Program-made: the position numbers and the translations under genes | Notes under the pieces: model-generated | Told to the model about the DNA's origin: nothing | Database searches by the model: none | What the model saw: the letters and a program-made list of their open reading frames with translations, nothing else | Source: an uncultured Bacilli bacterium | GTDB lineage: Bacteria; Bacillota_I; Bacilli_A; RF39; UBA660 | Direction of reading: 5' to 3' | DNA: 61,893 nt | Assembly: GCA_947628785.1 (NCBI GenBank) | Contig: CANRBE010000001.1 | Span: forward strand, 1 to 61,893 | Part shown: piece after piece, positions 1-61,893 of the stretch | How the letters are laid out: every line of letters begins with the position of its first letter | Numbering within the stretch: the first letter of the stretch is position 1

Positions 1-61
1 ATTCTATTAAGGTAAATCCTTTTACCTTATCTGTAAATAATACCCCCCCCCATATTGACAT
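1..61 (-). CDS. type IV pilin-like protein, paralog of 51386..52576; only the first 20 codons are inside the window
   Basis: nt 2-118 are a near-exact copy of 52517-52633. The minus-strand ATG at 61 gives MSIWGGVLFTDKVKGFTLIE, identical to the leader and mature N-terminus of the downstream pilin gene. The body lies left of the window. Confidence 0.6.
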   Translation of the reverse strand, partial: MSIWGGVLFTDKVKGFTLIE

Positions 62-98
62 TCTCTTTACACATATTCTTCCTACCTTTCTAGTTATT

Positions 99-127
99 AT
101 ATTATCATAAATTAATATGAATGACAA
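99..127 (-). promoter_or_regulatory. putative sigma-A type promoter of the edge pilin paralog
   Basis: Minus strand: -35 TTGTCA (127..122), 17-nt spacer, extended -10 TGaTAATAT (-10 hexamer 104..99). Confidence 0.4.
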
Positions 128-152
128 CATCATTTCAAATGAAAAAAATTAA

Positions 153-189
153 AATCAAAAAAACCGTTTTATTTATCCAATAAAACAGT
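153..189 (-). terminator. intrinsic terminator downstream of tig
   Basis: Minus strand has a 10-bp stem (ACTGTTTTAT / ATAAAACGGT, one G-U pair) and 7-nt loop, followed by a T7 run. It lies 29 nt after the tig stop. Confidence 0.6.
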
Positions 190-217
190 ATTTTTAATTC
201 AAAATTCAAACAAATAA

Positions 218-1471
218 TTATTCACCTTTAATAATATCAAAAGCTTTTCTTACTTTAACATCATATTCAATCATATCCATACCATGAGTTTGTTTTAATA
301 ACTCATCTTTTTCCATTTGATATTGTTCTAATAATTTATTTAATTCTTCTTCACTTTCTTCTTTAGTAACTTCTATCTTTTCAACTTCAATTATTTTTTC
401 AAGTAATAGCCGAATAGCTACCCTTTTTTCAGCTTCAGAATGCATTTGTTCTTTCAAATCTTCCTCTGAAGAATTAGTAAACTTATAAAACATCTCTAAA
501 GTAAGACCTTGCATTTTTAAATTTTCTTCATATTGACTTAACATTCTATCTAGTTCTTCATGTATCATAATATGAGGTATATCTACTTCCATATTTTTAA
601 TACATTCATCAAGTAATTGGTCTAAATACTTATTATCAGCTTCTCTTTCTTTTCTAGCCATAATATTATCTTTTAAAACTTTTTTTAAACTCTTTTCATC
701 CTTAACACCATCCATAGCTAAATCTTCAAAGAAATCAGCATCTAATTCTGGTAATTTAGTTTCCTTAATTTCATGAACTTTTACTTTAAAAATAGCTGGT
801 TGTCCCTTTAAAGATTCCTCATGATAATCTTCTGGAAAAGTTACAATAACATCCTTTTCTTCATCCTTTTTCATTCCGATAAGTTGTTCTTCAAAACCTG
901 GAATAAAAGTATTGCTTCCAATAGTTAAAGAATAATTTTCACCTTTTCCACCTTCAAAAGGAACATCATCCTTAAATCCTTCAAAATCAATAATAACAGT
1001 ATCTCCATTTTCTACTTTACCATCTTTAGTAATAACTTCCGCAAATCTTTTTCTCATGCTTTCTAAAGAGTCCTCTACTTCTTTACTAGATACCTTAACT
1101 TCATCCTTTTTAACCTTTAAACCTTTGTATTTACCTAACTTAACTTCTGGTTTTAAAGTTAAAGTAAAAGTAAATTCAACATAGTCATCAGTTACTGCAC
1201 TAATAGTACCATCTGGACGAGCTACTATTTCCAAATCCTTATTTTCATCTAACATTTTAGAATAAGCATCTTGAATACATAAATCAGCAGCATCTAACCA
1301 AATATTACCTTGTCCATAATTTTTAATAACTAAATCTTTAGGTACTTTACCCTTTCTAAAACCATCAACTTTGACTTTTTTACTAGCTTTTTTGATAGCT
1401 TCATCAAGACAGTCTTTCCATTCCTTACCTTCTACTTTTATTTTAATTTCTTTTTCATTTTTATTTGCCAT
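218..1471 (-). CDS. tig: trigger factor (peptidyl-prolyl isomerase chaperone)
   Basis: 417 aa with the N-terminal ribosome-binding GFRKGKVP motif and a central FKBP-like segment. GGAGG SD upstream of the ATG. Confidence 0.95.
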   Translation of the reverse strand: MANKNEKEIKIKVEGKEWKDCLDEAIKKASKKVKVDGFRKGKVPKDLVIKNYGQGNIWLDAADLCIQDAYSKMLDENKDLEIVARPDGTISAVTDDYVEFTFTLTLKPEVKLGKYKGLKVKKDEVKVSSKEVEDSLESMRKRFAEVITKDGKVENGDTVIIDFEGFKDDVPFEGGKGENYSLTIGSNTFIPGFEEQLIGMKKDEEKDVIVTFPEDYHEESLKGQPAIFKVKVHEIKETKLPELDADFFEDLAMDGVKDEKSLKKVLKDNIMARKEREADNKYLDQLLDECIKNMEVDIPHIMIHEELDRMLSQYEENLKMQGLTLEMFYKFTNSSEEDLKEQMHSEAEKRVAIRLLLEKIIEVEKIEVTKEESEEELNKLLEQYQMEKDELLKQTHGMDMIEYDVKVRKAFDIIKGE

Positions 1472-1521
1472 AAAATCCTCCTTGTTTCAATAGTATATCG
1501 TATATTATCTATTTTTTCAAG

Positions 1522-3657
1522 CTATTTCATTGCTTCTTTTCTAGATAAATTAAGTCTTCCTCTTTTGTCATAACCTAATGATTTAACAATAATATCATCA
1601 CCAACTTTGACAACATCACTTGGCTTTTCAACCCTTTTAGTATCTAATTGTGAAACATGAACTAAACCTTCACAACCAGGCCATAATTCTACAAAACAAC
1701 CAAACTCTTCGACCTTTACAACTTTACCTGTATATATTTTACCATCGATAACTTCTCTGACAACATCTTTTATCATATTGGCAGTTTTCTCAATAATATC
1801 TTGGTCATAATGATAAATTACTACTCGACCATCATCTTCCAAATCAACTTTGACAGCATTTTGGTCAGTCACACTACTTACATTACTAGCATCCAAGATA
1901 ATTTTAGTAATTGTCTCTCCTCCTCTACCAATGACATCCTTAATTTTATTTGGGTCAATTGTAAATATCATTGTTTTTGGAGCATATTTACTAACTTCTT
2001 CTCTTGGTTTAGCAATAGTATCTTCCATGACATCTAAAATTTCCATCCTAGCTTGTTTTGCTTGAGCTAAAGCCTCTTTTAAAATTTGTTTAGTAATACC
2101 TTTTATCTTAATATCCATTTGAAGTGAACAAATACCTTTTCTTGTTCCCCCAACTTTAAAATCCATATCTCCTAAATGGTCTTCCATCCCTTGAATATCA
2201 GTTAAAATAGTATAATCCTTACCATCACTAGAAGTAATTAACCCCATCGCAATACCAGCTACTGGCGCTTTAATTGGAACACCAGCTGCCATTAAAGCCA
2301 TACATCCAGCACATATAGTTGCTTGGCTAGATGAACCATTAGACTCTAAAATCTCACTTACTACTCTAACCGTATAAGGAAATTCTTCTTCATCTGGCAT
2401 AACTTGAGCTAAAGCTCTTTCTCCTAAGGCACCATGACCTATTTCTCTTCTACCAGGAGCTCCATAACGTCCAGTTTCACCAACTGAAAATTGAGGAAAG
2501 TTATAATGTAACATAAATCTTTTTGTATCTTCTAGACTAACTCCATCTAATATTTGATGTTCACCTAAAGCTCCAAGCGTAACCACCGCTAAACTTTGAG
2601 TTTCACCACGGGTAAATAAAGCTGAACCATGAGTTCTAGGTAATAAATCAATAGCAGTTGATAAAGGTCTAATCTCAGTCATAGTTCGACCATCAGCTCT
2701 AGTTTTTTCCTTAACTACAATCTGTCTAAATATTTCATATTCAATTTCTTCTAACACCAATTTTACTTTGGTAAGTAATTCTTCTAATTCATTTGGTTTT
2801 AGATTTTCGTATTCAGTTTCATATTTAGATACAATATTTTCCTTAATTTCATCAATTTTATTGTATTTTTCTATTTTATCCTTAATTCTTAAAGCATTAT
2901 TTAAATCATCTAAAGCTAAATTTTTAATTTCTTTTTTTAAATCATCTTCGATGACAAGGTGTTCATATTCCATTTTTTCAACACCAATTTCATCAATTAT
3001 CTCTTGTTCAAATTTACATAATTCTTTAATAGCTTCATGACCAAACATCAAAGCTTCTAACATGTCATCTTCTGATACTTCCTTACTTCCAGCTTCAACC
3101 ATATTAATAGCTTCATAAGTTCCAGCAACGGTTAGGTCAATATCTGATTTTTCCATTTCTTCAACAGTTGGATTAATTATCAATTCACCATCAACTCGAC
3201 CTACTTTAACTCCCGCTATTGGTCCATCAAATGGAGCTTTAGAAATACAGGTCGCTAAAGACGAACCAAACATCGCTGTTAGTTCTGGAGAATTATCTTG
3301 GTCTACTGATAAGACTGTATTGACAACTTGTACTTCATTTCTAAAATCTTCTTTAAATAAAGGTCGCATTGGTCTATCAATCATTCGCGCAGCTAAAGTA
3401 GCGTTGTCAGTAGGTCTCCCCTCTCTTTTAATAAAACCTCCAGGGATTTTTCCAACTGAATATAGTTTTTCTTGATATAAAACCATAAGTGGGAAAAAGT
3501 CTGATAAAATATTAGCTTTTTTTGATATAACAGTTGTCGATAAAATAACTGTATCACCATATCTAACTAACACTGCTCCATGAGCTTGTTTAGCTAATTC
3601 TCCATGTTCAACAGTAATAGTTCTTCCTCTAAAATCATAAGTAAAAATTTTCTTCAT
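1522..3657 (-). CDS. pnp: polyribonucleotide nucleotidyltransferase (PNPase)
   Basis: 711 aa with two RNase PH-like cores and C-terminal KH and S1 regions. Sits downstream of rpsO, as in most bacteria. Confidence 0.97.
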
Positions 3658-3704
3658 ATATCCTCCTATATAAATAAAGACACTTAAAAAATAAGTGCCT
3701 ACTT

Positions 3705-3974
3705 TTATTTTCTTAATCCTAAGCTTTTAATAAGCTCACGATATCTTGCTACATCCTTATTCAATAAGTATTTTGACATATTTCTTCTTTGACCAACTTT
3801 TTTAAGTAATCCTCTTCTTGAATGAAAATCATGTGGATGTTCTTTCAAATGTTCAGTTAGTTCATTTATTTCAGCTGTCAAAATAGCTATTTGAACTTCT
3901 GGAGAACCAGTATCTTTCTCATTACGAGCATATTTTTTTACAATTTCTTCTTTTTGTGCTTTAGTTAAAGCCAT
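3705..3974 (-). CDS. rpsO: 30S ribosomal protein S15
   Basis: [12 protein letters not shown]... with [14 protein letters not shown]. The ORF-track start at 4034 is a spurious extension; the ATG at 3974 gives the expected 89 aa. Confidence 0.95.
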
Positions 3975-4089
3975 AAAAAATTCTCCTTTCTTAATCATTC
4001 GCTTAATTTGAGAAGTAGTCGGAGATACTAACAACTAAAATTAAGTACATTAATAATATACATGATGTTTTTAAAATATGCAAGTATTT

Positions 4090-4860
4090 TTAATAAATTT
4101 TTAGTAAGTATTGGCTTAAAATATCAAAATTAAAACCTGTTAAAACAAATATAATAGCAGCTATAGCTAAGAAAGGACCAAAAGGTACTTCGTGATTAGA
4201 TTTTCTACTTACCATAATTAAAGCAATTGGTAGTCCTATTATCGATGCTACAAAAATACTTAAAATAGTCGTTAAAATTCCAAAAAACATTCCATAGATA
4301 AACATGAGTTTGATATCTCCACCACCCATGGATTCTTTTTTAAATAAGAAATCACCTATTTTTTTTATTCCCCACATTAATAAAAAGCAAACAACTCCTG
4401 ATAAAACCGACTTACCTAAACCAAGTAAACCACTTTTTATTCCAATTAAAATTGCTAATAAAAATATGGTTACTATAAGCACTTCATCAGGTATAATCAT
4501 AGTTTGATAATCACTTATTATTATTATTAATAACATCGAAATAAAAGTCAAACTGATAAACAAATCAATTGTAATTCCAAATTTCAAATAACATAAACAA
4601 AATAGGACCCCTGTCAATGCTTCAAACAAGCAATAGAAAGGGGATATTTTTTGTTTACAATTTTTACATTTTCTACCTTGAATTAAATAAGATACAATAG
4701 GTATTAATTCAATAGGTGTTAAATAATGATTACAATTAGGACAGTGACTAGCTGGACTTACTATCGACTCTCCTCTTGGTAAACGCCAAGCTACTACGTT
4801 GTAAAAAGAGCCTAAAACAGTTCCAAAGATAAAGAACACCACGGCATAATATACTGTCAT
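4090..4860 (-). CDS. prepilin peptidase (A24 family, PilD/ComC-like)
   Basis: Polytopic membrane protein with N-terminal CPNC...CKNC zinc-binding pairs and a GGGDIKLM active-site motif. Immediately downstream of the PilC-like gene. Confidence 0.9.
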   Translation of the reverse strand: MTVYYAVVFFIFGTVLGSFYNVVAWRLPRGESIVSPASHCPNCNHYLTPIELIPIVSYLIQGRKCKNCKQKISPFYCLFEALTGVLFCLCYLKFGITIDLFISLTFISMLLIIIISDYQTMIIPDEVLIVTIFLLAILIGIKSGLLGLGKSVLSGVVCFLLMWGIKKIGDFLFKKESMGGGDIKLMFIYGMFFGILTTILSIFVASIIGLPIALIMVSRKSNHEVPFGPFLAIAAIIFVLTGFNFDILSQYLLKIY

Positions 4861-4870
4861 AAAATCCCCC

Positions 4871-7150
4871 CTATTGCATGTTTTGAACAGATTGATATAA
4901 GTTAAACATTGGAATAATAACCGCTAAAATAATTACACCAACTACTACCGTTAAAAATATTGTAAGAATTGGTTCAATAAAGGTTTTTATTCTTGTAACA
5001 TTTGTTTTTTCAAGACTTTGATAATATGCTGATACTTTAGATAACATATCTGGTAACTCACCTGTTGCTTCACCAGTACAAATCATTTCATAAGCAGGAA
5101 TTGGGAATGCCCAGTTACCTTCAAACGCATCAGATATTTTACCACCTTTAGCTAGGTTTGATACAACATCTAAAATCATCATTTTATATATTTCATTGCT
5201 AGTTATTTTGTTTAATATTTCAAGACACTCTGGTATTGGAACATTGTGGGCAAGTAAAGAACTAAATGTTTTAGTAAAAGTTGCCACTTCACTATATATC
5301 ATTGTATCACCAATTGCTGGTATATGCATAACAACCCATTGATTAAGAGTTCTAAAAAATCTGTTCTTTTTATATAATAATAACCAAATAGCTATTATTA
5401 AGACTATAACAATAACCATAGTAATTATATTATTTTGTAAGAAGAAACTAACACTCATAACTAATTTAGTAAAGCTTGGTATCTCAGTTCCATCCATAGT
5501 ATTATATATATCTACAAATCGAGGTACAACAAACATTAAAATGAAAGTTATAACACCTAATGCAAATATTCCGACAATAGTTGGATAAGTCATAGCTGTT
5601 ACAAATTGTCTTCTTGTTTCTTCTATTTCGGTATAATAATCAACCATATCATCTAATACTTCTGGTAATTCACCAGTCATTTCAGCTGTTTTAACCATGT
5701 TAATTAACAATTTTGGAAACGCAACATTTTGTTTTTCTAAAGCTGTTGAAAAATTTTCACCCATTGTTAATTCATAGATAATTGAACGGAATATTTTTTC
5801 GTATTTTTTCTGTTTTACAAATTGCCTTGATAATATTCTTAAAGATTCAACTAAGGTAATACCAGCTTTTAAATAGGTTGATAATTGAGCTAAGAAGAAT
5901 ATTAAATCTTTGCTTTTAAATTTTACTTTATTGACATCAGACCCACCATGAAGTAAGGTTATCCATTTATTAGTTTTAATACTATATACTTCATATCCTT
6001 CACTTAACAAGAATGAATGGACTTCAACTCTTGAATAAGCTTCAAAGTATCCTTTAACAAATTTTCCTTCTTTGTTTTTAGCTTCGTATTCATAAACTAA
6101 TTTAACGTCACTTTTCTTAGCTTCATCACCTTCAAAATCGATAAGTAAAGCTTGTCTATTTATATCTCGTCTATTTCGAGCATTTTTAATAAAACTGTTA
6201 TTTAAGAATACTCCCGCTATTTTTTTAGGTATTTTATTAAATTCTTTTAGTTTGTCAGATAATACAGCAAAGGTATTTGGTTTTTCTTTTTCAATATCTT
6301 CATTGATATATGCTTCTTGATTTTTTTCTCGAGCTTCTTTTAAAGCTTTCTTATGGTCAAGTTTTTCTTGTTTTTTTCTTTCTTTAGCTTGTTTCTTTTC
6401 TTCAATCTTACGTTGTTTTTCTTTTTTTCTTTCTTCAGCTGACATAGCTTTTCGTTTGATTTTTTCTTCTTCACTACGATTACGATTTCTAATTTTTTCT
6501 ATTTTTTGTTGTTTTTTAAGTTCTAGTTTTTCAGCTTGTTTAGCTTTCTTTGCTTCTATAGCTTGAATTCTTTTTTGTCTTGCTTCTTCTTTTTTTGCTC
6601 TTTTCTCTTCTAAAGCTATTTGTTTTTGACGTTTTTTCTCTTCTTGTTCTGGGGTTAGTTTTTTCTTTTGTTTTTTAAGTTCTAATTGTTTAGCTTTTCT
6701 TTCTTTTCTGGCTTGAATTCTTTTTTGCCTTGCCTCTTCTTTTTTAGCTTTCTTCTCTTCTATTTCTTTAAGTTTCTTTTGTCTTGCTTCTTCTTTTTTA
6801 GCCTTTTTTTCTTCTAAAGCTTTAAGTTTTTTTTGTTTGGCTTCTTCCTTAAGCATTGCTTGATGTTCTAATTTAGCCTTCTTTTGTTCTTCTTTTAAAG
6901 ATAACAAAGCCGGTTCCGTTTTCACTGAACCTGTTATATTTTCATTCATTTTGCCTTTTTTCTTATGTTTTGCTTCTATTTTTAATTGTTTTTGGTTTGG
7001 AATTTGTTTATTAGTATTTGATCCTTTTGGGTTTATTAATAAGAAAAGGAATTGAAAAGGAATTGATATTATAAATAATAATCCTTTTGCAATATACTTA
7101 AATGTTCTATAAATTAAAATACAAATTCCTAAAAACAATCTTTGTATCAT
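4871..7150 (-). CDS. type II secretion / type IV pilus platform protein (GspF/PilC family) with a ~340-aa N-terminal membrane anchor plus Lys/Glu-rich extension
   Basis: The C-terminal ~415 aa show the duplicated GspF architecture (LAQLSTYLKAGITLVESL..., 3 TM segments). The N-terminal third is a KKAKKEEARQK-type repeat region. Confidence 0.85.
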   Translation of the reverse strand: MIQRLFLGICILIYRTFKYIAKGLLFIISIPFQFLFLLINPKGSNTNKQIPNQKQLKIEAKHKKKGKMNENITGSVKTEPALLSLKEEQKKAKLEHQAMLKEEAKQKKLKALEEKKAKKEEARQKKLKEIEEKKAKKEEARQKRIQARKERKAKQLELKKQKKKLTPEQEEKKRQKQIALEEKRAKKEEARQKRIQAIEAKKAKQAEKLELKKQQKIEKIRNRNRSEEEKIKRKAMSAEERKKEKQRKIEEKKQAKERKKQEKLDHKKALKEAREKNQEAYINEDIEKEKPNTFAVLSDKLKEFNKIPKKIAGVFLNNSFIKNARNRRDINRQALLIDFEGDEAKKSDVKLVYEYEAKNKEGKFVKGYFEAYSRVEVHSFLLSEGYEVYSIKTNKWITLLHGGSDVNKVKFKSKDLIFFLAQLSTYLKAGITLVESLRILSRQFVKQKKYEKIFRSIIYELTMGENFSTALEKQNVAFPKLLINMVKTAEMTGELPEVLDDMVDYYTEIEETRRQFVTAMTYPTIVGIFALGVITFILMFVVPRFVDIYNTMDGTEIPSFTKLVMSVSFFLQNNIITMVIVIVLIIAIWLLLYKKNRFFRTLNQWVVMHIPAIGDTMIYSEVATFTKTFSSLLAHNVPIPECLEILNKITSNEIYKMMILDVVSNLAKGGKISDAFEGNWAFPIPAYEMICTGEATGELPDMLSKVSAYYQSLEKTNVTRIKTFIEPILTIFLTVVVGVIILAVIIPMFNLYQSVQNMQ

Positions 7151-7267
7151 TTAATACACCTTCCAATCTCCTCTACTATTCTAGACTAAAAAGATTATAA
7201 CATATTTTTGATTTTTTTAAAACATTTTTTGCATATTTCATATAATATTTTAGAAAGGAGTTGTTAT

Positions 7268-7630
7268 ATGAACTTTTATAATCCTTATTTTTACAGTAAT
7301 CCAATTACTAATGCAGCCACTTCTAACTTGACACGTCCTGGACTATTTCGGTCTTTATTTTCTAGAGGTTTAGGTAATTTTTCTTTGGCAAATTTATTAA
7401 ATGGTGCCCAAAGAACTTTAAATGTCGCTAACCAAAGTATTAATCTGGTAAGACAAGTTCATCCTATGATTAACAATGCTAAAACAATGTTCAAAGTAAT
7501 GAATGAATTTAAAAAAGATGATAATGCTTCTTTAAAAAAACCAACTAATTTTGAAAATAAGGTCAGTACTAACGATAGTGAAGTTATCGAAACTCCTTCA
7601 AGTTTTAGTGGTCCTACTTTCTTTCAATAA
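7268..7630 (+). CDS. YqfQ/VrrA-like small protein
   Basis: AGGAG SD precedes the ATG at 7268; the ORF-track TTG at 7208 is rejected. The LLNGAQRTLNVANQSINLVRQVHPMINNAKTMFKVMNEFKK pattern resembles Bacillus YqfQ, from memory. Confidence 0.55.
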   Translation: MNFYNPYFYSNPITNAATSNLTRPGLFRSLFSRGLGNFSLANLLNGAQRTLNVANQSINLVRQVHPMINNAKTMFKVMNEFKKDDNASLKKPTNFENKVSTNDSEVIETPSSFSGPTFFQ

Positions 7631-7649
7631 AACCTTTTTAGGTTTTTTT
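7629..7649. terminator. short bidirectional hairpin between convergent genes
   Basis: AAAACC-TTTTTA-GGTTTT followed by a T run. Sits between the stop of 7268..7630 (+) and the stop of 7648..7995 (-). Confidence 0.4.
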
Positions 7650-7995
7650 AATTGGTTTCTTTAGCAATATCTCCTAAATATTTAAATACTTCATTGATGC
7701 CATTTGTTATGGTTTTAGATATTTTTTTAGATAAGTTTAGACCTAAATTGGATAAATCATTATCATAGCTAGGTAATTCATCTTTAACATATTCTTCAAC
7801 ATCGATATCTTTTCCTTCTTTTATATCTTGTTCAAATTTTTTTATTTCTTCGTCTGTTAAAGCTACTTTATCATGAATTTTATATTCATAATAACCTGTT
7901 GCTTGAGAAAAGTATAAAACGGTAAAACCAATAAAAATTATAATAAAAAGACGTTTAAAAAATTGATATATTTTTTTTCTTTTTTCTTTTTTCAT
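7648..7995 (-). CDS. small membrane protein, positional equivalent of YqxA (downstream of spoIIP)
   Basis: 115 aa with one N-terminal TM segment. The start overlaps the spoIIP stop (ATGA coupling). The YqxA assignment rests on position only. Confidence 0.6.
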   Translation of the reverse strand: MKKEKRKKIYQFFKRLFIIIFIGFTVLYFSQATGYYEYKIHDKVALTDEEIKKFEQDIKEGKDIDVEEYVKDELPSYDNDLSNLGLNLSKKISKTITNGINEVFKYLGDIAKETN

Positions 7996-8966
7996 AATTC
8001 CTCCAAGTATTGTTTTATTACATCACTTAAAGCTTCCATGGTATTGTATACTTCTAAAGTTGTGTTTTTATAACCACCACATTCAATTAAAATTATTTTT
8101 TCACTTAAATCTTGGTTATATATTCCATTGACATTTTTTCCTTTTTTCTTCATTATTCCTCTACTTAAACCAGGATATTTTTTATTTATTAATTCATTTA
8201 GTTTTTCTGATAATTTCAAGTTTTTTTCAAAGTTTTTATGTTCTTGTCCAATTACAAAAAGAACTTTTGCATAATTTTTTTTATCGATAGTAATGGTACT
8301 ACTTTTTTTTGGTATAGCATCTCTATGGATATCAATTAATAAATCTAAGTTTTGATATTTATTTAAGGCATCTTTAATAAAATAACTACTAGCTTTATAA
8401 CTGTTTTGATAATTCCAACCTTGACTATTTAAAAATGTCGTCATATCTGATGTTTCTACTACGGTAGTTATTTGTTTTTTATTTAGGTTTTCCCTTAACA
8501 TATATGAAGCCATCATAACATTAGGAGTTATATTATACTCTTCCAAATTTTCTTTACTATATCCTTCTAATTGATGAGTATTATATAAATATACTCTCGG
8601 ATTATCTTGTGTTTCTGGTTTAGGGTCATCAATATATTCTGTTGATTTTGATACTAAGTTTAAATCACTTGCGGTATCTATTTTTTCATGATAAAAGTTT
8701 TCAAGTAAATATGAGGGTTGTTTATTTATTAATGTTTTTAAATTGGTTTTTACTTTAGTCATTAATGAAGTAGGTTTTTTTTCTAAAATATAATTTTGTT
8801 GTTCTAATAATTGTTTAACAAATTCTTGATTAGAACTTGCTAGTTTTATTTTATTTATTGATGTATATAAAAAATATATTATAAAAAGTATTATACATAG
8901 TATTATTATTTTAAATACCAAAGGAAAAAAATATATTCTTTTTCTTGGAACAAACTTTTTGGCCAC
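7992..8966 (-). CDS. spoIIP: stage II sporulation protein P (SpoIIP-type cell wall amidase/endopeptidase)
   Basis: N-terminal TM, then LIDIHRD...VLFVIGQEHKNFEKNL...YPGLSRGI...GIYNQDLS...ILIECGG, the characteristic SpoIIP motifs. Confidence 0.85.
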   Translation of the reverse strand: MAKKFVPRKRIYFFPLVFKIIILCIILFIIYFLYTSINKIKLASSNQEFVKQLLEQQNYILEKKPTSLMTKVKTNLKTLINKQPSYLLENFYHEKIDTASDLNLVSKSTEYIDDPKPETQDNPRVYLYNTHQLEGYSKENLEEYNITPNVMMASYMLRENLNKKQITTVVETSDMTTFLNSQGWNYQNSYKASSYFIKDALNKYQNLDLLIDIHRDAIPKKSSTITIDKKNYAKVLFVIGQEHKNFEKNLKLSEKLNELINKKYPGLSRGIMKKKGKNVNGIYNQDLSEKIILIECGGYKNTTLEVYNTMEALSDVIKQYLEEL

Positions 8967-9035
8967 ATAATCACCTTCTTTATTATATGTTTTATTTTAT
9001 AATATTAGAAGGTATTTTTTTGTCAAAAAAATGTT

Positions 9036-9059
9036 AAAAAAAAGAATACTTATGTATTC
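9036..9059 (-). terminator. intrinsic terminator at the left end of module copy A
   Basis: Minus strand GAATAC-ATAA-GTATTC followed by T8. Conserved in copy B (50798..50819). Confidence 0.55.
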
Positions 9060-9177
9060 TATAAAAAAAACTAGTTTAGTTATTTTATTTTTATGGTTTA
9101 ATTTATACTGATATTTTTTTACTTAATAATGTTTTAAAATCTGTCGAATTAAGTCGAACGTTTTTTCATATTTTTTA

Positions 9178-9207
9178 TTGACTTTTTTTATTATTATATG
9201 TTAGTAT
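9178..9207 (+). promoter_or_regulatory. possible promoter for the plus-strand small-ORF transcript
   Basis: -35 TTGACT (9178-9183), 18-nt spacer (19 in copy B), TGtTAGTAT extended -10 (9202-9207). The spacer is longer than optimal. Confidence 0.35.
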
Positions 9208-9294
9208 ATCTTACTGAGACGTACTTTACTTTCAAGGGGTTTTCGGTATTTTCCCTTTTTATTTTAATTTTAAGATAGAAAGGTGATGATGCTT

Positions 9295-9402
9295 ATGAAA
9301 ATTTATTTTATAAGCTTTAATAAATATTATAAAACATCAAGATTTAACATCTTAGACTTTATTCTATTTATCATCAATGTTTACTTCAAAATAAAAAGAT
9401 AA
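9295..9402 (+). CDS. 35-aa aromatic/hydrophobic peptide MKIYFISFNKYYKTSRFNILDFILFIINVYFKIKR (candidate type I toxin-like peptide)
   Basis: AGAAAGGTGAT SD lies 7 nt before the ATG. The ORF and SD are 100% identical in copy B (51046..51153). Below the ORF-track length cutoff. Confidence 0.5.
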   Translation: MKIYFISFNKYYKTSRFNILDFILFIINVYFKIKR

Positions 9403-9404
9403 AC

Positions 9405-18268: not shown

Positions 18269-18688
18269 TTATTTTTGAATCATATTTAATAAATTTATTT
18301 TAAACATATCTTTATCAGAATGTTGATTAGATATCATAACACCTTTATAAGTAACAAGTTCTGATTGATGTCCTTCACTTAATATTTCAATAGGAGTTAT
18401 TTTATCTAACATAACTGTTTTTTGTTTTTTATAAAATAAATAATGTAATTTTATTTCTCCATGAACTTTCGCAAATAATGAATCTGTTGGTAGTTTTAGT
18501 TCATAAGCATCTATTTCTTTTTCTTTATCACTACTAACTTTTTCCCCTAATAAATTACCTTCTTTTAACTTTGGATAGTATTCAAAACACAACTTCTTAT
18601 AAGCAAGCATATTATACTTTTTCAAAGAGCGTTCTAGTTTATGAAATTCATTTTCATTAACATAATCAACTAAATAATTTTCTTGCAT
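18269..18688 (-). CDS. hypothetical protein (139 aa)
   Basis: Intact ORF with a GGAGG SD (ggaggatagactATG). No recognizable motifs. Confidence 0.6.
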   Translation of the reverse strand: MQENYLVDYVNENEFHKLERSLKKYNMLAYKKLCFEYYPKLKEGNLLGEKVSSDKEKEIDAYELKLPTDSLFAKVHGEIKLHYLFYKKQKTVMLDKITPIEILSEGHQSELVTYKGVMISNQHSDKDMFKINLLNMIQK

Positions 18689-18869
18689 AGTCTATCCTCC
18701 GTATTCTAATAATAGGATACCACAAAATTAATTTTAAAGTCAATCAATCATTAAGTTGTTTATTTATTTTATGTAAATAGTTTGTCATTTAAAATATTTT
18801 TACTCCTACTAAAATTCGTAAAGGCTATTATATCACTTTTATTTTAAATGTGCAAATAAAATAAAAAAT

Positions 18870-18912
18870 GTTAATTTAAATATGAAGTGCAACACTTCAT
18901 ATTTAAATTAAC
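18870..18912. repeat. perfect 20-bp inverted repeat with 3-nt loop
   Basis: GTTAATTTAAATATGAAGTG-CAA-CACTTCATATTTAAATTAAC. Lies between divergent promoters of 18269..18688 (-) and tRNA-Lys (+). Confidence 0.9.
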
Positions 18913-18926
18913 AAAATAAAAAATAT

Positions 18927-18954
18927 TTGTTTTTTTTTAAATTTATGATATAAT
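18927..18954 (+). promoter_or_regulatory. putative promoter of tRNA-Lys
   Basis: TTGTTT (18927-18932), 16-nt spacer, TGaTATAAT (hexamer 18949-18954), 40 nt upstream of the mature 5' end. Confidence 0.4.
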
Positions 18955-18994
18955 CATTATGTGCTTATTTTTACATTATTTTATAAAAACTTAT

Positions 18995-19070
18995 GGATCG
19001 TTAGCTCAGTTGGTAGAGCAATCGACTCTTAATCGATGGGTCTAGGGTTCGAACCCCTAACGGTCCACCA
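18995..19070 (+). tRNA. tRNA-Lys (anticodon CTT), CCA encoded
   Basis: Hand-folded cloverleaf: acceptor GGATCGT/ACGGTCC, D arm GCTC-AGTTGGTA-GAGC, anticodon stem ATCGA/TCGAT with loop CTCTTAA, T arm TAGGG-TTCGAAC-CCCTA. Confidence 0.9.
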
Positions 19071-19080
19071 TTTTGTTTAT

Positions 19081-19110
19081 AAAAAAGTCTTTGAAAATAA
19101 AGACTTTTTT
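19081..19110. terminator. bidirectional terminator after tRNA-Lys and after the small minus-strand ORF
   Basis: AAAAAAGTCTTT-GAAAAT-AAAGACTTTTTT: a 12-bp stem including A/T runs on both sides. Confidence 0.7.
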
Positions 19111-19116
19111 TAATAA

Positions 19117-19281
19117 TTATCCAATCCAATTAATACTTTTCCAAAATGGACCAAAAACAAATTTAACAATAATTAAAAATATTCCCCACATTAGAAAAAA
19201 AGCTAAAATCATAATAACAATACTTTTTATAACACTATTTTTTTTTAATTTATTCCATCCTTCTTTTAATTTTTTTACCAT
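19117..19281 (-). CDS. 54-aa small membrane protein (unlisted in ORF track)
   Basis: MVKKLKEGWNKLKKNSVIKSIVIMILAFFLMWGIFLIIVKFVFGPFWKSINWIG: one clear TM helix, stop 6 nt before the terminator. The SD is weak (GTGAATGA). Confidence 0.4.
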   Translation of the reverse strand: MVKKLKEGWNKLKKNSVIKSIVIMILAFFLMWGIFLIIVKFVFGPFWKSINWIG

Positions 19282-19410
19282 TTCATTCACAAATAATCAA
19301 TCTTTTTTTGATTTGTTCCTTTCTATTTATATTTTGTATATATATTTATACACTAATATTAATATACCATATTCTAAACTCTAATCAAATATTTTTTTAT
19401 TATTTACATT

Positions 19411-20823
19411 TTAATTATTTATTTTATGATGATATTCTAAAGTATTTTTATCAATTGCTTCAAAAGTATAACCATGACTTTTTCCATATTTAATAATTTC
19501 TCTAATTCCTTCAATAATACCAGTATTATTTTCAAAGTCATGTAACAAAACAATATTTCTTTTATATTTTAAGTTTGTAATAACATTATCATATATTTTA
19601 TTAGCTGATAATCTTCCACCTGAGGCATCTCCTGATGATATATTCCAATCAAAATAAGTAAATCCTTTATTATTAACTTCTTTATCAAGTAAAGTCATTA
19701 TTCCCTTACTATATCTTCTACTTATCGTATTAGAAGCCCCACCTGGAAATCTAATAATAGTTGGTTTTTTATTAATTATTTTATATACTTTATCTTGAAT
19801 AGCATATAAATCATTAAAATAAGAATCTACTGAACTATATACTTTTTTATAATTATGAGTATAAGAATGTAGTCCTACTGTATGGCCTTCACTATCTTCT
19901 CTTTTAATTAAATAATCTAGTTCTTTTGAATGATTTATAACAAAGAAAGTAACTTTAACATTTTCTTCTTTTAATACATCTAAAAGTTTAGGAGTTACAC
20001 TTCTACTTGGACCATCATCAAAAGTTAAATAAATAACTTTACTATCATTTTCAATTGGTTTTTTTAACACTTTAACTGTTCTTGTTACTTCACTTACATT
20101 ACCTAAAGAATCTGTTGCTTGATAAGTTATTTTATAAATTCCCTCCTTTTTAGTATTGACAGTACCTGTTATTTTAACTTTAGTTTTAATATCATTATCA
20201 CAGTTATCAAAAACTTCATAACCTGGTTCATTATAGTTTTGATTTAAATAAATAGTCATATTTTTATAACCTTTTAAAGTTATTTTAGGACCTTTTGTAT
20301 CTTCATTTAAAGTACGCATTAAAACACTTTCATTACCCGATGAATCTTTTACCGAGTAAATAATAGTTTTATCAGAATTAGTTACTTTTACTTTTTCAGT
20401 TAAATCACCATCATAATTATCTACCGCTATATATCCTTCTTCTTGATAAGTAGTATTTGGACAAACTGTTACTTCTTCATCACCCTTTAAAGTTATCTTT
20501 GGTTTAGTTTTATCTTTTACTAAAATAGTTCTTACTACTTTTCTTGTAATACCATGATAATTAACTCTATATTCCAATTTATATTTACCTATTTTTTTAT
20601 CATTTACTTTTCCAGATACTTTAACTATTCCTCCTAAATTAGTATCACCGTAACTAGCGTAAACTCCTTTTTCTTTATATTTTTTAAAAACTTCTACTTC
20701 CGTTACAGCATCTCCTTTTAATTTAATTCTAGGCGATAAAATTAAATATATTGCATAAACAATTAATAATAAAAGTATCCCTCCTAAAATAGCAATAATC
20801 TGCCTTTTATGCTCAAATTCCAT
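19411..20823 (-). CDS. membrane-anchored polysaccharide deacetylase (NodB domain) with three Ig-like DUF5011-type repeats
   Basis: N-terminal TM. Three repeats of the KPKITLKG...Y.E.GY.A.DN.DGDLT..V type. C-terminal YLTFDDGPS...HSYTH NodB motifs. Confidence 0.85.
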   Translation of the reverse strand: MEFEHKRQIIAILGGILLLLIVYAIYLILSPRIKLKGDAVTEVEVFKKYKEKGVYASYGDTNLGGIVKVSGKVNDKKIGKYKLEYRVNYHGITRKVVRTILVKDKTKPKITLKGDEEVTVCPNTTYQEEGYIAVDNYDGDLTEKVKVTNSDKTIIYSVKDSSGNESVLMRTLNEDTKGPKITLKGYKNMTIYLNQNYNEPGYEVFDNCDNDIKTKVKITGTVNTKKEGIYKITYQATDSLGNVSEVTRTVKVLKKPIENDSKVIYLTFDDGPSRSVTPKLLDVLKEENVKVTFFVINHSKELDYLIKREDSEGHTVGLHSYTHNYKKVYSSVDSYFNDLYAIQDKVYKIINKKPTIIRFPGGASNTISRRYSKGIMTLLDKEVNNKGFTYFDWNISSGDASGGRLSANKIYDNVITNLKYKRNIVLLHDFENNTGIIEGIREIIKYGKSHGYTFEAIDKNTLEYHHKINN

Positions 20824-21022
20824 ACCAACACTTCCTGTTTTTATTATATCATATTAAAATAAAGGAAGCTATAAATAGCTTCCTAATCTATATAAACGCT
20901 AACACGTAGCGTACCAAAATAACAAATTTTAACTAGATAGCTTATTTATTTTTGACTATATTTTTGAATATCTACTTTTAATATATCCATTTTTAAATTA
21001 TATTATTCATTTATTTTTGTAG

Positions 21023-21057
21023 TCAAAAAAAACATATCCACTAATAAGATATGTTTT
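21023..21057 (-). terminator. intrinsic terminator of 21085..21468
   Basis: Minus strand AAAACATATC-loop-GATATGTTTT followed by a T run, about 28 nt after the stop. Confidence 0.55.
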
Positions 21058-21084
21058 AATTTTATTTTTTTTTAATTATTTTGT

Positions 21085-21468
21085 CTATTTTGTTTTATTT
21101 TTAGTATCATAATCGATATAATCATCATATATAGATGTTACTTCATCACCAAATCCATAATAGTCATCAGAAAAGGTATCATAAGACCAAATATTTTTAC
21201 AGTGACCACCAATAAACATATCAGTTTTCATACCAAATCTAGTCATCTCAAGATCTAATTTACTATCATAATTAGGACTATCTTGGTCACATCGATTAAA
21301 AATATTTACTATAAAATTGCTTAACTCTTCCTGACTTTTATCTTTTAACGCTGGTATTTTATTCGTTAATTCTAAAACGTCACAATTCAATAAGTTCATA
21401 TGATAATTTACCAGTAATATTTTTTTAGTAAGTAATTTTTGCTTTTTTAATAATTCTCTAATTTTCAT
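21085..21468 (-). CDS. hypothetical protein (127 aa)
   Basis: Intact ORF with a GGAGGG SD and an acidic, Tyr/Asp-rich C-terminus. No motif recognized. Confidence 0.6.
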   Translation of the reverse strand: MKIRELLKKQKLLTKKILLVNYHMNLLNCDVLELTNKIPALKDKSQEELSNFIVNIFNRCDQDSPNYDSKLDLEMTRFGMKTDMFIGGHCKNIWSYDTFSDDYYGFGDEVTSIYDDYIDYDTKNKTK

Positions 21469-21538
21469 AATATCCCTCCTTATTACGGGCTATTATAACA
21501 TAGAATATTTAGGATATACAATATTTTTAAATAAAATA

Positions 21539-23026
21539 TTAATTATTCTTTAACATATATTTATATTCTTCAATTTGACTATTTTGGTCAGCTATTTTAT
21601 TTTCATATTCAGCTATTTTATTTTCTAATTCATTGATTGTTTTCTCATATTCATTTATAGTTTCATCATAAGTTTTTTCTGTTTCAAAATATTTTTGTTC
21701 ATTACTTTTAATTTTATCAATATTTTTTTTAGAAGCATAAACAACAATTTCTTGTATCTCATTATTAATAGATACTATTTTTTTATCATTGATATTTTTA
21801 ATAAATACTCTAGCTAGTTTAGTTGGATTAGAACAACTAGCCCATATATGAATACCATACTTATCATCTTGACTATATGAAGTTAAATTACAATATTTAT
21901 TTATTTTATATTGAATTTTGATATTACTTATATTAGTTTCAACATATTTAACATTATCATATCCATAAAAAAATGTATTATCTGTCATTTCTAGTTCTAA
22001 ATTTTTAGTTTCTAACATCGTTTCATTACTATTTAAAACCTCAAAATTAAGAGTTCCAACAAATATTAATCCACACCCTATTCCTAGTACTAAAATAGAT
22101 ACAATAAAAGTCCATATCATTTTCTTTTTATCATTTTGTCGATTAAAAACAAAATTCAAAAGTAATAATAATATAATCACTGATATAACTATCATAGATA
22201 ATAAGGTAATAATTAATCCGATAAAGAAAAGACCAGTTTTATAAACTAAAAAGGAAGCAACTATTAATCCAAGTAGACATATCAATATAAAACATACAAA
22301 TAAAGCTAAACATAAGAAAAAGAATTTAATCATCAAAACAATAATTTTAAATAAACCATTAATAAACTTATACTCACTATGTTTTGGGTCTCTAATAATA
22401 ATTTTACTAATATTTTCTTTACTTTCATCATTACTATCTTTATAATTTTGTTTACTTATTTTATCATTTATCTTTTCATAATAATCTAAATATCTAGTCT
22501 TAAAAATATAAGTCAAAATTATAATTGATGTAATAAGACAAAATAAGATTGTCGTTGAAGATAATACACCTTGAATAAAATAGTAAATTTGATCTGGCAA
22601 AAATCTTAAAACACTTGAAAATATTGCATCACCAATTAAAATAATACCACCAGATATAATTATTAATATTCCAATAATAACCATCTGTTCTAGTAAACAT
22701 TTTATTTTACTTTTAAAATTCATATTACTAAATAAATTAACTGTATTAGCAATAAACTTTAAAAAATCGTCTATCGTTTTATTAAGTTTCTTTTTACTTT
22801 CTTCTTCTCTTTTAACTTCTTTGATATCTTGATTTAATAAATCGTCAATATTTAAATTAAATTTGTTACATAAAGCAATAATTTTATCCATTTCTGGATA
22901 AGCAATAGCCGATTCCCATTTAGAGATAGCTTGTCTTGATACACCTAATTCTAAAGCTAACTGTTCTTGTGATAAATTATAATCTTTTCTAATCTTTTTT
23001 AAATTTTGTGAAAAATGATTATTCAT
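21539..23026 (-). CDS. XRE-family HTH protein fused to a multi-pass membrane domain and C-terminal coiled coil
   Basis: LSQEQLALELGVSRQAISKWESAIAYPEMDKIIALC HTH motif and about 6 TM segments. Start moved to the ATG at 23026 behind an AAGGAGG SD. Confidence 0.8.
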   Translation of the reverse strand: MNNHFSQNLKKIRKDYNLSQEQLALELGVSRQAISKWESAIAYPEMDKIIALCNKFNLNIDDLLNQDIKEVKREEESKKKLNKTIDDFLKFIANTVNLFSNMNFKSKIKCLLEQMVIIGILIIISGGIILIGDAIFSSVLRFLPDQIYYFIQGVLSSTTILFCLITSIIILTYIFKTRYLDYYEKINDKISKQNYKDSNDESKENISKIIIRDPKHSEYKFINGLFKIIVLMIKFFFLCLALFVCFILICLLGLIVASFLVYKTGLFFIGLIITLLSMIVISVIILLLLLNFVFNRQNDKKKMIWTFIVSILVLGIGCGLIFVGTLNFEVLNSNETMLETKNLELEMTDNTFFYGYDNVKYVETNISNIKIQYKINKYCNLTSYSQDDKYGIHIWASCSNPTKLARVFIKNINDKKIVSINNEIQEIVVYASKKNIDKIKSNEQKYFETEKTYDETINEYEKTINELENKIAEYENKIADQNSQIEEYKYMLKNN

Positions 23027-23137
23027 ATTTTTCCTCCTTTTCAAAAATATTTTATATCACTCTACTGGTTGCTGGCTACCACTTTTTAGTTGTTTTTTGT
23101 TGAATGTTAGTTGCATTTATTTTATAAAAGAAACTTC

Positions 23138-25165
23138 TTAATTGCAAGTACTTATTTTATAACTATTTTTATCAAGTTTAATTCTTATACTACCATTCTT
23201 ATCTGTCCGATATATTTTAGAATCTTTTAAAATATCTAAGACTTTTTTATTAGGATGATTATACTTATTATTTATTCCAACTGATATTAAACTATATTTA
23301 GGTTTTATTGTATCAATAAATTTTTGACTGGAAGAAGTGATAGAACCATGATGTCCAACTTTTAAAAAATCAATATCTTTTAAATTGTATTTATTTAAAA
23401 TATCTTGCTCTTTATAAAAAGAAGCATCTCCCATTAATAAAAATTTATAATTATAATATTTAAAATAAATTACATTAGAATTATCATTTTCATTGTCATA
23501 CATTTTTGTATTTAAAAAATATAGTTTATATTTAGAAAGATTAATTTTTTTTAAATTTTTATAATATTTTATTTTCTTTTTATTTAAAACTTTAACTAAT
23601 TCTTTTTCTAAAAAATTAAAATCATCTTGATTAAATATAACTTTATCGACTTTAAATTTTTTGACTAAATTAATACTTTCTTTCATATGGTCCGAATCAC
23701 CATGACTTAAAATCAAATAATCAAGTTTTTTTATTCCCCTTGCTTTTAAAGAAGGCAATAAAACATAATTTAAAATTTTATCACTTCCATATAAACCACC
23801 TGTATCAACTAAAATGTGTTTATTATCTAAGGTAATTAAAATGCTATCTCCTTGTCCAACATCAAGTATTTCCACAAAATCATTTTTTATTAAAGAAGGA
23901 TAAAAATAATGAATTCCTAAAACTAAAACAATAATAAATTTTCTAGTTTTACAATTTTTAAAAACAAAATAAAAAATAACATAATAAATGATTGTAATAA
24001 AAATATTTTCATATTTAAAAATTAAAGTAAAATTATCAATATCATTCAAAAATAAGGAAATTTTTTCTAAAATATTTATCAAAAAAGTTAAAATGAAATC
24101 TAAAAAAGGAAAAATAAATGAAATAATTAAAACAGGTATAAATAAATATGTAACAAATGGTACAAAAAACATATTGAAAAAAGGAGTTAATAAATTGATA
24201 CTATAATTTACTCTTATACTAATTGGTATAGAAACTAAAAAGCAAAAAACACTCAATTTAAAAAGCGAAATAATAAAATTTTTACTTTTTAAAAGATTAG
24301 AAAAACGTAAGATAAAAAAAGTAATAACAAAACTAAAGACAAAACTTAAATCATAAAAACAATAAGGATTAATTAACCATATTATCAAAGCTAATAATAA
24401 TAAAAAATGATAATTTTTTAAAGGAAAACTAAATTTGTTTTTAAAAACCATAAATATATATAAAATTACACTTCTAATTAATGAATAAGAAGTATTGGCA
24501 ATTAATAAATAGATAAATAAAAAAATAATTATTATCAATTGTTTTCTTTTTGTCTTTTTTAAAATAGTACTTAAAAAAAGAACTATCAAAGTAATATGCA
24601 TTCCTGATATAGAAAATAAATGACTAATTCCATTTTGATTAAAAGAATCTTTTAAATCTTTTTTAATATCTTCCTTACTTCCTAATAAAAACAGTTTATA
24701 GTATTCTTGGTTTTTTCTTTTTTCTATTTTACTTTTAATATTTCTTTTAATTAAAAGATAAATATTATTAGTAACACCTAATTTATTTATTTTATTAGAA
24801 TAGCAAATTTTTTTGATGTTTTTACTTAATAAATACTTCTGATAATCAAATAGATAAAAGTTAGATTGTCTACTTGGATTTTTTAGTAAACAATCTACTT
24901 TTACTATATCACCTATTTTTAAATTATTATCCGTCATAAGTAAAATATTATTAGGTTTTAAAAGATATTGATTTTTATTTAAAAGACTATTAACTGTACC
25001 AGTTATTTTTTCTTTTTTATTAATATTAATAATTCTTAAATTATTTACTCTAAATAGTATTATTAAAATCAAACTAAAGAGTAAGATTATCTTTGATTTT
25101 TTCGTATATTGAATCTCCAATTCCTGGAACATTTTTAATATCTTCAATCTTTTTAAATGGACCAT
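23138..25165 (-). CDS. comEC: DNA internalization competence protein ComEC/Rec2
   Basis: Polytopic competence domain plus a C-terminal metallo-beta-lactamase module (ILSHGDSDHM...VGHHGS). The 5' end overlaps the comEA 3' end; the true start is uncertain (25165 or 25132). Confidence 0.9.
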   Translation of the reverse strand: MVHLKRLKILKMFQELEIQYTKKSKIILLFSLILIILFRVNNLRIININKKEKITGTVNSLLNKNQYLLKPNNILLMTDNNLKIGDIVKVDCLLKNPSRQSNFYLFDYQKYLLSKNIKKICYSNKINKLGVTNNIYLLIKRNIKSKIEKRKNQEYYKLFLLGSKEDIKKDLKDSFNQNGISHLFSISGMHITLIVLFLSTILKKTKRKQLIIIIFLFIYLLIANTSYSLIRSVILYIFMVFKNKFSFPLKNYHFLLLLALIIWLINPYCFYDLSFVFSFVITFFILRFSNLLKSKNFIISLFKLSVFCFLVSIPISIRVNYSINLLTPFFNMFFVPFVTYLFIPVLIISFIFPFLDFILTFLINILEKISLFLNDIDNFTLIFKYENIFITIIYYVIFYFVFKNCKTRKFIIVLVLGIHYFYPSLIKNDFVEILDVGQGDSILITLDNKHILVDTGGLYGSDKILNYVLLPSLKARGIKKLDYLILSHGDSDHMKESINLVKKFKVDKVIFNQDDFNFLEKELVKVLNKKKIKYYKNLKKINLSKYKLYFLNTKMYDNENDNSNVIYFKYYNYKFLLMGDASFYKEQDILNKYNLKDIDFLKVGHHGSITSSSQKFIDTIKPKYSLISVGINNKYNHPNKKVLDILKDSKIYRTDKNGSIRIKLDKNSYKISTCN

Positions 25166-25730
25166 TTTTTAGACGATATTCAACTATGGCTTGAGCTTTA
25201 CTTTCACCAACACCAGATAAAGTCATAAAATCTTCTTTAACACCTTCATTTAATGATACTTTACTACTATTTTCTTCTTTATTAGAACTTTCTTTTTTAT
25301 TTAAACAAGCATCATTTAAATTATCAGGACAACTCTTTTCTTCCACTTTAATTTGGTATTTTATTTGTTCATCTTTTTTCATTGCATTTATCTCTTTTTG
25401 ACTATATATTATAATAGCCATCGAATCAGTAACTCTTTTGCTTAAATTGATATAATCTGTATTAGCTTCTTTAGTAAGTCCTCCAGCTTTTTCAATAGCT
25501 TGATAAATAGTATAATCTTTACCTACTTCATAAACTCCTGGATTTTTTACTTCTCCCTTAATATCGACAAAGATAGTTTTAACACTTTCTTTTACTTGAG
25601 GAATTTCCTCTTCTTCTATTTCATTTTTATCATTATTAGAAAAGGCTAAAACACTATTAATTAAAACTAAGAAAAAAAGGATAAATCCTCCGATAAAATA
25701 GTAGTAATATTTTTTTACAAACTCTTTCAT
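25074..25730 (-). CDS. comEA: competence protein ComEA (SLBB domain + helix-hairpin-helix DNA binding)
   Basis: N-terminal TM, SLBB segment VDIKGEVKNPGVYEV...AGGLT, and C-terminal LSGVGESKAQAIVEYR...VPGIGDSIYEKIK HhH pair. Confidence 0.9.
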   Translation of the reverse strand: MKEFVKKYYYYFIGGFILFFLVLINSVLAFSNNDKNEIEEEEIPQVKESVKTIFVDIKGEVKNPGVYEVGKDYTIYQAIEKAGGLTKEANTDYINLSKRVTDSMAIIIYSQKEINAMKKDEQIKYQIKVEEKSCPDNLNDACLNKKESSNKEENSSKVSLNEGVKEDFMTLSGVGESKAQAIVEYRLKNGPFKKIEDIKNVPGIGDSIYEKIKDNLTL

Positions 25731-25741
25731 TTAATCACCAC

Positions 25742-26986
25742 CTAAACATATCTAAAATTAGCTATATTTTTATCAACTTTGCCACTTATACCAGCTAAGG
25801 TACCACTTGATGTATATTGCCACATATCATATTTTCCTTGGTAATTAGTTTTATTTACAAAATGAGCTAACCAGATTTTATATTTTGTAAGTCTTTCCAT
25901 TTGGAATTTTGATTCAAAAGCTGATTTATAGGAATAAAACATTCCTTGATATCCTTTGGAATTTACATAATCTAAGAAAGCTATTACATAGTTAGTTCTT
26001 CTTTCTTTAGTAAGTTTTTTGCATCTTGCATCAAACGTTTCATAATCGATTGCTACAGGATATGTTATATCATAGTCTTTAATTTTATCTACGGTAAATT
26101 TAGCTTCTTCTAAGGCTTCCTTTTTAGTAGTTGCCGTTGAGAAAAAGTAAACACCTACCTTAAGGCCAGCTTTAATCGCCTCTTTAATATTTTTTTTAAA
26201 ATAAGAATCTTCCTTAATAACACCTGTTTCGTATCCTCGGTAACCAACTCTAATCATTACAAAATCAATACCACTTTGTTTTACCTTATCAAAATTTATA
26301 TTACCTTGATATTTAGATATATCAATACCAGTTGATTTTCCTTTTACTTCAGTTAATTTAGATTTTTCTTCTCTTTTTACTTCTTCTTTTTGGTTTTCTT
26401 CTACTTTTTTAGTTTCTTCTGTTTTTTGGATTTTATCTTTTTCTTCTTGTTTATTTTGATTTTCTTCTTCAATTACTTCTTGTTCTTTAGAAATACTTTC
26501 TTCATTTTCAATTTTATCTATTTGTTCCTTTTCTTCTGTTATCACATTATCTTCTAAAATGATTTCTTCATCAATTTCTGACGTTTCAATAATTTCATCA
26601 GGTATCTCATCACTTTTTTCTTCCACTACTTCTTCTTTTGTTTTATTAGTTGTCTTATTTTGAATAGCTACTTTTTCTTGTTTTTTTACAGTTGTTATTT
26701 CTTTTTTACTGTAGACAATAATAACCATTTCGTCTTTTACTCTTTTACTCAAATTCAAATATTCGGTATCAGCATTTTTAGTAAGTCCTCCAGCTTTTTC
26801 AATCACTTGATTAACAATCATGTTTTTATCTACTTCATAAACACCAGGATTTTTTACTTCGCCTTTAATATCGACATACACTTTATCATCTGTTTTATCT
26901 TCTTTACTATAAGCTAAGACAGGACTTATAGAAAAAATAAAAAACAAAATGATTTCAACAATTTTAAAACAATAATATTTTTTCAA
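25742..26986 (-). CDS. fusion protein: signal/TM + ComEA-like SLBB domain + Glu-rich linker + GH25 muramidase
   Basis: Residues ~45-105 parallel the ComEA SLBB almost motif for motif. The C-terminal GIDISKYQGNINF...VAIDYETF...MWQYTS is a glycoside hydrolase family 25 signature. Confidence 0.85.
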   Translation of the reverse strand: MKKYYCFKIVEIILFFIFSISPVLAYSKEDKTDDKVYVDIKGEVKNPGVYEVDKNMIVNQVIEKAGGLTKNADTEYLNLSKRVKDEMVIIVYSKKEITTVKKQEKVAIQNKTTNKTKEEVVEEKSDEIPDEIIETSEIDEEIILEDNVITEEKEQIDKIENEESISKEQEVIEEENQNKQEEKDKIQKTEETKKVEENQKEEVKREEKSKLTEVKGKSTGIDISKYQGNINFDKVKQSGIDFVMIRVGYRGYETGVIKEDSYFKKNIKEAIKAGLKVGVYFFSTATTKKEALEEAKFTVDKIKDYDITYPVAIDYETFDARCKKLTKERRTNYVIAFLDYVNSKGYQGMFYSYKSAFESKFQMERLTKYKIWLAHFVNKTNYQGKYDMWQYTSSGTLAGISGKVDKNIANFRYV

Positions 26987-27227
26987 TTTTTCACCTCCCT
27001 ACTTATATATAAGACAAATTTTTCCAGTTTCCTTTTTTTAAACCAAAAAAACAATTTTTTAATTGCTTTTTAAATAATATCTTGATATTGTTATCTATTT
27101 TTAATTTAATACTATCATTATTATGATTAAAGTATTACTGTTAGGTAGTTATATTTTAATAAATTTTTTTATCTTATCTATAAATAATATCATCTAAAAA
27201 TTTAAAAACATATCATTTTGATATGTC

Positions 27228-28127
27228 TTATAAAAATAAACTTGTTTTGATTTTTTTTAGTTGTTTTACAGGAACACTAGTTACTTTGGATATCAAAGAT
27301 ATATCTATTCCATTTTTAAACATGTTTTCTATTAATGTTTTTCTTTCACTAGTTTTTCCTTGACTTATACCATAATTAATTCCCTGACTAATTCCCTCTT
27401 CATAACTATCTTGTCTAGCTTCTTCTAATACTAATTTATCTTCTTCTTCTTTAGTCCACCATTTCTCTGGAAATTTTCTATTTTTACACATATCCATCAC
27501 CTCTTCTATAAATTTTTTAATTCTTTTTTCACTTAAGTTATTTCTTAATATACTTTCACATTCACTAAACTTTATTGCGGTTAATGACGCTAAATAGACT
27601 ACTTTCTTCTCTCTGTTTCCACTATAATACATTTCTCTATATTTTTCAAGGTTTTTTATTACTATGGTTGGATTTTTACTTAGTATTTTATTTTGTTTTC
27701 TTCCTATACATAATCCAACTTCTTCTAATGTATCATTTTTTGTTGTTTTATAAGTATTTAGATTTAACTGATATACTTGATATTTATTAATATCTTTTAA
27801 TTTACTACCCCTGTTAATATTTAAAGTTCTTATTTTATAAGCATATACTATATTTCTTTCTAATATGTTTTTAGACCTACTTTTATTTATTTCTGTATCT
27901 ATTAAGTATTTATCATTAATTACAGTAAAGATATCGACATTTTTTCTTTTTTCTTTGATTTGGTCAATAGTTAATTCTACATTTTCAAATTCAATATTAA
28001 CTTCTTTTAAACCTAACTCTAATACTTCATTTAACATATCACCAAAAATATCTTTATTTTTTATAAATATTGCTTTAATCAGAAAATCAGTAGTTAAAGG
28101 GATTGGTATTAAATCGTTATCCGACAT
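27228..28127 (-). CDS. Rpn/YhgA-like PD-(D/E)XK recombination-promoting nuclease (putative transposase family)
   Basis: N-terminal PLTTDFLIKAIF...VDIFTVINDKYLIDTEIN core and a C-terminal EEGISQGINYGISQG...GIDISLISKVTSVPVKQLKKI tail, typical of this family from memory. Confidence 0.55.
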   Translation of the reverse strand: MSDNDLIPIPLTTDFLIKAIFIKNKDIFGDMLNEVLELGLKEVNIEFENVELTIDQIKEKRKNVDIFTVINDKYLIDTEINKSRSKNILERNIVYAYKIRTLNINRGSKLKDINKYQVYQLNLNTYKTTKNDTLEEVGLCIGRKQNKILSKNPTIVIKNLEKYREMYYSGNREKKVVYLASLTAIKFSECESILRNNLSEKRIKKFIEEVMDMCKNRKFPEKWWTKEEEDKLVLEEARQDSYEEGISQGINYGISQGKTSERKTLIENMFKNGIDISLISKVTSVPVKQLKKIKTSLFL

Positions 28128-28238
28128 ATTTTTTCTCCTTTCTAAGTTGTATATCTTAATATATAAAAATTAAAAATTTTGTCGACTAATGAAAAAATAA
28201 AAAAAAAATTAGTATTTTATATAAAACACTAATTAATA

Positions 28239-29264
28239 CTAAGCTGGATAATATGCAATATTCATATCAACTCTACCTTTAATTCCTGGAACATGTCCAT
28301 CTGATGCATACTGCCACATATAAAATTTACCAGCATAACTAGTAGTAGTATTTTTCTTATGAATATAATGAGCTATCCAAGTTTTATAACCAAAAAATTG
28401 ATTAGAATCAAATTTAGAACTATAAGCACTTATATATGTATACATCATACTTTTATAACCTTGTTGTTCAATATATGATAAGAAAGTCAAAGCATTATTA
28501 GTTCTTTCTTCATTAGTCAAATTTTTTGCTCTATCTTTAAAAGTTTCAAAATCAAAGGCAATTGGATAAGTAAGATTATATCCCTTTACTCTTGATATAG
28601 TCCAAGCTGCTTCTTCTAAAGCCTCATCTTCAGTAGTTGCTACAGAAAAGAAATATACCCCAACCTTTAAACCAGCAGCTAAAGCTTTTTGAATATTTTT
28701 TTCAAAATAAGGGTCTTCCTTAATAACTCCTGTTTCCGTTCCTCTATATCCTACTCTAATTATGACAAATTCAACTCCACTATTTTTTACCATATTAAAA
28801 TCGACATCACCTTGATATTTAGAAATATCTATTCCAAGAGCTACATTACTATTATTGGTTTTATATTTTTTAATAGCTTCCGCAATTGTAATATCATCAT
28901 CACTTGCTTGAGTAGTTGATTTTACCGTTTTCTCAGCTGGGTCTTCCTTATCTTTTTTGGGTGCTTTTTTTACTTTTGGTACCACTACTTTTTTAGTTAC
29001 TTTTTTAACTATTTTTTTAGTTGGTTTAGCTGATACTTTTTTTACTTCCACTTTCTTTACACTACCTTTAGCTATCATATTATTTATTTTATCAGTATTT
29101 AATAAATAAGGTTCAATAATACCTTTTTGATAAATTTTTAAAATATTAATACCAGTATCTTTTTTTTCTAAAAAAGTCCAATAAAAAGTAACTGGTAAAA
29201 TTAAAAATAAAAATATTAAAATGACTAATAAATACCATCTTTTACTTTCAAATACCTTTTTCAT
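28239..29264 (-). CDS. membrane-anchored GH25 muramidase with Lys-rich linker (paralog of the catalytic domain of 25742..26986)
   Basis: GIDISKYQGDVDF...IAFDFETF...MWQYAS, collinear with the other GH25 domain. N-terminal TM and a KKVTKKVVVPKVKK linker. Confidence 0.85.
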   Translation of the reverse strand: MKKVFESKRWYLLVILIFLFLILPVTFYWTFLEKKDTGINILKIYQKGIIEPYLLNTDKINNMIAKGSVKKVEVKKVSAKPTKKIVKKVTKKVVVPKVKKAPKKDKEDPAEKTVKSTTQASDDDITIAEAIKKYKTNNSNVALGIDISKYQGDVDFNMVKNSGVEFVIIRVGYRGTETGVIKEDPYFEKNIQKALAAGLKVGVYFFSVATTEDEALEEAAWTISRVKGYNLTYPIAFDFETFKDRAKNLTNEERTNNALTFLSYIEQQGYKSMMYTYISAYSSKFDSNQFFGYKTWIAHYIHKKNTTTSYAGKFYMWQYASDGHVPGIKGRVDMNIAYYPA

Positions 29265-29362
29265 TATCTCACATCCTATAATAGCATATCATATTTTTTT
29301 AAGGTTGTAACCATATTTTTTTAAATTAAAAAAAATTTTCTATTTTAGAAAATTTTATACTA

Positions 29363-29758
29363 TTATTTTTTACTTTTTTGCTTAGCTCGTAATTTTTCAG
29401 CATATATTTGTTTTTCAACAATTGGTAATTTAAGAGTTACGATAAGTCCAAGACGAGAACTTTTAATTATCTTTAACATTTCTACATCTGGAATACTTAA
29501 ATCTTGTAACATTTCCTTTAATGACGCTAAATCCTTTTCTACTGTTTGACAAGCTAAAAGCAATCTATCTAAATAATCACTTTCAACAAAACCAGGCACA
29601 CAAGACTCAACTAAAAGTCCCAGTTCTGAATTTTTCAAACTTTTTAAAATATCTAAATTTAACATTTCTGTTGTTTCTATTTTACTTTTTAAATAAGCTA
29701 AATCACATTCGACAATTTTAAGAGCTAACAATAACTTATCTCTCGACATCTCATTCAT
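29363..29758 (-). CDS. hypothetical protein with internal ~60-aa duplication
   Basis: RDKLLLALKIVECDLAYLK...LKNSELGLLVE is repeated as LDRLLLACQTVEKDLASLK...IKSSRLGLIVT. Confidence 0.6.
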   Translation of the reverse strand: MNEMSRDKLLLALKIVECDLAYLKSKIETTEMLNLDILKSLKNSELGLLVESCVPGFVESDYLDRLLLACQTVEKDLASLKEMLQDLSIPDVEMLKIIKSSRLGLIVTLKLPIVEKQIYAEKLRAKQKSKK

Positions 29759-29819
29759 TATAATTCTCCTTTCTCAAATTACTAGTATCATAACTCTTTA
29801 TATACTATTTGTCAAACAA

Positions 29820-30515
29820 TTAACCCCAATTTATTTCTAAAGGATTCTTCCTTTTATTTTTTCGGTTACTGATAATTTGTCCATCTTTCATAGATATTAT
29901 TCTATCCCCTATTAAAGCAATCCCCTGATTATGAGTTACAATAATAATTGTCGTTTTTTTCATTTTATTTATATTTACTAAAGAAGCTAAAACCTTTTTA
30001 CCGTTTTCTTCATCTAAAGCTCCTGTTGGTTCATCACAAAATAATATTTCTGGATTTTTTATAATAGCTCTAGCAATACTTACTCTAGACCTTTCTCCCC
30101 CACTTAATTGGTGAGGATATAAATTTAGTTTATCTTTTAAATTAACCATCTCAATAACTTCATCACAAGAAAATGAATTTTTACTTAATCTTTTAGCTAA
30201 TATGATATTTTCTAAAACAGTTAAATGTTTTAATAAATAACAATCTTGAAAAACAAAACCTACCTTATTCTTTCTAAATCTGGTTTTTAAAAAATCTAAG
30301 TTACTAATAATTTTACCATCATAAAAAATATATCCTTTACTTTTTTTATCCAAGCTAGATAACATATTAAGCAAAGTAGATTTACCACTACCACTAGGAC
30401 CTAATATAACTACAATTTGTCCTTTTTTAATTTCCAAATTAATATCTTTTAAAACAACGTTTTTAATTTTGTCATTTTTATATATTTTTGTTAAATCAAC
30501 TGTTTTTAAAAACAT
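29820..30515 (-). CDS. ABC transporter ATP-binding protein (MacB/LolD-like)
   Basis: Walker A GPSGSGKST, signature LSGGERSR, Walker B LFCDEPTGALD, H-loop VTHN. Confidence 0.9.
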   Translation of the reverse strand: MFLKTVDLTKIYKNDKIKNVVLKDINLEIKKGQIVVILGPSGSGKSTLLNMLSSLDKKSKGYIFYDGKIISNLDFLKTRFRKNKVGFVFQDCYLLKHLTVLENIILAKRLSKNSFSCDEVIEMVNLKDKLNLYPHQLSGGERSRVSIARAIIKNPEILFCDEPTGALDEENGKKVLASLVNINKMKKTTIIIVTHNQGIALIGDRIISMKDGQIISNRKNKRKNPLEINWG

Positions 30516-30518
30516 AAA

Positions 30519-32900
30519 TCACCGACTTTCTTTTAAAATAATCTCTAAAGGTATTTTTTCAAGTTTGCTTTTATTTAACCTGATAGCCAAAAAATAAATA
30601 CCAAGTAATATAATTAAACCTAATATAATCTGAGGAATACTGATAGTTACTAAAAATACCATATCTAATTGTTTTTCAATGTCGTTAATAACTAATTTAA
30701 TAATTTCTTTAATTATTGGAATAGAAATAAAATAAGTAATAAATATAAAAGGAGTATAAATATTTAAAACTAATTTACTTATTTTTTTATCTGAATAACC
30801 CATTATTTTAAGTAAAGCAATATTTGTTTTATTTTCATCTATTATTACATAAGCAATAACAACAATTACTAAAAAAGTAATCAGTAAAGAAAATATTGTT
30901 ATAAAATAAATACTAGCTGTTAAATTTTTCATTTGTTTTTTTAAATTATTTTTTAAATCATTTATATTTAAAATAGTACTTATTTTATCTTGTTTAGTTA
31001 AAGGTAAATTATCCATACTCATATATTTATTATCATTACTATACATTTCATTATAAACTATCTTTTTATATCCTACTTTCTTACTTAAATCTAATCTATT
31101 AACATAACCATAAATTTCAGTATTTCCTTTAGTTACATCAATTATTTTATATTTATATTCACGATTTCCAATTTTAATTATTAAATAATCATCCAATTTT
31201 AAATTGTATTTATTTTTTAAATTTTCATTAATAACAATCTCATTTTGATTAATTTTTTTATCAGTTACTTTAAAATATTTAGTTTTATTATCAATTCCAA
31301 TCACATTAATCTCTTCCTTATTTTTAATACTACCTGTTACATTAAATAAATAATCACCATCTTCAGAATCAGTCAGGGAACTATTAAAAATTATTAAGTA
31401 TTTAAATTTCATATTTTCAAAAGAACTATCAACAATTTGATTAAATAAATTAGAAATAATCAACGAAAAAACAATTAATAAACTAGCTCCTAATATTATA
31501 AAAATAATTACTATTAATTTTCCTAATGACCTAAAAGCTAGTGATAATTTAAACTTATAATCAAAAGGAAAAAGATAAAATATTCGGTTTATAATTTTTG
31601 TTAAAATATTTACTTTAATATTACTTCCTTCTTTTAATAAAGATAAAGATTTTTTTCTTACTAAATAAAAAGATATTATCATAGTAAATAAAGGTAGAAG
31701 AAGATAAAATTTGATAATTTGTTTAAAATAATTAAAATTAAATACATAATTAGTTATTGGTATATTAAAACCTATCCCATATAAATTAGTAAACGGTACT
31801 ACTAATAAACTACTAACAATTAAACCAATAATACTACCTAATATGATAGTTACTATTGGATAAACTAAATATGATGATGCTATATATATTTTAGAAAAAC
31901 CTAAAGCTTTTTCATTACCTATTTCGTTTTTTTCACTGTCAATAATTTTCTTTATCATGATAAAATTGATAAATATAGAAATACCTAATAATAAGGTTAA
32001 AAAATATTTAGCTAAAACTCGATTATTTTCAATTTCTTGTTTTAAATAATTTACTCGATTAGTTCTAGTTATTGTATCAATATTATAGTCTATATTGTTT
32101 TCTTTTAATAATTTTATTCTTATGTCATTATTATCTTCATTAAAATCCATTTTTCTTTTGTAATTATCAAATTTAATTGCAAAACCACTATTTAGTATAC
32201 CTGTTATTAAATTAAAATCATCATTAGTTAAATAAATTACTCTATCTTCTAAACTATTTAACACATTTATCATAGGATATATATAAACTGGACTATAAAT
32301 AATACCAACTATTTTATACTTTTTTTGGTTAATCAAATAAGTACTATTTATTTTAAAACTTTTATCCGCTACTATTTCCCCATTTTCTTTAGGCCATCTA
32401 CCTTTTATTAATTTAGGTTTGTTTATATTTTTATTTTCTTTTAAGTTAAACAAAATCAAATTATTTTTCTTTTGTTTAATAATTTTATTTTGTTGTAATT
32501 CATAAGTAAAATGATACTTTGCTTGTAAAGATTTTAAAATAGCTATTTGTTTTGTTTTAAAAACATCCATTTTATCTAATAATTTTTTTATATCTTCCAC
32601 TTCAAAATATGATAAAGTATTAGGATTATATAAAAAATTAAGTAACGTTTTTTTTAAAGAAGTGTCAACTAAAGAAAAGTCAATATCTTGATATTTTAAA
32701 TCATTATAGTTATTATTAACTGAAAGATATACATGTTCAACATTTTGTTTTTCTAAATAATCATTATATGTTTTTTCTAAACTATCAAAAGAAAGGTTTA
32801 GGGTATTATAAATAGTTATTGTTAAAGATATAATCATAATTAAAATTATAATAATTAACTTTCTATCTTTTAAACTTTTTAAAACACTTATAAATAACAT
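30519..32900 (-). CDS. ABC transporter permease, duplicated FtsX-like domains
   Basis: 793 aa with two blocks of 3-4 TM helices, each preceded by a large extracytoplasmic domain. Flanked by two ATPase genes. Confidence 0.8.
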   Translation of the reverse strand: MLFISVLKSLKDRKLIIIILIMIISLTITIYNTLNLSFDSLEKTYNDYLEKQNVEHVYLSVNNNYNDLKYQDIDFSLVDTSLKKTLLNFLYNPNTLSYFEVEDIKKLLDKMDVFKTKQIAILKSLQAKYHFTYELQQNKIIKQKKNNLILFNLKENKNINKPKLIKGRWPKENGEIVADKSFKINSTYLINQKKYKIVGIIYSPVYIYPMINVLNSLEDRVIYLTNDDFNLITGILNSGFAIKFDNYKRKMDFNEDNNDIRIKLLKENNIDYNIDTITRTNRVNYLKQEIENNRVLAKYFLTLLLGISIFINFIMIKKIIDSEKNEIGNEKALGFSKIYIASSYLVYPIVTIILGSIIGLIVSSLLVVPFTNLYGIGFNIPITNYVFNFNYFKQIIKFYLLLPLFTMIISFYLVRKKSLSLLKEGSNIKVNILTKIINRIFYLFPFDYKFKLSLAFRSLGKLIVIIFIILGASLLIVFSLIISNLFNQIVDSSFENMKFKYLIIFNSSLTDSEDGDYLFNVTGSIKNKEEINVIGIDNKTKYFKVTDKKINQNEIVINENLKNKYNLKLDDYLIIKIGNREYKYKIIDVTKGNTEIYGYVNRLDLSKKVGYKKIVYNEMYSNDNKYMSMDNLPLTKQDKISTILNINDLKNNLKKQMKNLTASIYFITIFSLLITFLVIVVIAYVIIDENKTNIALLKIMGYSDKKISKLVLNIYTPFIFITYFISIPIIKEIIKLVINDIEKQLDMVFLVTISIPQIILGLIILLGIYFLAIRLNKSKLEKIPLEIILKESR

Positions 32901-32910
32901 AATATCCCCC

Positions 32911-33555
32911 CTAATTAGTATTTATCAAACCATTTTTTAAATAAATAACTCGACTAGCCAAAGAAGCTATAAACTTATCATGGGTTACAATAATAATACT
33001 TGTATGATAAGTTTGATTAATTTTTTTTAAAATATTTAAAACATGTCTACTATTATTAACATCTAAAGGTTTAGTTATTTCATCACCAATTAAAACTTGA
33101 GGATTTTTAATTAAGGCTCTTAAAATACAAACTAAAGCTTTTTCTCCTCCACTTAATTGATAAGGATATTTTTTTAAATGTTTTTTTAGTCCTAACAAAT
33201 TAATAAGTTCTTCTTTTTTTAAACTGTTTTTTTTATTATCACCTAGTTCAATATTTTCAAAAACATTTAAAGTAGGGATTAAATTGTAATCTTGGTTGAT
33301 AAAACCAATATCATTTAACCGCATTTTTCTTAAAAACTCTTTGTTTTCTGTCACAATATTTTTATCATTAAACCAAATATTACCATTAGTTGGTTTTGTT
33401 ATTCCAAAAAGTAAATTTAATAAAGTAGATTTACCACTACCACTAGGACCTAAAACAACTACAAATTCCCCTTTTTTAATTCTTAAATTGATATTTTTTA
33501 AAGCGTAAAAATTACCATAAGCTTTAGATACATTTTCTAATTTGTATAAATCCAT
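32911..33555 (-). CDS. second ABC transporter ATP-binding protein
   Basis: Walker A GPSGSGKST, LSGGEKAL, Walker B-like LIGDEITKPLD, VTHD. Diverged from 29820..30515. Confidence 0.85.
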   Translation of the reverse strand: MDLYKLENVSKAYGNFYALKNINLRIKKGEFVVVLGPSGSGKSTLLNLLFGITKPTNGNIWFNDKNIVTENKEFLRKMRLNDIGFINQDYNLIPTLNVFENIELGDNKKNSLKKEELINLLGLKKHLKKYPYQLSGGEKALVCILRALIKNPQVLIGDEITKPLDVNNSRHVLNILKKINQTYHTSIIIVTHDKFIASLASRVIYLKNGLINTN

Positions 33556-33620
33556 ATTTTCTCCTTTTAATAATTAAGTCTTAAAATACAATGTTTTTTT
33601 TAACTTGTCAAATCACTAAA

Positions 33621-33666
33621 ACAAAAAAATAAGTAACATTTTTTTAGTTTGTTACTTATTTTTTTT
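33621..33666. terminator. bidirectional terminator downstream of polC
   Basis: AATAAGTAAC-13 nt loop-GTTACTTATT with A/T runs on both flanks. Confidence 0.5.
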
Positions 33667-33705
33667 AAATAATAATCAAAGTTTTAAAATTTTTGATATT
33701 CGTTT

Positions 33706-36700
33706 TTAAAAAAGACTTAATTGACTAGATTCATCCATATTATCTAAAATTCCCATTCCCCGCATTTTTTCAATTAAAGTAGATGATACTTTAGCTCTCT
33801 TTTGTAAATCTTCTATACTTAAAAATGGTCTTTTTTCTCTTTCTTCAACTATTTTTAAAGCAACAGTTTCTCCCAAACCATCTATAGTTCTAAATGGTGG
33901 TATTAAAGTTTTATTATCATCATCAATGATAAAATATTTAGCTTGACTTCTATTTATATCGATGTTACCAAAATTAATTCCTCTAGCAGTTGCTTCTAAA
34001 GCAACCCATAAAGAGTCATAAATAGCACTATCTTTGTTAGTTGCTTGTTTTCCTAAATCAGTTATTAACTTCATTTTGTTTTTAATAGCATCATATCCTT
34101 TAATCATCGTTTCAATATCAAAATCATCAGTTCTTACAGAAAAGTAAGCATCATAGTAATATAGTGGATGATGAACTTTAAACCAAGCAATTCTAAAAGC
34201 ACTCATAACATAAGCCGCCGCATGGGCTTTAGGGAACATGTATTTAATTTTAAAACATGAGGTTATATACCAGTCTGGTATACCAGCTTTTTTCATATCA
34301 TCTTCAAATTTTTTCCAACCTTCTTTATCTTTATGTTGTTTTCCTTTACGAACAAATTCCATTGTTTTAAATGCTTTTAAAGGTTCCATACCTTGATACA
34401 TTAAATAAACCATAATATCATCACGACAACCAATAACATCAGAAAATGTTACTATTTTATTTTGAATTAATTCTTGGGCATTACCAAGCCAAACATCAGT
34501 ACCATGTGACAAACCAGATATTTTAATTAATTCCGCAAATGTTTTAGGTTTAGTATCTTCAAGCATTTGAATAACAAATTTAGTTCCAAATTCAGGAATT
34601 CCTAAAGTACCTGTATTACACATTATTTGTTCATTAGTTACTCCTAATACTTCAGGGGAACAAAATATTTTCATTGTCTCTTTTTCACCCATTTCAATTT
34701 TTAAAACATCTATTCCCGATATATCTTGAAGCATTCTAAGCATGGTTGGGTCGTCATGACCTAGTATATCAAGTTTTAATAAATCATCTTCTATTTTATG
34801 ATAATCAAAGTGGGTAGTTCGCCACAATGAGGTAGGGTCTTCAGCTGGAAATTGAAAAGGAGTAAAATCAAATATTTCTTTATAATCAGGTACTACTACA
34901 ATTCCACCTGGATGTTGACCAGTTGTTCTTTTAACTCCAGTACAGCCAATAGCTAGTCTTTCAACTTCAGCATTTCTAACTATTTTATGATTATCTTCCA
35001 TATAACCTTTGACATAACCAAAAGCAGTTTTAGTCGCGACTGTTCCAACTGTTCCAGCTCTATAAACATTATCAACCCCAAATAATACTTTGGTATATTC
35101 GTGAGCTTTCCACTGATAATCTCCTGAGAAATTTAAATCAATATCTGGTACTTTATCAGCATTAAATCCTAAAAAGGTAGCAAATGGCATATCTTGACCA
35201 TCTTTAATCATTGGTGTTTGACATTTAGGACAGTTTAAATCTGGTAAATCAAAACCACTAGAATATTTTGAACCTAATGAGATACCATCTTCTTCAAAAA
35301 TACTATGTTTACAATTAGGACAACGATAATGAGCTGGCAAGGGATTAACTTCGGTTATTCCCATCATAGTAGCAACAAAGCTAGAACCAACTGAACCTCT
35401 ACTTCCAACTAAATATCCATCATCATTAGATTTTTTAACTAGTTTTTGTGCAATTAGATAAATAACATCATAACCACCTTTAATAATACCTGTAAGTTCT
35501 GATTCAATTCTTTCTTTAATTAAATCTGGTAAAGGATTACCATACCAATCCATCGCTTTTCCATAAACAAGTTCATTAACTGTTTCAACTGAATTTTCAA
35601 TTCGTGGTGAAAATGGTACTCCTCCTGTTTGAACTATAACATCAAATACTTCGGTCATATCAAGAATTTTATTTGTATTAGTAACTACGATTTCATAAGC
35701 TAAATCACTATCTAAGAAAGAAAAGCTATCAAGCATTTCTCTAGTTGTTCTAAAATGTTGACTTGGTATTTCTCTCCCATGAGCATTTCTAATTAAAGGA
35801 TGTCTACCACGTCCAGGAACATTTTGATGAATTATTATTTGACGGTAAATTTTATCTTCTTTTTTTAGATGATGAACATCTCCTGTTGCCACAATTATTT
35901 TACCACTTTCTTTAGTTACTCTAATAACTTTTTTTATGTTGTTTATAAGTTCTTCTTCATTAGCAAAATCACCACCAACTAAATGTGAGTAACAATCAAC
36001 AGGTTGGACTTCTACATAATCATAAAATTTAATAATATTCGCTAGTTCTTCATCACTTTTAGTTCTACTTTCAGTAAATACTTCACTTTGATAACAACCA
36101 CTACCAATCAATAACCCTTCCCGATATTTTTCAATGACACTTCTAAGTATTCTTGGGGTTTTATATAAATATGTAGTATTGGCATATGAAATAATTTTAA
36201 ATAAGTTTTTAAGTCCAGTATGATTTAAACACAATATATTTATATCATGTTCTTTCCCATATTTATGAATTTCATCTTTAGGTACTAAACTGTTTAATTC
36301 ACTAATTTTTTCCATATTACGATTATCTAATTTTTTAAGCATTTTATAAAATACCAAAGCCGTTCCTTCCGCATCATAATCAGCACGGTGATGAGCGTCT
36401 TCTTCAAATACTACACCATAACGTTTAGTAATAGCACTTAAACTATGTCTAGTTTCGCCATTATCCAAAGTTCTAGATAATTGCAAAGTATCAATAACAG
36501 TATTTTTAAATTTACCTAAGTTATATTTTTTATAAGCCATTTCAATAAAAGAAACATCAAATTTAGCATTATGAGCTACCATTGGTAAATCTTTAAACCA
36601 TTCAATAAACTTTTTAACGGCACTTTCTTCATCAATTTGTCCTTTTAACATATCATCAGTCATATTAGTAAGTTCAGTAATTTTTTTAGGCAAAGGTCTT

Positions 36701-38112
36701 TTAGGATCAATTAATAAATCAAATCTATCAATTATTTCTCCATTACATATTTTAACAGCTCCAATTTCAATGATACTATCATACCCACCAGCATTAAACC
36801 CTGTTGTTTCCAAATCGAATACTACATAAGTTTGACTCATCAAACTATCATCGGTTGGTCTAATAACTACATCGATATTATCATCAATCATCACTAGTTC
36901 TGTACCATATATCATTTTAAAAGGTTCTTCACCTTCTTTTAAATTTTTATTTAAAGCCGTTACATAATTAAAAGCATTAGGAAAAGATTGAGCCCCATCA
37001 TGATCTGTTAAAGCTAACCCACGATGTTTAAATTTCCTTGCTTGGTCAATTAATTGTTCTATTGTAACAACTCCATCCATTTGGCTCATCACCGTATGAG
37101 TATGAAGTTCTACTCTCCTTACAGGAGCATCATCAATAATTTCCTCTTCTTGTCTTTCAATAGTATTTATATCTACTAATTGAATTGTCAACTCTTTTGA
37201 AAAAGCATCATTTTTTACTTTTCCTCGCATTAAAAACCAAGTTTTATTTTTTATTCCTTTGTTTAAAAGAGGTATTATTTTATCAAAATCACTTTGTTCT
37301 CTAATAAATACCTTACCATATATACTATCTGTTTTATCTGTTAATTTTAAGGTAATTATTTTAAGACCAGATTTAGTTTCTAGAATATCTAAATCAGTAA
37401 ATATTTGACATTCAATAGTAACATTGTTATTTTCAGATACAATAGTATCTAATCTAACAGGAGTTGTATCTATAACTCTTCCAATAACCACATTATCCTT
37501 ATCTTCTACAATAAGAGGTTTAGCTTTAAAATTACTTTTAAAATTGTTCTTTTTAACTTCTTCTGGTTCTTCTTTTTTTTGATAAAAATCATCAGGTATC
37601 TTAACTTTTAAATCTGCTTCTATTTCATCAAGTATTTCTTTATTTTGTTGTTTATTTTCTTCTATGTTGATATTAATATCATATCCAACTTCTTTTAAAT
37701 CTGTTTGTAGTTTTAAAATAATTGTATTTAGTTTCATCTCTTCTGCTTTATTACTTACTTCAATTGTTAAAGTTTTGTCACTAAATTTAAATTTATTATC
37801 TACATACATTTTTAATATTGGACTATTTACACTATATTTTTCAATGTAATAACGATAGTAATAAGGAAAATATTCTTCACTCATATTTTCTACTTCTAAT
37901 AATAATTTAATATCATACATATTAAAAGTTTCTTTTAATGTTTGATAAAATTGTTCATATATATTTAAAGGCCAATTTGTTTTTAAAGCAATATGAAAAA
38001 ATGCTTCTTTATCTTTAATAACTATTTTAGTTAGTTTAGAATAAGTACAATATTTTTTTATATCATCATTTAAACCCATTTTGGATACTAAAGTTATCAT
38101 TTTATCGTCCAT
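33706..38112 (-). CDS. polC: DNA polymerase III alpha subunit, PolC type
   Basis: PHP motif VELHTHTVMSQMDG, inserted 3'-5' exonuclease VVFDLETTGF...HRADYDA, and a polymerase core. Start set at the ATG at 38112 behind a GGAGG SD. Confidence 0.97.
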   Translation of the reverse strand: MDDKMITLVSKMGLNDDIKKYCTYSKLTKIVIKDKEAFFHIALKTNWPLNIYEQFYQTLKETFNMYDIKLLLEVENMSEEYFPYYYRYYIEKYSVNSPILKMYVDNKFKFSDKTLTIEVSNKAEEMKLNTIILKLQTDLKEVGYDININIEENKQQNKEILDEIEADLKVKIPDDFYQKKEEPEEVKKNNFKSNFKAKPLIVEDKDNVVIGRVIDTTPVRLDTIVSENNNVTIECQIFTDLDILETKSGLKIITLKLTDKTDSIYGKVFIREQSDFDKIIPLLNKGIKNKTWFLMRGKVKNDAFSKELTIQLVDINTIERQEEEIIDDAPVRRVELHTHTVMSQMDGVVTIEQLIDQARKFKHRGLALTDHDGAQSFPNAFNYVTALNKNLKEGEEPFKMIYGTELVMIDDNIDVVIRPTDDSLMSQTYVVFDLETTGFNAGGYDSIIEIGAVKICNGEIIDRFDLLIDPKRPLPKKITELTNMTDDMLKGQIDEESAVKKFIEWFKDLPMVAHNAKFDVSFIEMAYKKYNLGKFKNTVIDTLQLSRTLDNGETRHSLSAITKRYGVVFEEDAHHRADYDAEGTALVFYKMLKKLDNRNMEKISELNSLVPKDEIHKYGKEHDINILCLNHTGLKNLFKIISYANTTYLYKTPRILRSVIEKYREGLLIGSGCYQSEVFTESRTKSDEELANIIKFYDYVEVQPVDCYSHLVGGDFANEEELINNIKKVIRVTKESGKIIVATGDVHHLKKEDKIYRQIIIHQNVPGRGRHPLIRNAHGREIPSQHFRTTREMLDSFSFLDSDLAYEIVVTNTNKILDMTEVFDVIVQTGGVPFSPRIENSVETVNELVYGKAMDWYGNPLPDLIKERIESELTGIIKGGYDVIYLIAQKLVKKSNDDGYLVGSRGSVGSSFVATMMGITEVNPLPAHYRCPNCKHSIFEEDGISLGSKYSSGFDLPDLNCPKCQTPMIKDGQDMPFATFLGFNADKVPDIDLNFSGDYQWKAHEYTKVLFGVDNVYRAGTVGTVATKTAFGYVKGYMEDNHKIVRNAEVERLAIGCTGVKRTTGQHPGGIVVVPDYKEIFDFTPFQFPAEDPTSLWRTTHFDYHKIEDDLLKLDILGHDDPTMLRMLQDISGIDVLKIEMGEKETMKIFCSPEVLGVTNEQIMCNTGTLGIPEFGTKFVIQMLEDTKPKTFAELIKISGLSHGTDVWLGNAQELIQNKIVTFSDVIGCRDDIMVYLMYQGMEPLKAFKTMEFVRKGKQHKDKEGWKKFEDDMKKAGIPDWYITSCFKIKYMFPKAHAAAYVMSAFRIAWFKVHHPLYYYDAYFSVRTDDFDIETMIKGYDAIKNKMKLITDLGKQATNKDSAIYDSLWVALEATARGINFGNIDINRSQAKYFIIDDDNKTLIPPFRTIDGLGETVALKIVEEREKRPFLSIEDLQKRAKVSSTLIEKMRGMGILDNMDESSQLSLF

Positions 38113-38263
38113 GTTGTTACCTCCCATTTAATTTATTGTATCAAATTTTTGATAATAAGTGTTAAAAACATGTAAATAATATTTAAAAAAATGGAAGTTA
38201 TGTCAATTTACATGTTTTGATTTTTCTGTTATGAAAAAAAATCGCCAAGGACGATTTACTTTA

Positions 38264-38924
38264 CTATTTAGTCTTTCTATTAACATATTCTTTAGTTTTA
38301 TAATAAATAGAAGGTGTTTCATTTTTTAAAAATTCATTGTCTTTCGTCAATTTTAAAATATAGTCTTTATCACAATTATCAATTAAATATTTACTCATGG
38401 CATAATAATTATAATATAAAACTTTTCCATTTAAAATATCCTCTAATGAACAATCAAATTGTACTTCTTCATTTTCATATTGACCCGATAAATTAGTGGC
38501 AAAGATTCAGCTAACCAAATTATTTTATCCATATCATTATTATAAAAATAGTGACAAGTATGGACAAATTCATGACTAGCTACATTTATCATATTATTTA
38601 CATTATAATATTCATGACTATAACTTTTTCTTCTTTCCTCTAAACATAATAAATCAATTCTATTAGTTTTTTTATTATTAGTTGACCTACTCTTCCCAAC
38701 AATTAACTTTCCTATTATAAGGCTTCATTAATTCGTTAAAATGACTACGATAAGTTTATATATTATCCCAAAATTTAATAGTAATTGTTTTATCTATACT
38801 GTTTAAATTAAAAAATTCCATTATTTTTTTATATTTGTTTTTTAATTCTTGTAATATTAAATCAATATATTCTTTATCCTTATCGGTATATTCTATCTCA
38901 AAAAAAGTCCATCTTTATTTTCAA
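38264..38924 (-). pseudogene. decayed HExxH metallopeptidase-like gene
   Basis: A good SD and start are followed by a stop after a T7 run. Protein-like segments (..FWDNI, TYRSHFNELMKPYNRKVNCWEE, VASHEFVHTCHYFYNNDMDKIIWLAESL, LSGQYENEEVQFDCSLEDIL..KTK*) are spread over three frames with in-frame stops. Confidence 0.6.
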
Positions 38925-38994
38925 TTTATCACCTCTAATAATTTATAATTAAAAAAGCAAATCAACAATATTATTTGCTTATAAAAGTGCTTTT

Positions 38995-40656
38995 TTAGTA
39001 AATAAATTTTTTAATTCTTTTTTGAATTCTATCTTTTTTAAGTATTTTTAATATTTCATATAAATCAGGTGTTTGACTTTTACTAGTAATAGCTACTCTA
39101 ATAACTGTTGTTATATCGGTTACGTTACCTTTATATTTATCAGGATTTTGTTTATATTCTTTCATATTAGAACAATAACCTAATTTATCTGTTAAGTCTT
39201 TTATCTTATCAAACCAAGTATCTTTTGTATCATTTTCATCATAATACTTATCAAAATAAGTAGTTAAGATATTTTTTATTTCTTCTTTATCTTTAATATT
39301 TTGAAATTCATATTTTTTATCAAATTTATCAAATAATTCATCGAACATATACCAAGTTTGTTTTTTAACATCTTGGTAACAAGCAAAATCTTTTCTTGGT
39401 TTTTTTTGTTCTCTTTCAATATTAAAAATAGCTAAACCTTCTTCTTTATTTTGTTTTAAAATATCATAAAATTCTAAATCGTATTTTTCACTCCATTTTA
39501 AAACATCATTATAAACTTCTTCTTTAGTTAAATGACTAATATAGTTTTTAGAGATATTATCTAATTTATCCAAATCAAACAAAGCTCCACTACTACTCAT
39601 TTTTTTAGGAGAAAAAGGAAATTCAGTAAATGAAGCATTAGGATGACCTTCTCTCCAAGCTTCATAATTAGAATTTATAATAGTCATTACTGCTTCAATA
39701 ACAGCATATTTAGGATATCCTTTTTCTTCGTAATAACTCATTTTAGCTTCGGGGTCATATCTTTTAGATATTTTTCTAACTTTTTCCCCATCTTTTTTTA
39801 GTATCAAAGGAATATGGATATATTTAGGCATTTTAAAACCAAAAGTTTTAAATAATTCATAATGAATAGGAATAGATGATACCCATTCTTGTCCTCTAAC
39901 AACATGAGTAGTACGCATTAAATAATCATCTACTAAATGGGCAAAATGGTAAGTTGGTAGTCCACTTGATGATTTCATAATTGGTATATCTATATCATTT
40001 TCAGGAAATTCCATTTCTCCATTTACTAAATCATTAAATTTAAATTTATGATTAAAATTTCCTGTACTTTTTAAACGAATTGTATATTTTTCTCCATTTT
40101 TAATTCTTTGCATCGCTTCTTCTACTTTTAAGTTTCGATATTTAGCATATCTTCCATAAATACCAATTCTTCTTTTATCTCTTGCTTGTGATTTTCTTAT
40201 TGAATCCATCTCTTCTTGGGTTAAAAAACAAGGATAGGCTTTGCCTTCTATTAATAAATGCTTAATAAAAGTTTGATATATTTCTTTTCTTTCACTTTGG
40301 ATATATGGTCCATAATTTCCTTTAGTTTCAGATGTGTCTAGATATTCATATTCATCAGGATTTAAATCATAATAATCTAATACATTTCGAATATAAATAA
40401 CTGCTCCATCTACTTCTCTAGATTTATCAGTATCTTCATTTCTTAAATAAAAAACTCCTTTACTTTGTTTAGCTAATATATAATCAATTAAAGCTGGCAT
40501 AAAGTGACCTATATGCATAAATCCAGTTGGACTAGGCGAAAATCTTGTTACTTTAGCATTTTCAGGTAAATCTCTTTCAGGGTATTCTAACTCATAATCA
40601 GCTATTGTTTTGGTAATATTTGGAAATATTAAATCCGCTAAGTCTTTATTTGTCAT
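38995..40656 (-). CDS. gltX: glutamate--tRNA ligase
   Basis: PSPTGFMHIGH (HIGH), RNEDTD, GPYIQSERK and KISKR (KMSKS-like). 553 aa with an extended C-terminus. Confidence 0.9.
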   Translation of the reverse strand: MTNKDLADLIFPNITKTIADYELEYPERDLPENAKVTRFSPSPTGFMHIGHFMPALIDYILAKQSKGVFYLRNEDTDKSREVDGAVIYIRNVLDYYDLNPDEYEYLDTSETKGNYGPYIQSERKEIYQTFIKHLLIEGKAYPCFLTQEEMDSIRKSQARDKRRIGIYGRYAKYRNLKVEEAMQRIKNGEKYTIRLKSTGNFNHKFKFNDLVNGEMEFPENDIDIPIMKSSSGLPTYHFAHLVDDYLMRTTHVVRGQEWVSSIPIHYELFKTFGFKMPKYIHIPLILKKDGEKVRKISKRYDPEAKMSYYEEKGYPKYAVIEAVMTIINSNYEAWREGHPNASFTEFPFSPKKMSSSGALFDLDKLDNISKNYISHLTKEEVYNDVLKWSEKYDLEFYDILKQNKEEGLAIFNIEREQKKPRKDFACYQDVKKQTWYMFDELFDKFDKKYEFQNIKDKEEIKNILTTYFDKYYDENDTKDTWFDKIKDLTDKLGYCSNMKEYKQNPDKYKGNVTDITTVIRVAITSKSQTPDLYEILKILKKDRIQKRIKKFIY

Positions 40657-40724
40657 AATAACCTTCTTTCTAGTGCTTTAATTTTAACAAATTTTAATAA
40701 AAAAGGCAAATGAAAAAGAAAGTT

Positions 40725-41051
40725 TTAACTACTTTCCTTACATATTTCATTTTCTATTTCTTCATAAGTTTCTAAAACTAAATTTTTTAAAACTTTTTCA
40801 TTTATTACTATTTTAAAATCTTTAGGAACCATTTCTTTTAGTATTATTACTACTTCATTAATTCTTTTTTCTTTTTCTAAACTATCCGCTAAACAAAATT
40901 TATCATTTTGATTTAGCAAAGTAATTGTTTTTTTAGTTATATCTACTACTACTTTTCTTAATTTACTACTTTTTCTAAAATAAAGAAGTATCGCAAATAT
41001 TATAATCATTAAAATCATTTCAACTATTTTTATTATTTCCATAATCATCAC
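40725..41051 (-). CDS. small membrane protein, hypothetical
   Basis: 108 aa with a single N-terminal TM helix. The start among MMIM is uncertain. Confidence 0.5.
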   Translation of the reverse strand: MMIMEIIKIVEMILMIIIFAILLYFRKSSKLRKVVVDITKKTITLLNQNDKFCLADSLEKEKRINEVVIILKEMVPKDFKIVINEKVLKNLVLETYEEIENEICKESS

Positions 41052-41168
41052 CTATTTTATCATATGTATGATTATGTTTTATAAAAAGGGAAATAGTTTA
41101 TTAATTTATAATATTTAGTATTTCATCATATGTTTATTATTTCAAATTATATTTCAGCCATTTCTTTT

Positions 41169-41633
41169 TTATTTATAAGTTTTAACTTTTACTTTCGGTT
41201 TATTTTTTATGTTTTCTTCTAAAAAATTAGAAGATATTTTTTCTTTAATAATCATATTAGTATTTTCATTTATATCTAATTGATAATTAGTTTTATCTTT
41301 CATATTTTTAAGTTCTTTTTCAAATGAAGATATTTCTTTTTCTAATTCGTTTATGTCTTGTTTTAATCGGTAATCAATTATTTTTCTTTCTTTTCTAGTA
41401 CTAACTAACATATATTTAGTTAAACCTTTAATAACCAAGTAAGAAATTAACATTGTAGCAACTATTCTTATAGGACTAGCAATACCAATAGAAATTAAAA
41501 ATACTACTATTTCCATCACGACTGTCATATATGAACAAATTTTATCAAGCTTACATTTTAGTTTGTTTTCTGTTAATTCAGATTGATATTTATTTAACTT
41601 TCTTTTATATTCTTCTAATTCATTTTCTAACAT
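41169..41633 (-). CDS. membrane/coiled-coil protein; probable true start at 41748, disrupted by a 1-nt frameshift
   Basis: There is no SD before the ATG at 41633. The same frame stays open upstream to 41745, and an ATG with a GGGAGG SD sits at 41748 in the +1 frame. Confidence 0.6.
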   Translation of the reverse strand: MLENELEEYKRKLNKYQSELTENKLKCKLDKICSYMTVVMEIVVFLISIGIASPIRIVATMLISYLVIKGLTKYMLVSTRKERKIIDYRLKQDINELEKEISSFEKELKNMKDKTNYQLDINENTNMIIKEKISSNFLEENIKNKPKVKVKTYK

Positions 41634-41790
41634 TAAAATATCTTCAAATTTATAAATGTTATTATCTTTTTTAACAAATCTAATATTTCCTCTATTATCA
41701 GATACTATCGCTTTTTTATTTTCCCATTCTAAAAAAGTTTTTATTCATAAAACCTCCCTGTATATATAAAACTTTAAAAGTTTATTTCCA

Positions 41791-41866
41791 TGGCTACCCC
41801 AGCTAGATTCGAACTAGCGAAATGACGGAGTCAGAGTCCGTTGCCTTACCGCTTGGCTATGGGGCA
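41791..41866 (-). tRNA. tRNA-Gln (anticodon CTG), CCA encoded
   Basis: Reverse complement folds as acceptor TGCCCCA/TGGGGTA, D arm AGCC-AAGCGGTA-AGGC, anticodon stem ACGGA/TCCGT with loop CTCTGAC, T arm GCTAG-TTCGAAT-CTAGC. Confidence 0.85.
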
Positions 41867-41957
41867 ATTACAATTTTATTATAACACTTATGTTAAAAAT
41901 AAACAATATTTGTATTTTGACAATTAAAAAGTAGAAAAAAAAGACTAATAAATAGTC

Positions 41958-43601
41958 TTAAACAATAACTTCTTGAATTACAATTAAAATCATAGGTTTA
42001 CATTCTGTTTGCTTATAAAAATACTTACCTAACTTATCTCTAATACCAGTTTTTATTTTACCAAAATCAACATAATTATCTTTGATATTTTCTAAAACAA
42101 TAGAAGTGGCTATATTTTTAGCTTCTTTCATTAAATCAATATTATCCTTAACATAGATAAAACCTCTTGTGACAATTTCTGGACCAGCTACTACTTTTTT
42201 AGTTAACTTATTAATAGTAGCACTGACAATAACAATTCCATTATCACTTAAAATTTCTCTATCCTTAACAACCATTTCACCAACATCACCAACAGTTTTA
42301 CCATCAACTAAAATTTCATCAACATTAACTACTTCATCATTTTTAACTAACTTACCATCTATAAAAGTAGTTACTTGTCCATTAAGTTTAAGTAATATTT
42401 GATTTTCACTTAACCCAACTTTTCTAGCATTATTGGCATTAGCTACTTGGTGACGATACTCTCCAATTACTGGCATGTAATATTTAGGATTCATCAAATT
42501 AATCATCATCATCAAGTCTTCACTAGAAGCATGATTACCTAAATATTTCTTGCTAGATAAAATAAACAAATCAGCTCCTAATTTAGCAACATCATCATAA
42601 ATTCTAGTTGCACTCTTTTCCATTCCTTCATAAACAGGAGAGGCAAAAATAACTTTATCATCCTTAGTTAATTTAACAAACTTATCATAGCCTTTAATAA
42701 TTCTTCGCATATTAGAAAAAGGTTTTTCTCTCTCATCTGATATAAGAACAATAATTGATTCATCATTGATATGTTGTAAATTTAAAATCCGTTTTACATC
42801 AAATTGCATATATCCAAGTTCAATAGCTTTTCTAATCAAATTTTCTAAAGTTTTACCTAAAATAACAACTTTTTTATCAACAGCTTCTATCTGTTCTAGT
42901 ATTTCCTGAATACGGTAAAATTGAGCTTGAAAAATATTAATCAAAATACGACCTTCAACATCTTCAATATTTTCTCTAATTATACTACCTATATGATTAT
43001 TAGGAGACGTATATCCTGATTTTTCAGCATACTTAGATTCACTTAACAAACATAAAACCCCTTGTTTACCAACATAAGCAAGTTTTCCAATATCCATTTT
43101 ATATGCCCCAAGCATCCTTTGGTCAAAAACAAAATTACCAGTATATACAATTGCTCCATCACGAGTATTTATAACATAACCGACACTTCTAGGTACCGAA
43201 TGAGTTAAAGCAATCGGAAAAACACTTATATCTCCAAATTTAATACTACGATGAGGTTGCACTGTATGGAGTTTAGCTTTTTTACCTTGTAGGTCATTTT
43301 TTAATATTTCCAAAGTAAAATCAGTTCCATAAATATCCAAATCAGGCAAATCATCTAACATATCAGGGACAGCCCCCATCTGTTCATCATGACCATGGGT
43401 TATAAATAAACCTTTAATTCGTTGCTTGTTTTCTTTTAAATAATCATAATTAGGTAAAATATAATCTATTCCAAGCATTTTATCATCAGCATATCTAAGT
43501 CCAGCATCTAAAACAAAAATGTCTTTGTCTACTTCTACCACATAAATATTTTTACCAGCTTCATTTAATCCACCTAAAGCAAATATTCTAATTTTTGACA
43601 T
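41958..43601 (-). CDS. RNase J family protein with divergent metal-binding motifs
   Basis: Full-length beta-lactamase/beta-CASP/C-terminal domain layout (FALGGLNEAGKN..., GVLCLLSES...). Motif 2 reads HGHDEQ instead of HxHxDH. Confidence 0.85.
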   Translation of the reverse strand: MSKIRIFALGGLNEAGKNIYVVEVDKDIFVLDAGLRYADDKMLGIDYILPNYDYLKENKQRIKGLFITHGHDEQMGAVPDMLDDLPDLDIYGTDFTLEILKNDLQGKKAKLHTVQPHRSIKFGDISVFPIALTHSVPRSVGYVINTRDGAIVYTGNFVFDQRMLGAYKMDIGKLAYVGKQGVLCLLSESKYAEKSGYTSPNNHIGSIIRENIEDVEGRILINIFQAQFYRIQEILEQIEAVDKKVVILGKTLENLIRKAIELGYMQFDVKRILNLQHINDESIIVLISDEREKPFSNMRRIIKGYDKFVKLTKDDKVIFASPVYEGMEKSATRIYDDVAKLGADLFILSSKKYLGNHASSEDLMMMINLMNPKYYMPVIGEYRHQVANANNARKVGLSENQILLKLNGQVTTFIDGKLVKNDEVVNVDEILVDGKTVGDVGEMVVKDREILSDNGIVIVSATINKLTKKVVAGPEIVTRGFIYVKDNIDLMKEAKNIATSIVLENIKDNYVDFGKIKTGIRDKLGKYFYKQTECKPMILIVIQEVIV

Positions 43602-43657
43602 ATCATCCCTCCTTTCTTGTTAAAAAAGACTAATTCATTATATCACGAAAGTATGAA

Positions 43658-44584
43658 TTAGTCCACAATTTGGTCTTTACTTATTGTAATTACTGGTCTT
43701 ACATAAGCTTTATCAGTTGCTTTTTGATAACCAACTGTATCTTTATAAGTAGCTATATTTCCATCTTTAACACCATGTATCCAAAAAGTTCTATTGTCGA
43801 TAGTTAAAGAATTTTTTAAAGTATTTATTTCATTTGTAGTCATCAATCTAGAATCAGTTATAGCTATACCAGCATTATCCATATATTTTTTTACTTGATA
43901 AGAAACATTACCATCTTCTAGTTTATATTCTAATTTATTATTAGTATCAAAAGGTATCATATCATCTTCATTTATCTTTTTATCTGAATTAATATCAAGA
44001 ACAGAAACTGAAGCTAAAGTAATATTTTTACTATATTTCAAGTTATTAGAAACAACAACCCATTTACTTTTATCAGCTAAAGTAACTATACTATTAACAT
44101 TCCAATCTTTATACTTAATAACTCCAGTATCGATATTATTATCCCCATTACAAATAAAAGAGCCTTCATTTATACAATAATATGGACCAATTTTTAAATT
44201 TTCAATTGTTTGGATAGTTCCATCAACATCAAGATATAATTTACCACTAGTAGCTTTTTCTCCTTCATAATTTAATGTATTACCAGCTACCACATCACTA
44301 GTTGATTTATCTAAAGAAAAATCAAACATTATTCCACTTGTTTTATAATCATGTTCAAGTCCATACTCTCCTACTTTTTCATAAATATTTTGAGCTGATT
44401 TTTTTAGTTTTTCTTTTTCTTCATTAATAACAACTTCACCACTTAATAAAGGGTCACTATTTAATTTTCTTTGTAAAACTTGAAATATAACAATCCCCAT
44501 CAAAAGAAAAAATACACCAATTCCCAATATAATAGTTTTATCTTGCTTTTTTTCCATCAATTCCCTCTTTTCTTCTTTTATCAT
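43658..44584 (-). CDS. membrane-anchored hypothetical protein (308 aa)
   Basis: N-terminal TM after a charged leader and a large extracytoplasmic domain. No motif recognized. Confidence 0.6.
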   Translation of the reverse strand: MIKEEKRELMEKKQDKTIILGIGVFFLLMGIVIFQVLQRKLNSDPLLSGEVVINEEKEKLKKSAQNIYEKVGEYGLEHDYKTSGIMFDFSLDKSTSDVVAGNTLNYEGEKATSGKLYLDVDGTIQTIENLKIGPYYCINEGSFICNGDNNIDTGVIKYKDWNVNSIVTLADKSKWVVVSNNLKYSKNITLASVSVLDINSDKKINEDDMIPFDTNNKLEYKLEDGNVSYQVKKYMDNAGIAITDSRLMTTNEINTLKNSLTIDNRTFWIHGVKDGNIATYKDTVGYQKATDKAYVRPVITISKDQIVD

Positions 44585-44594
44585 TATACTAAAT

Positions 44595-45875
44595 TTACTT
44601 GTTTTTGTCTATTCTATTTCCTATTAAATATGGTTCTTCATAATTTTTTATCAAAACTCTAATATCTTGATTACAATCATTTTTCATACCTTTAGTTTTA
44701 ATAAGTAAATAATTACCTGTATGACCAATTATAAAACCATTCTTTTCTATTTCTGGTAAAAAAACAACTTCTTTACCAATAAATTTTAAAGCATACTTTT
44801 TTTCTAATTCTTTACTTAAATTTAATAATATATCAACTCGTCTTTTTTTAGTTTTTTCATCTACTTGATTTTCCATCTGTTCAGCTTTAGTTCCTTTTCT
44901 GGCTGAATAAGGAAAAACATGTATTTTAGAAAAATTTATCTTTTTTATTGTTTCAACTGTTTTTTGAAACTCTTCTTTGGTTTCACCAGGAAAACCTACT
45001 ATAACATCAGTAGTTAAAGATATATCTGGTCTTATTTTTCTTATTTCATTTACTTTGTTGATGAAATATTTAGTATCATATTTTCTATTCATTCTTTTTA
45101 AAGTAGCATCACAACCTGATTGTAAAGGAATATGAAAATGATCTACTAAAACCTGATACTTTTCTAATAAAGATAAAATATCTTTATTTAACTCAGTTAT
45201 TTCAATTGATGATATTCTAAGTCTTTCTAAGTTAGGAATCAAAACTAATTTTTCTAAAAGTGATGAAAATGATACATTAATATCAGCCCCATAATGACCT
45301 GTATGAATACCAGTTAAAACTACTTCTTTATATCCTTGTTTAACTAGATTAGTTACTTCTTCTAAAACCTTATTTAAGGGTTTACTTCTAATATCTCCCC
45401 GAACATAAGGAATGATACAATAGCTACAAAAATTATTGCAGCCGTCTTCTATTTTCACATAAGCCCTAGTTTGATTAAATCTAGTTATTTGCATATTTTC
45501 AAAAGGTTGTTTTTCTATTTTTTCAATAATTACTCCTTTAACTTTATCTTTAATATAATTAACTATTTGACTTTTTCCAACATTACCTATAACTAAATCA
45601 ACACCTTCAATTTTAAATTTAGAAGCATCATTTTGAGCTGAACAACCAACTACTATAGTATAAGCTTTCGGATATTTTTTTACTAATTGTCTAACTGTTT
45701 TTAATGATTTACTATCAGCTTTATTTGTTACTGTACAAGTATTAATAATCACAATATCAATATCACTATCATTTTTGTTTCCAATTTGATAACCAGCTTT
45801 TTTAAGTAATGAAATCATAACATTTGACTCATACATATTAACTTTACAACCTAATGTTTCAACTATAAATTTCAT
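44595..45875 (-). CDS. mtaB: tRNA t6A37 methylthiotransferase MtaB (radical SAM)
   Basis: MKFIVETLGCKVNMYES N-terminal domain, radical SAM CNNFCSYC and a TRAM-like end. Located downstream of rsmE as Bacillus yqeV is. Start moved to 45875. Confidence 0.85.
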   Translation of the reverse strand: MKFIVETLGCKVNMYESNVMISLLKKAGYQIGNKNDSDIDIVIINTCTVTNKADSKSLKTVRQLVKKYPKAYTIVVGCSAQNDASKFKIEGVDLVIGNVGKSQIVNYIKDKVKGVIIEKIEKQPFENMQITRFNQTRAYVKIEDGCNNFCSYCIIPYVRGDIRSKPLNKVLEEVTNLVKQGYKEVVLTGIHTGHYGADINVSFSSLLEKLVLIPNLERLRISSIEITELNKDILSLLEKYQVLVDHFHIPLQSGCDATLKRMNRKYDTKYFINKVNEIRKIRPDISLTTDVIVGFPGETKEEFQKTVETIKKINFSKIHVFPYSARKGTKAEQMENQVDEKTKKRRVDILLNLSKELEKKYALKFIGKEVVFLPEIEKNGFIIGHTGNYLLIKTKGMKNDCNQDIRVLIKNYEEPYLIGNRIDKNK

Positions 45876-45910
45876 TAAATCACTACTTTCCAAAAAAAGA
45901 CCTTAGGTCT

Positions 45911-46618
45911 TTATAAATTACGTCTAAATTCTTTTAACGAAGCTAAAAATTCATCATTTCTTTTTATCTCTTCTTTTAATGGACTTAAATCCATCGTCGC
46001 CTCTAATACTTGTTTATAGTCTTTATTTTCTTCTTCAAGTAATTCTTCGATATGTTCCTTAGCTATTTTTTTTCTTTCTTCATTAGATGGTTTTTCTATT
46101 TTACCAAATATCGGAGATATTATATCTGTTTTTTTAAACTTAGTTTTTTCTTTTGTTTTTTTAACTTCTTTTTGTTCTTCTTCTAAATCTATTACTGGTA
46201 TTTCTACTTTAGTAACTTCTCCTTTTTTAGTTTTAACAATTCCTTTATTTTCTTCTTTAATTGGTTCTTCAATTACTTCTTTTTTACCTTCTTTTAAAGT
46301 ATTAACTAACTCTTGATAGCTTATAATAGATTGTTCTTCCTGGTCTTGTTCAAAATGAGTTATAATATCTTCTGGTTCTGCTTCCAAATCTTTTTGCATC
46401 TGTTCTAACATGGAAGCTAAATTAAGTTGATTTTTATTTACCTTTTCATCAACTTCTTTTTCTTCTTTAGTCAAATTTTCTAACTCTTCTATTTCTTCTA
46501 AATCATCATCTTTTTTGTTTTTAAAAATCATGACAATACAGGAAACCCCAACGGATGCTAGTAAAAGGGCTATTAAAAGCCAAACATGTCCACCAGCTAA
46601 TATATTTACTTTTAACAT
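45911..46618 (-). CDS. membrane-anchored Glu/Lys-rich protein, hypothetical
   Basis: One TM (GGHVWLLIALLLASVGVSCIVMIF) then an acidic low-complexity region. Start moved to the ATG at 46618 to avoid overlap with rsmE. Confidence 0.55.
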   Translation of the reverse strand: MLKVNILAGGHVWLLIALLLASVGVSCIVMIFKNKKDDDLEEIEELENLTKEEKEVDEKVNKNQLNLASMLEQMQKDLEAEPEDIITHFEQDQEEQSIISYQELVNTLKEGKKEVIEEPIKEENKGIVKTKKGEVTKVEIPVIDLEEEQKEVKKTKEKTKFKKTDIISPIFGKIEKPSNEERKKIAKEHIEELLEEENKDYKQVLEATMDLSPLKEEIKRNDEFLASLKEFRRNL

Positions 46619-46622
46619 TTTA

Positions 46623-47333
46623 TCACTCCATATACTCATAGTTAATTGCGCTTAATATAAAAAGTGGTACTGTTTCAACTCGCATTATTCTATCACCTAA
46701 ACTAACAGGTATAAAACCATTTTTTATCAAAGTGTTTTCTTCTTCTTCTAAAAGACCACCTTCTGGTCCAATTACAACATTTATTTTATCACAGTCTTTT
46801 ATAGTTTTCACTATATTTTTTAAATTTTTTGTTTTTTCTTTAGTCGAACACACTAATTTGACACTTTTTACTTCTTTTAACGAATCAATAGTTTCTAAAA
46901 AACCAATTTCTGGTATGGTAATTCTTTTTGATTGTTCACTAGCTTCTTTACATATTTTCATCCATCTTTGCCGTTTTTTTAAATATTTTTTTTCATCTAT
47001 TTTAATTATACTTCGACTAGTTTCTATTGGTATTATAGTATTTACTCCAAGTTCGGTAGATTTTTGTAATATATAGTCCATTTTTTGTTCTTTTAAAAGA
47101 GGAATATATAATACTATTTCAGGTCTTTTTTGTTTTTGTATTTCTATTTTTTTTACTTTACTTATTATATTTTCTTTAATATCATCTATTTTAGCTAAAT
47201 AAAGATTGTTATTATAAACCACTTCAATATTATCTTTATTATCCATTCGCATTACATTTTTGATATGATGATAATCACTATCTTCTAAAATAAATTTATC
47301 ATCAATTTGGTCTTTAGCAAAATATCTTTGCAT
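46623..47333 (-). CDS. rsmE: 16S rRNA (uracil1498-N3)-methyltransferase RsmE
   Basis: MQRYFAKD... N-terminal PUA-like segment and a C-terminal SPOUT knot GPEGGLLEEE...LGDRIMRVETV. Confidence 0.85.
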   Translation of the reverse strand: MQRYFAKDQIDDKFILEDSDYHHIKNVMRMDNKDNIEVVYNNNLYLAKIDDIKENIISKVKKIEIQKQKRPEIVLYIPLLKEQKMDYILQKSTELGVNTIIPIETSRSIIKIDEKKYLKKRQRWMKICKEASEQSKRITIPEIGFLETIDSLKEVKSVKLVCSTKEKTKNLKNIVKTIKDCDKINVVIGPEGGLLEEEENTLIKNGFIPVSLGDRIMRVETVPLFILSAINYEYME

Positions 47334-47459
47334 TCAATCACTTCCATTTATTTAATTTTATCATATTTTTAACTAGATAGAGTGGTTTATTTTAAATAAA
47401 TAAAATATTTTACATTAAACTATAGTCTATTTTAACATTATATGGTAAAATTAGGTTGT

Positions 47460-47536
47460 GTCCTTGTAACTCAGTTGGATAGAGTAATCGCCTCCTAAGC
47501 GATAAGTCGGCAGTTCGAATCTGCCCAAGGACGCCA
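47460..47536 (+). tRNA. tRNA-Arg (anticodon CCT), CCA encoded
   Basis: Acceptor GTCCTTG/CAAGGAC, D arm ACTC-AGTTGGATA-GAGT, anticodon stem ATCGC/GCGAT with loop CTCCTAA, T arm GGCAG-TTCGAAT-CTGCC. Confidence 0.9.
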
Positions 47537-47550
47537 TTATTTAATGTATA

Positions 47551-47580
47551 AAACATCAGTTTATCTGATGTTTCTTTTTT
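47551..47580. terminator. terminator after tRNA-Arg, overlapping the 3' end of the convergent TPR gene
   Basis: AAACATCAG-TTTAT-CTGATGTTT followed by CTTTTTTT. The stop codon of 47561..49744 lies in the loop. Confidence 0.6.
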
Positions 47581-49744
47581 TATAAAGAGTTTTGTTTCTT
47601 TTAATATCTTCATACAGATATTTCACATATTTAGATTTATTATGAATTTTTTCAATTTTTTTCATAAAACTTTCAGCTTTAACATCAATTCCTAATTGAT
47701 AATATTTTTTAGCTAATTCAATTAAAACTACTACTCTTTTATCATTGTCTAAATTTAGTGTTTCAAAAACATCTAAAATATTATTTCCATTCTCTTCTAA
47801 AGCTAAAATTTCATCTAAATTATCTACTTGATATTTTTCTAAATTATCATCTAACGGTTTTTTTAAATAAGTATTTTCTACATTTCTAGTACTTTTTAAT
47901 TTTTCAATTAAGTTAGTATAATCATAACCTGTATTTTCATCTTTACTCAAACTAGTTGCGACTGTTAAATAATTAGCTGAAACTTCATATTTTTCACATT
48001 TTAAATAAGCTAAACCTATTTTAGAATAAACAAGACTTAATTCTTTACCACTTTCTAATACTTTCCTATAATACTTAATACTTTTTTCATATTCTTCATT
48101 ATCAAAAGCTTGTTTTCCTAAATGAAGCATTTCTTTAATATCGATTAGTTCATAATTATAAGGATTAAATTTTAAAATAATTTGATTTTCTATCTCAAAA
48201 ATTTTAAAACCGTTATTTTTTTCTAATAATTTATATATATCATTTTTATTTTGGTTACTAGTAGGATTTATTAAAGAAACTCCATAATCAGTAGCTTCTT
48301 CTAGTTTTTTATCAATTAGTTTTTTTAAATTAGCTTGATAAGAGATTAACTCATATTCTTGCCTACTATCTTCTAAAACTTGTTTCAAACTATTTTTAAA
48401 AATACAATCAAATCCAAGTTTATTAATATTATTAATAATATCTAAATAAAGACTAGCTTCTTCATAATGATTTAAAACTATTTTTTCATAAAAACTTTGA
48501 AGATAATTTGATAAATTAAAAGTAAAAGTTCCATTTTTAATTGAAGATAAAGTATCAATAATTAAAGTGTAATTATTATTTTCTAATAAACTGATTTTCA
48601 ATAAATAATCAACTAAAAATTCATATTCAAGTTTTTCATATTTTTTTAATAATTCTTTTATTTTAACTAAAGCTTCTTTAATATTATCATCTCTTAATTT
48701 ATTGATAATAACTAAAATTTCTTTATCGATATTTTCTTCTAAAGAATCAGTTTTAATTTCATCTTCTTTTATACTATTAATTTCTTTTATAATATCATTT
48801 AAAATAATTTTAAAACATTCCTTATTTTTATCATATATTTTAGCATTATCAAGTAACGATAAAGCATATTCATAATCTCTACTTTCAATAGCTTTAAAAA
48901 ACTGATTAGTAGTAATACCTTGACTTTCTAAAATTTGTTTATTATTTTTTATAGTTAATAAGTCTTTAACTAGTTTTAAAATATAGTATAATGATTTCAA
49001 TAACTGATGTCTTTTTTGGATATTAGAAAGTAAATCAACTACCTTATCATATTCTTTATTTTGAACTAATTTTAAAACTTCCAAGTGAGTTTCTATTTGT
49101 TTCATTTTAGCTTGATAAAGTAATTTATCAAGTAAAACATCTTGTCCGTTTTTTTTATCTTTATTGCTTACATATAACTGATGTTTTTTTAAAGCCAAGT
49201 TAAATTTTTGATTACTAATTAAAAATCTTATTTCATTTAAAATATGATTGTTATCAACATTTTTTACTTTAAAATAATTATAATTTATATTTTTTGATAA
49301 CAATTTAAATTTTTCTGGTACATCAGTTATCATATTAAGTAAAAATAAATATAAATTACAGTCATCTTTAAAATAATTAGTTTCATTTTCAAACATTTTT
49401 TCTAAACATTTGAAAGCTTTATCATAATTTTTTTTATCGATATTTCTAAGAAAAATTTGAAGCAATATTTTAGGATCATCAGGAGCTAGCTCTAAGGTTT
49501 TTTCTAAAAACCATTCAGCTTTATCAAATTGTTTTTTAGAAATTAATTGCATACTAAAAAGATAAAGACCTCTAGTTGTTATTATTTTATAAAATCCATT
49601 ATTAGTTTCTAGTAATATTTTAGTATTAAGCATATAGTTTAATTCACTATCATCAAAACCTAAAGATTTTATATCTTCTAATGATAATTCATCTTGATAA
49701 AATAAACTGTTATAAAGGATGTTTAATTTTTTATCGGAAACCAT
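47561..49744 (-). CDS. large TPR-repeat protein (727 aa)
   Basis: Repeated 34-aa helical-pair patterns (e.g. FDKAEWFLEKTLELAPDDPK, YEKSIKYYRKVLESGKE). Its start lies 1 nt after the stop of the upstream TPR gene. Confidence 0.75.
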   Translation of the reverse strand: MVSDKKLNILYNSLFYQDELSLEDIKSLGFDDSELNYMLNTKILLETNNGFYKIITTRGLYLFSMQLISKKQFDKAEWFLEKTLELAPDDPKILLQIFLRNIDKKNYDKAFKCLEKMFENETNYFKDDCNLYLFLLNMITDVPEKFKLLSKNINYNYFKVKNVDNNHILNEIRFLISNQKFNLALKKHQLYVSNKDKKNGQDVLLDKLLYQAKMKQIETHLEVLKLVQNKEYDKVVDLLSNIQKRHQLLKSLYYILKLVKDLLTIKNNKQILESQGITTNQFFKAIESRDYEYALSLLDNAKIYDKNKECFKIILNDIIKEINSIKEDEIKTDSLEENIDKEILVIINKLRDDNIKEALVKIKELLKKYEKLEYEFLVDYLLKISLLENNNYTLIIDTLSSIKNGTFTFNLSNYLQSFYEKIVLNHYEEASLYLDIINNINKLGFDCIFKNSLKQVLEDSRQEYELISYQANLKKLIDKKLEEATDYGVSLINPTSNQNKNDIYKLLEKNNGFKIFEIENQIILKFNPYNYELIDIKEMLHLGKQAFDNEEYEKSIKYYRKVLESGKELSLVYSKIGLAYLKCEKYEVSANYLTVATSLSKDENTGYDYTNLIEKLKSTRNVENTYLKKPLDDNLEKYQVDNLDEILALEENGNNILDVFETLNLDNDKRVVVLIELAKKYYQLGIDVKAESFMKKIEKIHNKSKYVKYLYEDIKRNKTLYKKRNIR

Positions 49745-49745
49745 T

Positions 49746-50726
49746 TTACCACCTATTTCTTTTTTTGGTTAATTCTTTACTATAAATAATATTTTCTCTA
49801 TCAAATTGATTAGAAAGTGATACTGGATACATTGTCACTATTTTTTTGGTATTAAAAACTGTCATTACACATAAATCACTAGTTACTTTTTCTTCTTTAA
49901 AACCAATTGGATTATCTAATCTAAAACGATACATATCTAAAAGTTCAAAGTGATTTGGGTTCATATTTTCTATTGTTTTATGAGCTATATCTACGATTTT
50001 TTTTAAATCGATATATTTAAAGAAACAACCTTCCGTATCTTTATTTTGTTGATTAATATGATTACTGATATGGCTTAATAGGGTATCATCACTATCATCA
50101 TATAAACGATGAATTAAATAGTTATTTAAAATATCATTTTTATTGTTATTTTTCAAAGTAAAATATTTTAATAAGTATTTTAAGTTATTAAAGGTATTTA
50201 TAACATTACCTCTTAAATCACAATTGCTTAATTTTTGTAATAAATAATAACTTTCATCATATTTTTTTTCGATAATATTTATTAAAATAAGATTAATTAA
50301 AGCAATAGCTTGATATTTTTCCTCATATTTTAAAGTTTCAAACATTTTTCTTCCTATTTCATTATCCCCTGTTTGAATATTTAATCTAGCTAGTTCTAAT
50401 AAAATTTTATTTTGATTTTTATATGTATTCATACATAATTGATAATATTTTTTAGCACTTTCAAAATTACTTTCAATAGTCTCAAGTAGTCCATAAGACA
50501 TGTTTAAAAAATTAGAGTTTTCTTTATAATATTTTTCTAATAATTGTCTAGCCATATCATATTTACTTTCTTGAATATATATTTTGTTTAAATAAAATAT
50601 TGATTTTTCTTGATAATTAGGGTTTTCTAAAGTTTTTTGAAAATAAGGTTTAGCTTCACTAAACTCTTTAGAAATAAATAATTGTTTTGCTTTTAAAAAA
50701 AGTTGTTGATATTCATTGTTTTTCAT
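49746..50726 (-). CDS. TPR-repeat protein (326 aa)
   Basis: TPR-like repeats (FSEAKPYFQKTLENPNY...). The ORF-track TTG at 50783 is rejected in favour of the ATG at 50726 behind an AGGGGTGA SD. Confidence 0.75.
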   Translation of the reverse strand: MKNNEYQQLFLKAKQLFISKEFSEAKPYFQKTLENPNYQEKSIFYLNKIYIQESKYDMARQLLEKYYKENSNFLNMSYGLLETIESNFESAKKYYQLCMNTYKNQNKILLELARLNIQTGDNEIGRKMFETLKYEEKYQAIALINLILINIIEKKYDESYYLLQKLSNCDLRGNVINTFNNLKYLLKYFTLKNNNKNDILNNYLIHRLYDDSDDTLLSHISNHINQQNKDTEGCFFKYIDLKKIVDIAHKTIENMNPNHFELLDMYRFRLDNPIGFKEEKVTSDLCVMTVFNTKKIVTMYPVSLSNQFDRENIIYSKELTKKRNRW

Positions 50727-51045
50727 TTTTTCACCCCTTTTTTTATGAGTTAATATTGTAATCTTTTTTTTAATCAATGTCAATAAAAATTTTTATTAAA
50801 AAAGAATACTTATGTATTCAAACTAATTTAGTTATTTTATTTTTATGGTTTGATTTATACTGATATTTTTTACTTAATAAGGTTTTAAAATTTGTTGAAT
50901 TAAGTCGAACAATTTTTCGTATTTTTTTTGACTTTTTTTTATTATTATATGTTAGTATATCTTACTGAGACGTACTTTACTTTCAAGGGGTTTTTGGTAT
51001 TTTCCCTTTTTATTTTAATTTTAAGATAGAAAGGTGATGATGCTT

Positions 51046-51153
51046 ATGAAAATTTATTTTATAAGCTTTAATAAATATTATAAAACATCAAGATTTAACA
51101 TCTTAGACTTTATTCTATTTATCATCAATGTTTACTTCAAAATAAAAAGATAA
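51046..51153 (+). CDS. 35-aa peptide identical to that of 9295..9402
   Basis: Nucleotide-identical ORF and SD. Confidence 0.5.
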   Translation: MKIYFISFNKYYKTSRFNILDFILFIINVYFKIKR

Positions 51154-51155
51154 AC

Positions 51156-51257
51156 ATGAAAAACGCCGTTTTCCTATGAAAGCGGTGTTTTTCTTTAAAA
51201 ACAACTTTAAAGGGAAATACCACTAGGTATGTCTCTTTTTTATGAAGTTTCCTTCAC
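51156..51257 (-). ncRNA. predicted ~100-nt convergent sRNA, copy B
   Basis: Minus strand: -35 TTGTTA (51292..51287), 17-nt spacer, TATTAT (51269..51264). Hairpin at 51158..51193 plus a T run. Confidence 0.4.
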
Positions 51258-51385
51258 GCTTTAATAATATCATATTTTTTTTGTTTTAACAAGTATTAGA
51301 TTGTTAGAATATATAGAAATGCTTAATTAAACCGCGTTCATGTTACTGAATACCAGTAACATGACTTATTTTTATTTTGCTTCGT

Positions 51386-52576
51386 TTATGATACTTCTAA
51401 TTCATATTCATCTCCTATTGCTCCTGAGCCTGTTCCTAGTTTGACATCACTTTTAAGAACTACGACTGGGCGCACTCCATACGAACTGGCGTTGGCGCCC
51501 CAGCTACTGTTGCTTGGATACCAAGCATACAAGTTGTAAGTGTTGTTAGCAGAGGCCAGCCAGTAGTAGCTACCAATATTTATTAGTTCTGTATTTCCTC
51601 CACAGTATGAACTTGTATTGTTATAACAGTTTCCTCTTTCATTTTTTTCTAAGTAGTCCCATAAACTATAATCTTCATTTCCGTTTTCTTCATAGTTTAT
51701 TATATTTACATCATCACTATCCATGTAATGGACACTTAAGGCATATGTACTATTTCCATATTTTGTCCAGGCTTTTCCTTCTCCTTCATTACTAGCTGAT
51801 GTTGCTCTTACTTTTAGTATTTCTTTACTGGCTATACTTTGTCCTGATACATAATAGTAACATTCTGGGGTTCCTCCATGAATTAATGTAATTTGTCCAT
51901 TACTATCAACATCCATTATTCGCCAACCACTATATTTCGTTGTATATGAGTCATTATAACATGTGATACTCTCATTCTTACTTTTTCCATTGATCGAACT
52001 ACTTGTAACTTCATCATAGATATTGAATGTTCTTGAAGTTTTACCTTTTGTTTCTCTTACTCCATCTCTTGTGGCATTCCAGGTGGCATTATCTGGACTA
52101 TATTTTACATATTTTCCTATATCATTTTTTATAGCCTTTCTTGGTGGCACATATTCTTTTCCTGTCCATACTCCATTTAAATAATTAAATACATATCCAT
52201 TTATTAATAAGCCTGTTATACTCTCTACATCTCCATCTTTTGTAAACTGAACTGTTCCCTTACTTGGTAAACTTCCATCTATTTCTAAATTTAAGACTTT
52301 ATCTCCACAGGTTAATTTATCTTTTAAGGCGCTACAACTTTCTTTTATCGTCTTATTTTTTCCCATCATATGAAACAAATGAGCTTTTTCTGATGCCTCC
52401 TTATATTCCATGGCACTACTTTTAGCTCCTTCATATTTTGCTTTTTCAATTAAATTTAATATAGTTGGTGTTACTATTAAAGCTATTATAGAAAGTATTA
52501 CTATAACCGCTAATAGTTCTATTAAGGTAAATCCTTTTACCTTATCTGTAAATAATACCCCCCCCCATATTGACAT
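51386..52576 (-). CDS. type IV pilin-like protein with large C-terminal lectin-like domain
   Basis: Leader MSIWGGVLFTDKVKG then FTLIELLAVIVILSIIALIV (class III signal, Glu at +5). C-terminal YWLASA...GVRPVVVL motif. The ORF-track TTG at 52642 is rejected. Confidence 0.8.
   Translation of the reverse strand: MSIWGGVLFTDKVKGFTLIELLAVIVILSIIALIVTPTILNLIEKAKYEGAKSSAMEYKEASEKAHLFHMMGKNKTIKESCSALKDKLTCGDKVLNLEIDGSLPSKGTVQFTKDGDVESITGLLINGYVFNYLNGVWTGKEYVPPRKAIKNDIGKYVKYSPDNATWNATRDGVRETKGKTSRTFNIYDEVTSSSINGKSKNESITCYNDSYTTKYSGWRIMDVDSNGQITLIHGGTPECYYYVSGQSIASKEILKVRATSASNEGEGKAWTKYGNSTYALSVHYMDSDDVNIINYEENGNEDYSLWDYLEKNERGNCYNNTSSYCGGNTELINIGSYYWLASANNTYNLYAWYPSNSSWGANASSYGVRPVVVLKSDVKLGTGSGAIGDEYELEVS
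52558..52566 (-). repeat. G9 homopolymer (C9 on plus strand) within the pilin leader codons
   Basis: Encodes the W-G-G of MSIWGG. An identical C9 lies at 43..51 in the edge paralog. Confidence 0.95.
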
Positions 52577-52613
52577 TCTCTTTACACATATTCTTCCTAC
52601 CTTTCTAGTTATT

Positions 52614-52642
52614 ATATTATCATAAATTATTATCCTTAACAA
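52614..52642 (-). promoter_or_regulatory. putative sigma-A promoter of the pilin gene
   Basis: Minus strand: -35 TTGTTA (52642..52637), 17-nt spacer, TGaTAATAT (hexamer 52619..52614). Confidence 0.45.
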
Positions 52643-52643
52643 G

Positions 52644-52673
52644 CAAAAAATAAAAGAACTTAATTTAGTTCTT
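52644..52673 (-). terminator. intrinsic terminator of sigG
   Basis: Minus strand AAGAACT-AAATTA-AGTTCTT followed by TTATTTTTT, 8 nt after the stop. Confidence 0.6.
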
Positions 52674-52680
52674 AAAAAAC

Positions 52681-53454
52681 TTACTTCATCATTTTCTTTA
52701 TCGATTCAAGCCCACTTTTTTCAAGCCGTGATATTTGAGCTTGGCTTATACCTATTTCTTTAGCCAATTCTAATTGAGTTTTCCCAACAAAATATCTTGA
52801 TTTCAAAATATACCTTTCCTTTTCTTTTAAATTTTTTAAAGCTTCTTTCAAAGCTAATCTAGTATCTAAAGAAAAAGGTGAATCCTTGCTTTCTAATTGG
52901 TCAGCTAAATAAATAGTATCTCCCCCATCATTATAAATTGGCTCATACATACTAATAGTATCTTTCATTGCGTCTAAAGCATTAGCTATTTCAAATTCAG
53001 TATAACCTAATTTATCCGCAAGCATTTTAATACTTGGTTCTTTCCCTAAATCATTAGTTAACTGTTCTTTTAATTTAATCGCTTTATAAGCAATATCTTT
53101 AATACTTCTAACTACTCTAATACTACTATTATCCCTTAAATATCTTCTCACTTCACCTACAATCATCGGTACAGCATAAGTTGAAAATTTCACTTCATGG
53201 GAAAGGTCAAAATTATCGATAGCTTTAATCAAACCAATACACCCTACTTGAAATAAATCATCCATATTATCAGTTCGATTATTATACTTTTTCAAAATGG
53301 ACAAAACTAATTTCAAATTGCCATTAATTAATTCTTCCTTAGCTTTAACTAAACCATTTTGATATTGTTTAAACAAAATAGTCATCTCTTCATTAGTTAA
53401 AACTTTAATATTCGCAGTATTCACGCCACAAATATCTACTTTATGACGTGCCAT
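52681..53454 (-). CDS. sigG: sporulation sigma factor SigG
   Basis: ARHKVDICGVNTANIKVLTNEEM, FDLSHEVKFSTYAVPMIVGEVRRYLRDNSSIRV, EPIYNDGGDTIYLADQ and GISQAQISRLEK closely follow Bacillus SigG rather than SigF. Confidence 0.85.
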   Translation of the reverse strand: MARHKVDICGVNTANIKVLTNEEMTILFKQYQNGLVKAKEELINGNLKLVLSILKKYNNRTDNMDDLFQVGCIGLIKAIDNFDLSHEVKFSTYAVPMIVGEVRRYLRDNSSIRVVRSIKDIAYKAIKLKEQLTNDLGKEPSIKMLADKLGYTEFEIANALDAMKDTISMYEPIYNDGGDTIYLADQLESKDSPFSLDTRLALKEALKNLKEKERYILKSRYFVGKTQLELAKEIGISQAQISRLEKSGLESIKKMMK

Positions 53455-53553
53455 AAAATCTCCTTTCTAAATATATAATGGCTTAATCATATTTTTTTAA
53501 ACAAAACATTGTCTTTAATTTCAAATTTAGGTATACTTAAAATAGGTGATAAT

Positions 53554-55821
53554 ATGGAAGTAACCCTTTTAACAACAAATACTGAATACAATATAAAAGA
53601 CAAAATAAGAATATCAAAACAAGACTTAACTAAATTAAATAGTATCAACCCTAGTTTTAATATAACTGACTTACTAAAAAAAGAAACAGACTATTATGAC
53701 ATTAGTACCTTTAATTTTAAAAACTTTTTAGAAGATATCATCTTTAAAACAGATTTAATATATAACTATTCTGGTAATTTAAAATCAAATTCTTTAAAAC
53801 TAAATCAAAACTTTGAAAAAATAAGGAATAAATATTTAAAAATAAGAGGTTCTATTCCTTATAATTCACTTGAAGCTACGGCCAACCGTAACAAATTAAT
53901 AAATAAAATAATCGATAGAAATATTGATACATTAAATCCTTTTTTAAACTTATTAGTCGAATTTAATGAAAACCATAAAAAAATAAACAAATTAAATGAC
54001 TTAATCAAAGCTAAAGATAACATTTTAAAAAACCTAGAAAGAATTTGCCCTAATCAACTTGTCAAAAATATTTCAACCAATTATGAACAAGCTATAAAAG
54101 AATGTAACTTAGAAAAATTAGAACAATTATTATTAGAAAGTCAAACCTTAATAATCAACTATTGGAAAAAATTCATTACACCTGTAGATAACTTTGATAA
54201 AGAAAAACCTTTCTACTTTCTATGTCATAGTATTTGTAATGCCAATTTTAGTGGAGAATTCAACTCTAATTTTGTTTCAAGTTCCCTTATTACTAAAGAC
54301 TTAACTGATACCTTCAACCAAGGATTTGGTTTTATCTTATCACCAAATCATATAGTCTTAGCTTGTAGTCAAGATATGTTCGTGAATAACAATGCTTTAG
54401 ATACTGACTCTTTGAGTAACTCCTCTACTATTCCTGAAATAAATATCCCAGAAATTATAATAGAACAAGCTTTAAAACAAAAAAAAGAATACCAACTTAA
54501 AAATGAAAAAAGAAAAATATACACCGAAATAGTCAGTGATAAATTCCAACCACTTGCGATATTCTGTATGACTGATGGTAGTAAAACCTTAAACTCAAAC
54601 TATCAAAACGCTTTAAAACTTAAAAAAAATTACCCCAATTTAAAAATAGTTGAAATAGATAAAACCTTATACAAAAAAGACTTAAGTCAAGAAAAAGAAA
54701 AGTTGATTTTTAATATAGAATATCATATTAGTGGAAACATTTTAAATGACAAAATAGATTATGATAGATATGATTATTTCTTTAATAAATATCTAGAACT
54801 TAAAAAAACTAATAACTATACGGAAAATGATATTATCGATTTATATAAACAAAATAAAGAAATGTTAAGTATCTTTTTAGACTTTGATAATATTTTTAAA
54901 AACTATGATATAGAAACAATAAAATTTATCCTCCTAAATAACTATAAAACTAATTTAAAAAATATATTTGATGGTACTTTTAGAAGTTTTATTTTAAAAA
55001 ACATTTACGATACCTTAAAAAATAATGATATAAATAAATTAAACGAAGTCTTTCCTGGTTTAGGAAACTTTATCAAAATATTTCCTAAAGTTACTATAAC
55101 TGATGAAATGGTAACTAAAATAAAATCTGATAAAAATATCAACTTTAATTCTATTAACCAAATATTATTACAAAACCTTAAAAGCCAAAAAGAAGAAAAT
55201 CAAAATCAACTAATTTCTTACCAAAAACAAATTATCAAATTAGAAAAAGAAAAACTTGAAATAGAAGATAATATTAAAAAAACTCATCAATGCCAAAAAT
55301 TTATAGACAGTTTTCATCTATATCATTTAGCTTTACAAGACATCCAAGATGAAGAAGAATTTATCCAAACTTGTAAAAATTCTAAAATTATTTTAGAAAC
55401 CAGCTTAAATAAATCAAAAAATGAATTAAACTTAAAAAAAGAAGAAAACAAAAAACTTCAAAAATTTAAAATATTTAATTTAGCAAAAATAAAAATAATA
55501 AATCAAGAAATAACAAAACTAAATAACAAAATAGATAACCTAAAAAAAGAAATAGAAATAAAAAACCAAAATATTGTCACTAGTGAAAATAACATTATAA
55601 CAATTAATAACCAATTTGAAAAAGAAATTGGATGTCATCTTGAAAACTATCAAGATTTATTTTATCAAGCTAATAAATTTCTTAATAACAACTTTGCTTT
55701 TATTTATCAAATAGACTTAGATACGTTAAACCAAAGAATTGATAGTTTAAATAATAAAATTAAAAAGACAAATAAAGAAATAGAAAATATCGAAATAATA
55801 GTTGGTCAAACAAAAAAATGA
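53554..55821 (+). CDS. large hypothetical protein with C-terminal coiled coil
   Basis: Start set at the ATG at 53554 behind an AGGTGA SD. Asn/Lys-rich, with the last ~230 aa in heptad-like repeats. No catalytic motif recognized. Confidence 0.65.
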   Translation: MEVTLLTTNTEYNIKDKIRISKQDLTKLNSINPSFNITDLLKKETDYYDISTFNFKNFLEDIIFKTDLIYNYSGNLKSNSLKLNQNFEKIRNKYLKIRGSIPYNSLEATANRNKLINKIIDRNIDTLNPFLNLLVEFNENHKKINKLNDLIKAKDNILKNLERICPNQLVKNISTNYEQAIKECNLEKLEQLLLESQTLIINYWKKFITPVDNFDKEKPFYFLCHSICNANFSGEFNSNFVSSSLITKDLTDTFNQGFGFILSPNHIVLACSQDMFVNNNALDTDSLSNSSTIPEINIPEIIIEQALKQKKEYQLKNEKRKIYTEIVSDKFQPLAIFCMTDGSKTLNSNYQNALKLKKNYPNLKIVEIDKTLYKKDLSQEKEKLIFNIEYHISGNILNDKIDYDRYDYFFNKYLELKKTNNYTENDIIDLYKQNKEMLSIFLDFDNIFKNYDIETIKFILLNNYKTNLKNIFDGTFRSFILKNIYDTLKNNDINKLNEVFPGLGNFIKIFPKVTITDEMVTKIKSDKNINFNSINQILLQNLKSQKEENQNQLISYQKQIIKLEKEKLEIEDNIKKTHQCQKFIDSFHLYHLALQDIQDEEEFIQTCKNSKIILETSLNKSKNELNLKKEENKKLQKFKIFNLAKIKIINQEITKLNNKIDNLKKEIEIKNQNIVTSENNIITINNQFEKEIGCHLENYQDLFYQANKFLNNNFAFIYQIDLDTLNQRIDSLNNKIKKTNKEIENIEIIVGQTKK

Positions 55822-55835
55822 TGAAAAATAAATCA

Positions 55836-61893: not shown

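Follow-up and report, generated by a model that had tools for sequence, protein, structure and literature searches.

The G+C-rich island at 51458-51571 of the window is very probably (probability of about 0.88) the variable region (VR) of a target of a diversity-generating retroelement (DGR), located in a type IV pilin-like gene with a weakly DUF6273-like C-terminal binding domain. The window is the whole stretch of DNA analysed here, an entire 61.9-kb contig. A sequence-only reading had proposed that the island resembles a DGR VR, and this proposal gained support from the hypervariability of the island, a shared 3' end, co-extension with a template repeat (TR), adenine-biased differences and the cassettes found in the gene family. 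DGRs are a known kind of system, in which the binding tip of a protein is rewritten; what this case adds is modest and lies in targets of the type IV pilin kind, in their large number and remote positions, and in a TR that stands by itself.

Composition and codon usage of the island

We recounted the island and found that 60 of its 114 nt are G or C (52.6%), compared with 24.6% for the whole window, as the earlier claim of a G+C-rich island in low-G+C DNA had it. A 114-nt scan of the window gave a mean G+C count of 28.0 (sd 6.8) and a peak of 61 starting at 51457, placing the island about 4.8 sd above the mean of 114-nt stretches. The next peaks below it were tRNAs and conserved housekeeping genes.

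The coding-strand letters and the translation, SYYWLASANNTYNLYAWYPSNSSWGANASSYGVRPVVV, agreed exactly with those given earlier. The five Asn codons of the island are indeed all AAC (AAC/AAT 5/0), compared with 4/22 in the remainder of the gene (Fisher p = 7e-4), and AGC/AGT usage was 3/2 in the island and 1/22 in the remainder (p = 0.011). GC3 reached 63% in the island and 17% outside it. CTG and CGC, which had been called rare outside the island, are absent from the rest of the gene and occur only 8 and 2 times, respectively, in the 15,639 codons that make up the long ORFs of the window.

The probable target gene and its pilin features

The island lies in P0001, and the features of this gene and of the contig around it are as follows.

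51386..52576, minus strand: target gene P0001, type IV prepilin-like, 396 aa (ORF list, Pfam, NCBIfam, homologues)
52493..52537, minus strand: prepilin signature KGFTLIELLAVIVIL, with G/F cleavage site, Glu+5 and hydrophobic helix (PF07963, TIGR02532)
51338..51364, no strand assigned: palindromic hairpin with an 11-bp stem, just 3' of the stop codon (terminator-like scan, DNA fold)
4090..4860, minus strand: prepilin peptidase (Pfam A24_N_bact, Peptidase_A24)
4871..7150, minus strand: PilC-like platform protein (Pfam T2SSF)
2..127, minus strand: N-terminus and 5' leader of a second pilin paralogue, running off the left end of the contig (direct repeat D8)

The open frame of P0001 runs upstream to 52642, giving a 418-aa ORF. 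Its N-terminus, ...KVKG/FTLIELLAVIVIL, is a type IV prepilin leader with the N_methyl motif; it matched Pfam N_methyl PF07963 at E=1e-7 and 31.6 bits (cut-off 21.2) and TIGR02532, the NCBIfam prepilin cleavage/methylation domain, at 29.4 bits (cut-off 16.3). The AF2 model of P0001 contains a long N-terminal helix and a beta-sheet with pLDDT of ~90, and the protein continues into a large C-terminal domain that is weakly DUF6273-like. Judging from their domains, the prepilin peptidase and the PilC-like protein could serve in processing and assembly of the pilin-like targets, and P0001 would be displayed as an adhesin on a type IV pilus-like fibre.

The paralogue that had been reported at the contig edge is present: positions 2-127 share 96% identity with 52517-52642 and 99% with the beginning of the P0002 gene in the related locus L004. 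The hairpin at 51338-51364 is kept in L004 and was not seen beside the paralogues of the related genome Lapin-028; it is probably a terminator and not DGR-specific. An Rfam search of the downstream intergenic repeat returned nothing relevant. A 500-nt repeat adjoining the P0001 gene was considered as a TR or spacer and rejected, as it has no similarity to either.

The probable variable region and its near-invariant 3' end

Within P0001, the VR and its parts were delimited as follows.

51456..51560, minus strand: variable region (VR), 105 nt, encoding (W)LASANNTYNLYAWYPSNSSWGANASSYGVRPVVV (BLAST homology to the TR of locus L006)
51479..51560, minus strand: mutable part of the VR, with AAC/NNY codons, high GC3 and hypervariable residues (alignments, codon statistics)
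51456..51478, minus strand: near-invariant G+C-rich 3' end of the VR, GGAGTGCGCCCAGTCGTAGTTCT, IMH-like (DNA identity among VRs)

Alignment of 14 homologues showed a conserved framework and a hypervariable island, whose residues are those expected from NNC/NNT codons. In the protein alignment, the substitutions N/S/T/Y/D/G/A/C/H/F were confined to the mutable segment. Identity between the window protein and P0002 was 68% in the mutable part and 88% and 86% in the flanks. The island is thus variable in homologues as well as in paralogues, on a framework that is conserved. A second hypervariable loop was found at 51602-51628, outside the TR-homologous segment. The VRs of P0006 and P0011 were identical across two or three assemblies, and nothing at the consensus level points to rapid turnover.

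The last ~23 nt of the VR were identical or nearly so even across proteins that are ~50% identical. The 20-mer GGAGTGCGCCCAGTCGTAGT occurred exactly at 14 places, namely the window, L004, L005 and 11 sites in two GTDB MAGs, and in these copies the synonymous third-position adenines (GGA, CCA, GTA) are unchanged. The exact 20-mer is missing from four VR copies, in which between one and several bases of this element are substituted, two such adenines included. A scan of IMG/VR with the 20-mer gave 0 matches. At its 3' end the VR reads GTAGT and the TR reads GTAGC at the same point; the G+C-rich end of the VR is therefore nearly identical to, yet distinguishable from, the IMH* of the TR. We infer from these comparisons that the 3' 23 nt of the VR probably act as an IMH. 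DNA folding found no hairpin directly after this IMH-like element in the manner of BPP-1; the palindrome at 51338-51364 was the sole strong hairpin.

Differences were also sorted by codon position. Between the window gene and P0002, positions 1-2 versus position 3 differed at 19 versus 7 sites in the VR and 125 versus 91 elsewhere, which is a trend only (p = 0.15). Paralogue pairs of Lapin-028 differed in the VR at codon positions 1-2 (e.g. 24 versus 3 at position 3), whereas outside the VR they differed mostly at position 3 (p = 2.5e-5 to 2e-3).

A template repeat in a related rabbit-gut genome

Lapin-028__bin82 (GCA_947623815.1), a related rabbit-gut Bacilli MAG and the source of locus L006, carries at least 14 VR segments in 11 scattered genes. 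The same genome contains a TR.

L006 3233->3126, minus strand: non-coding template repeat (TR), 108 nt, AAC-rich (approximate matching)

The TR is preceded by a weak promoter-like site, its upstream region holds no pilin coding sequence, and its 3' end reads ...GTCGTAGCTCTCTAAG. The exact 20-mer scan of the contigs had missed it because of a one-base difference in the IMH*. When the L006 TR region was used in BLAST, all 17 VR copies examined aligned to TR positions 68-175, and the window VR (51560->51456) shares these limits, so that homology to the TR begins and ends exactly at the borders of the island. The downstream spacer contains GAGAACAA.TATTATTCCTT, which is common to the spacers beside MSL - Avd - RT cassettes at the equivalent position. 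We also considered the L006 copy as a fragment of a pilin pseudogene and rejected this, since the homology begins exactly at the border of the VR, the variable columns are rich in A in this copy and the spacer motif is conserved.

Mismatches between TR and VRs were concentrated at template adenines. In the best pair, the L014 VR differed from the L006 TR at 12 of 29 template adenines and at 2 of 76 other bases. The window VR, a heterologous comparison, differed at 12/29 adenines and 15/76 other bases, plus a 3-nt gap. Across nine VRs of 108 nt, 30 of 31 TR-A columns varied, compared with 26 of 73 non-A columns (p = 1e-9), and the pooled mismatches were 139/279 at A and 89/657 elsewhere. These results establish a TR/VR pair for the homologous VRs of Lapin-028__bin82. 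VR lengths differ among paralogues, and this, together with recurrent non-A differences (e.g. GAT TGG), implies further, unseen TR variants.

Searches for the retroelement

Searches for the cognate TR and RT of the window's own genome covered the window, which is the whole contig, and found neither. An ungapped A-tolerant scan, BLAST with the real TR and a search for the spacer motifs matched only the VR itself in the window, and the VR was likewise the sole match of an nhmmer TR-spacer profile. No DGR RT was detected in the window by Pfam on 45 ORFs of at least 100 aa, by a YxDD regex, or by phmmer/tblastn with BPP-1 Brt and the L156 RT. Avd, HRDC, MSL and CH1 were also absent from the window according to Pfam and to phmmer/tblastn with BPP-1 Avd and the L156 MSL and Avd. 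The earlier statement that the window holds no TR or RT was upheld by all of these methods.

Apart from the L006 TR, no TR, RT, Avd or MSL was found in ~200 kb of related loci (L001-L019), and the surroundings of at least 13 targets and of the stand-alone L006 TR yielded no RT. A TR-specific 17-mer, GTGCGCCCAGTCGTAGC, gave 8 matches in IMG/VR and 120 in JGI metagenomes, all of them chance matches, mostly in G+C-rich unrelated DNA, the pattern being too short.

Distant members of the pilin family do adjoin such genes, in cassettes of the order target - TR - MutS-like - bAvd - RT. Genes for bAvd (PF22296) and a MutS_I-like protein lie beside homologous pilin targets in L151-L154, L156 and L158. 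The order in L153 is a target with two VRs, TR, MutS_I-like, bAvd and an RT remnant, and its VRs differ from their own TR almost only at core adenines. In L156 the order is TR - MutS_I-like - bAvd - intact RVT_1 RT of 361 aa (1334-2419; RVT_1 E=4.8e-20), with the motifs IGNMTSQ and YMDD. Queries with the RT N-terminal fragment and with bAvd recovered a complete cassette only in L156, a distant relative, and led neither to the window's species nor to Lapin-028. The RT is truncated to 70-81 aa in 2 of 3 related cassettes (L153, L158), and the system may therefore be decaying in parts of the lineage.

The C-terminal domain as a putative lectin-like fold

The sequence-only reading had placed the island on the ligand face of a lectin-like fold. 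DUF6273 is described as a C-type-lectin-like module that has the VR at its C-terminal end and a closing motif of the G-V/I-R-P-V type (PMC11792537, PMC10743442). The 418-aa ORF matched DUF6273 (PF19789) at E=3.8e-4 and 20.8 bits, under the cut-off of 23.5, and the match was not reported for the 396-aa form; among the homologues, 8 of 29 matched. The weak match in P0001 ends at the VR.

AF2 pLDDT was 41-46 over the VR and 43 in a domain-only model, and the full-length model is good for the pilin part alone. Neither Foldseek searches of PDB and BFVD nor profile searches of PDB sequences produced a significant match. The best PDB match of the P0001 model, whose pLDDT over the VR is 41-46, was 9qa6 (E=0.01, not significant), the IgA peptidase of T. 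ramosa, in which the N-terminal domain is DUF6273 (PMC12402451). On the basis of the weak DUF6273 match and the literature, the island may be the ligand face of a putative lectin-like fold.

Proposed mechanism and alternative explanations

In the proposed mechanism, a short non-coding TR and its downstream spacer would be transcribed elsewhere in the genome. The cognate TR is expected to be a non-coding copy of ~105 nt ending in ...GTGCGCCCAGTCGTAG(C). A DGR RT with Avd, and probably a MutS-like accessory protein, would convert the TR into cDNA with misincorporation opposite template adenines, and the cDNA would replace the VR, steered by the near-invariant G+C-rich, IMH-like 3' end (GTGCGCCCAGTCGTAGT). 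The first two bases of codons templated by AAC or AAT would be randomised, and the scaffold codons (TGG, TTG TAT, TCG, GGA GTG CGC CCA GTC) would stay identical to the template. TR copying with adenine mutagenesis would account for a G+C content foreign to the genome, the preference for AAC, third positions that stay fixed and the cross-species DNA identity of the 3' end. We infer that a TR and an RT belonging to the window's genome exist, or once existed, beyond the 61.9-kb contig.

How the retroelement is arranged in this lineage is a separate question, for which we tentatively suggest, at somewhat less than even odds, a fully dispersed DGR. It would consist of one or more stand-alone TR-spacer RNA genes with variant TR lengths, a remote RT and at least a dozen scattered pilin-like adhesin genes. 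This RT may be shared, or it may be lost at times and then regained.

Within the main explanation, one sub-case is that the VR is a fossil, written by a DGR in the past, the functional RT and/or TR having since been lost. The segment would now evolve as any other DNA does and retain just a compositional scar. The truncation of RTs to 70-81 aa in L153 and L158, the failure to detect an RT beside the stand-alone TR or beside the targets, at least 13 in number, the identical VRs shared by independent assemblies and the several T-ending and non-AAC codons of the window VR are all in its favour. However, the IMH-like 3' end is conserved in the window and its relatives, synonymous sites included, which speaks for a constraint that still acts on the DNA itself; moreover, the GC3 of 63% has not decayed in a genome of 25% G+C, the L153 VRs equal their own TR at almost all non-A core positions, and the lineage has an intact RT (L156). 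We consider a fossil VR less likely than not.

Far less probable is an origin without reverse transcription, in which gene conversion between paralogues would keep the scaffold and the 3' end uniform and diversifying selection on an adhesin loop would drive amino-acid change, as in pilin-cassette antigenic variation. Donors would be available in the at least 11 paralogous genes of one genome, differences in VR length arise more easily through recombination, and the second loop, lying outside the TR-homologous segment, indicates that selection alone creates variability in P0001. Gene conversion nevertheless fails to explain a non-coding, promoter-preceded copy that is limited to the VR and has A at columns of which 30 of 31 vary. 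It also fails for the AAC/NNY codon architecture with its foreign G+C content and for the linkage of the pilin family to bAvd, MutS-like and RT genes. If the island were a compositional patch gained by horizontal transfer or by chance, with no mechanism of its own, the abrupt G+C difference would be explained and nothing else. This reading is effectively refuted, since the island is in frame, ends at domain motifs, stays in register across dozens of homologues with variable bases between conserved anchors, and coincides as a 4.8-sd excursion with the TR match.

Implications

If the island is a DGR VR, composition alone, here a patch rich in G+C and AAC within AT-rich DNA, can reveal a DGR target whose retroelement lies tens of kb or more away, and DGR finders centred on the RT would miss targets that are remote from the retroelement. 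As predicted from the sequences, these uncultured rabbit-gut Bacilli would possess a type IV prepilin stalk fused to a DGR-diversified, probably lectin-like head. If the system is active, pilus-mediated adhesion or uptake would be re-tuned on short time scales, as was recently described for Bacteroides and its type V pili. In the related cassettes, the truncated RTs offer a natural series for studying DGR decay or action in trans.

Comparison with known DGR systems

The prototype DGR, mtd/avd/TR/brt of Bordetella phage BPP-1, likewise has a TR/VR pair with adenine-specific differences, a G+C-rich IMH at the VR 3' end that is slightly unlike the IMH* of the TR, and a lectin-like fold with the VR at its C-terminus, the fold being putative in P0001. 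In BPP-1, target, TR and RT are adjacent, whereas the window has no detectable Brt or Avd homologue, and no hairpin follows immediately after its IMH-like element. The DUF6273 targets of Faecalibacterium prophages ('tentaclins') are similar in the C-terminal position of the VR within DUF6273 (PMC11792537, PMC10743442). Those phage targets are tail or decoration proteins with an RT nearby; P0001, in contrast, is chromosomal and pilin-like, with a sub-cut-off DUF6273 match and no RT in 62 kb.

Both remote targets and the pairing of MSL with Avd ('Architecture D') are well known from DGRs (PMC5758913). The TR - MutS-like - Avd - RT cassettes of L156 and L153 resemble the Legionella pneumophila DGR of Architecture D (Wu et al. 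2018, PMC5758913). Unlike Legionella pneumophila, the present hosts are low-GC, spore-forming gut Bacilli, the target is pilin-like and the cassette genes are absent from the window. In Treponema denticola, one DGR serves seven non-adjacent targets (Wu et al., PMC5758913), and its system (TvpA) is like the window family in being chromosomal and non-phage, with C-terminal VRs in scattered surface proteins of lectin fold. Treponema denticola has an HRDC accessory and lipoprotein targets, whereas the window family has prepilin-like targets and its relatives' cassettes have MutS-like and bAvd genes; Lapin-028__bin82 differs further: 11 of its genes together carry at least 14 VRs, and its stand-alone TR lies away from any RT.

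Variable proteins of cellular Bacillota mostly resemble phage receptor-binding proteins (bioRxiv 10.1101/2024.11.15.621889). The Bacteroides type V pilus tip adhesins described in the same work are gut-commensal proteins in which the binding end of a pilus is likewise varied by a DGR. These are type V pili of Bacteroidota with cassettes beside the targets or on ICEs, while the window gene belongs to Bacillota and carries the type IV prepilin signal GFTLIELL. If the dispersed arrangement is true, one retroelement would diversify a whole pilus-adhesin repertoire, of which the window gene and the edge paralogue are two members. It would then serve the largest set of remote targets among the published DGRs compared here, and type IV pilins would be a dedicated DGR substrate.

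Composition of the island and its host gene

A recount of window 51458-51571 gave 60 G or C among 114 nt, as the sequence-only reading had claimed (52.6%, versus 24.6% for the whole window). Across all 114-nt stretches of the 61,893 bases (mean 28.0, sd 6.8 G+C), the peak was 61 G+C, at 51457, with none richer, and the next-richest stretches were tRNA genes and conserved housekeeping genes. The minus-strand sequence was identical to the coding-strand reading proposed earlier, and its translation is SYYWLASANNTYNLYAWYPSNSSWGANASSYGVRPVVV. The claim that all Asn codons here are AAC also held (5/5, versus 4 AAC and 22 AAT in the remaining gene; p = 7e-4), and GC3 was 63% within the island versus 17% in the rest of the gene. 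Within the gene, CTG and CGC were confined to the island, and both are as rare as had been suggested, with 8 and 2 occurrences among the 15,639 codons of the window's long ORFs. These results confirm the compositional observation.

ORF 51386-52642 (minus strand) has the island close to its 3' end; its product, P0001, likely starts at the ATG at 52576, giving 396 aa. The P0001 N-terminus, ...KVKG/FTLIELLAVIVIL, has the textbook form of a type IV prepilin signal and matches PF07963 (E=1e-7) and TIGR02532, both exceeding cut-offs. The C-terminal half gave a weak DUF6273 match ending at the island (E=3.8e-4, 20.8 bits versus a cut-off of 23.5), which is borderline, being absent for the 396-aa form and reaching E<=0.01 in only 8 of 29 homologues. 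In the AF2 model of full P0001, the pilin-like N-terminal domain (helix, then sheet) was confident, with pLDDT about 90; the C-terminal domain reached moderate confidence only, with pLDDT 41-46 in the variable region, and the domain-only model was poor. The best Foldseek match in the PDB was 9qa6, an IgA peptidase of Thomasclavelia ramosa (E=0.01), whose N-terminal domain is annotated DUF6273 (PMC12402451). Searches of BFVD by structure and of the PDB by sequence with the target found no significant match, so the fold assignment rests on the DUF6273 literature, in which this family has a lectin-like fold (PMC10743442, PMC11792537) and by which the C-terminal domain would be lectin-like.

The same window as the pilin gene encodes:

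4090-4860, minus strand: prepilin peptidase
4871-7150, minus strand: PilC-like platform protein (T2SSF)

ComEC and ComEA genes are also present, the four genes lying within 4090-7150 and 23138-25730. A second copy of the pilin gene's 5' end, at 2-127, runs off the contig, of which the window is the complete length; thus the contig carries type IV pilus/competence machinery near a truncated edge paralogue. The PilC-like protein has a long repeat-containing N-terminal extension, with tandem 150-nt repeats at 6494-6847.

Variability among homologues

Close homologues from the protein search were 42-84% identical, and beyond them was a very large prepilin-type family ending ...YW.(A/T)S...GVRPV.... 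In an alignment of the 14 closest homologues, the framework was well conserved and the stretch from WLAS to GVRPVV was hypervariable, with residues almost only N, S, T, Y, D, G, A, C, H, F, I, V and R. At the DNA level, TGGAGTGCGCCCAGTCGTAGT was unchanged in five genes that otherwise differ at synonymous sites throughout, and the same genes have short anchors in common (TTGTAT, TGG and TTCG, among others). Compared with the homologue P0002, identity was 88% and 86% in the flanks and 23/24 at the 3' end, versus 68% in the mutable part. We divide the region as follows:

51456-51560, minus strand: candidate variable region (VR), mutable part plus IMH-like end
51479-51560, minus strand: mutable part of the VR, 68% identity to P0002
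51456-51478, minus strand: IMH-like invariant 3' end of the VR, conserved among copies

Some 40 nt upstream of the VR, at 51602-51628, is a second hypervariable loop, which reads CYNNTSSYC, CNVSTNANYC or CYGDTNSYC in close homologues. Since it is AT-rich and outside the segment homologous to the template repeat (TR), it varies by ordinary mutation and selection. One 272-aa homologue, P0004 (L005 173-991), matches the two ends of the window's gene at 91-93% identity, has no middle domain at all and differs completely in its VR; it sits on a 1.7-kb contig and could represent either a deletion variant or a chimeric assembly.

A non-coding template in a related genome

We scanned one genome per GTDB species for exact matches to the first 20 nt of the VR 3' end. 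The results showed 11 copies, all inside pilin-like reading frames: ten on nine contigs of "uncultured Bacilli bacterium Lapin-028__bin82" (GCA_947623815.1) and one in Lapin-014__bin57. Including paralogues without the exact 20-mer, Lapin-028__bin82 has at least 14 segments, spread over 11 genes and 11 contigs, with two or three domains in some of the target proteins.

A template was predicted from the VR consensus, and approximate matching then located a further copy at L006 3233->3126 (minus strand) of this genome, non-coding and in a setting unlike the others: its neighbours are a spoVID-like gene and the leader of an alaS-like gene, and a weak promoter-like site precedes it. The sequence of this copy is GCTGGCGTCTGCC TCT ACT ACT AAC AAC TTG TAT AAT TGG AAT CCG AAC AAC CGG AAT GTG AAC AAC AAC AAC GAC AAT TCG TTT GGA GTG CGC CCA GTC GTA GCT CTC TAA. 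In BLAST with this TR region, all variable segments, window 51560->51456 included, ended at the same limits (positions 68-175), indicating that homology to the non-coding copy starts and stops at the island borders. The base after GTCGTAG is C in this copy, versus T in all coding copies.

The TR forms part of a stand-alone TR-spacer unit (L006 2940-3273, minus strand) flanked by a weak promoter-like site and a terminator-like hairpin. Next come a perfect TTGACA-17-TATAAT promoter and an apparent, putative T-box leader of the alaS-like gene. No RT, Avd or MutS-like (MSL) gene was found in the 13.8-kb locus, nor any RT in the 3 kb downstream and the 10 kb upstream of the TR-spacer gene; P0009, the target closest to it, lies at a distance of 6.8 kb on the opposite strand. 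PD-(D/E)XK transposase-family (PDDEXK_2) genes occur at L006 11247-12110, directly downstream of P0009, at L017 1066-1959, about 8 kb upstream of P0008, and at window 27228-28127.

Differences from the template fall mainly at adenines

The best-matching coding copy (P0007, at L014) differed from this template at 12/29 adenines and 2/76 other bases, and additionally lacked one AAC codon. Among nine 108-nt copies, 30/31 template-A columns were variable versus 26/73 other columns (p = 1e-9), with pooled mismatches of 139/279 at A and 89/657 elsewhere; the variation at adenines anticipated from the window is thus borne out in Lapin-028__bin82. Subsets of copies had recurrent non-A differences (GAT TGG for AAC AAC; TAT AAC for TCT ACT), and copy lengths varied by one to three codons, from which we infer at least one further template variant in this genome. 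Between paralogue pairs, VR differences fell at codon positions 1 and 2 (e.g. 24 vs 3), whereas the rest of the gene changed mostly at position 3 (p = 2.5e-5 to 2e-3); the window and P0002 showed the same trend, non-significant (p = 0.15). The window VR, compared with this heterologous template, had mismatches at 12/29 A and 15/76 elsewhere and a 3-nt gap, so the window's own template must differ.

Search for retroelement parts in the window and the wider family

The sequence-only reading had found neither TR nor RT in the window, and our searches agreed. Pfam analysis of its 45 ORFs of 100 aa or more did not find RVT_1, bAvd or MutS_I; phmmer and tblastn with BPP-1 Brt and Avd, and with the L156/L153 cassette proteins, gave no match; and nhmmer with a TR-spacer profile matched the VR only. 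Scans of IMG/VR and JGI metagenomes gave chance matches only. A ~500-nt intergenic module occurs twice in the window (50820-51314, directly 3' of the pilin gene, and 9068-9563; about 96% identical), with a promoter-like site, an RBS, a 35-39-aa hydrophobic/basic ORF (51034-51153, plus strand, MKIYFISFNKYYKTSRFNILDFILFIINVYFKIKR) and a hairpin (about 51160-51195). Of this module, 50 nt are found again at L019 3019-3068. It has no Rfam match, resembles neither TR nor spacer and may represent a small module of mobile or toxin-like type.

No RT or Avd was found in the contexts of P0002, P0004, P0006, P0008, P0009 and P0011. In more distant members of the family such genes do occur: P0089, which has two variable domains in its pilin, is followed by a 126-aa gene and by bAvd (PF22296). 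A 157-kb contig has the order rplQ, target, TR (L153 9018-9099), MutS_I-like gene, bAvd and a 70-aa RT N-terminus remnant. Both VRs there deviate from the TR core almost only at adenines. Searching with bAvd found L156, with a target end, TR, MutS_I-like gene, bAvd and an intact 361-aa RT (RVT_1, E=4.8e-20; IGNMTSQ and YMDD motifs), and L158, with another truncated RT. The Lapin-028 template is followed by a spacer that has GAGAACAA.TATTATTCCTT (19/20 with L158) and a short hairpin in common with the cassettes, equally far from the template.

The truncated RTs are cut to 70-81 aa (L153 10001-10213; L158 2287-2532) beside an apparently intact TR, MutS-like gene, bAvd and VRs, which suggests recent RT loss or dependence on RT in trans. 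In IMG/VR, the L156 RT has its nearest relatives at 30-35% identity, so nothing suggests phage origin. Cassette contigs L150, L151, L152 and L156 repeatedly end in or beside the TR/VR/Avd region; we suspect assembly breaks at TR/VR repeats, by which RT-centred surveys of short-read MAGs may under-detect such diversity-generating retroelements (DGRs).

Interpretation and comparison with known systems

A DGR variable region is the best explanation of window 51456-51560, as first proposed, given the anatomy of the region, the homologue variability, a related-genome template with adenine-specific differences and the cassette linkage in the wider family. Its host is probably an adhesive type IV pilin-like protein, which would be displayed on a pilus-like fibre, and its own TR and RT presumably lie elsewhere in the window's genome. 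Gene conversion with diversifying selection, involving no reverse transcription, is very improbable, as it leaves unexplained both the non-coding A-rich copy and the linkage to Avd, MSL and RT. For practical purposes, a compositional patch due to chance or horizontal acquisition is excluded, since the segment is kept in register in dozens of genes. Regarding a DGR still active today, identical VRs in separate assemblies and the RT truncation in two related cassettes count against it, whereas the undecayed G+C content of the VR and the perfect conservation of the 3' element (first 20 nt), synonymous sites too, in the window and 13 other copies count for it.

DGRs, remote targets, MSL/Avd cassettes and DUF6273 targets are already known, MutS-like plus Avd being "Architecture D" of Wu et al. 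2018 (PMC5758913). The moderate interest lies in Lapin-028__bin82 and not in the window: a large paralogous family of type IV prepilin targets, a stand-alone TR-spacer gene and the scattering of its targets. Wu et al. 2018 documents remote targets with a survey maximum of seven non-adjacent ones, in Treponema (PMC5758913), whereas Lapin-028__bin82 has at least 14 VRs, scattered over 11 genes. Pilus diversification has been studied in detail for the type V pili of Bacteroides, and cellular Bacillota targets have been likened to phage receptor-binding proteins (bioRxiv 10.1101/2024.11.15.621889); in contrast to the type V pili diversified in Bacteroides, the targets in the window's family are type IV prepilins.

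What the first reader, a model, noticed from the sequence alone, without database searches (positions are those of the whole stretch)
52558..52566. G9 tract inside the pilin leader: candidate slipped-strand phase-variation switch with two alternative starts
The homopolymer encodes W-G-G in MSIWGGVLFTDKVKG|FTLIE. This is a 9-nt G run in DNA that otherwise almost lacks G/C runs, and it is duplicated exactly (C9 at 43-51) in the edge paralog. With G9, the ATG at 52576 is in frame. With G8 or G11, a second ATG at 52589 just after an AGGAAG SD comes into frame, giving MCKENVNMGGVLFTDKVKG|FTLIE. With G7 or G10, neither start reads the pilin. Length changes would therefore switch the protein off or change its leader. 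This is the logic known from poly-G tracts in Neisseria pilC/opa-type contingency genes and mycoplasma surface proteins.
Basis: partly seen in the sequence, partly recalled or inferred. Interest (0 to 1): 0.7.

Follow-up and report, generated by a model that had tools for sequence, protein, structure and literature searches.

The report
Poly-G on/off switch in pilin gene
A run of nine G's at the very start of a pilin-like surface-protein gene of an uncultured, very AT-rich gut bacterium is most likely a slippage-prone on/off switch of a well-known kind, and related gut bacteria carry the same run, at different lengths, in front of many genes of this family.

Summary
G9 lies on the coding (-) strand at 52558-52566 and again at 43-51. 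These are the only G/C runs longer than 6 in a 24.6% GC contig, and they sit inside a 113-nt block that is identical between two pilin paralogues. G9 is in frame only with an ATG that has no Shine-Dalgarno sequence (SD) (MSIWGG...). G8/G11 is in frame with the SD-proximal ATG (MCKENVNMGG...). G7/G10 has no start.

Comparative data support slipped-strand phase variation. Homologous leader tracts in related gut MAGs and metagenomes range from G6 to G12, in in-frame and out-of-frame states. One orthologous locus from three metagenome assemblies differs almost only in the tract. Out-of-frame copies keep intact ~390-codon ORFs with dN/dS of 0.20-0.26. A prepilin peptidase and a PilC-like protein are on the same contig.

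Caveats:
- All four copies of this exact lineage read G9.
- Read-level heterogeneity cannot be tested here.
- It is unclear whether G9 means low expression or off.

In relatives the tract also occurs in promoter spacers and in a short upstream ORF (uORF) followed by a terminator. Verdict: a new member of a known kind (Campylobacter/Neisseria-type poly-G contingency locus), in a new clade and gene family. Moderate interest.

The parts
52558..52566 (-). G9 homopolymer, the proposed slippage site, inside the leader-coding part of the pilin-like gene
43..51 (-). Identical G9 in a second pilin paralogue whose body runs off the contig start
52517..52629 (-). Shared 5' expression cassette, from the extended -10 through SD, mini-leader, G9 and G|FTLIE. 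It is 113 nt and identical to window 2..114. It is 97-100% identical in paralogues L005 and L006, although the flanks are unrelated and the coding body drops to 53-83% identity.
2..114 (-). Edge copy of the same 5' cassette. The contig ends in it, probably an assembly break at a multi-copy repeat.
52611..52622 (-). Extended -10-like promoter element TGATAATATAAT, with no recognisable -35. Identity between the paralogues begins a few bases upstream of it, at 52629. Related cassettes have TGTATAAT or TGATATAAT at the same place.
   Evidence: read directly; not reported by the consensus scan, which requires a -35
52593..52598 (-). Shine-Dalgarno-like AGGAAG, with 3 nt (AAT) between it and the ATG at 52589
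52587..52589 (-). ATG1, the SD-proximal start. It is in frame with the pilin only at G8/G11 (also G5), giving MCKENVNMGGVLFTDKVKG|FTLIE. At G9 it opens a 15-codon uORF, MCKENVNMGGGIIYR*, at 52542-52589.
52574..52576 (-). ATG2, a start without a usable SD. It is in frame at G6/G9/G12 (MSIWGG...). This is the start used for the 396-aa protein on record, which is identical to the window's ORF.
52566..52568 (-). ATG3, which abuts the tract and is in the same frame as ATG1. An ATG directly followed by the G run recurs in several related lineages.
52517..52534 (-). GFTLIE prepilin cleavage/methylation motif. Predicted cleavage is between G (52532-52534) and F (52529-52531).
   Evidence: PF07963 31.7 bits (cutoff 21.2); TIGR02532 29.5 bits (cutoff 16.3)
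51386..52576 (-). Pilin-like gene, 396 aa as called. It has a long N-terminal alpha1 helix, a small beta domain and a ~250-aa C-terminal domain ending in the GVRPVVVLK motif.
52654..52673 (-). AT-rich hairpin followed by a T-rich stretch after the upstream SigG-like gene. It probably separates that gene from the pilin cassette.
   Evidence: I11
4090..4860 (-). Prepilin peptidase (Peptidase A24), the enzyme needed to remove whichever leader is made
4871..7150 (-). PilC/GspF-like platform protein, 759 aa, with a ~350-aa N-terminal extension

Best explanation
The G9 run is a hypermutable simple-sequence repeat. It puts a type IV pilin-like surface protein under stochastic, heritable and reversible control by slipped-strand mispairing during DNA replication.

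The run sits between the ribosome-binding site with its start codon and the prepilin cleavage site. Gaining or losing one G therefore decides whether translation from the SD-proximal ATG (52589) reads into the pilin.
- G8/G11: on, with leader MCKENVNMGG(G)VLFTDKVKG.
- G9: in frame only with an SD-less ATG (52576). This is off or weakly on, with leader MSIWGG...
- G7/G10: fully off.

The leader is removed by the prepilin peptidase encoded on the same contig, so the mature protein is the same whichever start is used.

The tract is part of a ~113-150-nt 5' cassette (extended -10 promoter, SD, mini-leader, poly-G). Several pilin paralogues of this organism share the cassette, and homologous cassettes occur in related uncultured gut Bacilli. 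The family therefore behaves as a set of independently switchable surface proteins.

Shown: the tract, the frames, the cassette, length polymorphism among homologous loci, and purifying selection on out-of-frame alleles. Inferred: the mutational mechanism, reversibility, and expression levels.
For: - The tract is far beyond chance and goes against codon usage.
- The frame table is as stated.
- Length varies among homologous leaders. Lineage 2 (one rabbit-gut MAG plus a metagenome contig) has G9, G9, G9 out of frame and G8 in frame. Lineage 3 has G11, G10 x4, G7 x2, G6 and an interrupted GGTG6. Other low-GC contigs have G12, G10, G8 and G7. L149 has G10 and no in-frame start.
- One locus from three independent assemblies is 98-100% identical over ~1 kb. 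In 181 nt it differs only at the tract and one SNP.
- Out-of-frame copies L001-L003 have no stop in ~390 codons, with pairwise dN/dS 0.20-0.26 at dS ~0.37.
- The shift needed to restore the frame is +1 in some copies and -1 in others, and in-frame alleles exist. This fits a random walk rather than one programmed shift.
- In 464 kb around pilin genes of related MAGs, all 21 G/C runs of 7 or more are G on the strand to which the pilin-family match was oriented. Of these, 18 lie 48-242 nt upstream of, or inside the 5' coding end of, a pilin-like or related gene; the other three (L192) lie downstream of the nearest pilin motif.
- A modal length of 9, with G8 biased to insertions and G11 to deletions, is documented for Campylobacter jejuni poly-G tracts (PMC3401435). 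This matches the G9/G10 mode seen here.
- A prepilin peptidase and a PilC-like protein are on the contig.
- No inverted repeats flank the promoter, so an invertible switch is unlikely.
Against: - All four copies of the window's own lineage read G9 (window x2, L005, L006).
- A search for the predicted G8 product (MCKENVNMGG...) found no such protein in 5.8 billion sequences.
- Because the cassette is identical between paralogues, an assembler may give every copy the majority length. The per-copy length is therefore not fully reliable.
- No reads are available, so heterogeneity within one population is not shown for any locus.
- The orthologous locus in another sample (L203) has an interrupted tract of the same total length (GGGGGGAGG). 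There the pilin is in frame with ATG2, not ATG1. This could mean that the G9 frame is the functional one, and that this lineage depends less on switching. That contig has 1.9x coverage and a later frameshift.
Confidence: 0.8

Rival explanations
1. The tract is a fixed coding feature in this lineage. G9 is the functional, stable state, the protein starts at ATG 52576 (MSIWGG...), and the run is an inherited remnant of the family's cassette that no longer switches at a meaningful rate.
For: Four of four copies of this lineage are G9 and in frame with ATG2. The ortholog L203 keeps the same 9-nt length and the same ATG2 frame with an interrupted run. No G8-type product was found.
Against: ATG2 has no usable SD, while a good SD sits in front of the out-of-frame ATG1. 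GGG-GGG is otherwise never used in this contig. Homologous tracts elsewhere clearly vary and break frames. The identical length in all copies may come from gene conversion or from assembly collapse of a 113-nt identical repeat. L203 is low coverage and frameshifted further on.
Confidence: 0.1
2. Recoding at the RNA level. RNA polymerase slippage or ribosomal +1/-1 frameshifting on the G run (rare GGG codons) constitutively yields a fraction of in-frame product from genomically out-of-frame genes, with no DNA change.
For: G9 recurs in many out-of-frame copies (L001-3, L127 x2, L192 x3). Their ORFs are under purifying selection. GGG is a rare codon here. From general knowledge, homopolymer runs of 9 or more are slippery for RNA polymerase.
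Against: Programmed recoding sites keep one length and one direction. Here lengths run from 6 to 12, the required shift is +1 in some copies and -1 in others, and in-frame and interrupted alleles exist. Known efficient transcriptional slippage involves A/T runs (own knowledge). This mechanism may add leakiness on top of DNA-level switching, but it does not explain the DNA polymorphism.
Confidence: 0.07
3. Sequencing or assembly artefact: the homopolymer, or its length, is not real.
For: The contig ends inside the repeat. Some related contigs have low coverage (L203 at 1.9x, L006 at 2.6x).
Against: The same tract, at the same position in homologous cassettes, appears in assemblies from several unrelated sources: rabbit-gut MAGs, other gut-derived MAGs, and ENA and JGI contigs. 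It lies inside contigs with unique flanks, so it is not a read-end poly-G artefact.
Confidence: 0.03

Closest known systems
Campylobacter jejuni poly-G/C contingency genes (phasome)
   Same: Both involve G/C homopolymers of ~8-11 nt in a very AT-rich genome. The tracts lie within the 5' coding region or promoter of surface-structure genes, the modal length is 9, and on/off switching is by frameshift (PMC3401435).
   Different: The organism is different: an uncultured, spore-forming, low-GC gut member of the class Bacilli. The gene class is different too: type IV pilin-like proteins rather than capsule, LOS or flagellar-modification enzymes. Here the tract is embedded in a conserved, multi-copy 5' cassette. 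Switching has not been measured.
Neisseria pilC1/pilC2 poly-G tract in the signal-peptide coding region
   Same: A poly-G run in the part of the gene that encodes the cleaved N-terminal leader of a pilus-associated protein. Frameshifts turn the protein on or off without altering the mature sequence (own knowledge, Jonsson et al. 1991; length variability of the pilC1 poly-G tract is noted in PMC5231331).
   Different: PilC is a Sec-dependent tip adhesin of a Gram-negative bacterium. Here the tract is in the class III (prepilin) leader of the pilin-like protein itself. A second start codon in another frame may give a third state.
Mycoplasma variable lipoprotein families (e.g. M. hyorhinis vlp)
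   Same: A multigene family of surface proteins that share a highly conserved 5' region (promoter plus signal sequence) containing a homopolymer, with divergent 3' bodies. Each copy switches independently. The hosts are phylogenetically close, low-GC relatives. (Own knowledge.)
   Different: In vlp the poly-A tract lies in the promoter spacer and acts on transcription, and the products are lipoproteins. Here the tract is translational in the window. Promoter-spacer poly-G versions do occur in relatives.
Streptococcus gallolyticus Pil1 phase variation by leader-peptide repeats plus attenuation
   Same: Relatives of the window's cassette (L135, L141, L171, L176, L182, L163) have a short leader ORF carrying the repeat, followed by a terminator hairpin and then the pilin gene. 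Only one frame class lets the ribosome run into the hairpin. This is the logic described in PMC3894217.
   Different: That system uses GCAGA repeats and controls sortase pili. Here the repeat is poly-G and controls type IV pilin-like genes. The window's own locus lacks the terminator and fuses the leader directly to the pilin.

Membership tests
Simple-sequence-repeat (slipped-strand) phase-variable contingency locus | Homopolymer or short tandem repeat of mutable length (about 7 or more for G/C) in the 5' coding region or promoter | tested here: met
   G9 at 52558-52566 lies between the start codons and the cleavage site. It is the only kind of long G/C run in the contig.
Simple-sequence-repeat (slipped-strand) phase-variable contingency locus | Changes in repeat number move the gene in and out of frame | tested here: met
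   In-silico frame table for G5-G13: G8/G11 uses the SD-proximal ATG, G9 uses the SD-less ATG, G7/G10 has no start.
Simple-sequence-repeat (slipped-strand) phase-variable contingency locus | Repeat number differs between strains or populations at homologous loci while the flanks are conserved | tested here: inconclusive
   Met for related lineages: G6-G12 overall, and one locus from three assemblies differs only at the tract. Not met within the window's own lineage, where 4 of 4 copies are G9 and the ortholog L203 has G6AG2.
Simple-sequence-repeat (slipped-strand) phase-variable contingency locus | OFF alleles remain intact genes (reversible rather than decaying) | tested here: met
   L001-L003 are out of frame at the tract but have no stops in ~390 codons, with dN/dS 0.20-0.26.
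Simple-sequence-repeat (slipped-strand) phase-variable contingency locus | Length heterogeneity within one population and measured, reversible switching | not testable with these tools
   No reads or cultures are available; only consensus assemblies.
Simple-sequence-repeat (slipped-strand) phase-variable contingency locus | Reduced or absent mismatch repair that favours tract instability (typical, not obligatory) | not tested
   Only 62 kb of the genome is available. About half of the ORFs of 100 aa or more were scanned against Pfam. UvrA was found; no MutS or MutL was seen among those scanned.
Type IV pilin / prepilin-type (class III signal) protein | Leader ending in Gly, then F-T-L-I-E with Glu at +5, then a hydrophobic alpha1 segment | tested here: met
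   ...KVKG|FTLIELLAVIVILSIIALIV. PF07963 scores 31.7 (cutoff 21.2) and TIGR02532 scores 29.5 (cutoff 16.3). The AF2 model has a helix at 18-73.
Type IV pilin / prepilin-type (class III signal) protein | Cognate prepilin peptidase and assembly platform in the genome | tested here: met
   Peptidase A24 at 4090-4860 and a PilC/GspF-like protein at 4871-7150. No assembly ATPase was seen among the window ORFs that were scanned.
Type IV pilin / prepilin-type (class III signal) protein | Assembly into a filament (major pilin) rather than use of the pilin N-terminus to display an adhesin domain | not testable with these tools
   The mature protein is ~381 aa with a ~250-aa C-terminal domain. That domain shows only weak fold similarity to the Legionella Lcl C-terminal domain and to a T. 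ramosa IgA peptidase.
Programmed recoding site (transcriptional slippage or ribosomal frameshift) | Conserved out-of-frame arrangement with fixed tract length and a single required shift direction | tested here: not met
   Lengths range from 6 to 12. The required shift is +1 in L001 and -1 in L002, L003, L127 and L192. In-frame alleles exist (L004, L056, L113, L057).
Invertible-promoter (inverton) phase variation | Inverted repeats flanking the promoter | tested here: not met
   Only short, AT-rich, low-identity inverted repeats lie around 52300-52900.

The most novel reading that the evidence does not exclude
The poly-G run may be the core of a portable expression module: extended -10 promoter, AAAGGTAG Shine-Dalgarno, mini-ORF, then Gn. 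A clade of uncultured low-GC gut Bacilli would then have wired this module to a large family of pilin-anchored adhesin-like genes in three ways: in the promoter spacer, fused to the prepilin leader, or as a leader ORF that runs into a terminator. In the fused form seen in the window, start codons in two frames would make it a three-state switch (high, low, off) rather than a binary one. That would amount to a Campylobacter-like phasome dedicated to type IV pilin-like surface proteins in commensals that have never been cultured.
Probability: 0.3. Interest if true: 0.7.

Novelty: new member of a known kind. Interest (0 to 1): 0.55.

Why it matters
Phase variation through poly-G tracts is a classic feature of a few well-studied pathogens such as Campylobacter, Neisseria and Helicobacter. 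I found no paper describing it for type IV pilin-like proteins of the small-genome, uncultured gut Bacilli (MAGs labelled 'uncultured Bacilli/Tenericutes') that are common in animal and human guts.

If the switch is real, three things follow:
- These commensals diversify their surface stochastically, with many independently switchable pilin-anchored proteins. This bears on colonisation, immune and phage evasion, and strain tracking.
- Gene callers truncate such genes or give them wrong starts, for example 'MIELL...' products or SD-less starts. Annotation pipelines and MAG-based pangenomes should treat these tracts explicitly.
- Read-level tract-length profiles in existing metagenomes would give a direct, culture-free readout of phase states in vivo.

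Tried and rejected
- Chance or codon-usage explanation: rejected.
- Invertible promoter: no flanking inverted repeats.
- Known RNA element at or near the locus: Rfam gives only three tRNAs elsewhere in the window, and nothing for the region downstream of the pilin gene.
- Pseudogene decay of out-of-frame copies: rejected by intact ORFs and dN/dS of 0.2-0.26.
- Directional bias of out-of-frame states, which would hint at a programmed shift. The raw count is about 16 copies one G too long against about 4 one G too short. After collapsing non-independent paralogues this falls to roughly 6 against 5, so there is no bias.
- Enrichment of a second-frame ATG as support for a designed three-state switch. 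In this base composition an ATG upstream in another frame is not clearly beyond chance, so this remains only a possibility.
- Search for the predicted G8 product in the protein database: none found. The search did recover the ortholog L203 with an interrupted tract.
- Look-up of the window's own protein to name the assembly: not on record, so the exact organism name is unknown.
- Consensus promoter scan: it does not report the cassette promoter because there is no -35. The extended -10 was read by eye and by conservation.
- PDB fold search of the AF2 model: only weak hits, so no function is assigned to the C-terminal domain.
Full report
OBSERVATION

On the - strand the window reads ...AGAAAGGTAGGAAGAATATGTGTAAAGAGAATGTCAATATGGGGGGGGGTATTATTTACAGATAAGGTAAAAGGATTTACCTTAATAGAA.... 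The G9 occupies 52558-52566, which is C9 on the + strand. A second C9 is at 43-51.

The window is 24.6% G+C. The only other G/C runs of 6 or more are three C6 runs. The expected number of runs of 9 or more is 2.5e-3 for C and 3e-5 for G. GGG accounts for 6.3% of 876 glycine codons in the window's ORFs. Among 52 Gly-Gly pairs, the only GGG-GGG is the tract itself. The run is therefore maintained at the nucleotide level, not because the protein needs Gly-Gly.

The edge copy belongs to an exact 113-nt repeat, window 2..114 = 52517..52629. The repeat starts a few bases upstream of an extended -10-like element and ends after the GFTLIE codons. Base 1 already differs, by a synonymous change. The protein search returned a 396-aa protein 100% identical to the window's ORF, whose longest contig is 61,893 bases. 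The window is therefore very probably a whole contig, and it ends inside this repeat.

WHAT THE GENE IS

ORF 51386-52576 (-) carries the prepilin-type N-terminal cleavage/methylation motif. PF07963 scores 31.7 bits against a cutoff of 21.2, and TIGR02532 scores 29.5 against 16.3.

An AlphaFold2 model built on 22 homologues has mean pLDDT 86. It shows the long alpha1 helix (residues 18-73), a small beta domain (81-141) and a ~250-residue C-terminal domain. The C-terminal domain gave only weak PDB matches: a Thomasclavelia ramosa IgA peptidase at E = 1e-3, and the Legionella Lcl C-terminal domain.

The contig also encodes:
- a prepilin peptidase (4090-4860) and a PilC/GspF-like platform protein (4871-7150);
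- ComEA, ComEC, SpoIIP and UvrA;
- a SigG-like sporulation sigma factor directly upstream of the pilin.

Related sequences come from gut MAGs labelled 'uncultured Bacilli', 'Tenericutes' or 'Mollicutes bacterium'. The record titles point to rabbit ('Lapin') and human (Hadza, Nepal) samples, among others. Many of these MAGs have several pilin-like paralogues.

FRAME LOGIC

I rebuilt the 5' region with G5 to G13.
- ATG1 (52589) follows AGGAAG, with 3 nt between them. ATG3 (52568) abuts the run. Both share one frame, which reads into the pilin at G5, G8 and G11.
- ATG2 (52576) has no usable Shine-Dalgarno sequence and is in frame at G6, G9 and G12.
- At G7, G10 and G13 no start codon reads the pilin.
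- At the observed G9, ATG1 opens a 15-codon uORF, MCKENVNMGGGIIYR*.

COMPARATIVE EVIDENCE

(a) Same lineage. Two further paralogues from other samples (L005, L006) carry the same cassette at 97-100% identity. Their upstream flanks are unrelated, and their coding bodies drop to 53-83% identity. Both have G9.

(b) Second lineage (MAG GCA_947623815.1 plus one metagenome contig).
- Three paralogues have G9, and all three are out of frame with their SD-proximal ATG.
- Small indels next to the run mean that L001 would need G10, while L002 and L003 would need G8.
- The gene caller consequently started all three at 'MIELL...'.
- A fourth copy (L004) has G8 and is in frame, with leader MKDKSMYTERKFGGGILFTENKKG|FTLIE.
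- A fifth paralogue (L007-L009) has a canonical short leader, MRKNYNG|FTLIE, and no tract.
- The three out-of-frame genes have no stops in ~390 codons. Their pairwise dN/dS is 0.20-0.26 at dS ~0.37. They are maintained genes, not pseudogenes.

(c) Metagenome scan. I searched for a G run of 6 or more located 8-38 nt upstream of GGATTTACNTTNATNGA. This recovered a third lineage with the same architecture (AGGTAGGAAAGATT-ATG-...-AATATG-Gn-...) and n = 11, 10 (x4), 7 (x2), 6 and an interrupted GGTG6. It also recovered other low-GC contigs with G12, G10, G8 and G7. Some are in frame with the SD-proximal ATG (L056, L057, L113) and most are not.
- L019, L109 and L057 are the same locus from three independent assemblies. 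They are 98-100% identical over 700 nt upstream and ~300 nt of coding sequence.
- In a 181-nt alignment they differ only at the tract (G10 / A+G7 / GG-T-G6) and at one SNP.
- This is the most direct evidence that the run mutates much faster than its surroundings.

(d) Protein-based sample of GTDB species representatives, unbiased with respect to the tract. It returned 80 loci with 96 pilin N-termini.
- Most have canonical leaders and no run.
- All 21 G/C runs of 7 or more in the 464 kb are G on the strand to which the pilin-family match was oriented.
- Eighteen of the 21 lie 48-242 nt upstream of, or inside the 5' coding end of, a pilin-like or related gene. The other three, in L192, lie downstream of the nearest pilin motif.

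Three architectures appear in these relatives:
- Promoter spacer next to the -10, for example TTGGCA-9 nt-G10-TATAAT in L174.
- Inside the leader or signal-peptide coding region. L149 has G10 and no in-frame start. L127 x2 and L192 x3 are a non-pilin signal-anchor version with a related C-terminal domain. They all have G9, are in frame only with an SD-less TTG abutting the run, and are in frame with the SD-proximal ATG at G8. This is the same three-state logic as in the window.
- A short uORF (MVKDV..NLxWGG) that contains the run and is followed by a terminator hairpin, upstream of a pilin gene with its own start. Only one of the three frames lets the ribosome enter the hairpin.

The uORF cassette is visibly homologous to the window's cassette (TATAAT..AAAGGTAG..ATG-KTT-AAA-GA..Gn..TTATTT).

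INTERPRETATION

These features are the standard signature of a slipped-strand contingency locus:
- an improbable homopolymer;
- its position between start and cleavage site;
- length polymorphism confined to the run;
- a mixture of in-frame and out-of-frame alleles;
- selection maintaining the out-of-frame alleles;
- a multi-copy family of surface proteins.

The G9/G10 mode matches the behaviour of Campylobacter jejuni poly-G tracts. There the modal length is nine, G8 mutates mainly by insertion and G11 mainly by deletion (PMC3401435).

The leader is cleaved off, so switching changes the amount of protein and not the mature protein.

The steps I infer but cannot show are the mutational mechanism itself, its reversibility, and the expression level of each state.

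OPEN POINTS

First, all four copies of the window's own lineage are G9. This may reflect any of three things:
- the mutational mode;
- gene conversion of the cassette;
- an assembler assigning the majority length to every copy of a 113-nt identical repeat.

Second, it is unclear whether G9 is 'off' or 'low'. ATG2 lacks an SD and lies inside the ATG1 uORF, which argues for off or low. However, the orthologous locus in another sample (L203, SigG-like gene upstream, ~80% nucleotide identity) has an interrupted run of the same total length (GGGGGGAGG), with the pilin in frame with ATG2 (MSSWGEVLFTDNTLG|FTLIE). That contig has 1.9x coverage and a frameshift further on. It is therefore either a decaying locked allele or a low-quality sequence.

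Third, RNA-level slippage on the run may add leakiness. It cannot explain the DNA polymorphism, the variable direction of the required shift, or the in-frame alleles.

COMPARISON WITH KNOWN SYSTEMS AND NOVELTY

The mechanism is that of Campylobacter, Neisseria or Helicobacter poly-G contingency genes. The placement in a cleaved leader of a pilus protein recalls Neisseria pilC (own knowledge). The conserved 5' cassette on a divergent multigene family recalls Mycoplasma vlp genes (own knowledge). The uORF-plus-terminator form in relatives matches the attenuation-type pilus phase variation of Streptococcus gallolyticus (PMC3894217).

I found no paper describing poly-G control of type IV pilin-like genes in gut Bacilli. 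The finding is therefore a new member of a known kind. It is ordinary in mechanism and new in host clade and gene family. The clade-wide, three-architecture pattern adds some interest.

VERDICT

- Observation: confirmed.
- Interpretation: supported by comparative evidence, but not proven at the population level.
- Confidence in slipped-strand phase variation: 0.8.
- Interest: 0.55.

Noticed in passing
window 50790-51310 and 9038-9555 (both read on the - strand): A ~510-nt noncoding repeat, 94% identical, with no ORF longer than 39 aa. One copy lies just downstream of the pilin gene and the other just upstream of spoIIP; in relative L001 a pilin gene sits upstream of spoIIP. The repeat begins with an extended -10-like ATATGATATTAT. 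There is no Rfam match and no copy in any fetched locus. It could be an unknown RNA or a remnant.
   Followed up: partly
L135, L141, L171, L176, L182, L163 (related gut MAGs), 140-240 nt upstream of pilin genes: A promoter (TGTATAAT), an SD and a short uORF (MVKDV..NLxWGG) that contains G7-G9, followed by a strong terminator hairpin (-22 to -28 kcal/mol). In two frames the uORF stops 4-16 nt after the run. In the third frame it reads into the hairpin. L176 (G9) is in that frame and the others are not. This fits attenuation-type phase variation as in S. gallolyticus Pil1 (PMC3894217).
   Followed up: partly
L174 ~2998, L130 ~96, L189 ~1831, L154 ~2947 and ~4800, L172 ~2941 and ~4164, L164: Poly-G runs (G6-G10) lie directly upstream of the -10 hexamer of pilin gene promoters in related MAGs, for example TTGGCA-9 nt-G10-TATAAT. 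These are candidate promoter-spacer phase variation.
   Followed up: partly
L127 2781 and 3726; L192 3712, 4666 and 6479 (MAG Lapin-026__bin41): Tandem arrays of genes matched through the window pilin's C-terminal domain, but with an ordinary signal-anchor N-terminus (MKEKIRLGGGYLLIILILLVV). Every copy has G9 right after MKEKIRL and is out of frame with the SD-proximal ATG (the copy at 6479 is cut by the locus end and was not run through that frame analysis). So the tract is not tied to the prepilin leader as such.
   Followed up: partly
L203 1501-1847 (ERZ27249368, coverage 1.9x): The orthologous locus, with a SigG-like gene upstream, in a diverged strain. The tract is interrupted (GGGGGGAGG), the pilin is in frame with the SD-less ATG, and a 1-nt frameshift truncates it to 73 aa. 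It is either a locked and decaying allele or low-coverage error.
   Followed up: partly
window 51386-52576 (protein), residues ~150-396: The C-terminal ~250-aa domain ends in ...YGVRPVVVLK. Several homologues in the protein search carry PF19789, PF03382, Big_2, LRR_5 or a GH18 chitinase domain behind the same pilin N-terminus. This suggests that the pilin N-terminus serves as a general anchor or display module for diverse adhesin- or enzyme-like domains. The AF2 model is confident (pLDDT 86) but has no good PDB match.
   Followed up: partly
window 4871-7150: The PilC/GspF-like platform protein is 759 aa, and 914 aa in relative L001. It has a ~350-aa N-terminal region with no Pfam hit, which is unusually long for this family.
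   Followed up: no
window 52681-53454, 7992-8966, 7208-7630: A SigG-like sigma factor (365 bits, just under the equivalog cutoff of 372), SpoIIP and a YqfQ-like protein are present in a 24.6% GC genome whose relatives are labelled Tenericutes/Mollicutes. This looks like a spore-forming member of the reduced-genome Bacilli.
   Followed up: no
window, whole: There is strong strand asymmetry: C 15.3% against G 9.3% on the + strand. Of the 50 ORFs of 100 aa or more, 41 are on the - strand. The contig probably lies within one replichore.
   Followed up: no
window 47561-50783: Two large TPR-repeat proteins (727 and 345 aa) follow the pilin locus on the same strand. Their function is unknown and no link to the pilin is established.
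   Followed up: no
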